From positions 2,767,972 through 2,831,971 of the forward strand of contig BDGG01000005.1 in assembly GCA_001949185.1 (NCBI GenBank): DNA of 64,000 bases, in the 5' to 3' direction. Under the pieces are notes generated by a model. The model worked only from the letters and a program-made list of their open reading frames with translations. It made no database searches and had not been told where the DNA came from. Both the position numbers and the translations under genes were made by a program. Position 1 is the stretch's first letter; each line of letters starts with the position of its first letter. Source of the DNA: Ramazzottius varieornatus (Eukaryota > Animalia > Tardigrada). Shown here in pieces: positions 1 through 64,000 of this stretch.

Positions 1-3000
1 TTCAGCAGAACACTTGGTACAAGATCGAAGTTACAAGGTACGTTTGACCGCCAGTCTCTTAATGGTTCTGGAAAGAACATGATGCTCATGAAATTCGTAG
101 GGTGAAGAACACGGCCCAACTCAGTGTGCTGCCCATGACGGAAGCCCTCAAGTTCGATCCGAAACTGATCAACGGTTCGACGGATGCCGGCTTCACTCGC
201 ATGGACTTGAACCGCTCCTCGGAGATGTATGTCGGCGGTCTTCCCAGCAACATTGACGATATTCCGGAGATCAAAGCGAAAGGCTTCTTTGGCTGCTTGG
301 GTCAGATCGCGATCGATGGTCAGCAGATCGGCTTGTGGAACTACAAGTCGGGCCAAGGCTGTGCCGGATGCGCAGCTGGGTAATGATTTACCACCGCATT
401 CGTTCTCTTCTATTCTTTTCTAGCTTGAGTGTGACATTGTTTTAAATTTTGTGCAGAAGAGCAGCTGAAAGTGGGGATGGCGGAACGTTCCGCTTTAATG
501 GCATGGGTTTCGCCAGTGCACCTCAGATAAAACGTTACAACAACAAAAGATACACCATCGCACTGACATTCCGCTCCTTCGATGAGAACGCACTACTGTT
601 TTTGTGCGCCAATGACAAAGAGCCACAGGTTTGTCGAAACTCAAAATTTGAGGCTGCAGAATAATCGCATTTTCCCCCCTCCCATTGGGATCATAAAGTT
701 ACACGGGTCGTGAAGCTGAAGTGAATTTGAAGGACTTCCCCAAGAGTTCGCATCGTTTGGCTACGTTAATTTTACAGGGTGACTTCATCAGTCTGGAACT
801 TCGCGACGGCAAAGTAGCATTCCAGTTTTACCTTGGCGGTCAGAATCACCTCCTCGTCATAACTTCCCGTCGCTTTAACACCGGAAGTTTCGTCAATGTT
901 CGCGCCGAACGATTCGACTACTATGCCGACTTACGTGTGGAAGATGACCACATCGCCGCCAGTCTGTCACCCAACAAACCGGACGGACTCGAGTTGGCTA
1001 GCCGAGAAATGTACTTTGGCGGGGTTCCTCCTGGCTTCGCTTTTCAATCCAAGTACAACATCACCTATAAACCTTTCATCGGCTGCATGAAAGACATCCA
1101 GGTATGATTCAAGCCTGTATGAGAGATGAACCACATCGTTTTCCCAAGTGGCGCGCTTTTTCACTGTTAATAGCTGGAAGCGTGCACCATTCGGGAGTGT
1201 TAGCCTAAGTGGCGCACGTTTTTATGTGATGTCAGCTGGAAGTTTGCGCCACTTGGGAAAACGATCTGGGGGATTTCGTTTGCCGCGATCTAATCGGTTT
1301 CAGTATGACTGGAAAATACGTTGACTGATGTGTCTCTAGGTGGATGTGACGTCAGTGGATCTGCTGTCCAAGACGGTTTACCATGTGGACGTGGAACAAG
1401 GTTGTAAGAGAAGATCCATACGAGATGTCAGCTTTAGCAATAGCAATGGATACCTGAAGCTGCCGGGCAAGACTTTGCTGGCTAATGCGTCGGTGAGCTT
1501 TTCCTTCGCTACGGGCCAGTCCGATGGGTTGCTGATTGCTTCCATCTCTGATAATTATAAGAACAATAAGAACTACTGGACGGCGAGCTTGCAGAGCGGC
1601 AAGCTGGTGCTTATTTTCAACAGCGGAAGCGGCAACACCAAAATTCAGGTGAGACCCGCATTATCGTACAAAGCTGACTGTGGTTCCTCGTGGCTTGCAA
1701 AGATATCCACCTCATGGACATCCGTAGAAGAGTGCCGTATCTCGTTCGGAACGATCGTTGTCATACGACAACCAGCCATTGAGTGATGCAGTGGTGTGAA
1801 AGTAGAATACGGTCTCCTGTTTATTTTTTTCCAGGTGGAGAATAAATATTACGACGATCGAGTTCTTCACACCGTATCCCTCCGTAAGCGTCGAAAGCGC
1901 ATCGAGCTTCGCGTAGACGACATGGAGATTCAAGAGGAGAAAGCCGCCTCCGATGGTAGCGAGGAGATTCTCTCCGACGTCATCTACGTGGGTGGCGCAC
2001 CCTCCAACGTCGACCTGTCGGCCATCGCCGCCTCCGCTCGCTCCTTCGTCGGTTGCGTCACCGGCCTCATCATCAACGGCGACTTGATCGGCTTCGAGCA
2101 ACTGCAGAGCTTCGACCACGCCGCCATCGGTCGCTGTGAGTTCGAGACACCTCAGTCGTCTCTCGAAGGACCGTTACTACCCACCGCACTGGCGCTGTCC
2201 CGACAACCTCGCCACTGTACTCCCTTCCCTAAACTCGTCAAGACACCGGAAGAGTGGCGAGCGGTAAGCTTTGGTGGTGGTGACGATAGTCGGGTCGAGG
2301 TCTTCCCGGCCAGGAAAGACACAAAGCTGTTCAACTTGACCATGTCAGTCAGGACGTTTAGGGAGGATGGCATACTCTTTTATGCGGAGAACCCGGCGGG
2401 CGAGCAAGTGCTGATGTTGTCCATGAACGAGGGGAAAATGATCTTGACCGTCGTTGACGAATCGCCTATGGTGAGTAAATTCCCCTCAGGACTGCGGCTT
2501 CGGCGACTGAATTGAATATGATCGCTGTCTCAAGTGACGCATGTTGGCCTTGTTAGGGGTCGAACGTGTGCGCCACTTTGGAAAGTCGACATCCGGCTTA
2601 TTGCCGACATTCTTGACATGAGTTATTCTTGCAGGAGATAGTGAGCCCGGCCAACTATTCGGATGGAAAGTGGCTTACTTTACGTTTGGAAAGGAAGCAG
2701 CGCAGGATTATCCTCCAGTTGGACGAGGGCGCGGAGGAGTACATCAAAGTGTCCAAGAAGTTCGTGGTGAGTTTGCCGTTCTTCATTGCGGGGATATCGG
2801 CAAGCGTACGCCCGCCAGCTGGCATCGACCGTACGGGCTTCCGCGGGTGCGTGGCCAACGTGACGTTCAATGACCGACCGATCAACCTTCTGGAAGAGAA
2901 GTCGGTTCGGGGTGTGGAAGCATGTTATGGCAATGCGGAATCGGCGGCGTTTTTCGAAGGCAACGGACACGCATTATACAGTGAGTACAGAAACCATCGA

Positions 3001-3663
3001 GTGGAAATACCGTAGAGAAAAAAATGCTGGAAAGGCACAACAACCTCGACAATGCCAATGGCTGACTAAACTTGAGGGCTGAACTAGCCAAATAAAGCAT
3101 GATGAAAACCTTTAACGAAGGAGAAACAGTCTTTTCTCTGACGCTCGAATTTTGCAGATGAGAACTTCCGGCCACATGGGAAGATGTTGATAGAGATGGA
3201 GTTCCGCACCAGTGCGATCAGCGGCGAGCTTCTCCTGCTGTTCAACCCCGTCGATCGGTCCTACGTCAGCCTGAAGTTCTCCGACGGCCAGATGGTCTTC
3301 AACATCTCGTCGCCAGGCTCATCCTTCCACGTCATCAAGTCCGTCTCCACCAAGCATCGTCTGTGCGACGGGCAGTGGCATGGCGTCAAGGCCTTGTTCG
3401 CGGACAAAGTTATGACTTTGGACGTGGACGACAGTAAGGTGGAAGCCAGGCGAGAGGAGCACCTGACCGATATGGCCCTACCCGAGAACGTGCCTCTGTA
3501 CATCGGCGGACGTCCAGCCTCGGTGCCGGCTCAGTTCGTGCCCAAAGTCCCAAACTTTATTGGCTGTATTCGCAACGTCGATATTAATGGTCAAACCACC
3601 AAGTTCCACAATATGATGACTCTGTATAATGTTCACCTAGACTCTTGTCCTACTGCTGCTTGA
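1..3663 (+). CDS. Laminin subunit alpha, C-terminal LG domains (5'-partial, multi-exon)
   Basis: Tandem laminin-G motifs across spliced ORFs: MYVGGLP..FFGCL, YFGGVP..FIGCMKDIQV, YVGGAP..FVGCV, FIAGI..FRGCV, LYIGG..FIGCIRNV, ending SCPTAA* at 3663. GT-AG introns join the ORFs. Confidence 0.9.
1131..1269. repeat. Palindromic MITE-like element (AAGTGGCGCA family) in a laminin intron
   Basis: CCACATCGTTTTCCCAAGTGGCGC (1131-1154) is inverted at 1246-1269 with 23/24 identity. Related copies occur elsewhere in the window. Confidence 0.8.
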
Positions 3664-3978
3664 CTGTCGACTTGCTTGGAAGAACGCAAGCAGCAATTAC
3701 CAATTTGAGCGACCTATCGCAAATAAAAATGACAGTTGCCGCCCGTCTTCTCCATACCGTCGTTATCTTTTGTATTATCGTCCTTGAAAGTTCACATTTG
3801 GATGGCAGTCAGCGTTAATCTGATCTAGTGGCTGATTAATGTCGGGGGAAGGTTCAACAGGGTATACTGCAATCATTTGTCTTTTAATTAATCGTTCTGC
3901 TGATGAGCCACCAGTCTCACTGAGTTTCGTGCAACGTGGAACCAGAAGCTGTTTCTTTAAGCTGTCTAGCCAGTCACA

Positions 3979-5466
3979 ATGGAGATCCCGATACTGGATT
4001 TTAGTCTGTATGAATCGCCTGAGTCGAGGACTTTGCTTGCGGACCAGGTTGTGCATACTCTGGAGACTGTAGGCTTTCTCTATTTGAAAAACCACGGTGT
4101 TCCCGCCGAGCAGGTAAACACTTTGTGCAAAGCGTCAGAGTTTTTGTCCATGGTCTTACATGTCAATCTGAATTCGAGAACGTACTATGACAATTCAGCA
4201 TCGCTGTTATTGCGTTGTAGATCGATAAGGCTGATGGAGCCGCGGTAAAGTACTTTGACCAGGAGACCTCAGTCAAGAAACAGTTCTCCCGCCCCAGTGT
4301 TATGACGGAAAACCCTGGCAGCGGATACTGTGAAATTGGAATTGAAAGGTATAACAGATTTAAGCTGTGAGCGACTCTCAGCGTTTCTTGGTCTCGCTCA
4401 AGTATCAATATAACAGTATCAGTGCCGAAGTTCAATCTAACTTAGGCCGTTGTTCGCGGTAGGTTGTACCAATCCGGTGTGAAGGAAGTGAAAGAAACTT
4501 TTGACTTTATCCCATCTGATCTTCCGGTGAGTACTTAGCAGTGCCGCAGACCGAGTTTCTGTGATTGGGAGGCGGGCAAACAACTTTGAGATGGTCGTTA
4601 TTTCAAGTCGCGCACTTTTCCAGCCAGTAACAGAGGAAACTGCGCCACCACAAATAACGATCATCCCGAAATCGATCTGTCGCCCACAAAATCAACAGAG
4701 CAAACTGGTGCGAAGTCTGTCGGAAAAGAGACATCATCTAACTGCCTTTCCTAGGAAGGCAAAGCTGAATCGGCCACGGTCCTCATCGAGCCTCTAACCA
4801 ATCTGTTCAACTCGTGCGCCGAGCTTGCACGGAAGCTTTTCCATTGTATTGCTCTGGGTCTGAAGTTAGCCAACGAGCGCTACTTGGAAGACAAACACAA
4901 GGGGATGGGTAACCGTAATGTCAACAGCACGACGCTTCGAGTTCTTCACTACCCACCTTTCGACTCAGCACAGTACGGGGAAACGGCAACCCGCCTGGGA
5001 GAGCATACTGACTGGTGCTCAATGGCCATTCTTTTCCAACGGGACGTTGGAGGCTTGGAAGTGGAAACCGCCGGCAACAAGTTCGTTCCAGCCCCGCCTA
5101 TCCCTGGAACTGTCTTGGTCAACATTGGCGACATTCTGCAGTTTTGGACCTGTGGTCGCTTGAGAGCAACGGTATGACAGTTGTACCATAAATGTTGAAG
5201 TTGTTTTTATGCAACGTATCATCTTGGGTATTCCATAGACCCACCGAGTGCGGGCCGTGGACAGTGAGCAGAACACGAAGGTACGCCGGAGCATCGGCTT
5301 CTTCGCCAACCCGGACTTCGATGCGGTGGTGGAAAGCCTGGATCCGCGATACTACTTCCATCCAGAACCCACCGGCGAATACACCCTCAATCGCTTCCGT
5401 AATGCCTACCATTATCAGGAACGCCAAGACTTTGGTTTTATGAAACCTCAACGCGTTAGCGAATAG
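3979..5466 (+). CDS. 2-oxoglutarate/Fe(II) dioxygenase, IPNS/DIOX_N family; exons about 3979-4113, 4220-4348, 4462-4525, 4755-5171, 5239-5466
   Basis: N-terminal IPILDFS..GFLYLKNHGV; LRVLHYP; HTD iron-binding motif; VLVNIGDILQ; distal H in THRV; RxS in RRSIGFF. Confidence 0.9.
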
Positions 5467-6409
5467 TGTGGGTGAAGACCTCCACGCTGTGCCTCCTACT
5501 AAACAGTACTTTTCGCAACCCGCCTGCCGATAATCATAATCATACTGATAATCTTTCACTTCCACCGCGGCTTCATATTCAGTGTAGTCTTGGTCGCTCG
5601 CTAAGATTTTGAATAATCCGGCACTACTGTGGGGCTTGCAAAGACTGGACCTGTAGTACCAATTGGCAATGAACGGTGTTTTCGGCGGACAGATGACCGC
5701 CATGACATGGTGTCATACTACATCATATCATATGCTGTACAGCACACGCGCCTGCTCTAAATGTGAGCATAGACAAAAATGTGGGCTACGGAGCGAAAGC
5801 GGTACGGGCCACCTGAGGTCGGCCAATCCATTGGATCAGCACCGCTTTCGTTCCGTGGCCCACATTTTTGTCCATGCCCACATATAGGGCATACGTCGTG
5901 TACTGCATTCACATGCGGTGCATTAATAGCGTACTGAACCTTACATCACTCACAATTCAACACGTTTACAGCCTCCAGAGTCTAGACCAGCTGTTGTCGG
6001 TGTTACGAGTTAGACTTTTGCATGGCTTACACGATCAGTTATTCGGTCCAAGGTTAGCTAGCTCCATCTATATCCATTGCCAAGTTTCAGATTCCACATC
6101 TCAAGCCAGAATGCATGGGGAAAAGCGTGGAAAACGGAAAAGTACCGACAACGATGGCACCACGAATGGCACTACGAGAAGGCGGGAAGGGAACAGCACG
6201 ATGCAGCACAGCTTGCCCTGACGCTAAAGGCAAGGATCGATCTCATCGAGAGGAAGTCGGATGCCGTGGACAGGTTCCTCCATCAGCTCTTGACTGAAAG
6301 TCGGGTGGCCAAAAGGGACAGTGACGACTAGGAATGGTGCGGCGGCGGATGCTGGAAAAGTCAAAAGCGCTCTTGGGCAACTGGTATCGGGTGGCGACCA
6401 GGTGGATGA

Positions 6410-6852
6410 GAGCAGACCTCCTGGCATGTTCACAGATTTCATTGCGGAAGATCTGGGCGGCATGTACTCAGAACGGCATGGGCGCAGTTGCAGAAAAGTA
6501 ACAACGAGTTGACTGGAGTCACTGGACGAAGTACAACTGCTAATATGGGTGCGTTTGCCACACCACCGAAAACCACGCCCTGGGTGGTTGGTCCGGTAAG
6601 TATGGACATACCTCTGCTAAGTCTGCTTTGCATCACGACAATCAGAAACAGCCATGCATAATCTGAGTATAATGGTTTTTCCTATGTTTTCTTGGCAGAA
6701 ACTGCAGCTCCGAACAGCGCCGAGCAAAGTGAACGTGGGCAAAGTTATCCGAAGCATCTACCCTGTCTCGGAACTCTGGCCTCAGATTCCGTACTTAGTT
6801 TACAAGGAAGTCTTCGGGTATCTGGACGTCACCCACTCCAGCCGACTGTGCC
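6410..6852 (+). pseudogene. Degenerate F-box gene fragment
   Basis: Exon 6699-6852 encodes LWPQIPYLVYKEVFGYLDVTHSSRLCR, which is F-box-like. It ends at a phase-2 GT at the same position as the intron in the F-box gene at 32368. The upstream frame is broken by a stop and no downstream exon was found. Confidence 0.5.
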
Positions 6853-8678
6853 GGTATGTCAGGTTATGTCAGTGGACCGTTTTTGTTACAGTTACTTCTA
6901 ATTGCCGTGTTTGAATATTTTACATGACTTTTCTGCCGAAGCAATTCTAGCTTCTTCACTTCACGAAATCGCTGTCCAGTATTTGATAAAACAATGAGGA
7001 AGTCAAAAGTGGAGCCATGTATTCACAGACAAACAAAGACTTACCAGGCGGCCCAGGCCGAGAAGTTCTATTGACTTTTCTATGTGGAAACAACACTGAA
7101 AAAGTATAATAATTCACTGAGCACATCTACTTGAAGCACATCAGTGATCAGTCAAAATTGGATACGGTAGATATGCCTAACACCAGTTAGGGATGAATCC
7201 CATATTCACCCGCGGTATTGCGACCGGTGGTACGTCGACATGGAAGTCTTCGGGCCGCTCAGCAGTTCGACCCATGAACAAGAGCAGTCCTGCGAGGAAT
7301 GCGCAGTCTATCCAGCGCGATCGTCGCTTGTAACCCTGCTACGAACTGTGCTTTTCCGCAACTTCGTCGATTAACGTAAGGACCGGTGGATATCACCTTG
7401 GGGGGAGGGGATATCCCCGTGCCGGCCGCCTCATAACTTCGGTTTGCTGGTGACGCACAAAGTCAATCGCCTCATCAATCTTTCTTCTTCTTCAACATAC
7501 TCCGCGAATACTATTCTCGTTCTTCGCGGAACGGAGAAGAAACGTTCCGCGCTTTCTGACTTACTCGTATTTCCAAGGTTATGTTATTGACGTTTCCACT
7601 TCCCCATCTATCGAATCAACATCGCGGCCAAGACAACTCTTCTCGGGGCGGTGAGCCATAGAGCTGCGGAAAATGCGACGTTGATTGATCACTTGTCAGG
7701 CTTTTCTCCCACTCAGCCACAAGACTCGCGAACCTGATTGTTGAACGGTTGCTCGTTTGACACTCTGCCAGGAAATCAAAGGTGTAGCCTTCCGCTAAAG
7801 TTTTGAGTAGCTTCTTGAATCTTCCAGACTTCAAACGCCTTTGCTAAGGTTCGAGTACGTTGGCATATGAGCTGATTTTTTCTCCATTGAAAGACTGGAA
7901 GACGAGACGCTGACCATCAATTTTCTCGTGACCCGCTGGCACCGCTTGCGTCACGACTAGGGGATCAGCTTACACTTCGTTTGACGGCTGCACTGCCCGA
8001 AGAAGACGTCGAAGACGAAGAACATCCTCAACCTCAAGTACCAAGCAGTCTAAGAATAGACCGTTATGTATTCATGATAACTTGCAGAGTATCATACATC
8101 TGTTGATGGCTGCTCTTTGCGTCAGTCGTACAGGCAACGACTTGAGGGAAACCTCCAGGCGGTCTATTTTAATCCATGACTATTTCTGTTCTACCAAATA
8201 AACTCCACATGCATTGGCGCAACTGGTCAACATATGAACGATGCCTCCATGCTGAGATCATAATTCATTTTCAGGCCGGTAAGAGAGCAAGACATCGGAG
8301 GTATGAGTCAAGTACCGTTGGGACGTGAGAAGCCGAGAAAATGTTTGAGTATAAGCAGTCATCCGAGAGCGCCGGGGAATGGCGCTCTGGCAAAGATGAA
8401 CACGCTCTGCAGACGCTATTTTCGTCATGTCTTCGACTTCTTCGATACCAATTCCACAACACAAAAATTCTCCTTGGTAGTGTAGGAACATTCTTTCGTA
8501 ACAAATCAGAAGTGTGAACTTCCCGATCCAACAGTCGATGCCAAGGTTTCAAATCAGTAATCAACCGATAAAAAGTTTACTATATCCTCAGCCATTTCCC
8601 ATCTTTTGTTTGTTGTGTTGTTGACCCGTTGATGGATTACAGTTGACTAAGTTTGGGAATTGTTGAAACTGAAGAAGA

Positions 8679-11600
8679 ATGAGTCGCCGTGTGGAGCCGT
8701 ATGATGAAGAAAATGACGAAATCGCCCAAGAAAAGAAAAAGATAAAGGCAAAGATGGCTGCTGAAGCCATAGAAGAAGCCAGGAAGAAAGCTCTGGAGCC
8801 ACAAGTTGCTGCGACACCACATCCGGGTTCGGATGATCTGGAAGCGCTAATGACCTGCTGCATCTGTATGGACCGCTTCCGTGTACCCAAAATGCTGCCG
8901 TGTCAGCACTCCTTCTGCGCTCACTGCCTAGAAGGTAATGTCCATGTAATGAGATGGAAATATCGTAAGGAAACGTCCGTGTTGGGAGAGTCAATTGTTA
9001 CCTGCGTACCGGACCAGTTCAAAACGGATCCTCCGTAACCGTTTCCCGGGGATAAAACTGCTCAATGAAATGCGAAGCAAACTGAACTCTCGAAAGCCTG
9101 AACAAATTTGTTTTTTAGGACTGTTCGATTGGGTCAAGAACCAGATCAAATGTCCAGAATGTCGAACGGAACACCGCTGCTCCAATCCAGATAACTTCCC
9201 AACGAACCTGACCATGGTCCGTTTCATGGAAGTGCATATCGAAGCGATGGGCGGAGATCCCGCTGACGCAATGGCTCCTCCACCGTCTCTTCAAAGATGC
9301 ACAGTCAGTAAACGGAACCTTTCCTGCCTAAATTTTGTTTATACTAGGATAAATTGCGATTATCCAACAGGCATTTAACCCGAGTCTAGCCGGCTCGTCC
9401 TGGTGGCTTATCCGTTGCCTTTTTATAGGTCTGTGGTGACAACGCCGAACTGTCCAAATGTAGCCACTGTGATCGCAAAGTCTGCACGGACTGCCGAGAT
9501 GGCCATATGGAGATTATGAAACGAGAACTGGGCCGTCTAATTAACCAAGTCAAACGCGGCGTGGTATGTGGAGAAAGCTCTTCCCCGTGACTAGGATATA
9601 TTTGTTCGTGTGCTGAATTTTAGTAATTTGAAAAGTGTTTATCGTCCACCGGGCTCGTAACATTAGCCGAACACAGATGAGAACAGAGTAGGATGAGGGC
9701 TTATCGAACATCAAGTTCTTTTCACTGACAACAAACAACACTACTGACGCACTTTCGCCCACTGCCTCAAAAATAGCGACTTTCACGTGACGTGGTGAAA
9801 ACAAAAATGCGATAATTTTGTTGAGGATCCATGTTAACCAAGATTCAAAACGGTAGATACGTAAAAAACTGAAACAGCTGGTCGGCTGAGTAATTTGTGA
9901 TCAATCAAAATACTTCATCCAAGAGCTTCACGTCACTGCAGCAACTTGGACCCATTACTTCCGGATCTAGCAGTATCTTCCACGATTTTTATGCGCCCAA
10001 GGTCTATAGCTTGAACTGTGCGTCAGACTCTCCTCTATCTCTCTGTGAAGCCGATTTGACAGCCAGGATTTAATGGGTGGCGTAATCCGCTTGGTAGTAA
10101 AATGGCTGACTCAACTTTTAATTGAACAGCCAACATTAATTTTCTTGGCTGATGATTAACGCGCTAAATCTCATGTGCCGAACGTACTTTTTACCATCTC
10201 TTTCGAAAGTAATTTTGACAATCTAGAGTGGTCTACGTCCTAACTTCTATTGGGATCTGAACAATACAATCGTTTCACTTTTCTAGTCACGTCTGGAGGA
10301 GTCAGCCGGTTGGATAGAGCGGAACGAAGCCCAATTGACGCAGAACTGCAGCGTTGTCCGCGAAGAAATCCAAGACGTCGTTCGTCGCTACCTCAAACAA
10401 ATTAAAGACAGAGAAGACCTTCTTCTCAACCAGGTCAACACGTTTCTACAAGCTGAGACGAAGTCCATGCAACACATGCAAGACAACATCGACGAGGAGA
10501 TCAAGACTCTAAACACAGCCGTCGAAGAAGCTCAAAAGCTCCTCGATCCCGAGTCCAACACGTCCATTGATGACGTCATGGGCGAGCTAAGCACTTTCAA
10601 AGAACAGTTTTCGAAGAGTGTCGACTTCTTGAAGAGCTTCACACCAGACGCCCAAGATTTCACCAAGAGCCTCAAGTTCGTACGAGGTTCTTCCGAAGGG
10701 GATTTACTTCATCAGTCCATCTTGGCTTTCGGAGAACTTCACGTCAGCACCCAGCACTTTAACAGGTTTGTACTGGATACTTTACGATGTGATATGCTTT
10801 ATTCATACAAGTCACTTTTACTTCAAAAGAGAGGACATCAATGAAACCAGGAGCATAAATTAAAATCGACAGATCACGAGGACGCAGGTTTTCCCTTTTC
10901 AAAATTTAGAACATAGAATATCTCTTTGAGTCCCTTAGTCTCCTTCAGAGTATCCATAACACGAAAAGCATTTCCGCGTTGGATGTCAAGAGACAGACGC
11001 CGATTGTCTCATAGTACGGAAAATATTGTGGTCTTTCGCAATGCAAGCTGAGTATGAAAAAACTTGCTGCAAGTGAAGTGAGGCGAAACTTGCCGGTTCA
11101 AAGCCAAGGCATGAGTATTATTTGTCACCCTGCTGTTGTACGGACAGGAAACCTCCGGAAGACTATGAAATTCCATCTTAATTTTTTAACAGGTTTGTCA
11201 GTAATTCGGAACGCATGGCGACGCTGCTGATCGAAAAGCAGTTCGAAGCCACCCTGGCTGAATTTTACCGTCAGCAACAAGAAGAAGCCGAACAAGCAGC
11301 CCGCCAAGCTGCTCGAACAGTACCTCAGCTGCCGCTACCTGAACTTGATAGCGGAAGGACCTTCCAAAGTGAGTACATGACGAGAAGGCAAGGTGAGAGT
11401 CTGCAAGAATATCGTGACCGCCGGCTGGAATCCTCGCCTTCTCGATTCACCACAGCCGAGCTTCCGACACCCAGGCCAGATTACAGTAGGGAGTCCAGCG
11501 CGCCGGCGTCGTACTTGGCGAGAGTCAGTCGTCTGACGGACACCAGCTCCAGTGGTGCGGATACAGCGACGTCTACGGCACGGGGTGGCGGATCAAGCGA

Positions 11601-13875
11601 GAGTACGTCCACGACAGGGAGTAATCGCCGACAGAAGTACAAGGATGGACGGTCGCATACGGCAGACCTGGGATTGCTGAGGGAAAGCACCGACGAGAGA
11701 CGTAACAGCGGGGATGATCTGGATGTTGAAGTAAGCATGTCACCTGTGTTAGAATTTTTCGAAATCAAACAAACCGTTATCGCGCCTATTTGCTCTGGGT
11801 CTTGAGTGTTATGAAAGATGCGCACGCAAAGTTTTGCACACATTGTTTTCCCCTTGGGTAAAACCTTGTGCGCACTGGTTCAAACCCATAAAGCTTAGTA
11901 AGGCAGACCGTAGTTTCCGTCTAAGTGTGAGCTTCGTTGGTACGATTTGAGCAGTGGTCTCAGTACTTTGTCGAGATTTTTCTGATGTTATTTCGATCTT
12001 TGGAGACTGGACTTGTGTAGGATCATCTAATTATTCTTTTTGCAGGTGGCTGAAGCCCTGTCGTCGAGAGGTCGTTACGCTCGCCGCGTTGAGTCACAAG
12101 ACAGTCAGGAAAGTGTCTCCGGAGACGGTCGTCGTGGTGGTCGTTACCGCGGTGGTTCCAAGACCACCGAGTTAAACGACGCCTTCGCCGTCCCCGACGT
12201 TGCCATCACACCCTCGCGTACACTATACCAGCGCGAGACTTCGACCTCCGACTCGCCACTTCGCACTAGCTCGACCCGTGGCGCCACTGCTACCAGCGCC
12301 GGTGCCAGTGCCTGTGAGCAGGCCATCAACCGTCGTCGACGTCGCTTTGCCACCCAGGCGTCACAAGAAGACACTACTCCAGCCATCACCACAACGCCAG
12401 CCTCAACCACCTCTTCATACTCGGCCCGTTCGCCATACAGTGCCAGTAGTGCCACCGGTGCCCGTTCAAGAGAAACCAGTCCGGTGCGTCGAGCCAGGAC
12501 ACCAGCACTGGATGAGTCGGATGATGAACTGGCCAGGGACCGAGAAGAACGTATGCCGTTTTATTCGCGCTATCTGGCGAATAAGGCAAAGTCGCGTGAA
12601 GTATCGCCGACGAACGAGTATCGAGCCAGCTCGACTGCACGGGATCTGGGTAGTGCTTCCAGCGCTCTTTCGCGAGATTCGGCCTACTTAAATAAAGGTA
12701 CGTGCACTTTCTTTACCGGCGCCTACACACCAGATTGATAGAACATGGAATTTTGCAGGTCGAACCTCAACAAAGATTGGAAGCCGGGGATCCGAAGCAG
12801 GGCAACTGAACTGGCCACGAGGCGTCGCTGCAGGATCGGATAATCGTGTGCTGGTTGCAGACTCATCAAATCACAGGGTTAGTGGCTCAGTGCATTTGAT
12901 TGTTCCATGATGTCGCATCGAGTGAGACAACGCTGTCAAATACGTGTAGAAATTGACAATTGCTTTTTATCCCCGGTTGCTGATTCCACAATTCAGCACT
13001 TTTATTCCATATAACGGTTCCTAACCTGACATGGACTGGTAAAACGCTTCTGCTCTTATCTGAAATACAATTTTTAACCCAGCAGTAACTGCCATTTTTG
13101 TTTGCTGGTGTGCTGCATTTTGTACAAGTTACGCGGCTTGTTATTCCAGGTGAGTATTTTCGAAAAGAACGGCACATACATGAAATCCTTCGGGAGCTAC
13201 GGGAGTGCTCCGGGCGAATTCGATTGCTTGGCCGGCCTTGCAGTAGCACCCGATGGTCGCATCGTTGTGGCCGACCGCTACAACCATCGCATCTCGGTCC
13301 ACGACGCCACGGGTCGCTTTATGACGGCGTTCGGCGGAGAAGGCCACACCGAAGGACTCTTCCAGTATCCATACGGCGTCTGCATCGGTAACGGTTACAT
13401 CTACGTGTGCGACAAGGACAACGCGCGGGTCCAGAAGTTCACACTGGACGGCCGTTTCGTCTCGAAGTTTGGCGGACCCGGTGTCAGACCCAACTCCCTT
13501 AACAACCCTCACTACATTGCCCTGTCCGCTTCTGGGGATCGCATCATCGTGGCTGACTCCGGTAACAACCGTATCCAGGTGTTTGACTCACGCGATGGTA
13601 CTCCGGTGACCATTGTGGGCGGCGAAGGAACGAACGAAGGGCAGTTTCAGTACCCAAGGGGCGTGGCGGTCGATGAGAACGACTACCTGTACGTAGCGGA
13701 CGCGGGCAACAACCGTATACAGATCTTCGGGAACAGAGACTACCGCTACGTATCCAGCTTTGGCAGCTGGGGAAACATGCTGGGAGAGTTCAAAGGCATC
13801 GAAGACCTGGCCATGACGCGAGATGGAAGCCTCCTGGTTGCTGATCGGGATAACCATCGTATTCAAGTTTTCTGA
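8679..13875 (+). CDS. nhl-1: TRIM-NHL protein (RING, B-box, coiled coil, low-complexity linker, NHL repeats), nhl-1/thin(abba) type; exons about 8679-8934, 9119-9303, 9430-9563, 10287-10765, 11193-11730, 12046-12697, 12759-12877, 13150-13875
   Basis: RING CCICMDRFRVPKMLPCQHSFCAHCL..CPECR; B-box-like C/H cluster at 9430-9510; coiled coil; NHL repeats LNWPRGVA, GEFDCLAGLAV, FQYPYGV, NNPHYIA, FQYPRGVAVD, DRDNHRIQVF*. Confidence 0.92.
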
Positions 13876-14163
13876 AAGATTTCCCTCACCACCCAGCCGA
13901 AGTCCGGCCAAGCAATCGAATTCGAACGACACCCTTGAAAACCCAACTTTTTTACCTAGCCTCGTTTCCAGTTAGTCCACTCAAGCTTGCCAGTTGTACA
14001 TTTACGCTGCGTTGCCTGCTGTAATTTATTGAGCAGCTGAGCTTTTGCTTTCGCCTTCGGCTTATATCTGTGATTGTGGCTTTATTTTTCTCTCCGGTTT
14101 TAACCTGCAATTTCGTGCGTGCAAATTTATCCAATAAGTGTTAGCAACCATATCGTTTTCCAG

Positions 14164-14295
14164 GACTATTCATCGCGGGCTTCGGCTGTGAAAGACGTCA
14201 TAGCGGATGCATCGGATGCCATCGGACGGGCAACCAACAACCGCAGCTCTAGCAGTGGATACAACTATCGTACACGCTACGTTCCGCGCTACTAA
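14164..14295 (+). CDS. nhl-1: Probable alternative terminal exon of the TRIM-NHL gene (NHL-less isoform)
   Basis: Acceptor TTTTCCAG followed by phase-0 open frame DYSSRASAVKDVIADASDAIGRATNNRSSSSGYNYRTRYVPRY*. The S/R/Y-rich composition resembles the linker. It is compatible with the phase-0 donor at 11730, and AATAAA follows at about 14504. Confidence 0.55.
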   Translation, partial: DYSSRASAVKDVIADASDAIGRATNNRSSSSGYNYRTRYVPRY

Positions 14296-14796
14296 ACCTT
14301 CTTCTCATCCAAGATATTTCTACGCAAGATAACCTATTGTTTGATCAGCGACTTACCTCGAGCTTTTTTGGACAGAGCTTTTAACGTCACAATGGTTTTA
14401 CGGCGATTGCAGAACCATGTTCATTTCACCACGTACAGTTATGCACGAGTCCATAGTACACTGTGTCTCGTACTTTCGGTACGCTGGTATCTGCAATATC
14501 CAGAATAAAATGTGACTCTACAAATTGGTGGTCGTCTCCCCATTCTTGCAACGGGACACGCGGTCGCCGGTCGGTATTTGTTGGCACCGACAGAGGCCGC
14601 AAGGGCGTAATACTTTATGCTTGATAAGTTTTCCGTGGGAGAGGGATGAAGACTCCTTTTCTCAGGTTGATAAGCTGCATCCATCCGTGAACTACACGGG
14701 AGGAAGACGGATTCCACGTCTGTACCGGTTCCATTAGCCCACCAACTCAATCCGAAATTCACCGTCAGATTCCAGGTTAAAAAAGACGCATCTTCT

Positions 14797-14916
14797 GCCT
14801 GCGACCATACCACGTAGAATGCTCCCGATCCCGTTCGATCTCGGAAGATAAGCTACGTCGGGTCCGGTTAGTACTTAGATGGGTGACCGCTTGGGAACAC
14901 CGGGTGTTGCAGGCTT
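14797..14916 (+). rRNA. 5S rRNA gene (single dispersed copy)
   Basis: 120 nt from GCCTGCGACCATACCACG through GATCCCGTTCGATCTCGGAAGATAAGC and TTAGTACTTAGATGGGTGACCGCTTGGGAACACCGGGTGTTGCAGGCTT. The ends are complementary and a T-run Pol III terminator follows. Confidence 0.96.
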
Positions 14917-15459
14917 CTTTTTACCGAAACGTACTAATTTGCTCACCTTCTGATACGCTTTCTTTCCGCTGAATTAGGCTGAATTTTTTTTCGTTCTGGG
15001 TTATTCTTCCGGTGTAGTTTTGAGCAGATACGAATGAGTGAGCTTCAAATCTTCCAGATCGCGCGAGTACGTCAAGCGGACGAATAAGTGTTCCAGCTTT
15101 GTAGAAACCGTCCTGGCAAATTAATACCAAGGACGACAGGGTACCTCGTACGACCGTGTTGAAACTGTGACGCCACCCAGTGCGATATCTGGGAATGCCA
15201 AAGCCTGATTGTTATACCGGCCACGTGGTAACCGGTCTATAAACAAATGTTCTATTGTCACGTGCCAAGCTTCGATATTGCGAATCGAGGGACTATGACG
15301 TCATGTGCTTGTATTTTGAATTTCGTTTGACGAGCGAGAGAAAATTCTAGTCTGTTGATTTCCAATCCACAGCGAACCGTGCGGAATCACCGAAAAGTCC
15401 CTCATTCCATCTGACTTCTTCTGCCTTTATCTCGTCTTCTGCCAGGATTATCCAAGAAG

Positions 15460-16818
15460 ATGTCGACCAAACAGTAAGTAGAGCTTGTCCTCAGCTTCTT
15501 TTCGGACTACAAGTGATCGTTGTTTGCTGTAGCGGAACGCCACAGACGACAGGCGGCACCGGAGCTGGATCTGGCAAGCAAGCCAAATCCGCCAGTGCTT
15601 CCAAGACAGATGGGGCCCAAGCTTCCAAGGGAGGAAAGCTTCCTCTTGTTCCAGAAACCTTGTTGAAGAAGAGGAAGCAAGCGGCAGCATCCCAGGCCAA
15701 GGCTGTGCGTAACGCTGTGAAGAGACGTCAAGTAAGATAAGAAACTAGAAATTTTTTGATTGTGACGGTGAGGGAAGTTATCTCTTGATTGTGTCATTCC
15801 AGCAAGCAAAACTGAAGCGAACAGTCATCTTCAAGAAGGCAGAGAGGTACATCAAGGAGTACCGATCGAAGGAACGTGATGAGATCAGACTGAAGAGACA
15901 GGCTAAGAAGAGCGACAACTTCTACGTGCCAGATGAGCCCAAGTTGGCTTTTGTGGTCCGTATCAAGGGGTAAGAAGCAAGTTTATCCATCTAAGAATGT
16001 TCTCCTATGATCCTGTTCGCTTCTTCTAAAGTATGGGATGAGTTGAGGAAGAGAGAATCCGGTTTCTGGTCGAGTGAAAATCACTGAAGGCTAAAAAATA
16101 CTGGAATTTGTTGAATTGCTTATTCGGTTGATTTTTGATTGCATGTCTCTGGACCGTTAAATCAATCAACTGACCGTTTGGTTGATTCTCTAGTGTCACC
16201 GGTGTGTCGCCCAAACCAAGGAAAGTCATGCAGCTGTTCCGTATCCGTCAGATCAACAACGGAGTATTCATCAAGCTCAACAAGGCTACCTTGAACATGC
16301 TGAGACTTGCGGATCCTTATATCACCTGGGGGTAAAGACAATTACGTCTGGGAAGGACTTCCGGTTGTTGGTACTTCGTAGGTAATAAAACAAAACACGA
16401 ACGAATGGTATTTATCTTCCAGATATCCCAACCTGAAGACTATCCGTGACTTAGTGTACAAACGTGGCTTTGCTAAGGCTCAGGGCCGTCGTATGCCACT
16501 CAGTGACAATGCCATCATCGAGAAAGCTCTTGGTAAGAAAGAATGAAAGATATTTCTTTTCAGAACTTTGTGAGTTTTGTTAGTTGATTGATTAGTGTAT
16601 TGATTGTAGGAAAATTCGGCATCATTTGCATCGAAGATTTAATCCATGAAATCTTCACTGTCGGTCCCCACTTCAAGCAAGCCACGAACTTCCTGTGGCC
16701 CTTCAAACTGAACAACCCCACTGGTGGATGGAGAAAGAAGACCACTCATTTCGTGGACGGCGGAGACTCTGGCAACCGAGAAGACAAACTGAACACTCTC
16801 ATGCGAAAAATGATTTAA
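15460..16818 (+). CDS. RPL7: 60S ribosomal protein L7 (uL30), 6 exons
   Basis: [94 protein letters not shown]. Confidence 0.97.
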
Positions 16819-17154
16819 ATGTTTACATTCATTCTTGTCTTCTGGCTTGAGGGTCCTCTTTGTAGCGGAAGCAGCCATCTTTCGGCTGACTGCTCGAGCT
16901 TTTCTTCGAATGGAGGAAATCGTAGTAACATCGAACATCGTGGAATCACAGACCATGAAGTTAAAAGTGCGGAAAAAACTCGAACTGGGATTTCGGTTTA
17001 GGACCTACGCAGGCGAAGAAATTCGATCGTTTTTCAAAGTGACGCACTTTTGCGGCCGTCAAAACTGAAACGTGCCCACTTGGAAACCACTTTCGAGTTT
17101 CTTTGTCAATCACTTAGTTGACCTGGTAATTTTATTGGGATCACCGCATTGAAG

Positions 17155-19086
17155 TTAGTGGTTGTAGACGTGTTCCAGTGATTCTTTCTGAGGAATAGGA
17201 GGAAGATCATTAAGGACCGGACTTTTGGCAATTCGTAGCCGTTGTAATATGCTGCCAATCTCCAAGTTGAGAATATCCGCTTCGGCTTCCAGTTTTTCCT
17301 TGTATCGTTTCAAGTCCAGATATTTCTCTTTATCTTCAACGAATTTTTCCCTGGCTCGTTGAGCGGCTTCTTCATCTTCCAGCTTCCTCATCTCCAAAGT
17401 ACTTCGAAGGGAAATTCTGTGGTGATGATGTGGATTAGTTGCAAAGGTTGAACTCGGCAAGTGGATCGTAGTGTTCCGAAGGTGCTTCATCTCTTCCAAA
17501 AGGTTCGGGTGGGCTTCGTCGATCTTTTTCAGCGTGGTTTTATCCAGTGACCGGGTTTGTGTTAGAGCTCCTTTGTGGTGTTGCCATTTGGCGGATCCGA
17601 CTGCGACGTGTCCTTCGGCGTCGTGACCGACGAAGAGCTCCTTCATGGACCGAACAGCGGTGGGTTTGTGGTCGATGTCGGTGGGGATAGGGTCGATCTT
17701 GACTTTCTTATGTTTATTCTTTTTCTCTCCTATACTGGTATCGCGACCTCTGACAAGGACGGACTGGCGGCGACTTCCGCGGGAGAAACCATTGTACTCT
17801 CTGTATTTCGTCGAGCCTTTGCGCGGGTTTGGCAGTCCTAGAAACCTGTACGACAGAAGAAATGTAGAAAATGGGCAGAAAACATTTCCTCACCCTCCAT
17901 TACTTTTCCCCCAGCGCATGAGAATAAGATACAGTGTACGACAAAATTAACCGTTAAAAAAGGGCGTAACACTCCAGCTGGCTAATGACTTAGCCAATGA
18001 GAATTAGGTTTCACCGCATGCGCAAATTTCAATGGCTGTAACCATCTGGCTCCATACACCATTTTTTAATGGTTTATTTAACGTACACTGTAGTGGAGGT
18101 TCTTACTTCCGATTGGTTCCCTCGAGGGTCGCCAAAGGTACAACTTTCCGCCGATCACGAATACCACTCCGCATCCATAACCACATCAAACCTCTACCCA
18201 GATCGTTCTCCACAAATTCCGAACGCACGAAGCACACTCGGTGTGGAATATTGATGGCATCGAAATGCAGCAGTTTCTCCCGCAAAGCCATCGTTTCCAT
18301 CTCCCCAATACGCTCCCTCCAGACAGCATCCGAAGCTTCCGCCAACGGACTAGCCAACAGACATAGTAACGGGACGGATTTCAAAGCTGTTCGAGCGTAG
18401 ATGCTCCGGAAAACTCGACATACCACATCCGACATCTGCGAGATATTTTCCGCCACGAGAATGATGCAATCGGTGCTCCGTGACACAAAGACATCGAAGT
18501 TCTCCGTGATGGTGACTGAACCGACCTTCAGCGTAGAATGGCTCAGAAGAATCAGATCAGCCATTCCGATATAGTAAGGAGGTTTCTTTGGGTCTATTGT
18601 TGGTACGTCTTCAACCGTGAGGCTCAAAAATGCTTTGAATATCGCATCGTACAGTTTGCGAAAGGAAGGTTCGCGGCCGCGTTCGTCAAGGTCCATGCTG
18701 AATACTACCGGGTGCATGTGGTAGTCGTCAGCCGGACGAGGTCCCATCTTGTCCTTCATTTTACGGATCTTTGCGGAAAAGGGTGTATGGCTGTAGCGGT
18801 ACAGACACATTTGACGCTGGACTTCCATTGGGAGACACACGGCATTCCTGATCCCATTTGTGATAAAGTTTACACGCCGTTTCACCCGAATCTTTTCCTT
18901 GTGCGTGGTGTGCTTGAGGTCTTCCGCTTGCCGGTTAAGGCGCGCTCGGAACTTGATGAGATCTCCCGAGTTCTGGAACCGATTAATGGTTTCGCTGACA
19001 CGGCGAGCCGCATCATCGGTGCGCTTTTTGATCAGAAAGTTAGCTTCGTCCACCGAATTGCGAATCTTTCGTCGGACTTTGTCCAT
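17155..19086 (-). CDS. Uncharacterised protein of about 556 aa with a degenerate Arf/Arl-like domain and C-terminal coiled coil; exons 19086-18107 and 17845-17155
   Basis: A phase-2 GT-AG join keeps the frame between the two long ORFs. Paralogous to 20163-21434 (LYDAIFKA, CIILVAE, VPLLCLLA, GLMWLW). Confidence 0.7.
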
Positions 19087-19936
19087 TTATTACAGACGGT
19101 AAAAGCATCGCATCCGTACATGGTGGTTCTCGTTACAAAGACTATAACTGAAAGGAAAATTGCTTGACGAAACATTCCTTGACAACCAAACCGTGCTTTC
19201 ACTGAAAACTTTCCGCATGTCCGAAGCTGAAGTTACGGCCACAGTGGAGATAGAACCACAGTAGACTAACCGGCGGATGGGCAGATGTGACAAAACCTTT
19301 CATAATGCGCTGCACTACTCTGGGCCAAGCATCCTTGGTTTCCGAACTGAACCCAAAACCATTCAATCAAGGTCAGTGACAGAACTCTAGCGAGAACAAA
19401 ATGAAAGGCTTTCGTACCCATCGATCAGCTGGAGGACATGAGCTAACACGGCATCTTGACAAATAAACGATCACGCTGTCTTGGTTATCTGCTCGGCTTG
19501 GAAATTAAGTTAAACGCTCAAGCGGTAAGCATAATCGACCACAAAATGAAACGGGCCAGGGTTTTCAGACCTGGTAGGGGTATTCCGATCATCTGGATCC
19601 TGGGCAGAAAGCACTTATTAGTTTTCTGGACGTCGATAACAAACCGAGCATCTGGTTCAGACATTACGCGGAACCAAATCTGGCCTGCCTGTGAATCTTT
19701 GCCGTGGAAGAGGTCAGACGCTGGCGGCTAAAGTGCAGTTATTGATCGTGGTGTAATAACTCGGATAGAGAAACAGGTCGTACCGAAGAAACCATGCAGG
19801 TAGCGACAACCAAGTTGGCGTAAATACCTTGCTGATAGTCGTCTTTTGTGTGAATTCGAACCCTTTTCCAGAATCCAGATCACTGCATTCGTATGCGTTT
19901 TGTTGATCAACAACGTCCCGTGATTGAACTCGAGTA

Positions 19937-20212
19937 CAGGAGGAGTAAGCATGTGTGACCCAGTGAGGAAATGTGTGACNNNNNNNNNNNNNNNNNNNNN
20001 NNNNNNNNNNNNNNNNNNNNNNNNNNNNNACATGTATCATGTATGCATTACGTTAACAGAAACACTTTTTATGTAAGATGGACAACACTATAATTCGTTA
20101 CGTCATAGGCTTTATTTTAATTACGAGTGTCTCATGCTTTTCTATGGATGCGCCGTCTGAGACTACTGGGTCACACATTTCCTCACTGGGTCACACATGC
20201 TTACTCCTCCTG
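19937..20212. mobile_element. Tc1/mariner-type MITE spanning the assembly gap
   Basis: TA on both sides (19935-19936, 20213-20214). The 43 readable bases at 19937-19979 are a perfect inverted copy of 20170-20212, begin with CAG, and contain internal TGTGTGAC direct repeats. Confidence 0.8.
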
Positions 20213-21434
20213 TACCAAATTTTCCATTGGTGTGTGGAAGATGTTTCAGCCAGCTTCGTGTCACTGCATTGAAGCTTTCTGCTAGATGGATGTCAATGAA
20301 TTCACCCCTAAGGATTCTTGGAAGTTTGTCACGGAGACTTGGAACGCTCACCAACGAGGAGGTAAGAAGTGTTTTCTGCATACCCAAATCCTCCGACTCC
20401 TGTTCTTCTTTAAACAAATAATTCTGCAGAGCGGTGTTCAATCTAATCGCTCTTCTGAGTTTCTTCTGCGCCTCGTACAGATCCCGACTGCACTTCCTTT
20501 TTGATCCAGCGTCGCGTTTCGGAAAATCCATCTTCAGTACGGTCGTCCTTCCCTCTTCGCGATCTGGTTTCACTGGAAGTTCCAACGAGAAGTCAGGTAC
20601 GGTCAGATCGTTCAAAGACTTCGAACGTTCAGAGAGGTAGTCCACTTTGCAACCGTGTTCCGTCAGGATGAAACCCTCCGACTTCACTTTGTAGAGACTT
20701 TTCCAGTTCTTCCCCCTCTTCTTAACGCACTTTTCTTGATTAAAATCGAAGACAGTTTTTTGAGGACATGCACAAGCAAGATCGTGTTCGGAGTGAGGCA
20801 ACACCGTTTGAGATGTCTGAAATGTTCCTGTGGTTCTCCACAACCATTCCAAACCATCTCGTACATCCTTATTGATAAACTTTTTCTGCATTCGACAAGC
20901 TTTGGTCTTTACAACCGTTCTGCTGGCTTCCTTGTCGAGAATCACTTCTATCGCTAAGGCATTCAAAGATTCCTCCACAACACATCGGTGATTTTTTCGC
21001 AGAATTTCGACCATACGATTGGCCAACAGAAACAAAACAGGTTTACCAGCGAGGAACTTTTGCTGTAGGAATATACGGATAGCTCGTCGGACAATGTCCG
21101 AGACAAATGCGATGCCTTCAGCTACAAACACAATGCAGTTGCTGTACTGTGCGATCGCATGTTCAAATTCATGGCTGACCATCAGCTCTTTGCACGAGCC
21201 CAGAGACTTCCAGTTTAGCATCAGCCAGTTCGACTGATCAATAAGGGGCAGGTCCGAACCATGACGGCGATTTGGCTGTTGAGTCGCTTTCGATATGGCG
21301 TCGTAAAACATGTGGAAGATAGACAGAGGTTTATCCGGCTGACGGGTGGTTAGCTCGAAGTCCAGACAAATCAGCACTGGGTTCATCTGGTATCCAGCAG
21401 GCGGAAGTGACTTGCCTCGTCTCCACAGCTGCAC
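20163..21434 (-). CDS. Uncharacterised protein with a degenerate Arf/Arl-like domain and coiled coil; 3' end interrupted by the MITE
   Basis: 423-codon ORF with FYDAISKA, CIVFVAE, KPVLFLLAN and DGLEWLW. The last 16 aa are read from the MITE TIR. Confidence 0.7.
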   Translation of the reverse strand: MQLWRRGKSLPPAGYQMNPVLICLDFELTTRQPDKPLSIFHMFYDAISKATQQPNRRHGSDLPLIDQSNWLMLNWKSLGSCKELMVSHEFEHAIAQYSNCIVFVAEGIAFVSDIVRRAIRIFLQQKFLAGKPVLFLLANRMVEILRKNHRCVVEESLNALAIEVILDKEASRTVVKTKACRMQKKFINKDVRDGLEWLWRTTGTFQTSQTVLPHSEHDLACACPQKTVFDFNQEKCVKKRGKNWKSLYKVKSEGFILTEHGCKVDYLSERSKSLNDLTVPDFSLELPVKPDREEGRTTVLKMDFPKRDAGSKRKCSRDLYEAQKKLRRAIRLNTALQNYLFKEEQESEDLGMQKTLLTSSLVSVPSLRDKLPRILRGEFIDIHLAESFNAVTRSWLKHLPHTNGKFGTGGVSMCDPVRKCVTQ

Positions 21435-21884
21435 ATTGCAACACCAACAACGGAGCAGCTATAGACAGGGCCTTCAACACATACGAGGTCGGAACAAAAA
21501 GATGCGCGATAACCGATCTCTTACCACCATCAACAAACTACTGCCACTTTCCCGTGGCAACGTGACAAGGTGGCAGATATGCAGGTGCTCCAAGTCTTGC
21601 ATCCAATTACTACCTGTGCATAGTTTCCCTTTCACAACATAATAAGTTTGTCAGGCCGGATAGATATGGAGAAGAAGCGAAAGGTTCGGGAGATGCGCAG
21701 CGTCTCGTAGGCGTGGTCATATGGAACATCGGCGCACAGGTGCCATGCTGCTGTTACGACCACAAGTTACGCTTGCTACCGCTGTTACGTACACCATTGT
21801 TCACTGTTATAATTACTACAGTTGTGGATCTAAAATTTGTATAAAGTATCTTGTATAAACTACAGTGCCACGAAAGTAGCGTAA

Positions 21885-23687
21885 CTAATATGTGCAATTC
21901 AGAAATTCCAGACAGCCAGTTGAGATTTTTTGAGTAGTTGCATCTGTTAGTGCGACTGAGATCCTGCTGTTTTCCATCCTGGACCACATCGCCATGTCCT
22001 GCTTTTGGTCTTGGATTTGGTAGATGAACAAGACGTAGGTTAGAAGAACGCCGGTAATCTGAAACAACATGGCCAATGCGCTGTTGCTTGTTTAAAGTAG
22101 CAATGTTGACAGTCAAACAGTTGTCCAAGTACTCACACTGATTACAAATTCCCGCGTGATGTAGAAGAAGCCTCCGGCGGTCAATGCGACTCGAGAACCT
22201 TGCAGCCGTGCAACAAAGGACGAGCACAGGAACTTGTCTTCATCCGTAGTAACACGTAGGTCTAGTTCGTACAGATGAGGAAGCACTGCGTGTGCCTGTG
22301 ACCAAACATAGAAGTTTCAGAAGAGTATAGTGGGAAAAAAGGGAGCTAGTAATCTGTCGTACTGTCGTACAGTACCTTCTCGGTCAACCAGACACCGAAG
22401 CCAGTTCGCAGAATGCCGTGGAATGTCGATACGCCAACTAGAGCCAAGAAGACCGGCAGCACTTCCTTGTCGATCGTGCTAGCTGGATCGCCTAGCTCTT
22501 GGGTGAGAACCAACGAGGAAGTGGCAATGAACCCCATGAAGTCTACTGTGTACATCAAGAGCAGAATGGAAGAGAAGGCTTCGTCCGCGAACAGCACCAG
22601 CTTGGAAAGCTCCAAATGGAAGCAAGCCTGAATGCGAAGAAAGTCTTTATCAGTGATCTGATGAGCTTCCGGTTCGCAACTTGAGATGGTGGTCAATGCG
22701 GAAGGCGGAGCGGTGACATCCGAGCTGATAGCTTTCTGGATTGACTTGTTGAAGCGATCAAAGCGCGCTCCCACGGGGTAAGAGAGTAGCATAATGAAGA
22801 GTTGCGGGAAGATATCTACGCCCACTTCAATGATGAAACCCAGGCAGTACAGAATGAATGCCGCCCATAAGGGGATGTCACCGATGAAGGGAAAGTGACT
22901 TGAACATGTCCATCCGCAATGTTTGTCCAGTCCCGCCCACTGTAACGAAAATTTACTTTGACCAATAGTCAACTACAGGGTTTATGCCGTAAGATATCTG
23001 CGATAAACAGTGAGCGTACTTTTTTCTCGCTGATGAGCGAGAAGCAATAATAACACGAGATTAGAAGAATTCCGAGGGAAGAAACTCCAGCAATCCATAA
23101 GAAAACCGCCAGGATATTGACTTTTCGGCGAAGATCCGAGCTGAACTTCTGCGATGTCACTGGTACCGAACAAACTTTACCAATTTCTTCAATCAGCGCA
23201 GAAATTTTCTTGCGCTGGAAGAAGAGCTTGAAGAGCACGACAACATTCTTCACCGTGTACATCATACGATACATGGACACAGCTAGGGCAGTGAACTCGA
23301 GCGAGGATAAGCGATTCTTGTAGTGTTCCACCGATTTCGTCGCGTCCACTGTAAAACACGTCAGCGCTAATCAAAATCTGGCTTCTAAGACCCAAGAAGT
23401 TGGAAGCTACCTGCAACAAGAGTGATGGTGGCGATGATCAGGTCGAGCTGCCATGTAGCCGACAACCAGCTGGTGCAGTGCTTGATGCGGGAGCTGAACC
23501 ACGTCCCTGATGGTAGAACCCCGAAAAATTGTACAAAGGCTAGCAGCAACGACACACCGATGCTGTCCCACAGATGACCCGCAGTTCCAATGTGGGGGTC
23601 CGCAATATCGGCAGTGGGATGGGCGGTGTCCGTGCTGTGGCCATCCAGAATCAAACGGTTACTTCCGCTACTGTGCGAGTATTCCAT
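21885..23687 (-). CDS. Gustatory receptor family 7TM chemoreceptor (multi-exon)
   Basis: Multiple hydrophobic helices; N-terminal FFGVLP; C-terminal signature LFQITGVLLTYVLFIYQ (TY-x5-Q) preceded by CLTVN; phase-0 introns near the 3' end, as is typical of GRs. Confidence 0.85.
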
Positions 23688-25021
23688 TTTCTGGACCTAG
23701 CTCATCCCCCTTCCCTCGGCTGAATCTTTGAACTTAATGAAACACCAACAGACGTGAAGCTTTTCTGGGAAAACTCCGGCTGCACCAACATGCATGAAGT
23801 GAATCATTTGTTTGTATTTGAGAATGATTAACATGGGCTGACCGTGGAAACTTCCTCTTTCTCTCGAGGCAATGTTGGGAGCCTATAATTTCTACTGTGA
23901 GTTGGTCCCGAAACAACCTTGAATGCTTGCCCATCTGGCGGCTTTCTTAAACTTAGGTTATCATCTCAAAAGATCCTGTGACTAAACTGCTGACCGTGTT
24001 CTATCTCGTTTAGAAATGGGCGTACACACGCTAGGCGACCGTAAACTGCATCTTCACTGCAAATTTCGTTCAGAAATATCTCAAGATCTTTCAAATCGTC
24101 GAGGGGAGAAACGGAGACATGGACCCTCGGTATGACGAGCTGTACGCTATCCTCGATCGCGATAAGCGTAGCCAAAGAAAATAAACAAAGGGCAAGAGAA
24201 CGATCTCTTACGTTTACTTGTAATAGACCAGCGCACGGTGCGAGCGAGTATTACGGAAAAATTGCAAAGTTCTTCCTGAAAGCATCCTGTTTGTAGTTTA
24301 GGCGTATTGAGCAATTGTGAAAGCAATTGCGAAAGGAAAAGAAGCCTGCAACACCCGGTGCTCTCAAGCGGTCACCCGTTCCAGGACTAATGACCCCTTG
24401 ACCGACGAAGCTCACTCGGTGGTTGGAGTCCATCGTCAGCTTCATCTCTTTGAAGACCTATCAAATGTGCCATGCGTAGAACAACGAATCCGCCCTTTTG
24501 CCAGTGACTGGGAAATGATCGGATTTGAAGCTGATTAGCGGCTTAGTCTCGGTATCCGTTTGTGGGACGCCGGTTCTCCCCTTCGAACTGCCTTTTATGT
24601 AATTATCATCAAGATTTGGCTCTAAAAGTTGAAGCAACGAAGCACCTTTATGGTTAGTTACAAACGACCTGTCAGCTTATTCTGTGTGCCGTTGGTCTAG
24701 GAAACACGGTTACGTCTATTCAGTTATTCATCTTGACAATTAAGTACCATAGAGAGTGCTACTGTATTACGCCGAAATCCCTCTTCCAGATGTGCGCGCG
24801 GAATCAGTGGATAATACAAGCCCCATTAAGTATCCGGGTGGCGGAAAGTGATCATTGGGGGAGGTGGCCCACTGTCAACACCAGAGACAAAGGATCCCGC
24901 CCGTCGGTAGCGCACGGTTGTTGAAAAGTGCTCTTCGGATGTCGGCCCGATTATTGCGATCTCAGAGCCCACACGGTAAACTGCAACCGGAATCGTATAG
25001 GGTAGTGAACGTTCTACACTG

Positions 25022-28000
25022 TTATTTCAGAACTAGTGTATAGCGGCACTTACGGTCTGATTCGGTTTCGATGGTGGAACTGCTGCTGACTGTGTGGACA
25101 CTGGCTGTGGCTGGCCGTGATGGTCCGCTTGTCGGTGCGAGCCTCATCTTTCGTCGGTTGAAGAGTTCTTTGCGCATCCCGAGAACGGTGACAACTAAGA
25201 TAGCGACACCCTGCAATCCGCAGAAGACGCCGACCAAAACGTACATTGCCATTTTTCCTTCCGTCGTACGACCGACAGCGTTCAGGATTAGGAACAGCCA
25301 CGAAAAGCCTAGTATAAAGAATAGGCTGATGCAGCGACGTAGTTGCGTGTTGAGGTCTTCTTCGCTTCTTGTGGATCGAACATAATCCTTCTTCGTACAC
25401 GACACAGCTAGCATGAAAAAAAATGAACAAAAACTCAGTCCTTCATAAGTTGATCGGTTATGTTTGCTTTCGACTAGAACTAACCTCTAATGACAAGGAA
25501 GAAAACAATCAAGCTGTATAGAAGAACCAAGCAGACCGGTGTAAGAAAACCTCCGTAGAAAGCACCGCCACCACTTCTTGTATCGAGCCAACATCTGTAG
25601 AGAGGGATCGATCACAGAAACGATGGAATTTAAATTCAGTAAGCGACTCACGTGGTAACACTAAAGTAGCTGTGGTAATCGACTATGAGGACAATGGAAA
25701 CGATGGCGAGCGGTATTCCCCAACAGAACAGCAAAGTTTTGGATCGGAACCGGTGCATATGGGCGTTCGACAGCGTGTTGAGGAAAGTGGTCTGAAGAAG
25801 GTAGGCTTCGACGGCTTGCCAACCGAAACTGACCAGAAAAAAGTAATGGATGAACGCTCCTTGCGCTACACAGGGTGCGGGTGCCGTTACATCATTCTTC
25901 TGATTAATACGTGAAAGCATCGTGGTGGACAACAGAAGTAGTGCTATGCACAAGTTGAAAATCACGAACTGGTTTTTGGTGAAGACTCTTGGATGGGTGT
26001 TGATGTACAGCCTACGATTGCAACAGCAACTCGTAACGCGTAATGTTTGAAACTAGAGTCAAGCTTCCTGTTAGGATCCCCTACTTTGCGTAAATCAAGA
26101 GGACAATCGTGCAGATAAGACCGATGATGGACATTGGCAGCGTAATAAAGGTGATCATGTGTATCGCGTATTGCAGGTTGGCAGGAAGAGGCTGGTTCCC
26201 GTGGGCATCGATCATTAAAGCTAGTGAGAAAGCGGTAAGGTGGTTACATTGACAAACGACGTGGCCTTGGTGGTACTTCACGAAATGACAACCGTCGGTC
26301 TGCCATTCGCCGTAGCTGCTGTTAGCGAGCGGGTTCCAAAAGACGCACACGTATTTGCTAGAATTTCTCAACTGAAACCAAAACGACCAAGCGATGTAAA
26401 TATCTGTTCATTTGAACCTCGTGTTCCCCGGTTTGAGCAGATGTTCTCAAAGTTTACGTAATCTTACAGCTTCCTCTACTCGAGTGGTAATGGTGATGTT
26501 GTCCTGCCAGTTTATGATCGGAGCAGTGTTAGAGAAAGAAGCGGCAACGACCCACGATGCTAATTGGTACTGGGAAACACTAGGTGGAGATACCGGGTGA
26601 CCATTAAGACTGATGTTCTGTGTGTTGAGGAAATCGGTTGATCGAATGACCAGAAAGTGGCCTCGTACTGGTTTTCCACTATCCTGGCGAACTGAAAGGA
26701 AGGAACAGATTCAGTACCTAAATAGCTAGAAGCCAAACGCATGGTTGTATGTCAAATGGCATGTGGTACGTATACCCGACTTGTTGAGGAGATGCTCGGC
26801 GAGCGACGTGGGGAAAGCCATGCTGACGTTGACAGTGTCTGGGTGAGCATGCGTTCGATTCTCAGTCTTGGTCAAACCTGTAGAATCTGCAGTAAACCCG
26901 ATGGTATCATTGTGCGACGATACACTGAAAACTGACACCGACAACATTTTGCGTTCTACCGGCCGGTGGTCAGCTGTGTCGACAAGAGCTGCTGCACTGC
27001 CCATACTGGAGAGGAACTGGTTCGAACTGCCATAGACACTCTGCGCGGTACCGACGTTGTTTGGACGGTCTAGCTGTAGGATGCGATTGATCACGTCATA
27101 AATGTTGTCAAAAGACGACTGGGGAATGGATGATAATTTCGGGTCAGTGTTAGACTGGAGGATCTGTCCTATTAAGCGCAGATCGACAATGGAAAAGTTC
27201 GTCTCATTCGACACTGTTTTGTTCAGGGTGGACAGTTGCTCGGGTCCTGGTGGAGAGTTGGCTTGAAGGTTCAAGAGACTCGTAGTGAGGGGAGAAGGGG
27301 GAACGATCGGGCCCGTACACTTTCCTTCGACGAACTTTGAGGTGAAACCGTGCTCGCGGTTTCCAGTGCAGTCTCGACGGTACGGCGTTCCTGGACAATA
27401 CTCGACTGGGTAATCGAAGCTCCGATTCACGACATCCGGCTTGAATTCAAGCCATCGGAATGTGAGGTTGCTCTGCACAAAGTAATGGCGCTCGTTCCAG
27501 CACCCACCTAAAACAAAGGAGCAGTAGCAAATGCCAGGCTCGAAAAGGGTCCCGTATGTTCATTCTTACTTGTTGATTTCATGATGACTGAAGATCCCGA
27601 CAAGTTGTTCTCTTTGGCCGACTTTACCAGATGTCGGTCCAGTGAGTACATTAGCCGATCGACAAGAAATTTTTCTGACGATGTCAGGTCTTGGGTAGCT
27701 CTGGCCATTTCGGTTGGTGAGATTGAGGAATATGACGGTTCTTGTCTTTCAGCATCACGTTTATTTGGTTGCGGACCCGACATTGACATATTTATCTTCC
27801 GAACTGCCAAGAGTCCTGATAAGGTTACTTCTTTGTCTGTAAGTTTGTTCGTCTCTTCTAACTGCAGTACCGTGAGAACAATGGATGATGAGCCGTTTCT
27901 CAGGTATTGTTGCAACTCGTGAGAGCGGTTCGATGTGTGGAAGTCTACAGTAAAATTCTCCACGGCGTTCAGTACGAAATTCCACAGATTGTCAAAGGGA

Positions 28001-30514
28001 TGAAAGTTCGGGGTACCAGCAACTTGCAAAGAAGCGGCTGTAATATCCAAAGATGAATAGATCTGGAATGGGTATCTCAGGAAGCTGTCCTCGACGTAAA
28101 TAGGGTCCGACCACACCTGTAGAAGTAAATTACACTACGATGATACTTACGAATCTCATTGGAAACAAATTGCTGGAAAATGACCAGCCTTTATTGATAT
28201 ACTTACCCATTGATTGGTGGAGGAAGAAACAGCCCCGCACTGATAATATCCAGCAAACCGAAGTAGCATGTAGTCAGATGGTAGACCGATGTCACCGAAG
28301 TACTGTGTTTCTGTGGAGGGTACACATGGGGGTACCAGCTGTCCTGGACCTATGGGTACTCCGTACGCAAGACAAAAATTCTTCTCTGGATTTTGTGGTG
28401 CCTCTGGCCGAAAACCATTCTGGAAGTCCATTCTGAACTGATTCCCCGAAGAATTCCCTATAACTTGGTCTAGATTCAAGTGATAGGTCAAGTAGGGTCT
28501 CCAGACCGATGAATTGTATGTAAACCAGGATGATAGGAAGACCACCGGACTGTCGAACAGTGTTTCGTTTTCTGGAATGTCACAAGTCAGGAGCGGTATC
28601 TCGTCTGGGTGGTTTGCCCATTGAGAGTAACTATCGTAGCCTTTTCTGATGGTCACTGCCAAGTTCACCGAATCACCCGGTGGAGTGGTCGTAAGCCTGG
28701 TTAAATCTTTCTGACATACGACGGAAGACCGTTGCAGCGTTCCCAAGCTCGATTGGTTTGAGCAGGATCTACGATACCAACCCAAGAACGAGTTTCCTTC
28801 ACCCGACAGCAGTGTACTGATTTTTTCCGGGGTGAAGAGCTCGAGAGGCAACTGCTGTCGTTCTTCCAGACATTTGCCGTCATCCCCAATAATACTGAGG
28901 AGGAAGCGCAACGGCACTTGTACACCATGCCCATCTGGTCCGTCCCAATACCATGTCCCGTTTCCACCGTTGGCTTCCGAACCATTAACCCACACGGCTC
29001 CTACCCAGCGCCCGAGTTCTGTTCCAACTACTCCAGCGACTACGTCGTCGAAGAAGCGAGAGTAGACAAATTGTCCAACGCTTCGACTTTGGTAAAGAGT
29101 GGGAAAGGCAGTTGATGGCTGCAGAAATGAACTGTATTGCTGACAGGATTCTTTGGCGCCTTCAAAAGACCAGCCTTTTGATGATTCTAGATCTAAATAT
29201 TTGGTCATGTAACATGTGGTACGTTCGGGTCCTTCCACCACCCAGTGCGACATTCCCAAACCTCCAGCCGGATGGAAATAGGCGGTGTCGTTCGGGAACG
29301 GGAAAGCTGTGTAACAGTCCTTATCTGTGGGAAAAAAGTGTGGACTATGTAAGCTGCCAAATATCCAGCTTTATTCAATAAAAGCGGAAAACACAACCGA
29401 ATACCGTCCGTTACATAGAACTCACATTTTTTCTTGTAACCATCACTCACTAATTGCAGGCCCTCAGAATGCGTCGAATACGACCATGATGTCATCAGTC
29501 TAGCTCGTCCCAATTGTGCTGCGGTGAAAACCGCATATTCTTCGACATTGAACTCGCAGACAAAAGATGCTGTAGTCGAAAAGGAGGTGTTCGGCGGGTT
29601 CATACAGTGAGAAGTAGATAGGATTTCAGGACAATATGGTTCGAAGCTGGAAGGATGTGATCTGGTAGCAAATAAACAGCTGTCGCCGAGTTCACCGTGT
29701 TCGGAAACATTTTGGTCTGGCTGCAGTGCAGTTCCAAGCATACTGTTTGATAAAAGAAAAACTAGATAGAACAAGCAAATTCTGGAACAATTGCTTCGCC
29801 AATGGAGTCCTACCTTCTTGCAAACTGAAGCTCGCTAGCTCGATGTACTGCGTGCAATCCTTCGTTTGCAGTAATAAAATTTCCCTTTGCTGGATAAATG
29901 CTTTCGCGGTACCACATTCGGGATCGCACTTCCGATTCGTTCCTTTTGATTTCCGTCGGATATTGTACCGTGGGCCGTAAACGCCAGTTCAACCAGTACG
30001 TAGTCAAATTAGCGAAGTGTGGGACCTGGACCAGCGGAGCAGACACGAGTACAGCTTTATCTTTACGACATATGCGATCAGCCTCCACCCACGTCACGGG
30101 TAGTGAGTAAACTTTGTAGCATGTCGCACTCTTTGTAAAGTACACAAAGTCCTTTGGACAGAGTCCATCCGAGTCCACCAGAACTGACTCTGGCACAGCG
30201 TCCGGCACGGGGCTTGTGGTGGGTTTGGATGTGGGTTCAAATGAAATAGGGGTCGTCGTTGATACTGACGGAGGTGAACCCGTGGATGTCAAAGAAGGGT
30301 CTGTTGTGCTGACGGGCGCCGCCGTCGAAAAGTGTAGCGTTGTGGATGTAGCTTCAGTGGTGTCCGGAACTAACACCGTCGTAGTTGCCACGATTGTTGA
30401 TGCATAGGCTGGGGAGTCTTCCGTCGAGCTCGTCGTACCCGCGATCTGGCAGCTGGAGAAGTGAACGATCGAAAGGATGATCAAACAGCCGTGGAAAACG
30501 CGCTGTCCATTCAT
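25022..30514 (-). CDS. Adhesion GPCR (signal peptide, Ser/Thr mucin stalk, C-type lectin-like domains, GAIN/GPS, 7TM)
   Basis: GPS motif CVFWNP..GEWQTDGC..CQCNHL|TAF; secretin-type helices (FNLCIAL, HYFFLVSFGWQAVEA, CWGIP, LGFSWLF, GLQG); CTLD start CPKDF..CYKV..TWVEADRIC. Confidence 0.9.
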
Positions 30515-31086
30515 CCTAATAAGCAAAAGTTCCGAATTGAAGTACCGTGTAGTCCTCGACCACATCAACTTGAAGCCAAATGGCCTCTGTCCGGTCAGCC
30601 TACCACAACGAAGACAACCTTTGGTGGATTTCCGGACATTCTTGCAGACCGAGCGGGAATTCAGTTACAAAGTCAACGAAGTTAACGCACTACACTCCTA
30701 CCGCACGAGTGAGACACTTTTGTTACAAGAATACGGAGCGATTCGCTCCGGTTGACAATTCAAAAGTTTTATGGGAAGGCGTGTAAGTTATGACAGACGG
30801 CGGTTCCTCGGCGAGGGGCCTCGGCGTACAACAAACAACAACAGGTGTTACGGCATTAAATGCCGCTATAGTGTACGCTGCATCCGCTCAATACAGTCAT
30901 AAACAAATTTCAATTCCTCATGGTCCACTGCGCCCTAAGCTGTCTGGCTAAGTTCGTGGGTATGCATATGTGTGGTTGTTTGCGCTGAACTGTAGGACTC
31001 AATGCTGATCGTATCCGGGCCACGCGATCCACATATCAGAACAGCTGGACAATATACAGTAATTTGAAATGACGTGATGCGCGAAT

Positions 31087-31775
31087 CTAAAATCGGTGCT
31101 CGGTTGGCACAATTTTGAGTTCTCGAATGTTGACATGGGGCGGGGTTCCCAAGATGTAAACCACTCCGTCAGCCCCCTCTTGAGGTGTCAAAAGCGGGCA
31201 GGATGCAACCTTTTCCAGCCGGTCCCTCTCTTCCGGGTTCTCTTTCGCAACGAGATCCCGAATGCCAGTCTTGACGTGGACTGGGCTCAAACTCTAATTC
31301 AAAAGACGGTTGCACTGCACGTCCAACAAACAAAGCTAAAGTACCTTCGGAAATTTCGTACCGTAACTTTGATCTGACTCTTCCTCTGTCTTTGCTCCGC
31401 GTTTAAGGATTTGGTCAGGGCGGTGACCATATGCTTTGTTCCAGAGTAAAAATGAGTGATCGGTAAATTAGCAGCAATTTCGTGTCCAACTAAACTACAA
31501 ACGAATAAAGGTGCCCAATGACAGCCGAAAGATTAAACCTTCAAGAGATTTCTGTACATAGGTAGAGCATACGGGAGAACCTGTTCATATTTATGATATG
31601 TCCATCGTTCACTTGGTACTTGTTCATGAGACGAAGCGCTTCCCTCCTGCATATTGATAACGCCAAAACATTCATGTGCAAAAAAGCCAGCCGTTTGATT
31701 GACAGAAGAACCGTGTATCCGAATCATGACACCATACATCCAGCATATTCCGCCATTTTTCCGTGTTTCCGGTGA
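31087..31775 (-). pseudogene. DHRS11/farnesol-dehydrogenase-like SDR, 5'-truncated (4 exons)
   Basis: Exons encode ITGNTEKWRNMLD / MNVLALSICRREALRLMNKYQVNDGHIINMNS / LVGHEI..HFYSGTKHMVTALT (YxxxK) / SLSPVHVKT..ILGTPPHVNIRELKIVP. No N-terminal TGxxxGxG exon was found. Confidence 0.75.
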
Positions 31776-32002
31776 TGTAACTGACGCTGCGCCGCTGGGG
31801 CTGAGTAGAAAAAGGCCGAATGAGGTAAGACGCAATTACGTCACCGGAAACATGCTATAATACAGCCTATGTGAGTGTGATGCTGCTAAAGTTTTATCCA
31901 GTGTGTTGCTCGGCAGCGGCGCTTCCGAACCATTCTTCATGGCGCCTGATTGTGTGTAATTTGTCAAAGCGCTTCCTCAGCTAGAGAAAGTATTCCGCAC
32001 TC

Positions 32003-32821
32003 ATGGATCCTCGAGACATGCACAATCTCCTGCAGAACAGGATGCAGTGGCTCAATTTGCACGCGCATGTCCTGTGGCAACCAAACCTGGACCCCGACGC
32101 AGAATGGGCTTTCCTTTGTGATCCCTTCATGAATCCAGCGGCTGCTCCTGCTCCACGAAACCCACCACAGCCCCCGCAGCAACTGGTGGCAGAAAGTTCT
32201 GCGGGAAAAGAGCAGCTATCATCGCTGGAAACGGAGGACGAAGACGTGCCAGTGGAAGACGATCCATTCCCCATCACGAGCAGCCTCACCTTCAACGATT
32301 TGCATCCGTGGTTGGTAGAGGAATGCGTGAGCTTCTTGCGCTTCACGAAGCTGTGTCCGTTGCGCAGGTGAGGATCTAGAAAATTTTGCAGAAGGGAAGA
32401 AAGCTTGGGTATGTACCGATGAAGTGCAGCTGCAGGGTTTACGGCACAGGTTTGCCGATCGCAGGGGTATCTGGCACAACCTTGAATTGTGAGGGTACGG
32501 AGCACGGCATTGTGTTAGTGTCACCAGGGCCGTGCCTCACGTTTTGTTTTCTGTTGCAGGGTTTCCCGATGGTTCAACAGTATGATTCTGGATAGCTCGA
32601 AGCTGAACGATAACATTGTGGATTCATACGAGAATTACAACAAGTTCATCTGCTACTACGACCGTTACCTGGCATCTACGTACCTTCCGGTACGCAGCTT
32701 GATCATTTACGAGAAGGTCCGCCGGAACAAGCAGACGCAGATGCGTCTGGTCATTCGAGAATGGCGGTCCCCGAAGGCGAATCCCTTAAACTTCAGGCAG
32801 ATTAGCCAGCCAAACTACTGA
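32003..32821 (+). CDS. Small F-box protein; exons 32003-32368 and 32560-32821
   Basis: The spliced sequence TFNDLHPWLVEECVSFLRFTKLCPLRRVSRWFNSMI matches the F-box consensus. Confidence 0.7.
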
Positions 32822-33641
32822 CTGACCTAGAGCCTGGTGATCTTCCAGCGGTGTCATTGTTTCCCATAACACTATATAATCTAATTTTTCTCTGTTTTTC
32901 TTCAGAGAGTTAAACTCTTTTTCCTGTTGACAAAGAGTCTAATTTCTTTCCAGTGTATGCCTCACCGTGTAGATTCGCGTGGTAAGCAACCGGTATACCG
33001 CTAGAAATCTTAATGGTTCTCGCGTGCAAGATTTTTGCTCGTTTCACATTTCGCTGGTGATCTTCTGGGGCTTTTTACGATGTTCGTTTTCTTCGAGTAA
33101 TTTGTTTTAAAAGGTAAACCTGTCCCGGTGTTCCATTGGATTAACGGTAAATCGGACTGGCTATCTATAATCAATAGCACTCTGAGATGGTGTACGGTGC
33201 AATGGCAACCTTGAACGTAAACCTACCTTCAGGCCATGATGTCTTTGAAGAGGTACGCAAAGTGCGTTGCACTGACCGGATCCGCGTAGCATCGTTTCTC
33301 TTTAATTACTGAGCCTGCTGATTGACTGGAAACAATGCGGTGGTTTGTCAAGAGTCGAGAACATGTGCGACACGTTTGTAGCGAGCGTCTCGAGAAGACG
33401 GCTCGAACAATGTGACGATTTAACGGTCGATCTTGTATCTCATCCAAACTGATTTCCCGCGGTAGAGTGTTGGGCGCATTGTTTCATCCTGTTTGCCCTG
33501 GAATATCGCACCCTGTTAGAAATCTGCTGTGTCGTACGCATACATATGCCGAACTTTGAAATGGACTCGAATAACTATGCTTCTCAGATCCTAATTTTTA
33601 TGTTGTTGTCCGTTTTATATTGCTGCAGCGGAGTTCCTCTC

Positions 33642-34352
33642 ATGAATATGGTAAGCTGACATTTTTGAGCTCAGACCACTTCGACGTGGGCAATTTGTGA
33701 TGAGGCTTTCTGCACCACCTTAGGCAGAAAACACAGCTCAAGACACCAAGCCAACAGCCGCCGAACCTGTCAACAACAGCACAACGGATTTGCTAGCCAG
33801 CCATCAAGATCTCCATCCGGTAAGCTGATATTTTCACGGCTTGAGTGCTGTCACACGATCATTTACTTGATCGACTCGTTGATCGATTTCGTCACCTTTC
33901 AGATCCGGGTTCCTGACGACGAAAGCAACCTAGCCAGTAGCGAAGCCAAGACTCCCGCGTCCCTGTCGCCAGTTGTTATCGGACTAACGGTGGATGCCAT
34001 GAAGAAGGAACTACAGCTTGAACGGCCTCTGGACATTTCCATCGTCCCCAGTGTCGGAAGTCCAACAGCGGTGACTGTCCCCAAGCCCGTCGACGAAACG
34101 ACCCTCAAGCCAGCCATGACCATGTTCCACAACCCCAACGCCACCAACTACGACAAGCTTATGCACAATCTGGGCGTCGCACGACCCAACCCCGATGCTC
34201 CCACCATTCAACACAAGACGGAACTGGGGAGTGCACCCATTGTCCTACCCAAAGGACCTGTCATTCCTAGTGTCTTCTTAGCCTCAGCGAGTACCACACC
34301 TTTAGCTATAGTTGCTGCAGCGCCAAACGTCCCTCAATCGCTTATGATCTGA
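33642..34352 (+). CDS. Uncharacterised Pro/Thr-rich protein; exons about 33642-33650, 33724-33819, 33903-34352
   Basis: Phase-0 GT-AG joins keep the frame open and codon usage resembles neighbouring genes. No recognised domain. Confidence 0.4.
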
Positions 34353-34524
34353 AATTCCCGTCATAAAACGTCTCTTTCCGTTTACTTTTGACTCTTTTGC
34401 ACATAGTTTTGTTGGAGTTCCATGAACGAAATTATTCTTGCAATTGTCTCCTGGCAAATTTGTATTGATAGTACCGTACGAGTATGACAAAGCTGAGATT
34501 CAAAGGTACGTTGGCAAAGCAATT

Positions 34525-37500
34525 CTAGACAAAAGCGTAGTTGAGTTCGGTCGAGGCGCCACACCATTTGACCAGGAACCTCCGAACGTCTTCTAGCTTG
34601 TCGCTTCGTGTACTCTGGAAAAACATTGACAATTCGTACAAGTCGGAGTCTTCGCTCGATAGTTGGTCGAGTGACGAGAGACGGATTCTGGCACACCCAC
34701 CCGAATAGCCTGCAGGAATCGGTTTAGGTCAACTTTGCGGGCGTATCGACCTGCCGTTCCCAACTTGATCCCGTTACTTATGACAGGGAGACCAGTCAGG
34801 ACGCAGGGTGGGTATCTGCCACCGGACAGCGAAATCACGAACAGCCCACGCTCATCCTTTTGCAGCTCGAATTTTAGGTTTTGGTTCAAAGCCGATTTCA
34901 GGATCCAGGTCTTAACTGCTTCGTACTCCGCCTCCTAGAAAGACCAAAACAGGTGTAAACTGCCACACACTATAACTCGGTACACTCGTACTAGGAAATA
35001 GTCAAATATACCCCGCTCGCACCTGCCATCTCGATGAGAAAAAATTCGAACTGCTACATACTGGTTGATGCTCTCACTTTCTCCATACAACTTTTCAGGC
35101 TGCTTCGACTGAGCCATGATTCGTTGTTTTATACTCACGAGCAGCTTAAGAAACTTGACAAGCACGACTTCCGGTGGGGAAGATCTCCCGCCGCAGATCG
35201 AATGCAGTCAGTCAGTCAAATTCCACGTTCGAGCTTTCATTCCCAAATGAATGTACAGTAAACAGACTCACAGCTACGTTACTGGTCGGAAAAAGCAAGA
35301 AAGGGTATGAAAGGTCCGAATGAACTTGGCAAACGATTCAAAACCGTCGAATTTGCCCGTTTTGCCGAGAAAACTCGTTTCTGGCAAAATTCCTGGGTCT
35401 CATCCAGAACGGCACATTTATGCTTCCAACCTCTCTCTCTCTCTACAGCTCGGTTGTTGTTTTGATGGTTCTGAACAACTGTCCCGCGAGATATCAACGG
35501 AAAACTGAGAAATGATTTTTCAGAAACGGTCCAAGAAGCGGCAAAAGTTGGTGCATTTTTCACTCTTCATCTCCCCGAGTTTAATTTTTTCACGAGGATT
35601 TCATACCAGAAAAATTGGTTTGGAAGTGAAACACTAATCCACTCGAGACAGACTTGATTTTATAAGTTAGTGCGAGCGGGCCGTAGTTCTCGGCTACTGT
35701 AATATATCACAAGGATGAGGAAGAGGATGAGTCTTCGATGATTTCTTTCTACGATACAATACAACATATTACGGAATTCAGATTCTTACCGAGACGGAGT
35801 GTTCGACGGGAATAGCTACATTTGTCGGAATATCCGCTTCGGCGAACTGCGAGTAGTCCACCAAGCCGATGTTCTGACGGATAATACACTCCCTCCAGTC
35901 CAGGTAGGTGTTCATCACCGAGTCTGCCGTACCGGTCCAGTTGAGCTGTTGAGCTGCTCGACCGGCATCATAGAAGGCCTTGTCGGGGTTGATGACGTCC
36001 GAGTAGCGTAGAAGGGACAGAAGAACCATCCAGCCCATTTCTTTCGTGGCCTCTTCGCAAATCAGGGCATAATGGGCCGCGTAGTAAATGGCGATTTGAA
36101 GGTACTTGTCAAACTCGGCTGTGATGCCGATCGACACTTCCACGCCGCCCTTCAGCAAATTCTCACACTGGAAAAAAAGTTCCGTGCGGAAATTGCGTCT
36201 GGTTCTGATCGAATTTCGTGTTTTGTATCTTTTTAGTCCCCGTTTCAACTGACGGTAATGTTACGGAGTAACAGCATTTTTCTACGATGTTTCGCCATTG
36301 ACTTACAACAGTGTACATCAGATCACGCAAGCTGACCCACGTTCGGAAGCCGTCGTTGACATTCGGATACGACTTGGCCACGAATGCGCAAAAGACATGG
36401 CGGTACAGGCCCAGAGTGCCTTCCGTCACCGGCGCGTTGTAGTTGGCCATCATCTCCACCACCTTCACGTCTTCTCCACCCTTCAACAGTATCAGCCCAT
36501 ACTCGTACAGGTACTTGGCCAGCAACTTGACGTTCCTCGTTTCCAGCATCACTTTCAAGGCCTTGTCCCACTCGCTGTTGCGAGCGTACATCTCGGCTGC
36601 AGCGGAAGCGTCCACCGAAGCCAGCTGCTCCACTTTACCTTGTGTCCGCAGAAAGTCCCGATACCTTTGCAAAAACATGGTAACCATCAAGTCACGTTCG
36701 CTTTGCCTCATTCTGGCCAAACGTACCGTTGATCGAGGCTTCTAGAGAGGTCGCTGTTGGCTTGACGTGAGACCAAAGCTCGAGCCTCGTCCCAACTGCC
36801 GCTGTCCATGAAGGCATCCAGAGCTTTACCGTCCTCGTTGATTTCGGCGAAGGCGGTAGCGGCCAGGTTCGGACGGTTAAGTTGCAGATACTTTTGCGCA
36901 ACCAGGCTGACAGACGACCGAGCTTCGTCTTCCGTCAGGAAGGACAGAGAGACTTCTCGAATGCGGTTGCAAACGCGGAGAAGCATTGCCGAATCCGACA
37001 GCGGCGCATCATTGATATCTACAGTACACAACGACGCGAGAAATTATCGTAGATATACTGTCTAAAGACCATCAACACTGATGGACTGACACAACGAATT
37101 CTCCGTATGTTCAGATTCGAAAACCAGTCGTGGACTTGGAAGGAATCTGGTGGCATACACTACGATTGTTTTTTCTTACAGCGAAGGTACAGCTGGACAG
37201 CACCAGCGTAGTCCGACCGTTCTTCCCGTTCGCGAGCTTGTTTGACCAGCTGGTCACTTGGCTTGGCAGTTCGTGGTTGAGCAGTTCCGGCACGCCCCAG
37301 GTCCGCTTCGATTGTCTGTAAGTCGCCTGGACGATATTGACGCGCTAGGCGCAGAGCCTCATCGTACATGCCTTTTTCCTGCGAACAACCAGCAAACCAT
37401 TCCGCTCGGTACCATCACAGGAATGGCATATTTCAGTGTTCGCCGTCAAACCTTGTACATGGTGATGGCGTAGTCAGCTCGGTTTATTTTCAGCAGTTGC

Positions 37501-40500
37501 TCTTCGGCTTCGGCGTATTGTTCCGCTTCTGCTAGCAACATGGCGTAAGAAAGGAGAACCTGTGGCAATTCTTCCGGGTAATGGGCGGTGGTCAATCGTA
37601 TGGCTTCAGGCCATTTTCCGGCATCGATGTACCTGAAAAGTAAACAAACCAAAAATTGGTCCAAAAAAAGAAGGATGCCTTTATCGTCAAAAGTATGGCC
37701 TGGCCACTCCCAACATCTACGCAATCAACTATCATTCTGTCACTCCAACCCATTTCGTCTACGCCGGTCATCGCACGCTGATTTGCTCAAGTCTGTAACC
37801 ATCTCAAAGCGTCGGTTTTCTACAAACATTCCGTTATGTTTTTGGCTGACGTAGTCAGCAAGCGCTGAACTTTCACCTTATACTGTCAAGAGTCCATCAG
37901 TACAAGACTGTACTCTACTGAGGACACTATAGCTTCCTCTTACATTTGCACGGCCTGGTCGGCATGTCCAGCCACCAAGAACTCCCTCTCGGCTTCCAGA
38001 TGACGTCCAGCCTGAGCCAGTGCTGCACCTCGCTCTTGGTAGATTTCCGGCAGCAGATCAGGTGCAGCTTCCGTCGCTACTGTCACTGCGTTGTCATACT
38101 CCCTGCAAAACACCGCCACCGAACAAACTTCATGCACGTCCAGCAGAGCAAACACCACTTCACCATGAGGACCTACCCAGCTCGCAGAGCCATCGTAACG
38201 AAAGCTTTGGTAGCTCCCAGTGAGCGAAGAAGCGGGATACCCTCCCGCAGCCCAACTTGCATGATCCACATGTAGAGGATATCATCGACCATTTCTTTGA
38301 CCTTCTCCGAAGCCACACGGTAAGCCTCCGCCCACTTCTCTTCCTCAACGTACATTTGCACGGTGTCTTTGTGCCGTTCAGCTTTGGTGAAGTACAACTC
38401 AGCCTGCCGGAAACTACCGGCTTTTCTGTACGCCTAAAAACACAACAGGCAGTTTTCCCATGGGAAGATGAAGGCTGAAGGCTTGTTGAAGGGACTCTCT
38501 TGCCTGTGCCACTTTGACATGGGTTTCTTCCAGTGTCCGTTCATCCTTGTACTTCTTAACGAGAGAAATCATCTTGGGAAACTGCTCAATGTCACCGTAC
38601 ATTTTGACGGCTGCATCCACGTCTCCCGTTTGCAAAAACAGCCTACAACAAAAGACAAATAAGCTGATGGGATACTGGACACGTTCAGGTTTACGTACGA
38701 GGAAATGGTCCTGACTTTGCCCGCGGCGAATATATACAGTCCGTTACAGCAAAGTTGTCCCCGCTGCTCGCGCACCTTTGTCTCAGGAATTCAAAATCAT
38801 TACTTTTCGCACCATCTCAATTAGTTTCATAAAATTTAGCTTTTCTCCTTACTATTGAGGGTTAATTTAAGAGTCAGAGGTGCAAACTGGTTCGAGAGCT
38901 TCATTTTGAAGTTTAGTTCGAAAACGCTTTTTGATTTTCTGCTCATGCTATCGAAAAAGTATTCCTCGGTCGAAAGCTAGAATGTCAAGAGCGCTCTGAT
39001 GTACGTTTTTTGGCAGGGAAATGAACTGTCTCTCGTTTACAGCAATAACTGTTGAAAACAACGCAAAACTTTGTGAGACGTGAATCTGGGAATAAAAAAC
39101 TGAAGGTTCTCCCCGGTCACTTGGTGCGCATGTTTTTACCAAATTTAAAAAAAAACACGGGTGAAAATTTTTTAGAAATCTTTTGATGCTTCTAATCTAA
39201 ACGATCTTTCTTGTGCTTAGATAAAACTAAAGAGCTCGAATAACAAGAATAAACATGTTTTAAGTGGTGAGTTTCACGCGCGACTGAAAACAGAATTTTC
39301 TACAAAACGGGGACAACTTCGCTGTAACGGGCTGTAGGTCACTGACGCATACGTCCCAAGCTTAAAATGTCTACGAGTGGCTCGTAACGTACTGTGAGCA
39401 AAGTTCTAGCCGCGGGCAAAGTTAGGACCAGATCCTCATAGGAAAAACTGCGCTTTGTGATTGAATGCATAATCCTACCGCTCGGCGTCGTTGTAGCGTC
39501 TAGCCCGTACCATCTTCTCCGCTTCCTTTCGGAAGATGTCCTTGATTTCATCAGACTTGATGATACTTTCGGCGTATTGATGGGCTTCCTCAATCTTTCC
39601 ACGCGTTAGGTACATCTGAATGGCTTCTTTGGGTCGGCCGATTTTCTTGTAAATTTCCACGGCTTCCTTTGACAGATGAAACAGCCTGTCGAAAAATCAC
39701 CCTGCTACACAACGTTATAAAGATATATTCTGACCGTCAGTTCATCGCGGTCCTGAAAGTGCAGCGCCAGCCGATGGCCGTACTCTTGGATGATCTTCTC
39801 ATCATCGACCACCGACAAGATCTGTGCGGCTTTGCGGAAATCATGGCAATGAATGGCCGCGTCCAATGCTTCCGTATTCAAATTGGCTATAAAAACCACA
39901 ATATCTTCAGCTGCACTTTCTTGTGCACACTGGATAGTTTACACGTACCAGTTCATGCATCGTACCTTCAACGAAGTGCGAAATGGCATCTTGCCATTTT
40001 CTGATTTTCACCAGATATTGTGCGCATTCCCTTTCAAGCGGTACAACTTCTTCTGGCTTCTTCCGCCTTGCGTACTCGATGGCTAAAAAACGAACGTATC
40101 TCATGGTGTACTGTAGATTGATAGGGTGGCATCTTCCAGTACAGACCGTGCTCGTAACAATTGGCTGCTCGAAGTGCCCTCAAGGCCCCGTCAACCTCAT
40201 CCGTCAACTCCAACAGTCTTCCCACCATCTCGTCCAGCCCGCTTTCCTGCATCAGCGGCAAAACTCTTTCATGCAACTTCCTCCCTTCCTTTGTGTCAAT
40301 CATGGTAGGGTAGGCAATCAGCAAGCGGTATACTTCCAGCGGTTGGAATGCCGCACCCAAGTACAGAGTCGCGGCTTCTTTCATAGCTCCGCTGTAAGCT
40401 AGAACCTCGGCCAGCTGGAAGGTCTTGCCTTCCTTGGCTAGCTGCCCTTGATACTTGGCGATCAGGTCGGGCACCAGAGTTGGCTCGAATTCTTCGGCGA

Positions 40501-43500
40501 CTTTAAGGGCGCGGACGTACTGTTCAGCATTGGAGAACATGATGATGGCGCGTTTGTGGTCGCGCTGAGAAAGGAGCATCTTCTCGGCGCCGTTCAGATC
40601 ACCCTTCAGTCTTTCGATCGTTGCTCTAAAAAGAACGGATCAGTAGTGAGAGTACCGTGACAGAGTCCAGTTGTTCCGCCGCCTCCGTTTACCATTACAG
40701 AGAGAGCAACACACTGTCACGTTCCGACTATTATGCCCTCTGACTACAGTCACTGTAGAGTTTCGGGTATTTCAAAAGCAAAGGCCGACAAGACTACAAC
40801 AGAGTTGCTTTTCTCGTTCCGCGACGTTTAATTTCGACATTTACCGGATGGTATAGTGGCCGAGGACGTCGTCCATACTCCGTCCACGTTCTTTCTGCAG
40901 GTTGCTCGTCCGAGTGACGAGGTCTCGGACGTCTTTGGCTCGTGAATCCTTCAATGTCTCGAAAATCTTTTCAGCTAGGGCAAAGTCGTGGCTGTCGAGT
41001 GCCTTGGCAGTGAGGGTCTTCCAGTTGGCTTCGTTGACGGTGAAGTCGCCCGACCCAACGAGAAAGTCAAAGGCGCGATTCAGCTGGCCTTTGCCTACGG
41101 CGTTCTCGAACTGTCCGACATCGTCGTCCAGGACATGACTCTGGGTTTCGCCAGTGTTACTGTCGACAGTCTGAACCACGGTCTGGCCTTTCGTCCGGCT
41201 AACTTCCGTCACCTTACCCTGGAAAAAAGAGTTTTAGTCTGAACGATACAGTCAATTGGTAGCAAATGAATTTTTTTAGACCAGTGTCCGATCATGCAGC
41301 TTTCTGAAAACTAAAAATGCACGTGGAGAAATAGAGGCCAGTCGACTTTTTTCTACAGTTTATCCTAAAGAGCTGTTTTGATCTGTCATCGCCATAAATT
41401 GTCTAGCTCATACTTGAGCAAAGAAATCAAAGTCGGATAGTTTTACCATGTTCCTGGTTCAGCAAAGTCTTCACAGGACATTTAGATTTTATACTTACGG
41501 TTATCGGAATTGACTTTTCGATCATGGCACTTTTGCCTTCGCCAATGTTCATCCACGTCCGAATGCTGCTTCCTTCCTGCGCCACCAGCACATCCGTTCC
41601 TTCCACCAAGTCTACAAACGTCGCTCTCTGTGACAGCACCCTTTTCTCTTTGGTGGATCCGTTGAAGAGCAAAAGGCCGTAACGCAGGTCGCGAGCCACC
41701 ACAAACGAAGCGTCACTGTTGAACGTCAGCCAGTCAATGTCTACGTCATGGCGAAAACTGGCTACTACCTCCTGATTCTCAAGGTTGACCACTCGAAGTA
41801 GCTTCCGGTTGGGCAAGCAGGCGAACCGCTTTGTGAGGGAGGTTATGCGCAGGCTGAACAACCTAGCGTAAAAATTTGGCGTTGTCACCGAGAAGAGTAT
41901 CTCGTCGCGACCGAACTCCAACACAGACAGTTTGCCGTTGTACGACACAACGCAGCCGGTCTCCTCAACATGGAAAAGTGGCTTGAGTGCTTCAGGCAAC
42001 CACTCCCAGTTGACCTGCGAGGAAACCAAAAACATACTTCACGCTTTCCGAAACATGGGACGTCAGCAAACGAATCCACCCAGATCACTCTTGGAAGTGG
42101 CGCACGCAACCAGCCAATAACAACAAAAAAGTGCGCCACTGGAGAAAACGGTCTGGCCGGGATCATTTGCCGACGCCCTGGATAATTCTGTGATTGGATT
42201 CTGAATTTGCTCGTATTGGACCACGTCGTCACGGGATTTGACGAACGATCACAACGAAATTTTCTACGAACTTCTATGGTTTGGTCAGTCTTGACATTGA
42301 TGAGAATCAAATGGTCCGCCGTGGTCGCCACCGCCACCGGTTGGTCTCGTAAGAAGGAGACCTTGTCCAGAGGTTGTCCCGATTCTGTGCGGAAGGTAAC
42401 CTTTGTGCCGGACTGGATATCACGAATCAAGACTTGGTCCGGTGTGACAAATGTCGTCTCATACCGAGTGTTGGACTGCTGCTTCTTCACCGCACACGTA
42501 AAAATGTCCACAGCCCCAAACAACGAACTCTAGAAAAAAAACTTCGTACTTTGCACCCTACTTGTAATTTAAGTCTGAAAAGGATTTTATAACTTTTGTA
42601 TCAATAGTAAATTTGCGCTCGAAGCAGCACTGCAGAATCGAACTCTTCAGAACCCTGACCGTTTTTCTACGCTTTACTCTACTTGTCTCAATATTCAAAA
42701 GACCTCTTGTCTTACCACGGCTAACTTTGTTCCGTCAGAGTTCCACGCCAACGAAGGTACCACGTATAAATTCTCGATCACGATTGGAGCCATCTCAGTC
42801 CATATGCCTTTCCGTGGAACATAGCTGAGCACCTTCAACCTATTAAACGCTCCAAAGACCGCGTAGCGGCCATTGGGCGCAGCAACCGCTGCAGTCAAAG
42901 CCGGATTACTGCCCGAGTTTTCGTCAGGAAAAACTTCTTGCAGGAGCTTCCCGGCTATATTATAGATGGTGATCGACCCATCAGAGCTCCCTATCAGGAT
43001 AAACTCCCCGGAGAAGGCAAGACAAGCGATGGATTTGGACGCCACGACGAGCTTCCTAGCCGTATGCACGGGTCCTTCCTTGTCGGCTGCATACGTGTAT
43101 ATGGCTCCGTCGATATGAGCGGACAAAAGAACTGACCCTTGAAAACTGTCCGACAGGGTTATGGTACAACCGGAGCTCGACGAACAAACTCGACCAAGAT
43201 CATTTTCCCAAGTGGCGCACATTCCCCGTAATACTGGCTGAAAACTGCGCCAGTTGGGAAAGGATCTAGAGGAATCTGCTCGCAGAACTTTCATTTGCAT
43301 TTCGAGATACAGGGCAGGAAAAAAAATGCATACTTCGAGTAAAGTCCGATAAGTTGGTTGGCGGTTTCAAGAACGGTATCGGATCGCTTGCTGCTTGTTG
43401 CGAGCCTAACCTGCGAAGTGTGGACAGCCAACTGAATTTCCAGGAATTTTCTATCATAAGGAAACGTCTGAACCTACAATGCCGTCTTGCAGGCCAAAAA

Positions 43501-44106
43501 CGAGGTTTCCTCTGGGCATCCACGTCACCGCGATGACTGGCGCGCTTTGGACGTACTTGAAGACCACCGCCAGTTCGGACTTGTCACTACGTGAACAATG
43601 AAACCTTCTTTGCTCGGATTGAGCGAGTAAAATTCGGACGAAACTCAGCGACTTTACCGGTCTTTTGGAAGGCGATAGACGTATACGACTTGGTCGCTCT
43701 GCGCGACAGCGAGTTTTGTGGAGTCAGGCGAGAAGGAAATTCCGGTGACGATGTAGCTGTTCTTCCCGAACTGGAATTTTACGGAAAATTACGTAGGTTT
43801 GCGGAATGGAGAGGTGTGATTTCGTATTATAGTACAGTACCTCCTTTTCTACTGGCTTCGTTGGGAAATGCAGGTGATACTCTCCGTTCTCGCCATACAG
43901 CCAGATGACGCGGTCGTCGTCACAAAAGGCCACGCGTTGGCTATCAGGAGCGAAGGCGACTGCCTGCACTGGAAATAAGTCTCCCTGAAAGATAGACGAA
44001 GTTACTGTACGTCCTGATCTTGTTAAAAAAGTTCGAGATACAGTGATGATCGTACCTGTTTCCCGAACTTGCGGCTTCCCAGTGTCTTTTCGAATTCGAT
44101 CTTCAT
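34525..44106 (-). CDS. IFT172: Intraflagellar transport protein 172 (WD40, TPR-like repeats, C-terminal U-box-like region), divergent, many exons
   Basis: N-terminus AFCDDDRVIWLYGENGE..FPTKP; IENLYVVPSLAWNSDGTKL; IDWLTFN; VEGTDVLVAQ; SLLRYSDVINPDKAFYDAG; C-terminus KDERGLF..PCVLTGLPV and DVRRFLVKWCG. Confidence 0.92.
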
Positions 44107-44736
44107 TCTCGGACACTTTACGACTCATCTGACGTTGAAAATACTCCGAAACGGAAATCTCCAGCTATAAAGGAAAGGAGCCCAACTTGATGCAGAAGGC
44201 TATGAAGAATACTTCTGCAGTAAGGGGGCTTATCGTCAAAAAATTTAACTAAGTTATGCTTCTTCGCCAGTACAGCGCAACCCCAGCCTGTGCCCACCTG
44301 GTAGAAATCAATCGAACATGGATCGATTGAGCAGGTGCTGGTCCCGTTTGCCTCGTACGGGCACTGGGATAAGGATCGGGAACAGCGAGCATCAGTTGAT
44401 CCCATGATTCCCACGGTTCCCACCTTAACCGTCCACGTGAGTGCGTACCAGGAGCCTATATACCTCGTAGTTCAAAAACTTCGTCCTTTTCTGTGGACCC
44501 TTTCCGTGAAGTTAGGTTGTCTCCTTTTCCTAGTCCGTCAAAAACACCGGTAAAATTTTCAAGGCCATCGAAGCTTGTGCTTTACTAGCAAAACGCGTAG
44601 CGAACTGCAGCAGCCTTGGCTACTTGTGTCTCTTTCAGATCATGAATGATGTATTATCCCGATACCCGAAGAAATCGAACAAAAATCGAACAGAAACCAA
44701 CCCCGAACCTTCACGTCGCTTTTTAATCTATTCCAT

Positions 44737-45603
44737 TCAATGAATTATCGCTTTCATTGCAACTTTATCGTTCAATGCACCAGGTTCATTGAATGGGAGC
44801 TCTTCGAGCTCGACGTTGAATACTTCAGCGAACTTGTCTAGAAACACTGGCACGACACTATTTATGGGTGTGTGCTTCCCCCTTTCTTTCGTCAGGGAAG
44901 TAACCCCAAGACCTTGGAGGCCACAGGGAACTATATGGCCGAACCACGTCAAATCTGTATCACAGTTGAGCGCGACACCGTGCGAGGTGATGTATCTACG
45001 GATATAAAAAAAGGTCTCCTGATGGTGGGCCGTACGGTGAAAAGGCCATTACAAAGTCAGCGTGTGCCTGTATCACATTGTCCCACGTGGTCAGCCACGA
45101 ACTTACTTTCTGCAGTTGAGTCCGATCGCAGCAACTTTCCGACTGCCTTCCACCCATATCCCTGTATTCTCTGTGCGTGACGATTCTACACCCAACTCTT
45201 GACATGTCTTGATCAGCACTTCTTCGAGCTGGCAGACGTACCATCTCACGGAAGGCTTGTATCGCTGCAGGTTGAGGATAGGATACGCGACCAGTTGACC
45301 AGGTCCATGGAACGTAATCAATCCACCACGGTTCGTCCGATGGAAATCCGCGCCTTTGGTTCTAAGGAAGCCTTCGTCAACCTCCGTGAATTCATTCTTG
45401 CGGAGGCCAGCCGTGTAAACGGGCTCGTGTTCGACCAAGAAGAGAACATCGGGACTGGGGTGTGAATCGCCGTCGGATTTTCTGCTGTCCAAAGCTTGAA
45501 GCTGTGTTTGAACCTGCTGCTCCTGAATCTCTAGCGCCTTGTCGTAGCGTAATCGTCCGAGGTTGCAGTATTGAAGGATCTTCCGCCTAGCAGGGGTGGA
45601 CAT
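44737..45603 (-). CDS. LIPT2: Octanoyltransferase / lipoyltransferase 2 (LipB family), 2 exons
   Basis: [56 protein letters not shown]. Confidence 0.95.
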
Positions 45604-46036
45604 CCTGAGTACCCTGACGCCGAAAAGTGAAATAAAAGAAAATACTTTTCACTTCTGCACCACTGCACACGATCAAACAATCAACAATCAATGACTCCCT
45701 GCAGCTTGACGGACGTGACGTCAGCCGGAAGTGCGTCGGCGTCTCGGAGAGCTCTCTCACGGCCCGTACGGGTTACCCAAAGATCCAGACCTTGAAGGCC
45801 AGAAAATTCACACGACGATCGTGACTAGTATAACCCAATATTGCTGAGTTTTCTGTTGATTGCTTGGAATTCGCATGTTCTTGTTGAGCCAGAAGCTGCC
45901 GCCCAATGAGCACTTCCAGTCGGAGTTTCGACAGACAGGAAAATCAGTGAAACACTAAAACCATTAAACAAAACTGGCCATTTATACGCATGACAAAACA
46001 CGTGTAACAAAGCATTTTTGTCACAAGTATCACAAA

Positions 46037-48057
46037 TCAGACGGGAGCACCATTCTCCGCAATGAATTTATTAGCTAACAGAAAATTCCACGTCCGCCGG
46101 AAGTGCGTTCCGGGCCAGTATACCTTCCCACATTTGCGGCAAATGTAGTAAGTTAAAACCTTCCTGATCTTATGCTCCATCACCGAACTCAGATCTATGA
46201 TCACACCAGTACTTTTAACTTTGCCATTCGTAAAGTCCACGTCAACGGAAGCTTCGACCAACTCTTTGAAACACGCCGCGAACTCTTCTTCTGTTGTTAA
46301 ATCTGCCCATCCTCTTGTAGCTCTTTTCTCTTCGGCTGCCTCACCCTTTCTGTTCACCTTGTCCCTTTTTTCACGCTCATACTGACCATTTAGAAGAAAC
46401 TCGATCTGGTCTTTGTCCGCATGGATGAAACTGTCTCCGTTACAAGCCTGTAAAGTCACTGTCAAAATTTCATCCCAGTGAACAAAAAATTCGTCGAAAT
46501 CTTACCGAGCATCTTGTCAACACCCATTCTTTCGACACAATTATGTTGAACATTTTCAGGACATATTCAAGCTGTCGGACTGATTTCGCGCTGTTCGATA
46601 CCGAGAAACAGCAGCCATGAGGAAGTTGTTTTCTTGCGGTCTTCCAGCGTGTCGGGTTCGTTAGGAATATTCTACCTTCGTTGGCGGCCATGTCGTAGAT
46701 CTTCTGGTCACCAGCAAAAGCTTTATCCATGAGCTCCGTATCAGCACCCACATTCCTCAATCGACGGACCAGTCCTTTGAGGTGCGCGTCACAGACGAGC
46801 TTGATCTAGAAAAGCAAAACAATTCCGAATTTGAAATCAAATTACACGGTTCACTAAGAACGACATGACCACGTGGTCAGTCACCCGTCAAGCGACAACA
46901 ACAACCATGTGACCGTAAATCAGATTCGGACTGAAGCAACAGGCTGTTCTGGCTACCATTGATTGGTTTGATTAACTGCCAACTTACCCCAGATGGGTTG
47001 ATTGGCTCGTCTTGATTTATCAACGGAAACGCAGCCAGCTCAGTTTCCAGTATTTCTTCATCAACCGACGAATGGTCCACGGGAAAATAGATATTCTTCT
47101 CCTCACACCTCATCTCTAGAGCATCGTACAGCTCGATCAAGCAGAACGCGTCCAGGGCGGCGTAGGCAATCTGGCTCTCGCGTAGCGGACGTCTTTCCCA
47201 CGCAGATAACTGCTCGCGCTTGTCCAGCGGCGCACCCAGAAACATCTCCACTAAACTGGACAGCTTCAGCCTGAACTTTCTCTCCTTACCTTGCTCACAG
47301 AAGAGCTCTCGATGTCTGCTCAGCCTGGAACAGATAACTCGGAGATCGAACAACTTCGGGCACTCAGCAAACGAAACTTGTTTGAAGACGCTGATGTCGT
47401 TTTTCAACCGGTCAAAATCATGCTGCACGGAAAACCCCAGCTTCCTGATTTCTGGCGAGAACAGCACGTCGAGGACGTCTTTCCAGTCTTTGTCGGTCAA
47501 GGTCTCTCGAAGGCGAACGAAATCCAGAAGAAAACATTGCCTTCTTGTGGCGATTTGAAGAATGCAAATTCTTTGGAGAGTATTCGACTGTCCGATCAAT
47601 TCCGGATGCCATTCTCCGTCAATTCCAATGACGTCCACCGCCCTCAGCACAGCCATACATTCTCGGAAGGCTACTCGACAGTCAATAACGTGGATAGAAT
47701 TTCGTGGGAGTTTCAGGGCGTAGAACCACGGAAGGTGATCGTAATCGACTGCGGTCTCCGATTTCCGAGAGAGTTCTGCCAGCTTTCGTCCTCGCCATTC
47801 TTCCATGTTCCATTCTGCCAGAGCTTCACCTAAAGCTGACAGATGGTTAAGGTTTTCCAGTTCATCCAGCAAGAAAGAGCGAAGCTCGTTGGGGTACCGT
47901 CCTACCAGATCGTGGAGAGTCAGTTCTTTCCAGGCTTCGTGTCCCATCGATCCTTCCACGAACCGCTTGAGATTCAGAGCGCGAATGGCCTTCTTTGCCG
48001 CCTCAATGTTGTCTCCGCTCTTGTACATCCTTCTGGGCCTCAGATTATCAGATATCG
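46037..48057 (-). CDS. EXD3: EXD3/mut-7/Nibbler-type DEDDy 3'-5' exonuclease with Mut7-C domain; 5' end unresolved
   Basis: VIGIDGEW, ILQIAT, KLGF..HD, EQLSAWERRPLRESQIAYAALDA; Mut7-C LVCDAHLKGLVRRLRNVGADT, TRCS-ACNG, CRKCGKVYWPGTH. Confidence 0.9.
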
Positions 48058-48082
48058 CTGGAAAGAAATGGTAGTTTGTCGG

Positions 48083-48715
48083 TAGTGCTGGAAAAGATAC
48101 GGTATATCGATTTCGTATCGAAATATATAGAATCTTTGCGATAAAATATGCGGCAGATATCGTATCGAAAATATCGATATGAAGCTCGTATCGAATAACG
48201 CAATAAAATATTCGGCGATATTGTATCGCGCCATATTGATATATTATCGATATATCGGTATTTTACTGAATGGCAAACTCGCCAGTAATATCTCGTTTAC
48301 GGAAGACCATGGTTGATTTCAAAGACTTGATTTTGGCATGGTGTACCGAGCACACTCCGCCCATTCGGTTCTGGTACTAATTCTGTCCAGGTTTCCATGT
48401 GTTTGAAGTTTAGTCTTGGTGTCTCCATGTGTCTTGGTGTAGTATGCATCCGACGCTTTCGGTCTTACTGATACTTTATGTGTAATTCGACTTCTCGAGT
48501 TTTTGGGCTTGAACCAGTGGAATTCCGAAAAACTAAAATTCCAGAAATATCGATATATCGCTGCGATATGATAGGATATATCGAAGATACGGTATCGGAT
48601 AAACATCGTATCGAAATATCGATATCGAATGAATATCGAAGACCGCAATAAAATATCCGCAGATATTGTAGCGAAACATATCGTATCGATTTTTATCGTA
48701 TTTTTGCCAGCGCTA
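48083..48715. mobile_element. Non-autonomous hAT element (ATCG/CGAT subterminal repeats)
   Basis: Imperfect TIRs TAGTGCTGGAAAAGATACG / CGTATTTTTGCCAGCGCTA; 8-bp TSD TTTGTCGG / CTTGTCGG (7/8). Confidence 0.85.
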
Positions 48716-48843
48716 CTTGTCGGAGAAAATTATTCCAGAAGAAACGTATAAACGTGAACACTGAAACCAGCGGCGGACGGATGATTCAGACAGTGATTCA
48801 CCGAAATCACAGAACAGCTTCCCCAACACCAGGTACAGCCCAA

Positions 48844-49338
48844 TAGAGCCATGCAGCAGCACGCAACATCCGTTCTGCAACTGCTCTGCATCCAGTTCTT
48901 CCAAACTGCAACTGCACTGCACTGCATTTATTGTGACCGAGGGAAACTGCAACTGCACTGCATCCATGAACGTCTAGCTGCATTTTACTGCATTAATACT
49001 GCATAAATTATTATGGATAATTATTTATTCTTCGAGATGGTTCCACCGAATAATTATCAGATCACTCAGAGTTTCAGGCAGCATACTAGTTCGCTTACTG
49101 CTGACAGCATCACCGGTATGGCTAAAAAGTCGTTCAGAAGGGGTACTAGAAGCAGGCACAGCAAGGATGCGCTTAGCGTCTAAGGACAAAAAGGAATCAG
49201 AGCCCTGCAGCAGTAGCGAAAACCCGTGCTGCATCTGCACTGCATCCGCATTTTTTCATCCTTTCGGCGACTGCAACTGCACTGCAATGCAGTAAAATGC
49301 AGTGCAGTGCAGAACGTACGGCATGTTGCACGGCTCTA
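48844..49338 (-). mobile_element. Internally deleted hAT element with dimerisation-domain remnant (TGCA subterminal repeats)
   Basis: TIRs TAGAGCCATGCAGCA / TGTTGCACGGCTCTA; perfect 8-bp TSD CAGCCCAA; remnant AKRILAVPASSTPSERLFS..KRTSMLPETLSDL at 49025-49180. Confidence 0.93.
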
Positions 49339-50534
49339 CAGCCCAAGTCAAAAACTGCAGTCAATCAAGCAAGCTTTTCCCAATCTCGAAAAATCGGTTC
49401 CGATGCCGTTCGGGAACTGGGTCTCTTGACTAGTGGAGACAGAATTTCTGCACCCGTGACCAAGTTACCCGTTCCAGCGGTCCGTGGCAGGTCGCACGAG
49501 ACAACTGCGCAATTTTCGATATTAGGCTGTCCTAATTATCCGTCCACCGCTGATTGTAAACGAAGTTTCAGGGCGAGCTTTGGTGAAACCGAAATTCGCG
49601 GGGCGGCAACCCTGTCGGGTTTTAGGGCCCGGAAGCAGTGGACTGTGATTAGTGCTGTTGGTATATATGAATATTATATTAAATTAGAACTCATTACACG
49701 CTTTTGGCATCCACTATCTCATATTAACATTCATCAGATGCCTCGAACGAGGCTGGACATTTGATAGTATTAAATTAGATGGAAACCAGAGCCGAATATA
49801 TTGTATTAAAATCAACACGCAGGGCACACCATGTTAAAATTATCAATATCCGATTTCGGCTTCGGTTGATTAAAATAAGATTTGGTTTGCGCCAAGCGAA
49901 ACCGTGCGACTGTGCACAGCGCGCTGTTGGGTTGGACCATAACACGTCACACTCCTGCGCATCACCGTATTTTGATCAGCGTTCAGGACGATAAATTGAT
50001 TGTCAACCTCGTTTGATTGGATACCGCAGGTTCGTGAGTCCGGCGATCCACCTGCATACTCGCAACGCTCATTGCTGAGGGCGATGCTGTCTGCTTTTTC
50101 AGGCTCTGTTTTGCGCTTTCGAACGCTCTCTGTGTCGGATTTCTCGAATTTCTAGCTATATGTTGCTGGATCTGAAGACGATCTGGTGAAAGTATGTAAA
50201 GAGGAAGGTTCCCTGGCTTCGGTGACGCCAAAGCGATCTTGGGACTGAGGAGGAAAGTCACCTCGCTCTGTTCGCACACGGATCAGAAATATTATGATAT
50301 ATTATAATAAGCACCCGACGAAACAAGTTGATATGTTAACACCACATGAGACGCTCTGAGGTCCGAATGCAGTGCTATAGCCTTATCTCCCACTTTTGTG
50401 ACCTAATTCCGCTTCTTCTCAATCGCATTCCATTCACAAGCTTATCTCCACTAATGTTGTACTTTGCCCTTCACTGGGCAAAGTTCAGCAGAGGGGTTCA
50501 AACCCAAACTTACGAACAAAACCAGCTCCGCAAC

Positions 50535-51512
50535 TAATGATGAGCATTACAAGCTGACGGCTCGTGTAATGTAAAATGTAATGTAAAACAGTGTAATTAC
50601 AAAAAGTGTAATTACATTTTACACTTGTTTACATTTTACAACCCCGAAAGAACGGAACCTGTAAACCAAGTGTAAACTATCAAATGACCCCTCCAAGTTA
50701 GCTAAATCAAAGCCGCTACAGATGTGGAAAGAAACGTAATCTCTCGTATACAGTAAACCTATTAACACTATCTTCAATCTTCACTGGTTCAAACAACTAC
50801 TTGACAACAAATAAATCTGCTAAGGTGAAAAACTTTCCGGTCAGAGACACGTCATCTTCGAGCTCCTCACTGCTTGGCATGTCATTGTCGTCTTGACCGA
50901 ACAAATCATCAAGGATTGCCATTTGACTTTCCAGCTCCATTAGATCGGTTTCACCGCCACCTGGAAAAGTAATATTCTAAAGTACCGATGTCAAAATAGT
51001 AATGTCGAAGTAAATTGAATAGAATCCCTATGTCGACCACATAGAAGTCCAGTTACGTTTTGTGTCTTGCTGTTCATCGGTCTCCTCGTCGCTCTCCTCG
51101 CTTTCAGACATCGTGTATGCAAACAGAGGTTCGTAGTCAAGCTCAAAGTACGCTAGTGTCAGATTAGATTGAACGGAGTAAGAATGATAAGGCCGAAAGC
51201 AGCTGCGTATATTTCGTACTGCGGCAGTGTAAACCAGACTGTGTCATCATGTCCACTGATGTAAAGCTTCTCTCAGATCGACAATCACTCAATCAATGGT
51301 TTCCCTCAACCCGTGTTCAATTAACACGGCTTTTAATCAGTTAATGGCGATTTGAACGGATATTTCGGTTTTATACTCGCGTGTAATTCCAAGTGTAATT
51401 ACACTTTTACAGTTGTATTTTACACTACAACTTTCCGAAGATTGTAATGTAATGTAAAAGTGTAAATGTAATGTAAAATGTAATGTAATGTAAAGTGTAA
51501 TGCTCATCATTA
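50535..51512. mobile_element. Non-autonomous hAT element (TGTAA subterminal repeats)
   Basis: Perfect 17-bp TIR TAATGATGAGCATTACA; perfect 8-bp TSD TCCGCAAC (50527-50534 and 51513-51520). Confidence 0.93.
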
Positions 51513-52580
51513 TCCGCAACGACAGCTCGTGCCCAAAAATCCCATGTTAGACCACCTGAAGTGGTTTGACATGGGATAACATGGGGTAAGTCTAATGCAA
51601 GGTTTATTAGTAAGCTCTGCAAGCATTACGTAATAGCCTCACACTGTATCGGCGGCAAGAATATGTAGCGTAATCTTTGTGCTGTGTTGCAGTGTTGGAC
51701 GTATGAAAACTAAACCGAAAATATCTTGTGTAATGGATCGAGCTGAACGCTTCAGCATGACAAGTTCGGTTTTGCAGAGCAAAGCAGATACTGCAGAGGT
51801 ACGAGGATCAGAGCCTTAATTTTTCAACCGGAATACTTTGCTAACTTAAACGCTGCAGGCGGCGCGGCCATGTGTCTGATTCTGCTGAACATTTATTACC
51901 GCCATATGGCGACCGACCAAGAGTTAGCAAAGTTTTCGCCGTCCCGACTTTCGATAGAAATGACGGCAGGTATCAACGTGCACCTACCACACAAGCAATT
52001 TATTTCTACTGTTGATGTCAAATGCGATGCCACATGCGATGACAATATGTTTTCGCTCGAAAGTTGGCAAAGTTTTCGCCGTTCTGACTTTGAATAGAAA
52101 CCAACCGTACAGTCTTGAGCACGCTGTGTAACGCCTGCGCGATTTCTGCTCGTTGGGTCATATATGTGGCTATCTAGATCAGCTGATTCTGAGCTGCATT
52201 ACGCCTTCTGCAGAAAGCGTGCTCCTTAATATCGCCAGCCATCTTCAAACGTTCTTGCTTCCTGAATTATATCCGCCTCAATCTGTCACCTATTTCCGTT
52301 TCAAGATACTTCAGACTGAAGCAAAGCGTTGGGACAGATTTGAAAATTAATTTGACAATTTTTAGTTGGAAGACTATCGAGAAAAATGTCAGACAAGTAC
52401 TCGCCAGTTCGGCAAGCTAGAAAAGTTAGGCTCTGATCCTCGTACTCATTACGATAAAAGTTATGGTATTAGTGCTAAACGAACGCAAATTTCTCTGTCC
52501 AAGAGGCTTGAGTTACGCAATCAAATCCGCGTCCGTTTGTTATTGGCAAGCACTTTAGGAAGTCCAATGGCATAATTTAC

Positions 52581-53099
52581 ATGCAGAGAATCGCATTTAT
52601 AGAGCTAAAAAGGTACACGTCATTTTTCGCATTATTCCCATTATTAATAATCGCTGTTTCGGGACTAAAGACTAATCTTTTTCCGGTGAAAGAAACGCGT
52701 TTCCCTGAGACTGCAAGCGAATACCGGGGAAATCTTATTAGCAACTTGTACACAGAGCGCTCCATCGACGTCTACTCGCTCATGGAGATCTTTGCCGTTA
52801 CCCCCGTCACTTCCGCAACAGGCGAACGTTTCTTCTCAAAGTTGAGGAGTGAGAAGAATTACTTTCGTTCACGTACGGGCAACGATCGCCTCAACGGACT
52901 CACCCTTACCAATTTCCATAAAGAGTACCGAATCGACCACAAACAAGTCGCACAAAGGTATCTCGAGCGACCACTCGGGGACTTGCCGCTGACTACGGAG
53001 CCAATACGCGAAGTTAACCTCGCGAACATGGAGGATGCGGATGAGATCGATCAACAAGGCCTGGATCCAGAATTTCATGCGTTGGATGCGGACGAGTAA
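52581..53099 (+). mobile_element. hAT transposase relic (ZMYM1/P52rIPK-like C-terminal dimerisation domain)
   Basis: EIFAVTPVTSATGERFFSKLRSEKNYFRSRTGNDRLNGLTL. Upstream sequence is broken by stops and frameshifts. Confidence 0.85.
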
Positions 53100-54699
53100 T
53101 ATCAAGATGTGCAATGCTTTCACTGATAAGCACGCTTTCATTATGGAAACAGCTCTTAAAAAATATCTACAGAATGGTATCGTTTCGGATTTCCATATTA
53201 TGTCCGATGATCACATAAGATTATTCCCCGTCCCTCTAATATCCAGACACATCAAATTCACAAGTCGATTAAAACATGATTTCCAGAACAAGAAGTTGTT
53301 ATTCGAATTCTCGTTATGGTATTGCGGGCAAACCAGGACTGAATAGAAACATCGTGAAACTCCGAGGAAACCTGCCAGAATCTTCCGAACTTGCATCTCG
53401 CTTGCGCTTACAGTTTTCGGCTAGTTCACTTTCAAATGTTGTTACAGCTACGTGCAAGAAAAAGACTGGTTTAGGTGTTGCCATTCGCGAACAAAGCTGA
53501 CCTTGCGTTCAGTGTGGCTTTGTTCACATCAAGCGGCTTTACTCTCTCGTTCAGTAACGACTACCTACATTCTCGAGGTTACGTTATGAGTGGGCGAGCG
53601 AGCACCGTGAACGTATAGTAAGACGAATTTCACGCTTCACCAGTCGACAAAATTTAGCCGGTCATTAAAGTGTAGTTAACCGTCAGATCGGCTCGATTCT
53701 TTTTTCCACACCTCAGGAACCATGTAATATCGACCTGCATCAAGACACCCGGAAAAATTTATGTTTTCTTCCCATTGGTCGGAAAAATGATGATGTATTT
53801 CCAGCTTACCTCTTCTGCACAAGAATTCAATCCTGCGAACTTATGCACACAGGCACATTGCGAGAAGAGCGGCGAGACAGGAATAGTGTGGTGAAACTGG
53901 AAAATTCAGTACAAAGACACCAAGCTGTGGTAGCCGCTTCCCAAAGCATGAAGGAGCTGGGAATGCGCCAGCTGATGGATTCGACACAATGACTTCGCAC
54001 TGACAAATACATTCCATTCACCCTCTCGCTACGCAGTACAATGTATTCGTTACCTCCTTCTTCCTGGACTTTGGACCTTGTCAAAGCCTACCGCCATTCT
54101 TCTCATTTTAGTCACAAATACCGCTCCCTGTGGCCAGCACGATACGAGCACGTTGTCTGCTCGCGCGCTGTGAGGCTGGCTGACATTGGTCTCCGCAGAT
54201 GGTGGGCTTTCCATCCCGCCGACGCGGTACACTACTACACTATAGAAGCCTATACCGTACGTACGTCTCCATCGCAAGGGTCTTCAAACACAAGCTGTAC
54301 AGCAAATCCCCCACCGCAGTAACGGTTACAGCCCGGAGAACCCAGTGGAGTGGTCTAGTAATTACGAGACCTTAGTCCGGGCTTAAGACGGTATCATTAC
54401 GCTGCGAGCATTGGGTAATAATACCGCGGAGCGGCAGGTGGCGCTGCTGCGCTCCGCTTCCCGGCTTCCGGTCCGTAAAAGCCCCGTCGCCCAGCATACT
54501 CAGCACGAACCTGTACTGGTCTTAACGTTAGACGAAATTTTTCGCTGGGCTTAATAATCCGCTTGTCGCTAGCCCGGGGTCTTCGGTTCAAAAACCTTAA
54601 AATTACTAACTTTTCGGATCAAAATATAACTTGCGGTCAACAAAGCAGCTGATTTTTGTTTTGATCTTTACCTTTGTATTTCGCAGTTTGCAGGTAACC

Positions 54700-56348
54700 A
54701 TGAATGGACATTGTCCGAAGCGTATTCGTTTCTCTGCCGAAAGCCCCATCAACAATACTGAAGATGAAGGGGTACAGGACATCGACATGAAAATGTCGTG
54801 GCCATCTATCAAGTACGAATCGGACTTCGAGGAATGCGAAAGAAGTGACTCTGGACTTCCGGTCGATAATTCCTGGAATAACGCCAAAGACGCGAAAGTT
54901 CCTCCTGTCGAACTCAAGGAACCTTCCAAGCTCGAACAAAAAGAATTAGAGGAGTGTGGGCGCGAAGAGATACAAAGCATCCCGAAAGACTTTGAATTCC
55001 GTCTTCAGGACATTTTGAATATTCTCCTGCAGGTTTGTCCAAATCAGCTTCCGCCGCAAAACATTATTTCGTGCGATGAGTGGTCGATGGCACAGCGGTC
55101 CTTGTTTCCGTCTTAGGAATTCATAACGTGTCAAGAGATCTGCATCTGCAAAATAAGCCAAAAGAGAGCGCGAGGACCGATCAAAGAGTATCTTTGTCTT
55201 TTGAAAACGCCTTCTCATAAATTTGCGAAAGATCACATTTCTTTTGGGCATTTTAGGATACTCGGACACAGATGGCATGGAGTAAGTACCGGCTCTCTTG
55301 TTTGAGCACCGATAGGAGTAGAGACTCGTATAGATTTTGTTGCAAGTTTCTTTTTGCAGGGAAAGCTTTTCCTCCTCTGTAAGCATCATTCCTTACGAGC
55401 TTACCCGGAATACCTGCAACCCTGCCAAGTAAACTGCGAGCTACGAAAGCAATACGCTAGATACCTGAAAGCTCATCAGAAATTACCTCCTGGGAAGGAA
55501 AAGTGGTGGGTTGATAAAAGCGTTGTCCGTTCATAAAAACGGGAGTTCTAAGACAGACTTGATAAGATTGTTTTCCCAAGTGGCGCACACTTCAGCCGAA
55601 AACACGCAAGGCGTGCGCCACCTGAAAAAGCATTCTTTTCGACGGTTTCCCATATGGCACATGTTTTCGGCCATCAGCATTGGAAGCATGTGCCACTTGA
55701 AAGAATGGTCTTGTCGAGTTGTTTGCTGAACCTTCAAAGGTTCTATGTTGATCACGTTTGATTTCAGGACCAAAGATAGTGAAAGTGTGATCAGGAATTT
55801 CCTTTGTCCTTCCCTGGATGCGGAACAGACCCGGATACAAGAAGAAATTTCCATGTATTTGACCACTGTGGATTGGGTGACGCAGAGTCAGCACGGGAAA
55901 ATCAGACTGACCAAAAACGACGTCGACGTTCATGAAGTCGGGCTGTGTCCCGGTCCCGTGCTCGTCACCAAAGAACAAGAGTTCTACGAGGTAGAACGAA
56001 TCATCGGCGCGAAGCTGCACGATGGAGAAACTCTGTTTTTCGTCAAATGGCGAGGCTGTAAGTCGTCTTTACCCTTTAGCAAGACCGTTTTCCCACATGA
56101 CTGTTCTTTTGTAGATCCTGATACCGACAGCACTTGGGAACCTCGATCTTCGCTGCAGATGTCTTGGGACGTCACAGACCAGTTTCAGCACAAATATGGG
56201 TTTGTTTCGCCGTTTCGATATTTGTAATTCTTTGGGCTAGGTATTCTGTCTTTGCAGGAAGCCAAATGCGACGCGACCTTCCGTGTTCTCAACCGAAGGA
56301 CTTAGGATTGAAAAGCTTCAACAGCGTGCTACCAGACGCAAATTGTGA
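54700..56348 (+). CDS. Chromodomain-containing protein (chromodomain near the C-terminus), multi-exon
   Basis: Spliced EFYEVERIIGAKLHDGETLFFVKWRG|YPDTDSTWEPRSSL; acidic N-terminal exon. Middle exons are less certain. Confidence 0.75.
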
Positions 56349-57016
56349 TATTGTTTGCGTACTGTTAATGATATTGTTTTTCTTTTATGTAGTTTGTCTT
56401 GCCAAACTTCTTGTTATCTTTGAACTCCATGCTGTTTCTTGTTTGATCTTACCTTGTCGTCATGATTTTGATAATGTTTTCCTCTGTTGTTGCTCAATTG
56501 TTTCATCTTTCGATCGTCGCGTGCTAACTTAATTAACTTCTGTTGGCATTTGTACATTTCTGTGTCTCTTCAAGGGTAAATGAAATTAGTGGGACGTGCT
56601 AGAAATGCCGGAAGATTTTGCGGTAGGCCGGTAGTATTGGGAATTTTCAATCTCGATGAGCGACCGTAAGCGTAACATACGGAAAAAGCAAACATTTGGA
56701 GATTGAAACGCGGTTATCGAGACTCGTCCGTGTTCGCGGACTGGAGCTACCATGGTACAGCGAAATTTTGGTGTCGCCTCTGGCGCCCGCGGGACAGTAT
56801 AAAATCGCACCTAGGAGGTTGGGCACGGCCTTGATGAGTTATTTTCGACCTTTCCTCCGAATTTGAAACTGCAGCACAATTATTTTTCCTTCCGAATTTC
56901 CTATCTTTGCAGGTTCCGGTTTGTGAAGCTCCGTCACAGGCAAGACTGAACCGAAACCGTATGATGGACATCGGATACTGATGTTGGAAGAAGAAGCTGG
57001 CAGCTGTGACCCGACA

Positions 57017-57382
57017 ATGGGACTGGGTGTTGTCGCCAGAACTTTCGCCTATCTGTATCTGTGCTACTTTGGTGCCGCTGTGGCTCATCACTTTTATGGA
57101 TTCGATGACAGGGATATTAGTTACCGTACGAGTGTGCCAAAGAGGTTAAATGACGGAACACTCAAGCCAGAAGATTTGGATGAACGCGGCCGACCGCCAC
57201 CAGAGCCGGGCGCGGACGTGAAAGTGGTGAAGAATTTCTTCAGAACTCTGTTTTCTCGCCCGGAGGGCCCCATCATGCCTTGGATCAGAGGCGAACGAGC
57301 TTGGGCCGATTTCCCGGATAATTATGAGGAACCGCAGGAAAATTACTTGAGAGCGCATCCTGACTTTGTCCCAAAGAAATGA
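57017..57382 (+). CDS. Small single-pass membrane protein, weakly BRAWNIN/UQCC6-like
   Basis: Intronless ORF; N-terminal hydrophobic segment ending FGAAVAHHFYG; AATAAA at about 57561. Confidence 0.5.
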   Translation: MGLGVVARTFAYLYLCYFGAAVAHHFYGFDDRDISYRTSVPKRLNDGTLKPEDLDERGRPPPEPGADVKVVKNFFRTLFSRPEGPIMPWIRGERAWADFPDNYEEPQENYLRAHPDFVPKK

Positions 57383-57860
57383 AAATAGTTGCTGTTTCAT
57401 TGTTGTGTTCCACTGCTTCTGGCGATCATATCCCTGGCAGATGCTTTGCCGTGGTTGTTTTCCTTGCTAGAGTTTAAATTTTATCTGTTGCAAAGTTATG
57501 AACGGACATCGCGAGGGCGTTGTCACGAACGAGGGACAGCTGTTTTAGTAAAACTATTCGAATAAAAGTTTTGTGGGTTGATTACACTTGACGTTGACTG
57601 ACTACGCAGCAGGCAGCCCCTAAGCAAGGATTTTCTCCCTGGGTTTCCATCCTTGTTTGACCTTTTCCGTCTCATGCCCCTGGGTTCGACGAAGGGCGTC
57701 GGAGGCCCGCCCAGTGCCCTCCTGCTCGTGGTCGAAAAGAATTCTGATGCTGTTTTTCTGCAACTTCTTTCGTGCTGATGCTCACCGTCATTCTCGATCT
57801 CCGTCTCCTTTCCATTTCTTTCTGTTATTGTCAGATCTTTGCTGGATCCTTATCTTCACA

Positions 57861-58804
57861 ATGGCTAGTCGGAAGATCAAGGGAGCGGCCGGAGGAAAGA
57901 AGAGGGCTCAACGCGCGACCAGCAATGTCTTCGCCATGTTTGATCAAGCGCAGATCCAAGAATTCAAAGAAGCTTTCAACATGATTGATCAGAATCGGGA
58001 TGGCTTTGTCGACAAGGAGGACCTTCATGATATGCTGGCTTCGATGGGTAAGTGAAAATTCGCGGGGGATTCTTGAATTTCTGGTGGAACCTCGTGCAGT
58101 GCTTTGTTGCATGTTTCTTATGGCTGTTACGACTTGCGAGAAGTGTTTGCATGTAGCTGATGCACTCGGTTGCGCATGCGGAGCTGAGTAACGTTGTTTT
58201 GGGTCGCGCATATCGTTGCGGAAGTGCATCGCGCACCTGCATACAAATTTTCGTATAGGCGCCGTTCCACAGCGATGATGCATGGGAAATGAGTTACAGT
58301 AAATGACTCATTCAGTTCATGGCTGCTATCTGAAACGAGCGTTTTTTTATTTACCTTCCACTCTGACTGCCATTGTTCATTCTTTGTGTTTTTACAGGTA
58401 AGAATCCCACGGAAGAATACTTGGACAAGATGATTGGGCAAGCGCCAGGTCCCATCAACTTCACCATGTTTCTGACGTTGTTTGGCGAGCGTCTACAAGG
58501 AACTGACCCAGAAGATGTCATCAAGAACGCTTTTGGCTGTTTTGACGAAGACGGCACAGGTATGAATAACTCGATATCTGACCCGATTACACATCACACA
58601 TTGGCTATTTTAACCGTAGGTCGGATCAATGAGGAAAGATTAAGAGAACTGCTGATGACGATGGGTGATCGCTTCACCGAAGAGCAGGTTGACGAAATGT
58701 TCAGAGAGGCACCCATAAGAGATGGCCTCTTTGACTATCAAGAGTTCACCAGGATCATCAAGCATGGGGCCAAACAAGCGGAAGAAGACCCCAATCGGAT
58801 TTAG
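57861..58804 (+). CDS. sqh: Non-muscle myosin II regulatory light chain; exons 57861-58047, 58398-58559, 58620-58804
   Basis: [76 protein letters not shown]. Confidence 0.97.
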
Positions 58805-59271
58805 GGAAGAATATCAAAAAGAAATCTCCCGCACTGAAGCTCATAGCAGCTTTTTACCCTTCCCATTCGACATGGAAACTGGTAAATCCCTATCGAACAT
58901 TCGATTCTCCCACTTCGTAAAAGAAGCCCTTAACCGTTTGCGAGGGCGCGCCTTCCTTTAGTTTACATACCGTGTTTTTTATCCGTTTATTACTTTATGT
59001 GACTTTTTGTGTAATGTGCAATAGAGTTGCTTCGCTTCGAAGCTGATGATTGCCATTCCCAAGTCCGAACAGGCAATAAGCTTCCACATAATTCCGAGTG
59101 ATTAACTTTGGCCTTCTACACGTTTTTGTACCACCGCGGAAACAAATTACATACGATATAAAGTTAATTCTGTAAATTAGTGGATATCATAATCGGGAAA
59201 AATGTCGTTTCACAAACACCAAATTACAGTTTAAATTCCACTGCACAAAAATAAGTGGAATATCCGAACAG

Positions 59272-62200
59272 CTAGCTTACAGAGTTCGTCTGAACTTTTC
59301 CAGGAATAACGGAAGAAAACGTCTTGGTGGAAAAGTCAAAAACTCTAACTATTCTTTGTCCTTCGCCGTTTTCAGGCTGTCTTTGTAGTACTTTCCCTTT
59401 CTTCTCGACAATGAATGTAGAAAGGAGGTTCTCGTACGAAGTTTTCAGGAGAGGCACCAAATCAGGATTCAAAGACTACGAGAAAAAAACGTGAAGAATT
59501 AGGAAACCCGAAATGAACGGCAAAGTCGAAAATTAACTCGCAGCTCGATAAAAAAAACTCGGCAGGATCGTTCCTTCAACTGGCGCGAGCTTCCAGCCAA
59601 CACCACATGAAACATGCGCCACTTAAGACGTCAATGTTGCCGAGTGCTCTTCCGAGGTCCCGGTTCACGGAATCTCAATGTACTTACAAAGACTTTACTC
59701 AGCGCTTTGGTCATTATCAAACTGCGGCGTTTCAACTGGAACTTGCGCAACATTTGTGTTCGCCGCAACACCAACTGAAAATAAAAATATTACTATTATC
59801 GTCAAGAATCTTTCTTGACGATAATCTACCTAATGATCTGCCTGTATACAGGTTATCCATTCAAGTTGGAACGCTTTTGGACTTGAGTAAAAACATTGAG
59901 TACTAGTGCTTTCTTCGATAACTGGTTCCCAGATACGTCTAACTATCAAAAACATTGTGTAAAAATCTTGTCGAGGTGTCGTGCTCCAGAGGAGCCCAGC
60001 GCTGAAGACGTGGACTAGGTGGAAATCAAAAAGTTTTCGCAAAACCAACATGCATTGCACCTTAGGCTGGTTTATTCTCGTGCGAAACGTATCAGAACAA
60101 TGTCGCTGATGCTGTTCTGTTGGCAAAAACCTTCTAAGTATATTAAAAAAAAATATCGCTCACAAGTTCGTGCACATGGTTGGATCTGTGAGCAACAATA
60201 TTGTTGCTAACTCAGGGGGTAAGCAAAATTTTCGGCGTATGTTTTGAATTATTTTTCTCCGTTCCCAGCATATCATAGCCCTCTGTTTGTTCTTTAATAA
60301 TCAGTCCAAACGCACTTCTTTCATAAAACAATTTTGTGAGGAATCATAGTAGTTTTGCGCTCCAGATGTATAGATAATTTAACTGAGGTTCTCACTTTTT
60401 TGCCCGTAAAACGCATGGTTTTCAGTAGCACACACCAACCAAACGGTCAATGTTTTGTTGAGAAGACCTTCACAAAAAGACAAAAACATGCTCTATCGAA
60501 TGAGTTGAAGTTGGGAAATGTACAGCTAGAAGCGACTTTATTACACATTTTCAAAATCGCTCCAACTTATAGGGATCCCCTCTACACCAATCTGCAGATC
60601 CGCAGATAGGGTTTCATTATGCAAATGGTTGTAAACAGAGCAAAACTTACGTTCTGGACTTTGTTCTCGCGCGCTTTGCGGAACTTCTTCGTTTCCTCCT
60701 CGCTCCTCTGGCATCGTCTCGTCGGTGGTGGTTGGTTCCACCACAGAAGTCTCTGTTGCACTTGCTTCAGTTGTGTCAGTTGGGACTCGATCAAGGATGG
60801 TGACTGTGCCGGAGGCTGAAGCAGCGGCATTTACTTCACCGTCCACACTCGTACTCGGTGCAGTATCGGTACTTGCAGCCTTCTTAATTTCAGCTAATTT
60901 TTCAGTCAGGCTTTTCTCACGTACCGGGTACGTCAGCAGGGCAACCTTGGGCTTTTGCTGCTGTTGCTGAAGCAAAACCTAGAATAATATCCCACTTTTG
61001 GATTGCTCCACTCATTTTACCATTTTTCCAAACTTTTTTCCGACGATTATACTACGAGGTCTCTGACGATCGTCGTCAATTTTCTACAGTTTTATTCTGT
61101 TCTGCAAAGTTGATTTACCGACGATCGGAGCTCGGCAAATGAGCCCGATCAGATAATCCCAAACGTTTGTTTCAAGTGACGCACGTTTCCACTCATGCTG
61201 GCTGAACGCGTGCGCCGCTTGGAAATTAATCTGCTCGCATGTGCGTGCCAAGCTCCGAAATGTTTCGACCGTACACTTGGGCATAATTTGTCGCTCGAAG
61301 GTCTATGGATTTTTACGAGAATATTGACAGGTTTCTGGTCGTTACCTTCTGAGATTTGACGGTGGAAGTGATGATTTTCGGAGCGATAGTTTTCGGCTTT
61401 ATATGCATCGCGGCCTGTCTCGCTTTCTGGTCGGCCACAGTACCGAAGAATGCGCCGATCAGCTCAGCGACGTCTGTATCGTCGTCTACTTCTAGCCGAA
61501 CAGGAACAAAGTCCCCAGGGGCACTGGAGATCTGCGACTTGGTCAAGGACTGGATAGCCGCGCGAAGACGCGCTACCGCCTCAGCTTTCGGCGGCTTTAA
61601 GGGCTTCCTCAGTGCACTGCCGCCCTTCGCTACCACTTTCTGCTTCTGGAAACATCGGTACATCGAACCACTTCACTACAAATTTCGATACAAGCATGTC
61701 CTACCTGCTCCATGACGGTGTACCAAGCCCGAGCATCTTTGATAATCTCGAGATGACCGATGCCACTTTCCGGTTCCCAACTGTCGTGTTCCCTGCAGAG
61801 TTCACAAACGAAGATTAGCCATCAACTTAAATAAAGACACAGAAAAATGGTCTTACGGTCCGTAGCCTTCCCAGCGAATAAGGAATTCCAAGTTGGGTGG
61901 TTTTCCTCGGATCTGCAAGACTTGGCTGATGACATACTCTTCGTCCGCTTCGCCTGCGTCTTCAGCTTCAGCTTCCTCTTCCTCCTCCACTCGTGCCTTC
62001 TTCTTCGGTCGACCTCTCTTTTTACCTGAAGCAGTTGTGGATCCTCCAGAACCAGCGGCTGAACCTGTTGGAAAAACCACATCTCGGTAAGCGGGACTGA
62101 GGCAAACAAATTCGACTAGATCGTTCGCCCAAGTGACGCACATTTTCAGCTAATAACATCAAACACTTGCGCCACTTGAAAAAAACATCTGGACAAAGTC

Positions 62201-62683
62201 TTTACTCCAAGTGGCGCACGCCTCCAGCCAATGACACCGTACACGTGTGTCACTTGGTACAACAATCCTGTCGAGACTGTTTGCCGGGCAAGTCACAAAA
62301 AATCGGCAAGCGAAAAAACCCGAAGTAAATCCCTACAGACTGTCGAATATTTTTTCCGCTTGTGTTGGCATAGGAGCATTAAATACGAGACTTGCCTAAG
62401 GAAGCGTCGCTGGGTGGATTTTTCGGCCGACCACGTTTTCGGCCGCCATTCAAGTAAGCAATCACCACGTCCATGTGTTGCACGTGCGCTTCTTGCTCCC
62501 ATGTAGCTTCGCTCCTGTGAACCAACCTCAGACTTACTCGACCCCAAAGCAGCTACAGAGGGAGATAACTTACTCTGGTTTGCCCACCCATTTTATCAGA
62601 AACTCGCGGTAGGGCGCCTTCATCCCATTGTTGCCCAGAACAGCTTCAGCAACTGGCGTGTCCGGAACATCTCCTGGATCCAT
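59272..62683 (-). CDS. Protein with two chromodomains and two AT-hooks; 3' exons uncertain
   Basis: CD1 REFLIKWVGKPE|SEATWEQEAHV; AT-hooks RKRGRPKN and KKRGRPKK; CD2 EEYVISQVL..EFLIRWEGYGP|EHDSWEPESGI. Confidence 0.7.
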
Positions 62684-64000
62684 TCTCGAAGCTGTCTTCT
62701 GGAAGAATACGTAGGATGCAAAGCACAAGGACAGTAGCGGTTTAGCAAAAGTCCGCCGGATTTATGGAGATGTCGAGGAATCAAGTCCAAGGAGAATCAA
62801 CATGGCCGAAAGAATCGAAAAAACTTCCAAAAACAATCGCGAAAACTGCCTCACTCGAAAACTTTCACCCCAGGGGCGATTTTGACCGGACCAGCGGACC
62901 ATGAGTCGGCTAGGGCCGGAAATGGTGGAAAACGACCACCCTAAATGGCTGATATACAAGAGGTGGAAATTCCCATCCTGGAAGAACAGGGTGGGAACGG
63001 CAGGATGGAAAAGCTGGGAGCAAGTGAAAGGGTGGGATTACCGGTATTCCGTGACATCAAACCCGGCAATCACGAGTTTTGAAAGTTTCTGATGTATGTT
63101 TCAAGGGTTCCCAGTTAAATACCTCATTTGTAATCCTATAGAGTAGTATTCCTCCAAATCTCGGCCATACACCGTCAGCTCGTACAATCTCGACATGCCA
63201 CGCGGAGAACTCCATCACATCAGTGCATCGAAACTGATAAAAGACATCAGTCCGACGGTTGCACTTACCGGGATTACCTAGGGCGGTGCTGCAATGGGTA
63301 AAATGCATACCGGTTCAAAAATTCTATTAGCAGTTGTATCGACAAGGCCACAGTATGCCTCTGTGTCTTACTAATAGATAAACTATTCAAAATGTTAGCC
63401 GGTGGTCTGTATTTTGAACACAGTACAGTAACCCACGGCGATTCAAAGATACTGAATCCTTTCTAAATTTTCGCTGCTCCGATTACGCAAGGACAGTTGC
63501 AGTATTTCCGTAGTCATATTTTCGTTCAGGAGCAGTTATCAGACGAGGTTCATTGCAGGACGATACGCACCATCGCAACCAAGTAGATCTAGGTATCACC
63601 GCTTCGTGACTCGACACCGACCGCGGCTTTCATTTACTGATCGCATCAGAAGCTTCGCTTTAGTACTGGCGCGACGTCGGGTCACTCTGTCCACAAGATC
63701 GACATTAGCATAAAACCGTCGTACTGTCTTACATTCTTTTGGCTGGCGATTCGTGGTCAATTTTCGGGTTTGGTTGGTCTAGCAAACCACCAGGCGCAAA
63801 TGCGGGAAAAGTTAAATGTAGTGCTTTTCTGCTCCTGCGGCTGGTAGTGTTGTCTGTGCTTTTTGTGGTAGATCAGTTCGTCGTGCAGCGGATTGTACTG
63901 CCTGGTCAAACAGTTCACTATACAATCAGTGATGACTCGGGACTGGCTTACCGTGTCAAGCATCCATTGTTCGATCTCGTTTTTGTTAAGTGTATTTGAG

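Follow-up and report, generated by a model that had tools for sequence, protein, structure and literature searches.

The 3′ part of nhl-1, a TRIM2/3-like gene of the tardigrade Ramazzottius varieornatus, carries a 25-nt inverted repeat that is real, non-random and far beyond chance. One arm lies in the coding sequence of the NHL domain and the other in the 3′UTR behind it, and both fall within a segment that is removed from one of the two spliced isoforms. We tentatively propose that the stem predicted between the arms would bridge this segment and favour the distal of two competing acceptors, giving more of an isoform that lacks the NHL exon; we hold this proposal with somewhat less than even confidence. 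Unless another contig is named, coordinates refer to the 64,000-nt window of contig BDGG01000005.1 that was analysed, in which all features lie on the + strand (Table 1).

Gene structure and alternative acceptors

The gene encodes RING, B-box, coiled-coil and NHL domains and is annotated as RvY_10817 (hypothetical protein). Its nearest named relatives in the protein database, according to an HMMER scan and a region search in which exons were queried one at a time, are the "RING finger protein nhl-1" entries of Paramacrobiotus metropolitanus and Hypsibius exemplaris. No close paralogue of nhl-1 was found in the genome, and a scan of metagenomes recovered no tardigrade locus, the best match having 47% identity.

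Transcript structure was examined with RNA contigs from four runs of four separate studies, aligned to positions 10500-15500. Two of the runs represent a strain that is about 0.5% diverged, and the contigs report majority bases, minor variants being dropped. The other introns of the gene had zero contig cover in these runs, which identifies the runs as RNA.

The contigs revealed one donor, after 12877, that is joined either to a proximal acceptor at 13150 or to a distal acceptor at 14164, with GT..AG borders at both joints. The distal joint 12877>14164, which skips 1286 nt, was present in 4/4 runs, and the proximal joint 12877>13150, which skips 272 nt, was listed in run X5. An unbroken contig covering 13149-14192 passes both the NHL stop codon and the distal acceptor, indicating that the NHL exon runs on into the common 3′ end. 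Contig depths in run X5, which are a rough measure only, were 56.2 upstream of the joints, approximately the sum of 34.7 for the distal, 15.4 for the proximal and 6.5 for the unspliced form. These values suggest that the distal, NHL-less isoform is the major form. The 272-nt intron (12878-13149) was the only intron here that seemed to be retained, partly so in 3/4 runs, with contigs within or over it at 12885-13175, 12905-13260 and 13041-13263.

The public 831-aa protein RvY_10817 ends with the distal tail and does not contain the NHL exon. No homologue of this 43-aa tail was found in the protein database. The NHL exon is intact and shares 72-73% identity with the Hypsibius and Paramacrobiotus orthologues; lineage-specific changes in it number 27 in the present species, 25 in Hypsibius and 21 in Paramacrobiotus, which corresponds to a similar rate. 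The exon is intact and its lineage-specific changes are not in excess; purifying selection therefore acts on it, and it must be translated. Since the NHL exon has been preserved at the same evolutionary rate as in other tardigrades, both isoforms matter.

Table 1. Features of the nhl-1 3′ region and of the ADAR-like loci in the genome
Feature	Position	Strand	Evidence or remark
Upstream exon common to both isoforms (first NHL repeat)	12759-12877	+	Ends at the common donor, GT at 12878-12879; RNA joints
272-nt intron, removed with the proximal acceptor	12878-13149	+	RNA joint
1286-nt intron of the short isoform, GT..AG	12878-14163	+	Holds both arms; joint in 4/4 runs
NHL-domain coding part of the proximal terminal exon, 241 aa + TGA	13150-13875	+	Missing from RvY_10817
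GTGAGT directly after the proximal acceptor AG	13150-13155	+	ttccag/GTGAGT, with the boundary at 13149/13150
Arm 1	13215-13239	+	In the NHL exon; third base of a Gly codon plus codons E-F-D-C-L-A-G-L
TGA stop of the NHL isoform	13873-13875	+	
Arm 2	13900-13924	+	3′UTR of the NHL isoform, intron of the short isoform
Coding part of the distal terminal exon, 43-aa tail + TAA	14164-14295	+	C-terminus of the annotated 831-aa protein
AATAAA, common to both isoforms	14504-14509	+	Contig ends between 14473 and 14573
A_deamin + dsrm, locus 1	C4:3504123-3506204		
A_deamin + dsrm, locus 2	C2:3184120-3185830		

Characteristics of the inverted repeat

The first-pass annotation of this DNA had described a 25-mer downstream of the NHL stop codon as the reverse complement of NHL coding sequence, and a recount confirmed it in full: the two arms match at 24/25 positions, 21 of them contiguous, with 660 nt between them. 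Arm 2 begins 25 nt past the stop codon. The sole mismatch, a C:U opposition at 13236/13903, affects the third base of a Gly codon and is synonymous.

Dinucleotide shuffles of the UTR segment yielded zero matches of either 21/21 or 24/25. In the 55.8-Mb genome the 20-mer core has no occurrence besides those in the two arms, and the UTR is present once; this uniqueness ruled out a repeat family or MITE as a source of the 25-mer. Both arms, including the C:U mismatch, were unchanged in the RNA contigs of all four runs, which represent four studies and two strains. This shows that the repeat exists in the DNA and is no assembly artefact. The second strain, being only ~0.5% diverged, is too close to inform on conservation.

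For the wider genome, 264 kb was sampled for inverted repeats with perfect arms of 18 nt or more lying no more than 3 kb apart. Five were found, one of which, next to an assembly gap of 50 N, is probably artefactual. At a minimum of 21 perfect nucleotides within 3 kb, the nhl-1 repeat was the only one in the sample that did not abut an assembly gap.

Predicted secondary structure

In the minimum free energy (MFE) structure of positions 12757-14300 (ViennaRNA, 1544 nt) the two arms were paired with each other, with a pair probability of ~1.0. The isolated arm duplex comprised 24 Watson-Crick pairs and had an energy of −50.3 kcal/mol. Complementary boxes of at least 9 nt within one pre-mRNA whose predicted pairing is thermodynamically stable, as expected of long-range stems that modulate splicing, are thus present in nhl-1. 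Scrambling of arm 2 cost the global MFE just 8.4 kcal/mol.

The first-pass annotation had also placed the 25-mer within a nested series of helices by which the UTR would fold back onto several NHL exons and mask them, or serve as a source of endo-siRNA. The match counts given for the three weaker helices (12/15, 13/15 and 10/13) were correct; their significance did not hold up against chance. Windows with at least 12/15 matches were expected 1.24 times, 13/15 was reached in 8% of shuffles and 10/13 in all shuffles. In the ensemble, two of the three helices had a pairing probability of 0. The outer one (13959-13973 with 12809-12823) is nested and reached 0.66, which is the one point that speaks for the extended fold. 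Against it, the MFE of 12750-14170 was no lower than that of 40 dinucleotide shuffles (z = −0.33). A further suggestion, that the minus strand of the UTR reads as a mosaic of NHL peptide motifs, was not borne out, as the motifs fall in three different reading frames. We consider masking by a nested multi-helix fold very improbable. Endo-siRNA is likewise unlikely to arise from a lone stem of 25 bp whose loop measures 660 nt and whose second arm has no local hairpin around it.

Additional structural candidates were rejected. A competing helix between 13894-13906 and 14176-14188 was at chance level and had a pairing probability of 0 in the full fold, no miRNA-like local hairpin was found around arm 2, and the only known RNA family matched at the locus was a 5S rRNA gene located downstream. 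The special feature of this region is one sharp helix and not a structured domain.

Probable origin of arm 2

Three tardigrades, a barnacle and two other relatives all carry the FDCLAG motif encoded by arm 1 without any change. This makes arm 1 the old arm, maintained by the function of the protein, and arm 2 the derived one. The final three pairs of the helix use a Leu codon at a position where Hypsibius and Paramacrobiotus have Ile, which gives a weak hint that the complement may have been made after the Ile/Leu replacement, within the Ramazzottius lineage. Together with the 43-aa tail found nowhere else, this difference suggests that the arrangement may be young and lineage-specific.

Beyond the 25-mer the flanks showed no residual similarity (25-35% identity in register). 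An ancient inverted duplication of an NHL repeat that has since decayed was ruled out by this lack of flank similarity and by the spread of the minus-strand motifs over three frames. What is present is a sharply bounded, inverted copy of a stretch close by, as left by template switching, which is known to generate perfect inverted repeats and RNA hairpins (Loytynoja and Goldman 2017, PMC5453318; Monttinen and Loytynoja 2022, PMC8794818). Like the mutations described in these works, the nhl-1 repeat is a sharp-ended, perfect, inverted copy of a neighbouring segment, and an RNA stem can be created by such an event in one step. The distance of 660 nt is long for the short-range class of PMC5453318. 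Arm 2 is most likely a templated inverted copy of arm 1, whatever its present role.

The repeat could be nothing more than a scar: a template switch during replication would have put an inverted 25 nt of the NHL exon into the 3′UTR in the Ramazzottius lineage, and the result would be young and harmless, with no selected effect or no effect at all. The sharp arm boundaries, purely Watson-Crick pairing and random flanks agree with this, as does the lone synonymous mismatch, which fits ~3% neutral divergence since copying. The match of the helix end to a Leu codon specific to this species among the three tardigrades also agrees, and the genome contains other non-chance inverted repeats. On the other hand, the sampled part of the genome has few perfect repeats that reach 21 nt, and the 660-nt span exceeds the short-range events of PMC5453318. 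A stem of −50 kcal/mol in a pre-mRNA is also unlikely to be physically silent. The remaining argument against an inert scar comes from the position of the arms: by a rough estimate, it is improbable that a neutral repeat would fall wholly inside a rare long alternative intron with its arms near both ends. We regard an inert scar as the main rival to our preferred reading, though as less probable than it.

Position of the arms relative to the alternative acceptors

Both arms are contained in the alternatively removed segment 13150-14163, arm 1 lying 65 nt and arm 2 lying 239 nt from its ends. The complementary boxes are thus situated inside an alternatively spliced intron and close to its ends, as would be expected of a stem that modulates splicing. 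The GTGAGT that follows the proximal acceptor AG is the only GTRAGT in 12700-14300 and has a better donor consensus than the real donors of the gene. Because of it, 13150-14163 is itself a GT..AG unit of 1014 nt. An acceptor AG juxtaposed to GTRAGT is the arrangement of a recursive splice site, and 13150 may accordingly be used as a donor. Re-splicing from 13150 and the direct 12877>14164 splice would give identical products, indistinguishable in contigs.

The remaining introns of nhl-1 measure 61-427 nt, and the mean intron of the 55.83-Mb genome is ~180 nt, as calculated from an intron span of 889 bp and 5.02 introns per gene (PMC5531438). By both measures an intron of 1014-1286 nt is unusually long.

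The first-pass annotation had inferred that the duplex could control 3′-exon choice by masking the NHL exons. The first half of this idea gains from the two competing acceptors and from the location of both arms in the removed segment. The second half does not fit, as a stem of this geometry would bridge the segment ends and would not mask the NHL exons. The link to 3′-exon choice, still hypothetical, is better grounded by the isoform context.

A possible intron-bridging stem

Our preferred reading, which is a tentative one, is that the stem bridges the intron and favours the distal acceptor, so that more of the NHL-less isoform is made. This reading presumes that the arms pair in vivo, that the pairing alters the choice of acceptor, and that it does so in this direction. 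The helix would form in the pre-mRNA between a site 65 nt into the NHL exon and one 239 nt before the distal acceptor, looping out 660 nt. The path from the common donor to the distal acceptor would thereby shorten from 1286 to ~600 nt, and that from the GTGAGT at 13150 from 1014 to ~300 nt, both nearer to the intron sizes usual in this genome. The distal acceptor would be favoured either in one step or through re-splicing from the donor regenerated at 13150. Use of the proximal acceptor gives the full NHL-propeller protein, with a 3′UTR reading through to the common polyA site near 14520; use of the distal acceptor removes the whole NHL-coding stretch and adds the 43-aa tail. The stem might contribute further by occluding the NHL exon over its first 90 nt.

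Pairing between intron ends shortens long introns in the yeast gene RP51B. There, as in nhl-1, the intron is unusually long, with one complementary segment close to its 5′ end and the other ahead of its 3′ end; the nhl-1 "intron" differs in that it is at the same time a conserved coding exon, which can be either removed or kept. The long introns of Drosophila contain recursive splice sites, at which a first splice regenerates a donor. The nhl-1 boundary at 13149/13150 resembles these sites in that an acceptor AG is followed immediately by GTGAGT. It differs from them in that the downstream segment is a functional coding exon and that the final product would be the same as that of the direct splice.

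The closest parallel is intron 4 of Drosophila Nmnat, in which boxes ~350 nt apart bring a distal acceptor, located >400 nt downstream, near the donor (PMC2724269). The effect of this stem was shown by disruptive and compensatory mutations, and it is conserved in 12 species, one of several conserved long-range boxes in that work (Raker et al. 2009, PMC2724269). In both genes competition between two acceptors decides which C-terminus is made, the distance to the distal acceptor is large by the standards of intron size in the genome, a stem spanning hundreds of nucleotides draws or would draw the distal site nearer to the donor, and one box may sit in an alternative terminal exon. The nhl-1 case is distinguished by a protein-coding arm and by a single polyA site for both isoforms, and its stem is known from sequence and predicted pairing, whereas that of Nmnat is known from 12-species conservation and compensatory mutations.

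A further difference bears on the mechanism itself. In Nmnat the proximal acceptor lies between the boxes and is looped out, whereas both nhl-1 arms are downstream of the proximal acceptor, which stays outside the loop; the effect in nhl-1 would thus rest on approximation alone. Several other observations weigh against bridging. The all-Watson-Crick helix with sharp ends and no flank similarity has the look of a recent copy, which need not be selected. The energy gained in the global fold is the small one noted above. The species-specific Leu codon and the unmatched tail point to a young arrangement confined to this lineage. Transcription reaches arm 2 only ~750 nt beyond the proximal acceptor, which could allow co-transcriptional splicing to take place before the stem can form.

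Possible action of the helix in mature mRNA

The bridging stem would act in pre-mRNA. The NHL isoform is the only spliced product that keeps both arms, and the helix could act instead in its mature mRNA, as a double-stranded element between the coding sequence and the 3′UTR. Proteins that bind dsRNA would then exert isoform-specific control: ADAR might edit the E-F-D codons, the mRNA might undergo Staufen-type decay, or its translation might be lowered. A run of 21 perfect pairs is sufficient for binding by a dsRBD. An adenosine deaminase with a dsRNA-binding domain is encoded in the genome: PF02137 (A_deamin) and PF00035 (dsrm) were adjacent at two loci. A literature search found nothing specific on ADAR in tardigrades.

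The nhl-1 helix resembles the editing-site complementary sequences of ADAR targets, in which a site in a coding exon pairs with a downstream non-coding complement. It differs from them in being perfectly paired, without the A:C mismatches and bulges typical of specific sites. No A-to-G change was present at majority level in either arm in the four RNA contig sets, in which low-level editing would be invisible. In addition, editing would probably do harm by recoding a motif that is invariant, and ribosomes would open the helix at each pass. Control of the mature NHL mRNA through this helix therefore appears rather improbable.

Discussion

The bridging stem, if it holds, belongs to a known class, that of long-range stems modulating alternative splicing. 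The pairs of conserved complementary regions (PCCRs) or "RNA bridges" of human pre-mRNAs (Kalmykova et al. 2021, PMC8052449) are likewise long-range complementary pairs within one pre-mRNA and are tied to alternative splicing; that class is defined by conservation, whereas the nhl-1 stem is known from one species only.

A stronger version of the bridging account would join it to the origin of arm 2. A single templated inverted copy in the Ramazzottius lineage would have made the 25-bp stem and thereby turned the donor-led NHL exon into a mostly removed "coding intron", possibly via re-splicing, leaving a main product without the RNA-binding NHL propeller. We consider this full sequence of events improbable. 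If true, it would represent the one-step mutational birth of a new major isoform in a conserved TRIM-NHL gene.

The omission of an intact, expressed and conserved NHL domain from the public gene model affects any inventory of the TRIM-NHL RNA regulators of this tardigrade. If the stem sets the ratio of NHL to NHL-less isoforms, nhl-1 would be a clear case, from an animal other than flies and mammals, of a splicing switch under structural control. Such a switch would operate in a compact genome, with introns of <200 nt on average, and the evolutionary origin of the switch might trace to a single template-switch event.

The NHL exon and introns of nhl-1

The public gene model of nhl-1, RvY_10817 (831 aa), represents the NHL-less isoform only. 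The NHL-domain exon that it leaves out (window 13150-13875) is intact and expressed; it encodes 241 aa with 72-73% identity to the Hypsibius and Paramacrobiotus orthologues. RNA contigs that lead into this exon cover the preceding 272-nt intron (12878-13149) in three of the four runs, whereas contig cover of the remaining nhl-1 introns was zero. The 272-nt intron is either retained or spliced slowly; if it were kept, the frame would stop after 10 codons.

The 427-nt intron of the gene carries an identical 14 nt (TTTAACAGGTTTGT) at its two ends (10752-10771 and 11179-11198), and the placement of its splice junction is therefore ambiguous. Such direct repeats flanking an intron have in some cases been associated with introns gained through duplication.

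Downstream genes and other inverted repeats

A 5S rRNA gene lies approximately 280 nt downstream of the nhl-1 polyadenylation signal. The RNA contigs over it have differing flanks, as expected of a multi-copy gene. RNA contig depth became very high from 15343-15500 onward, which marks where the adjacent gene, a ribosomal protein L7-like one, begins.

Genes downstream of nhl-1 and A_deamin matches adjoining a dsRNA-binding motif
Feature	Location	Strand	Match
5S rRNA gene	window 14797-14915	+	Rfam RF00001, 111 bits
Ribosomal protein L7-like gene, next to nhl-1 (ORFs)	window 15513-15973		
A_deamin match	genome contig C4:3504123-3506204		adjoins dsRNA-binding motif
A_deamin match	genome contig C2:3184120-3185830		adjoins dsRNA-binding motif

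A perfect 46-nt inverted repeat was present at 19934-19979 and 20170-20215. One arm directly adjoins a 50-N assembly gap (19980-20029) and the second falls within a 423-aa ORF on the minus strand; the repeat probably arose from the gap or from scaffolding and is not biological. Inverted repeats at window 1135-1154/1246-1265 and at 7866-7882/9857-9873 of another sampled stretch (L029) have a GCGCCACTTGG-type core in common.

ADAR-like genes and strain composition of the RNA data

Because an adenosine-deaminase (A_deamin) match stands beside a dsRNA-binding motif at each of the two tabulated R. varieornatus loci, both are likely ADAR genes. At a third A_deamin locus (C2:3220181-3221155), no dsrm match was found in the vicinity, and its sequence may be ADAT1-like.

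Across the transcribed parts of window 10500-15500, two RNA runs from 2022 studies (X5 and X7) departed from the reference at the same 23 sites, each a fixed single-base difference; the other two runs (X4 and X14) had no such differences there. The public RNA data under one organism label include at least two strains.
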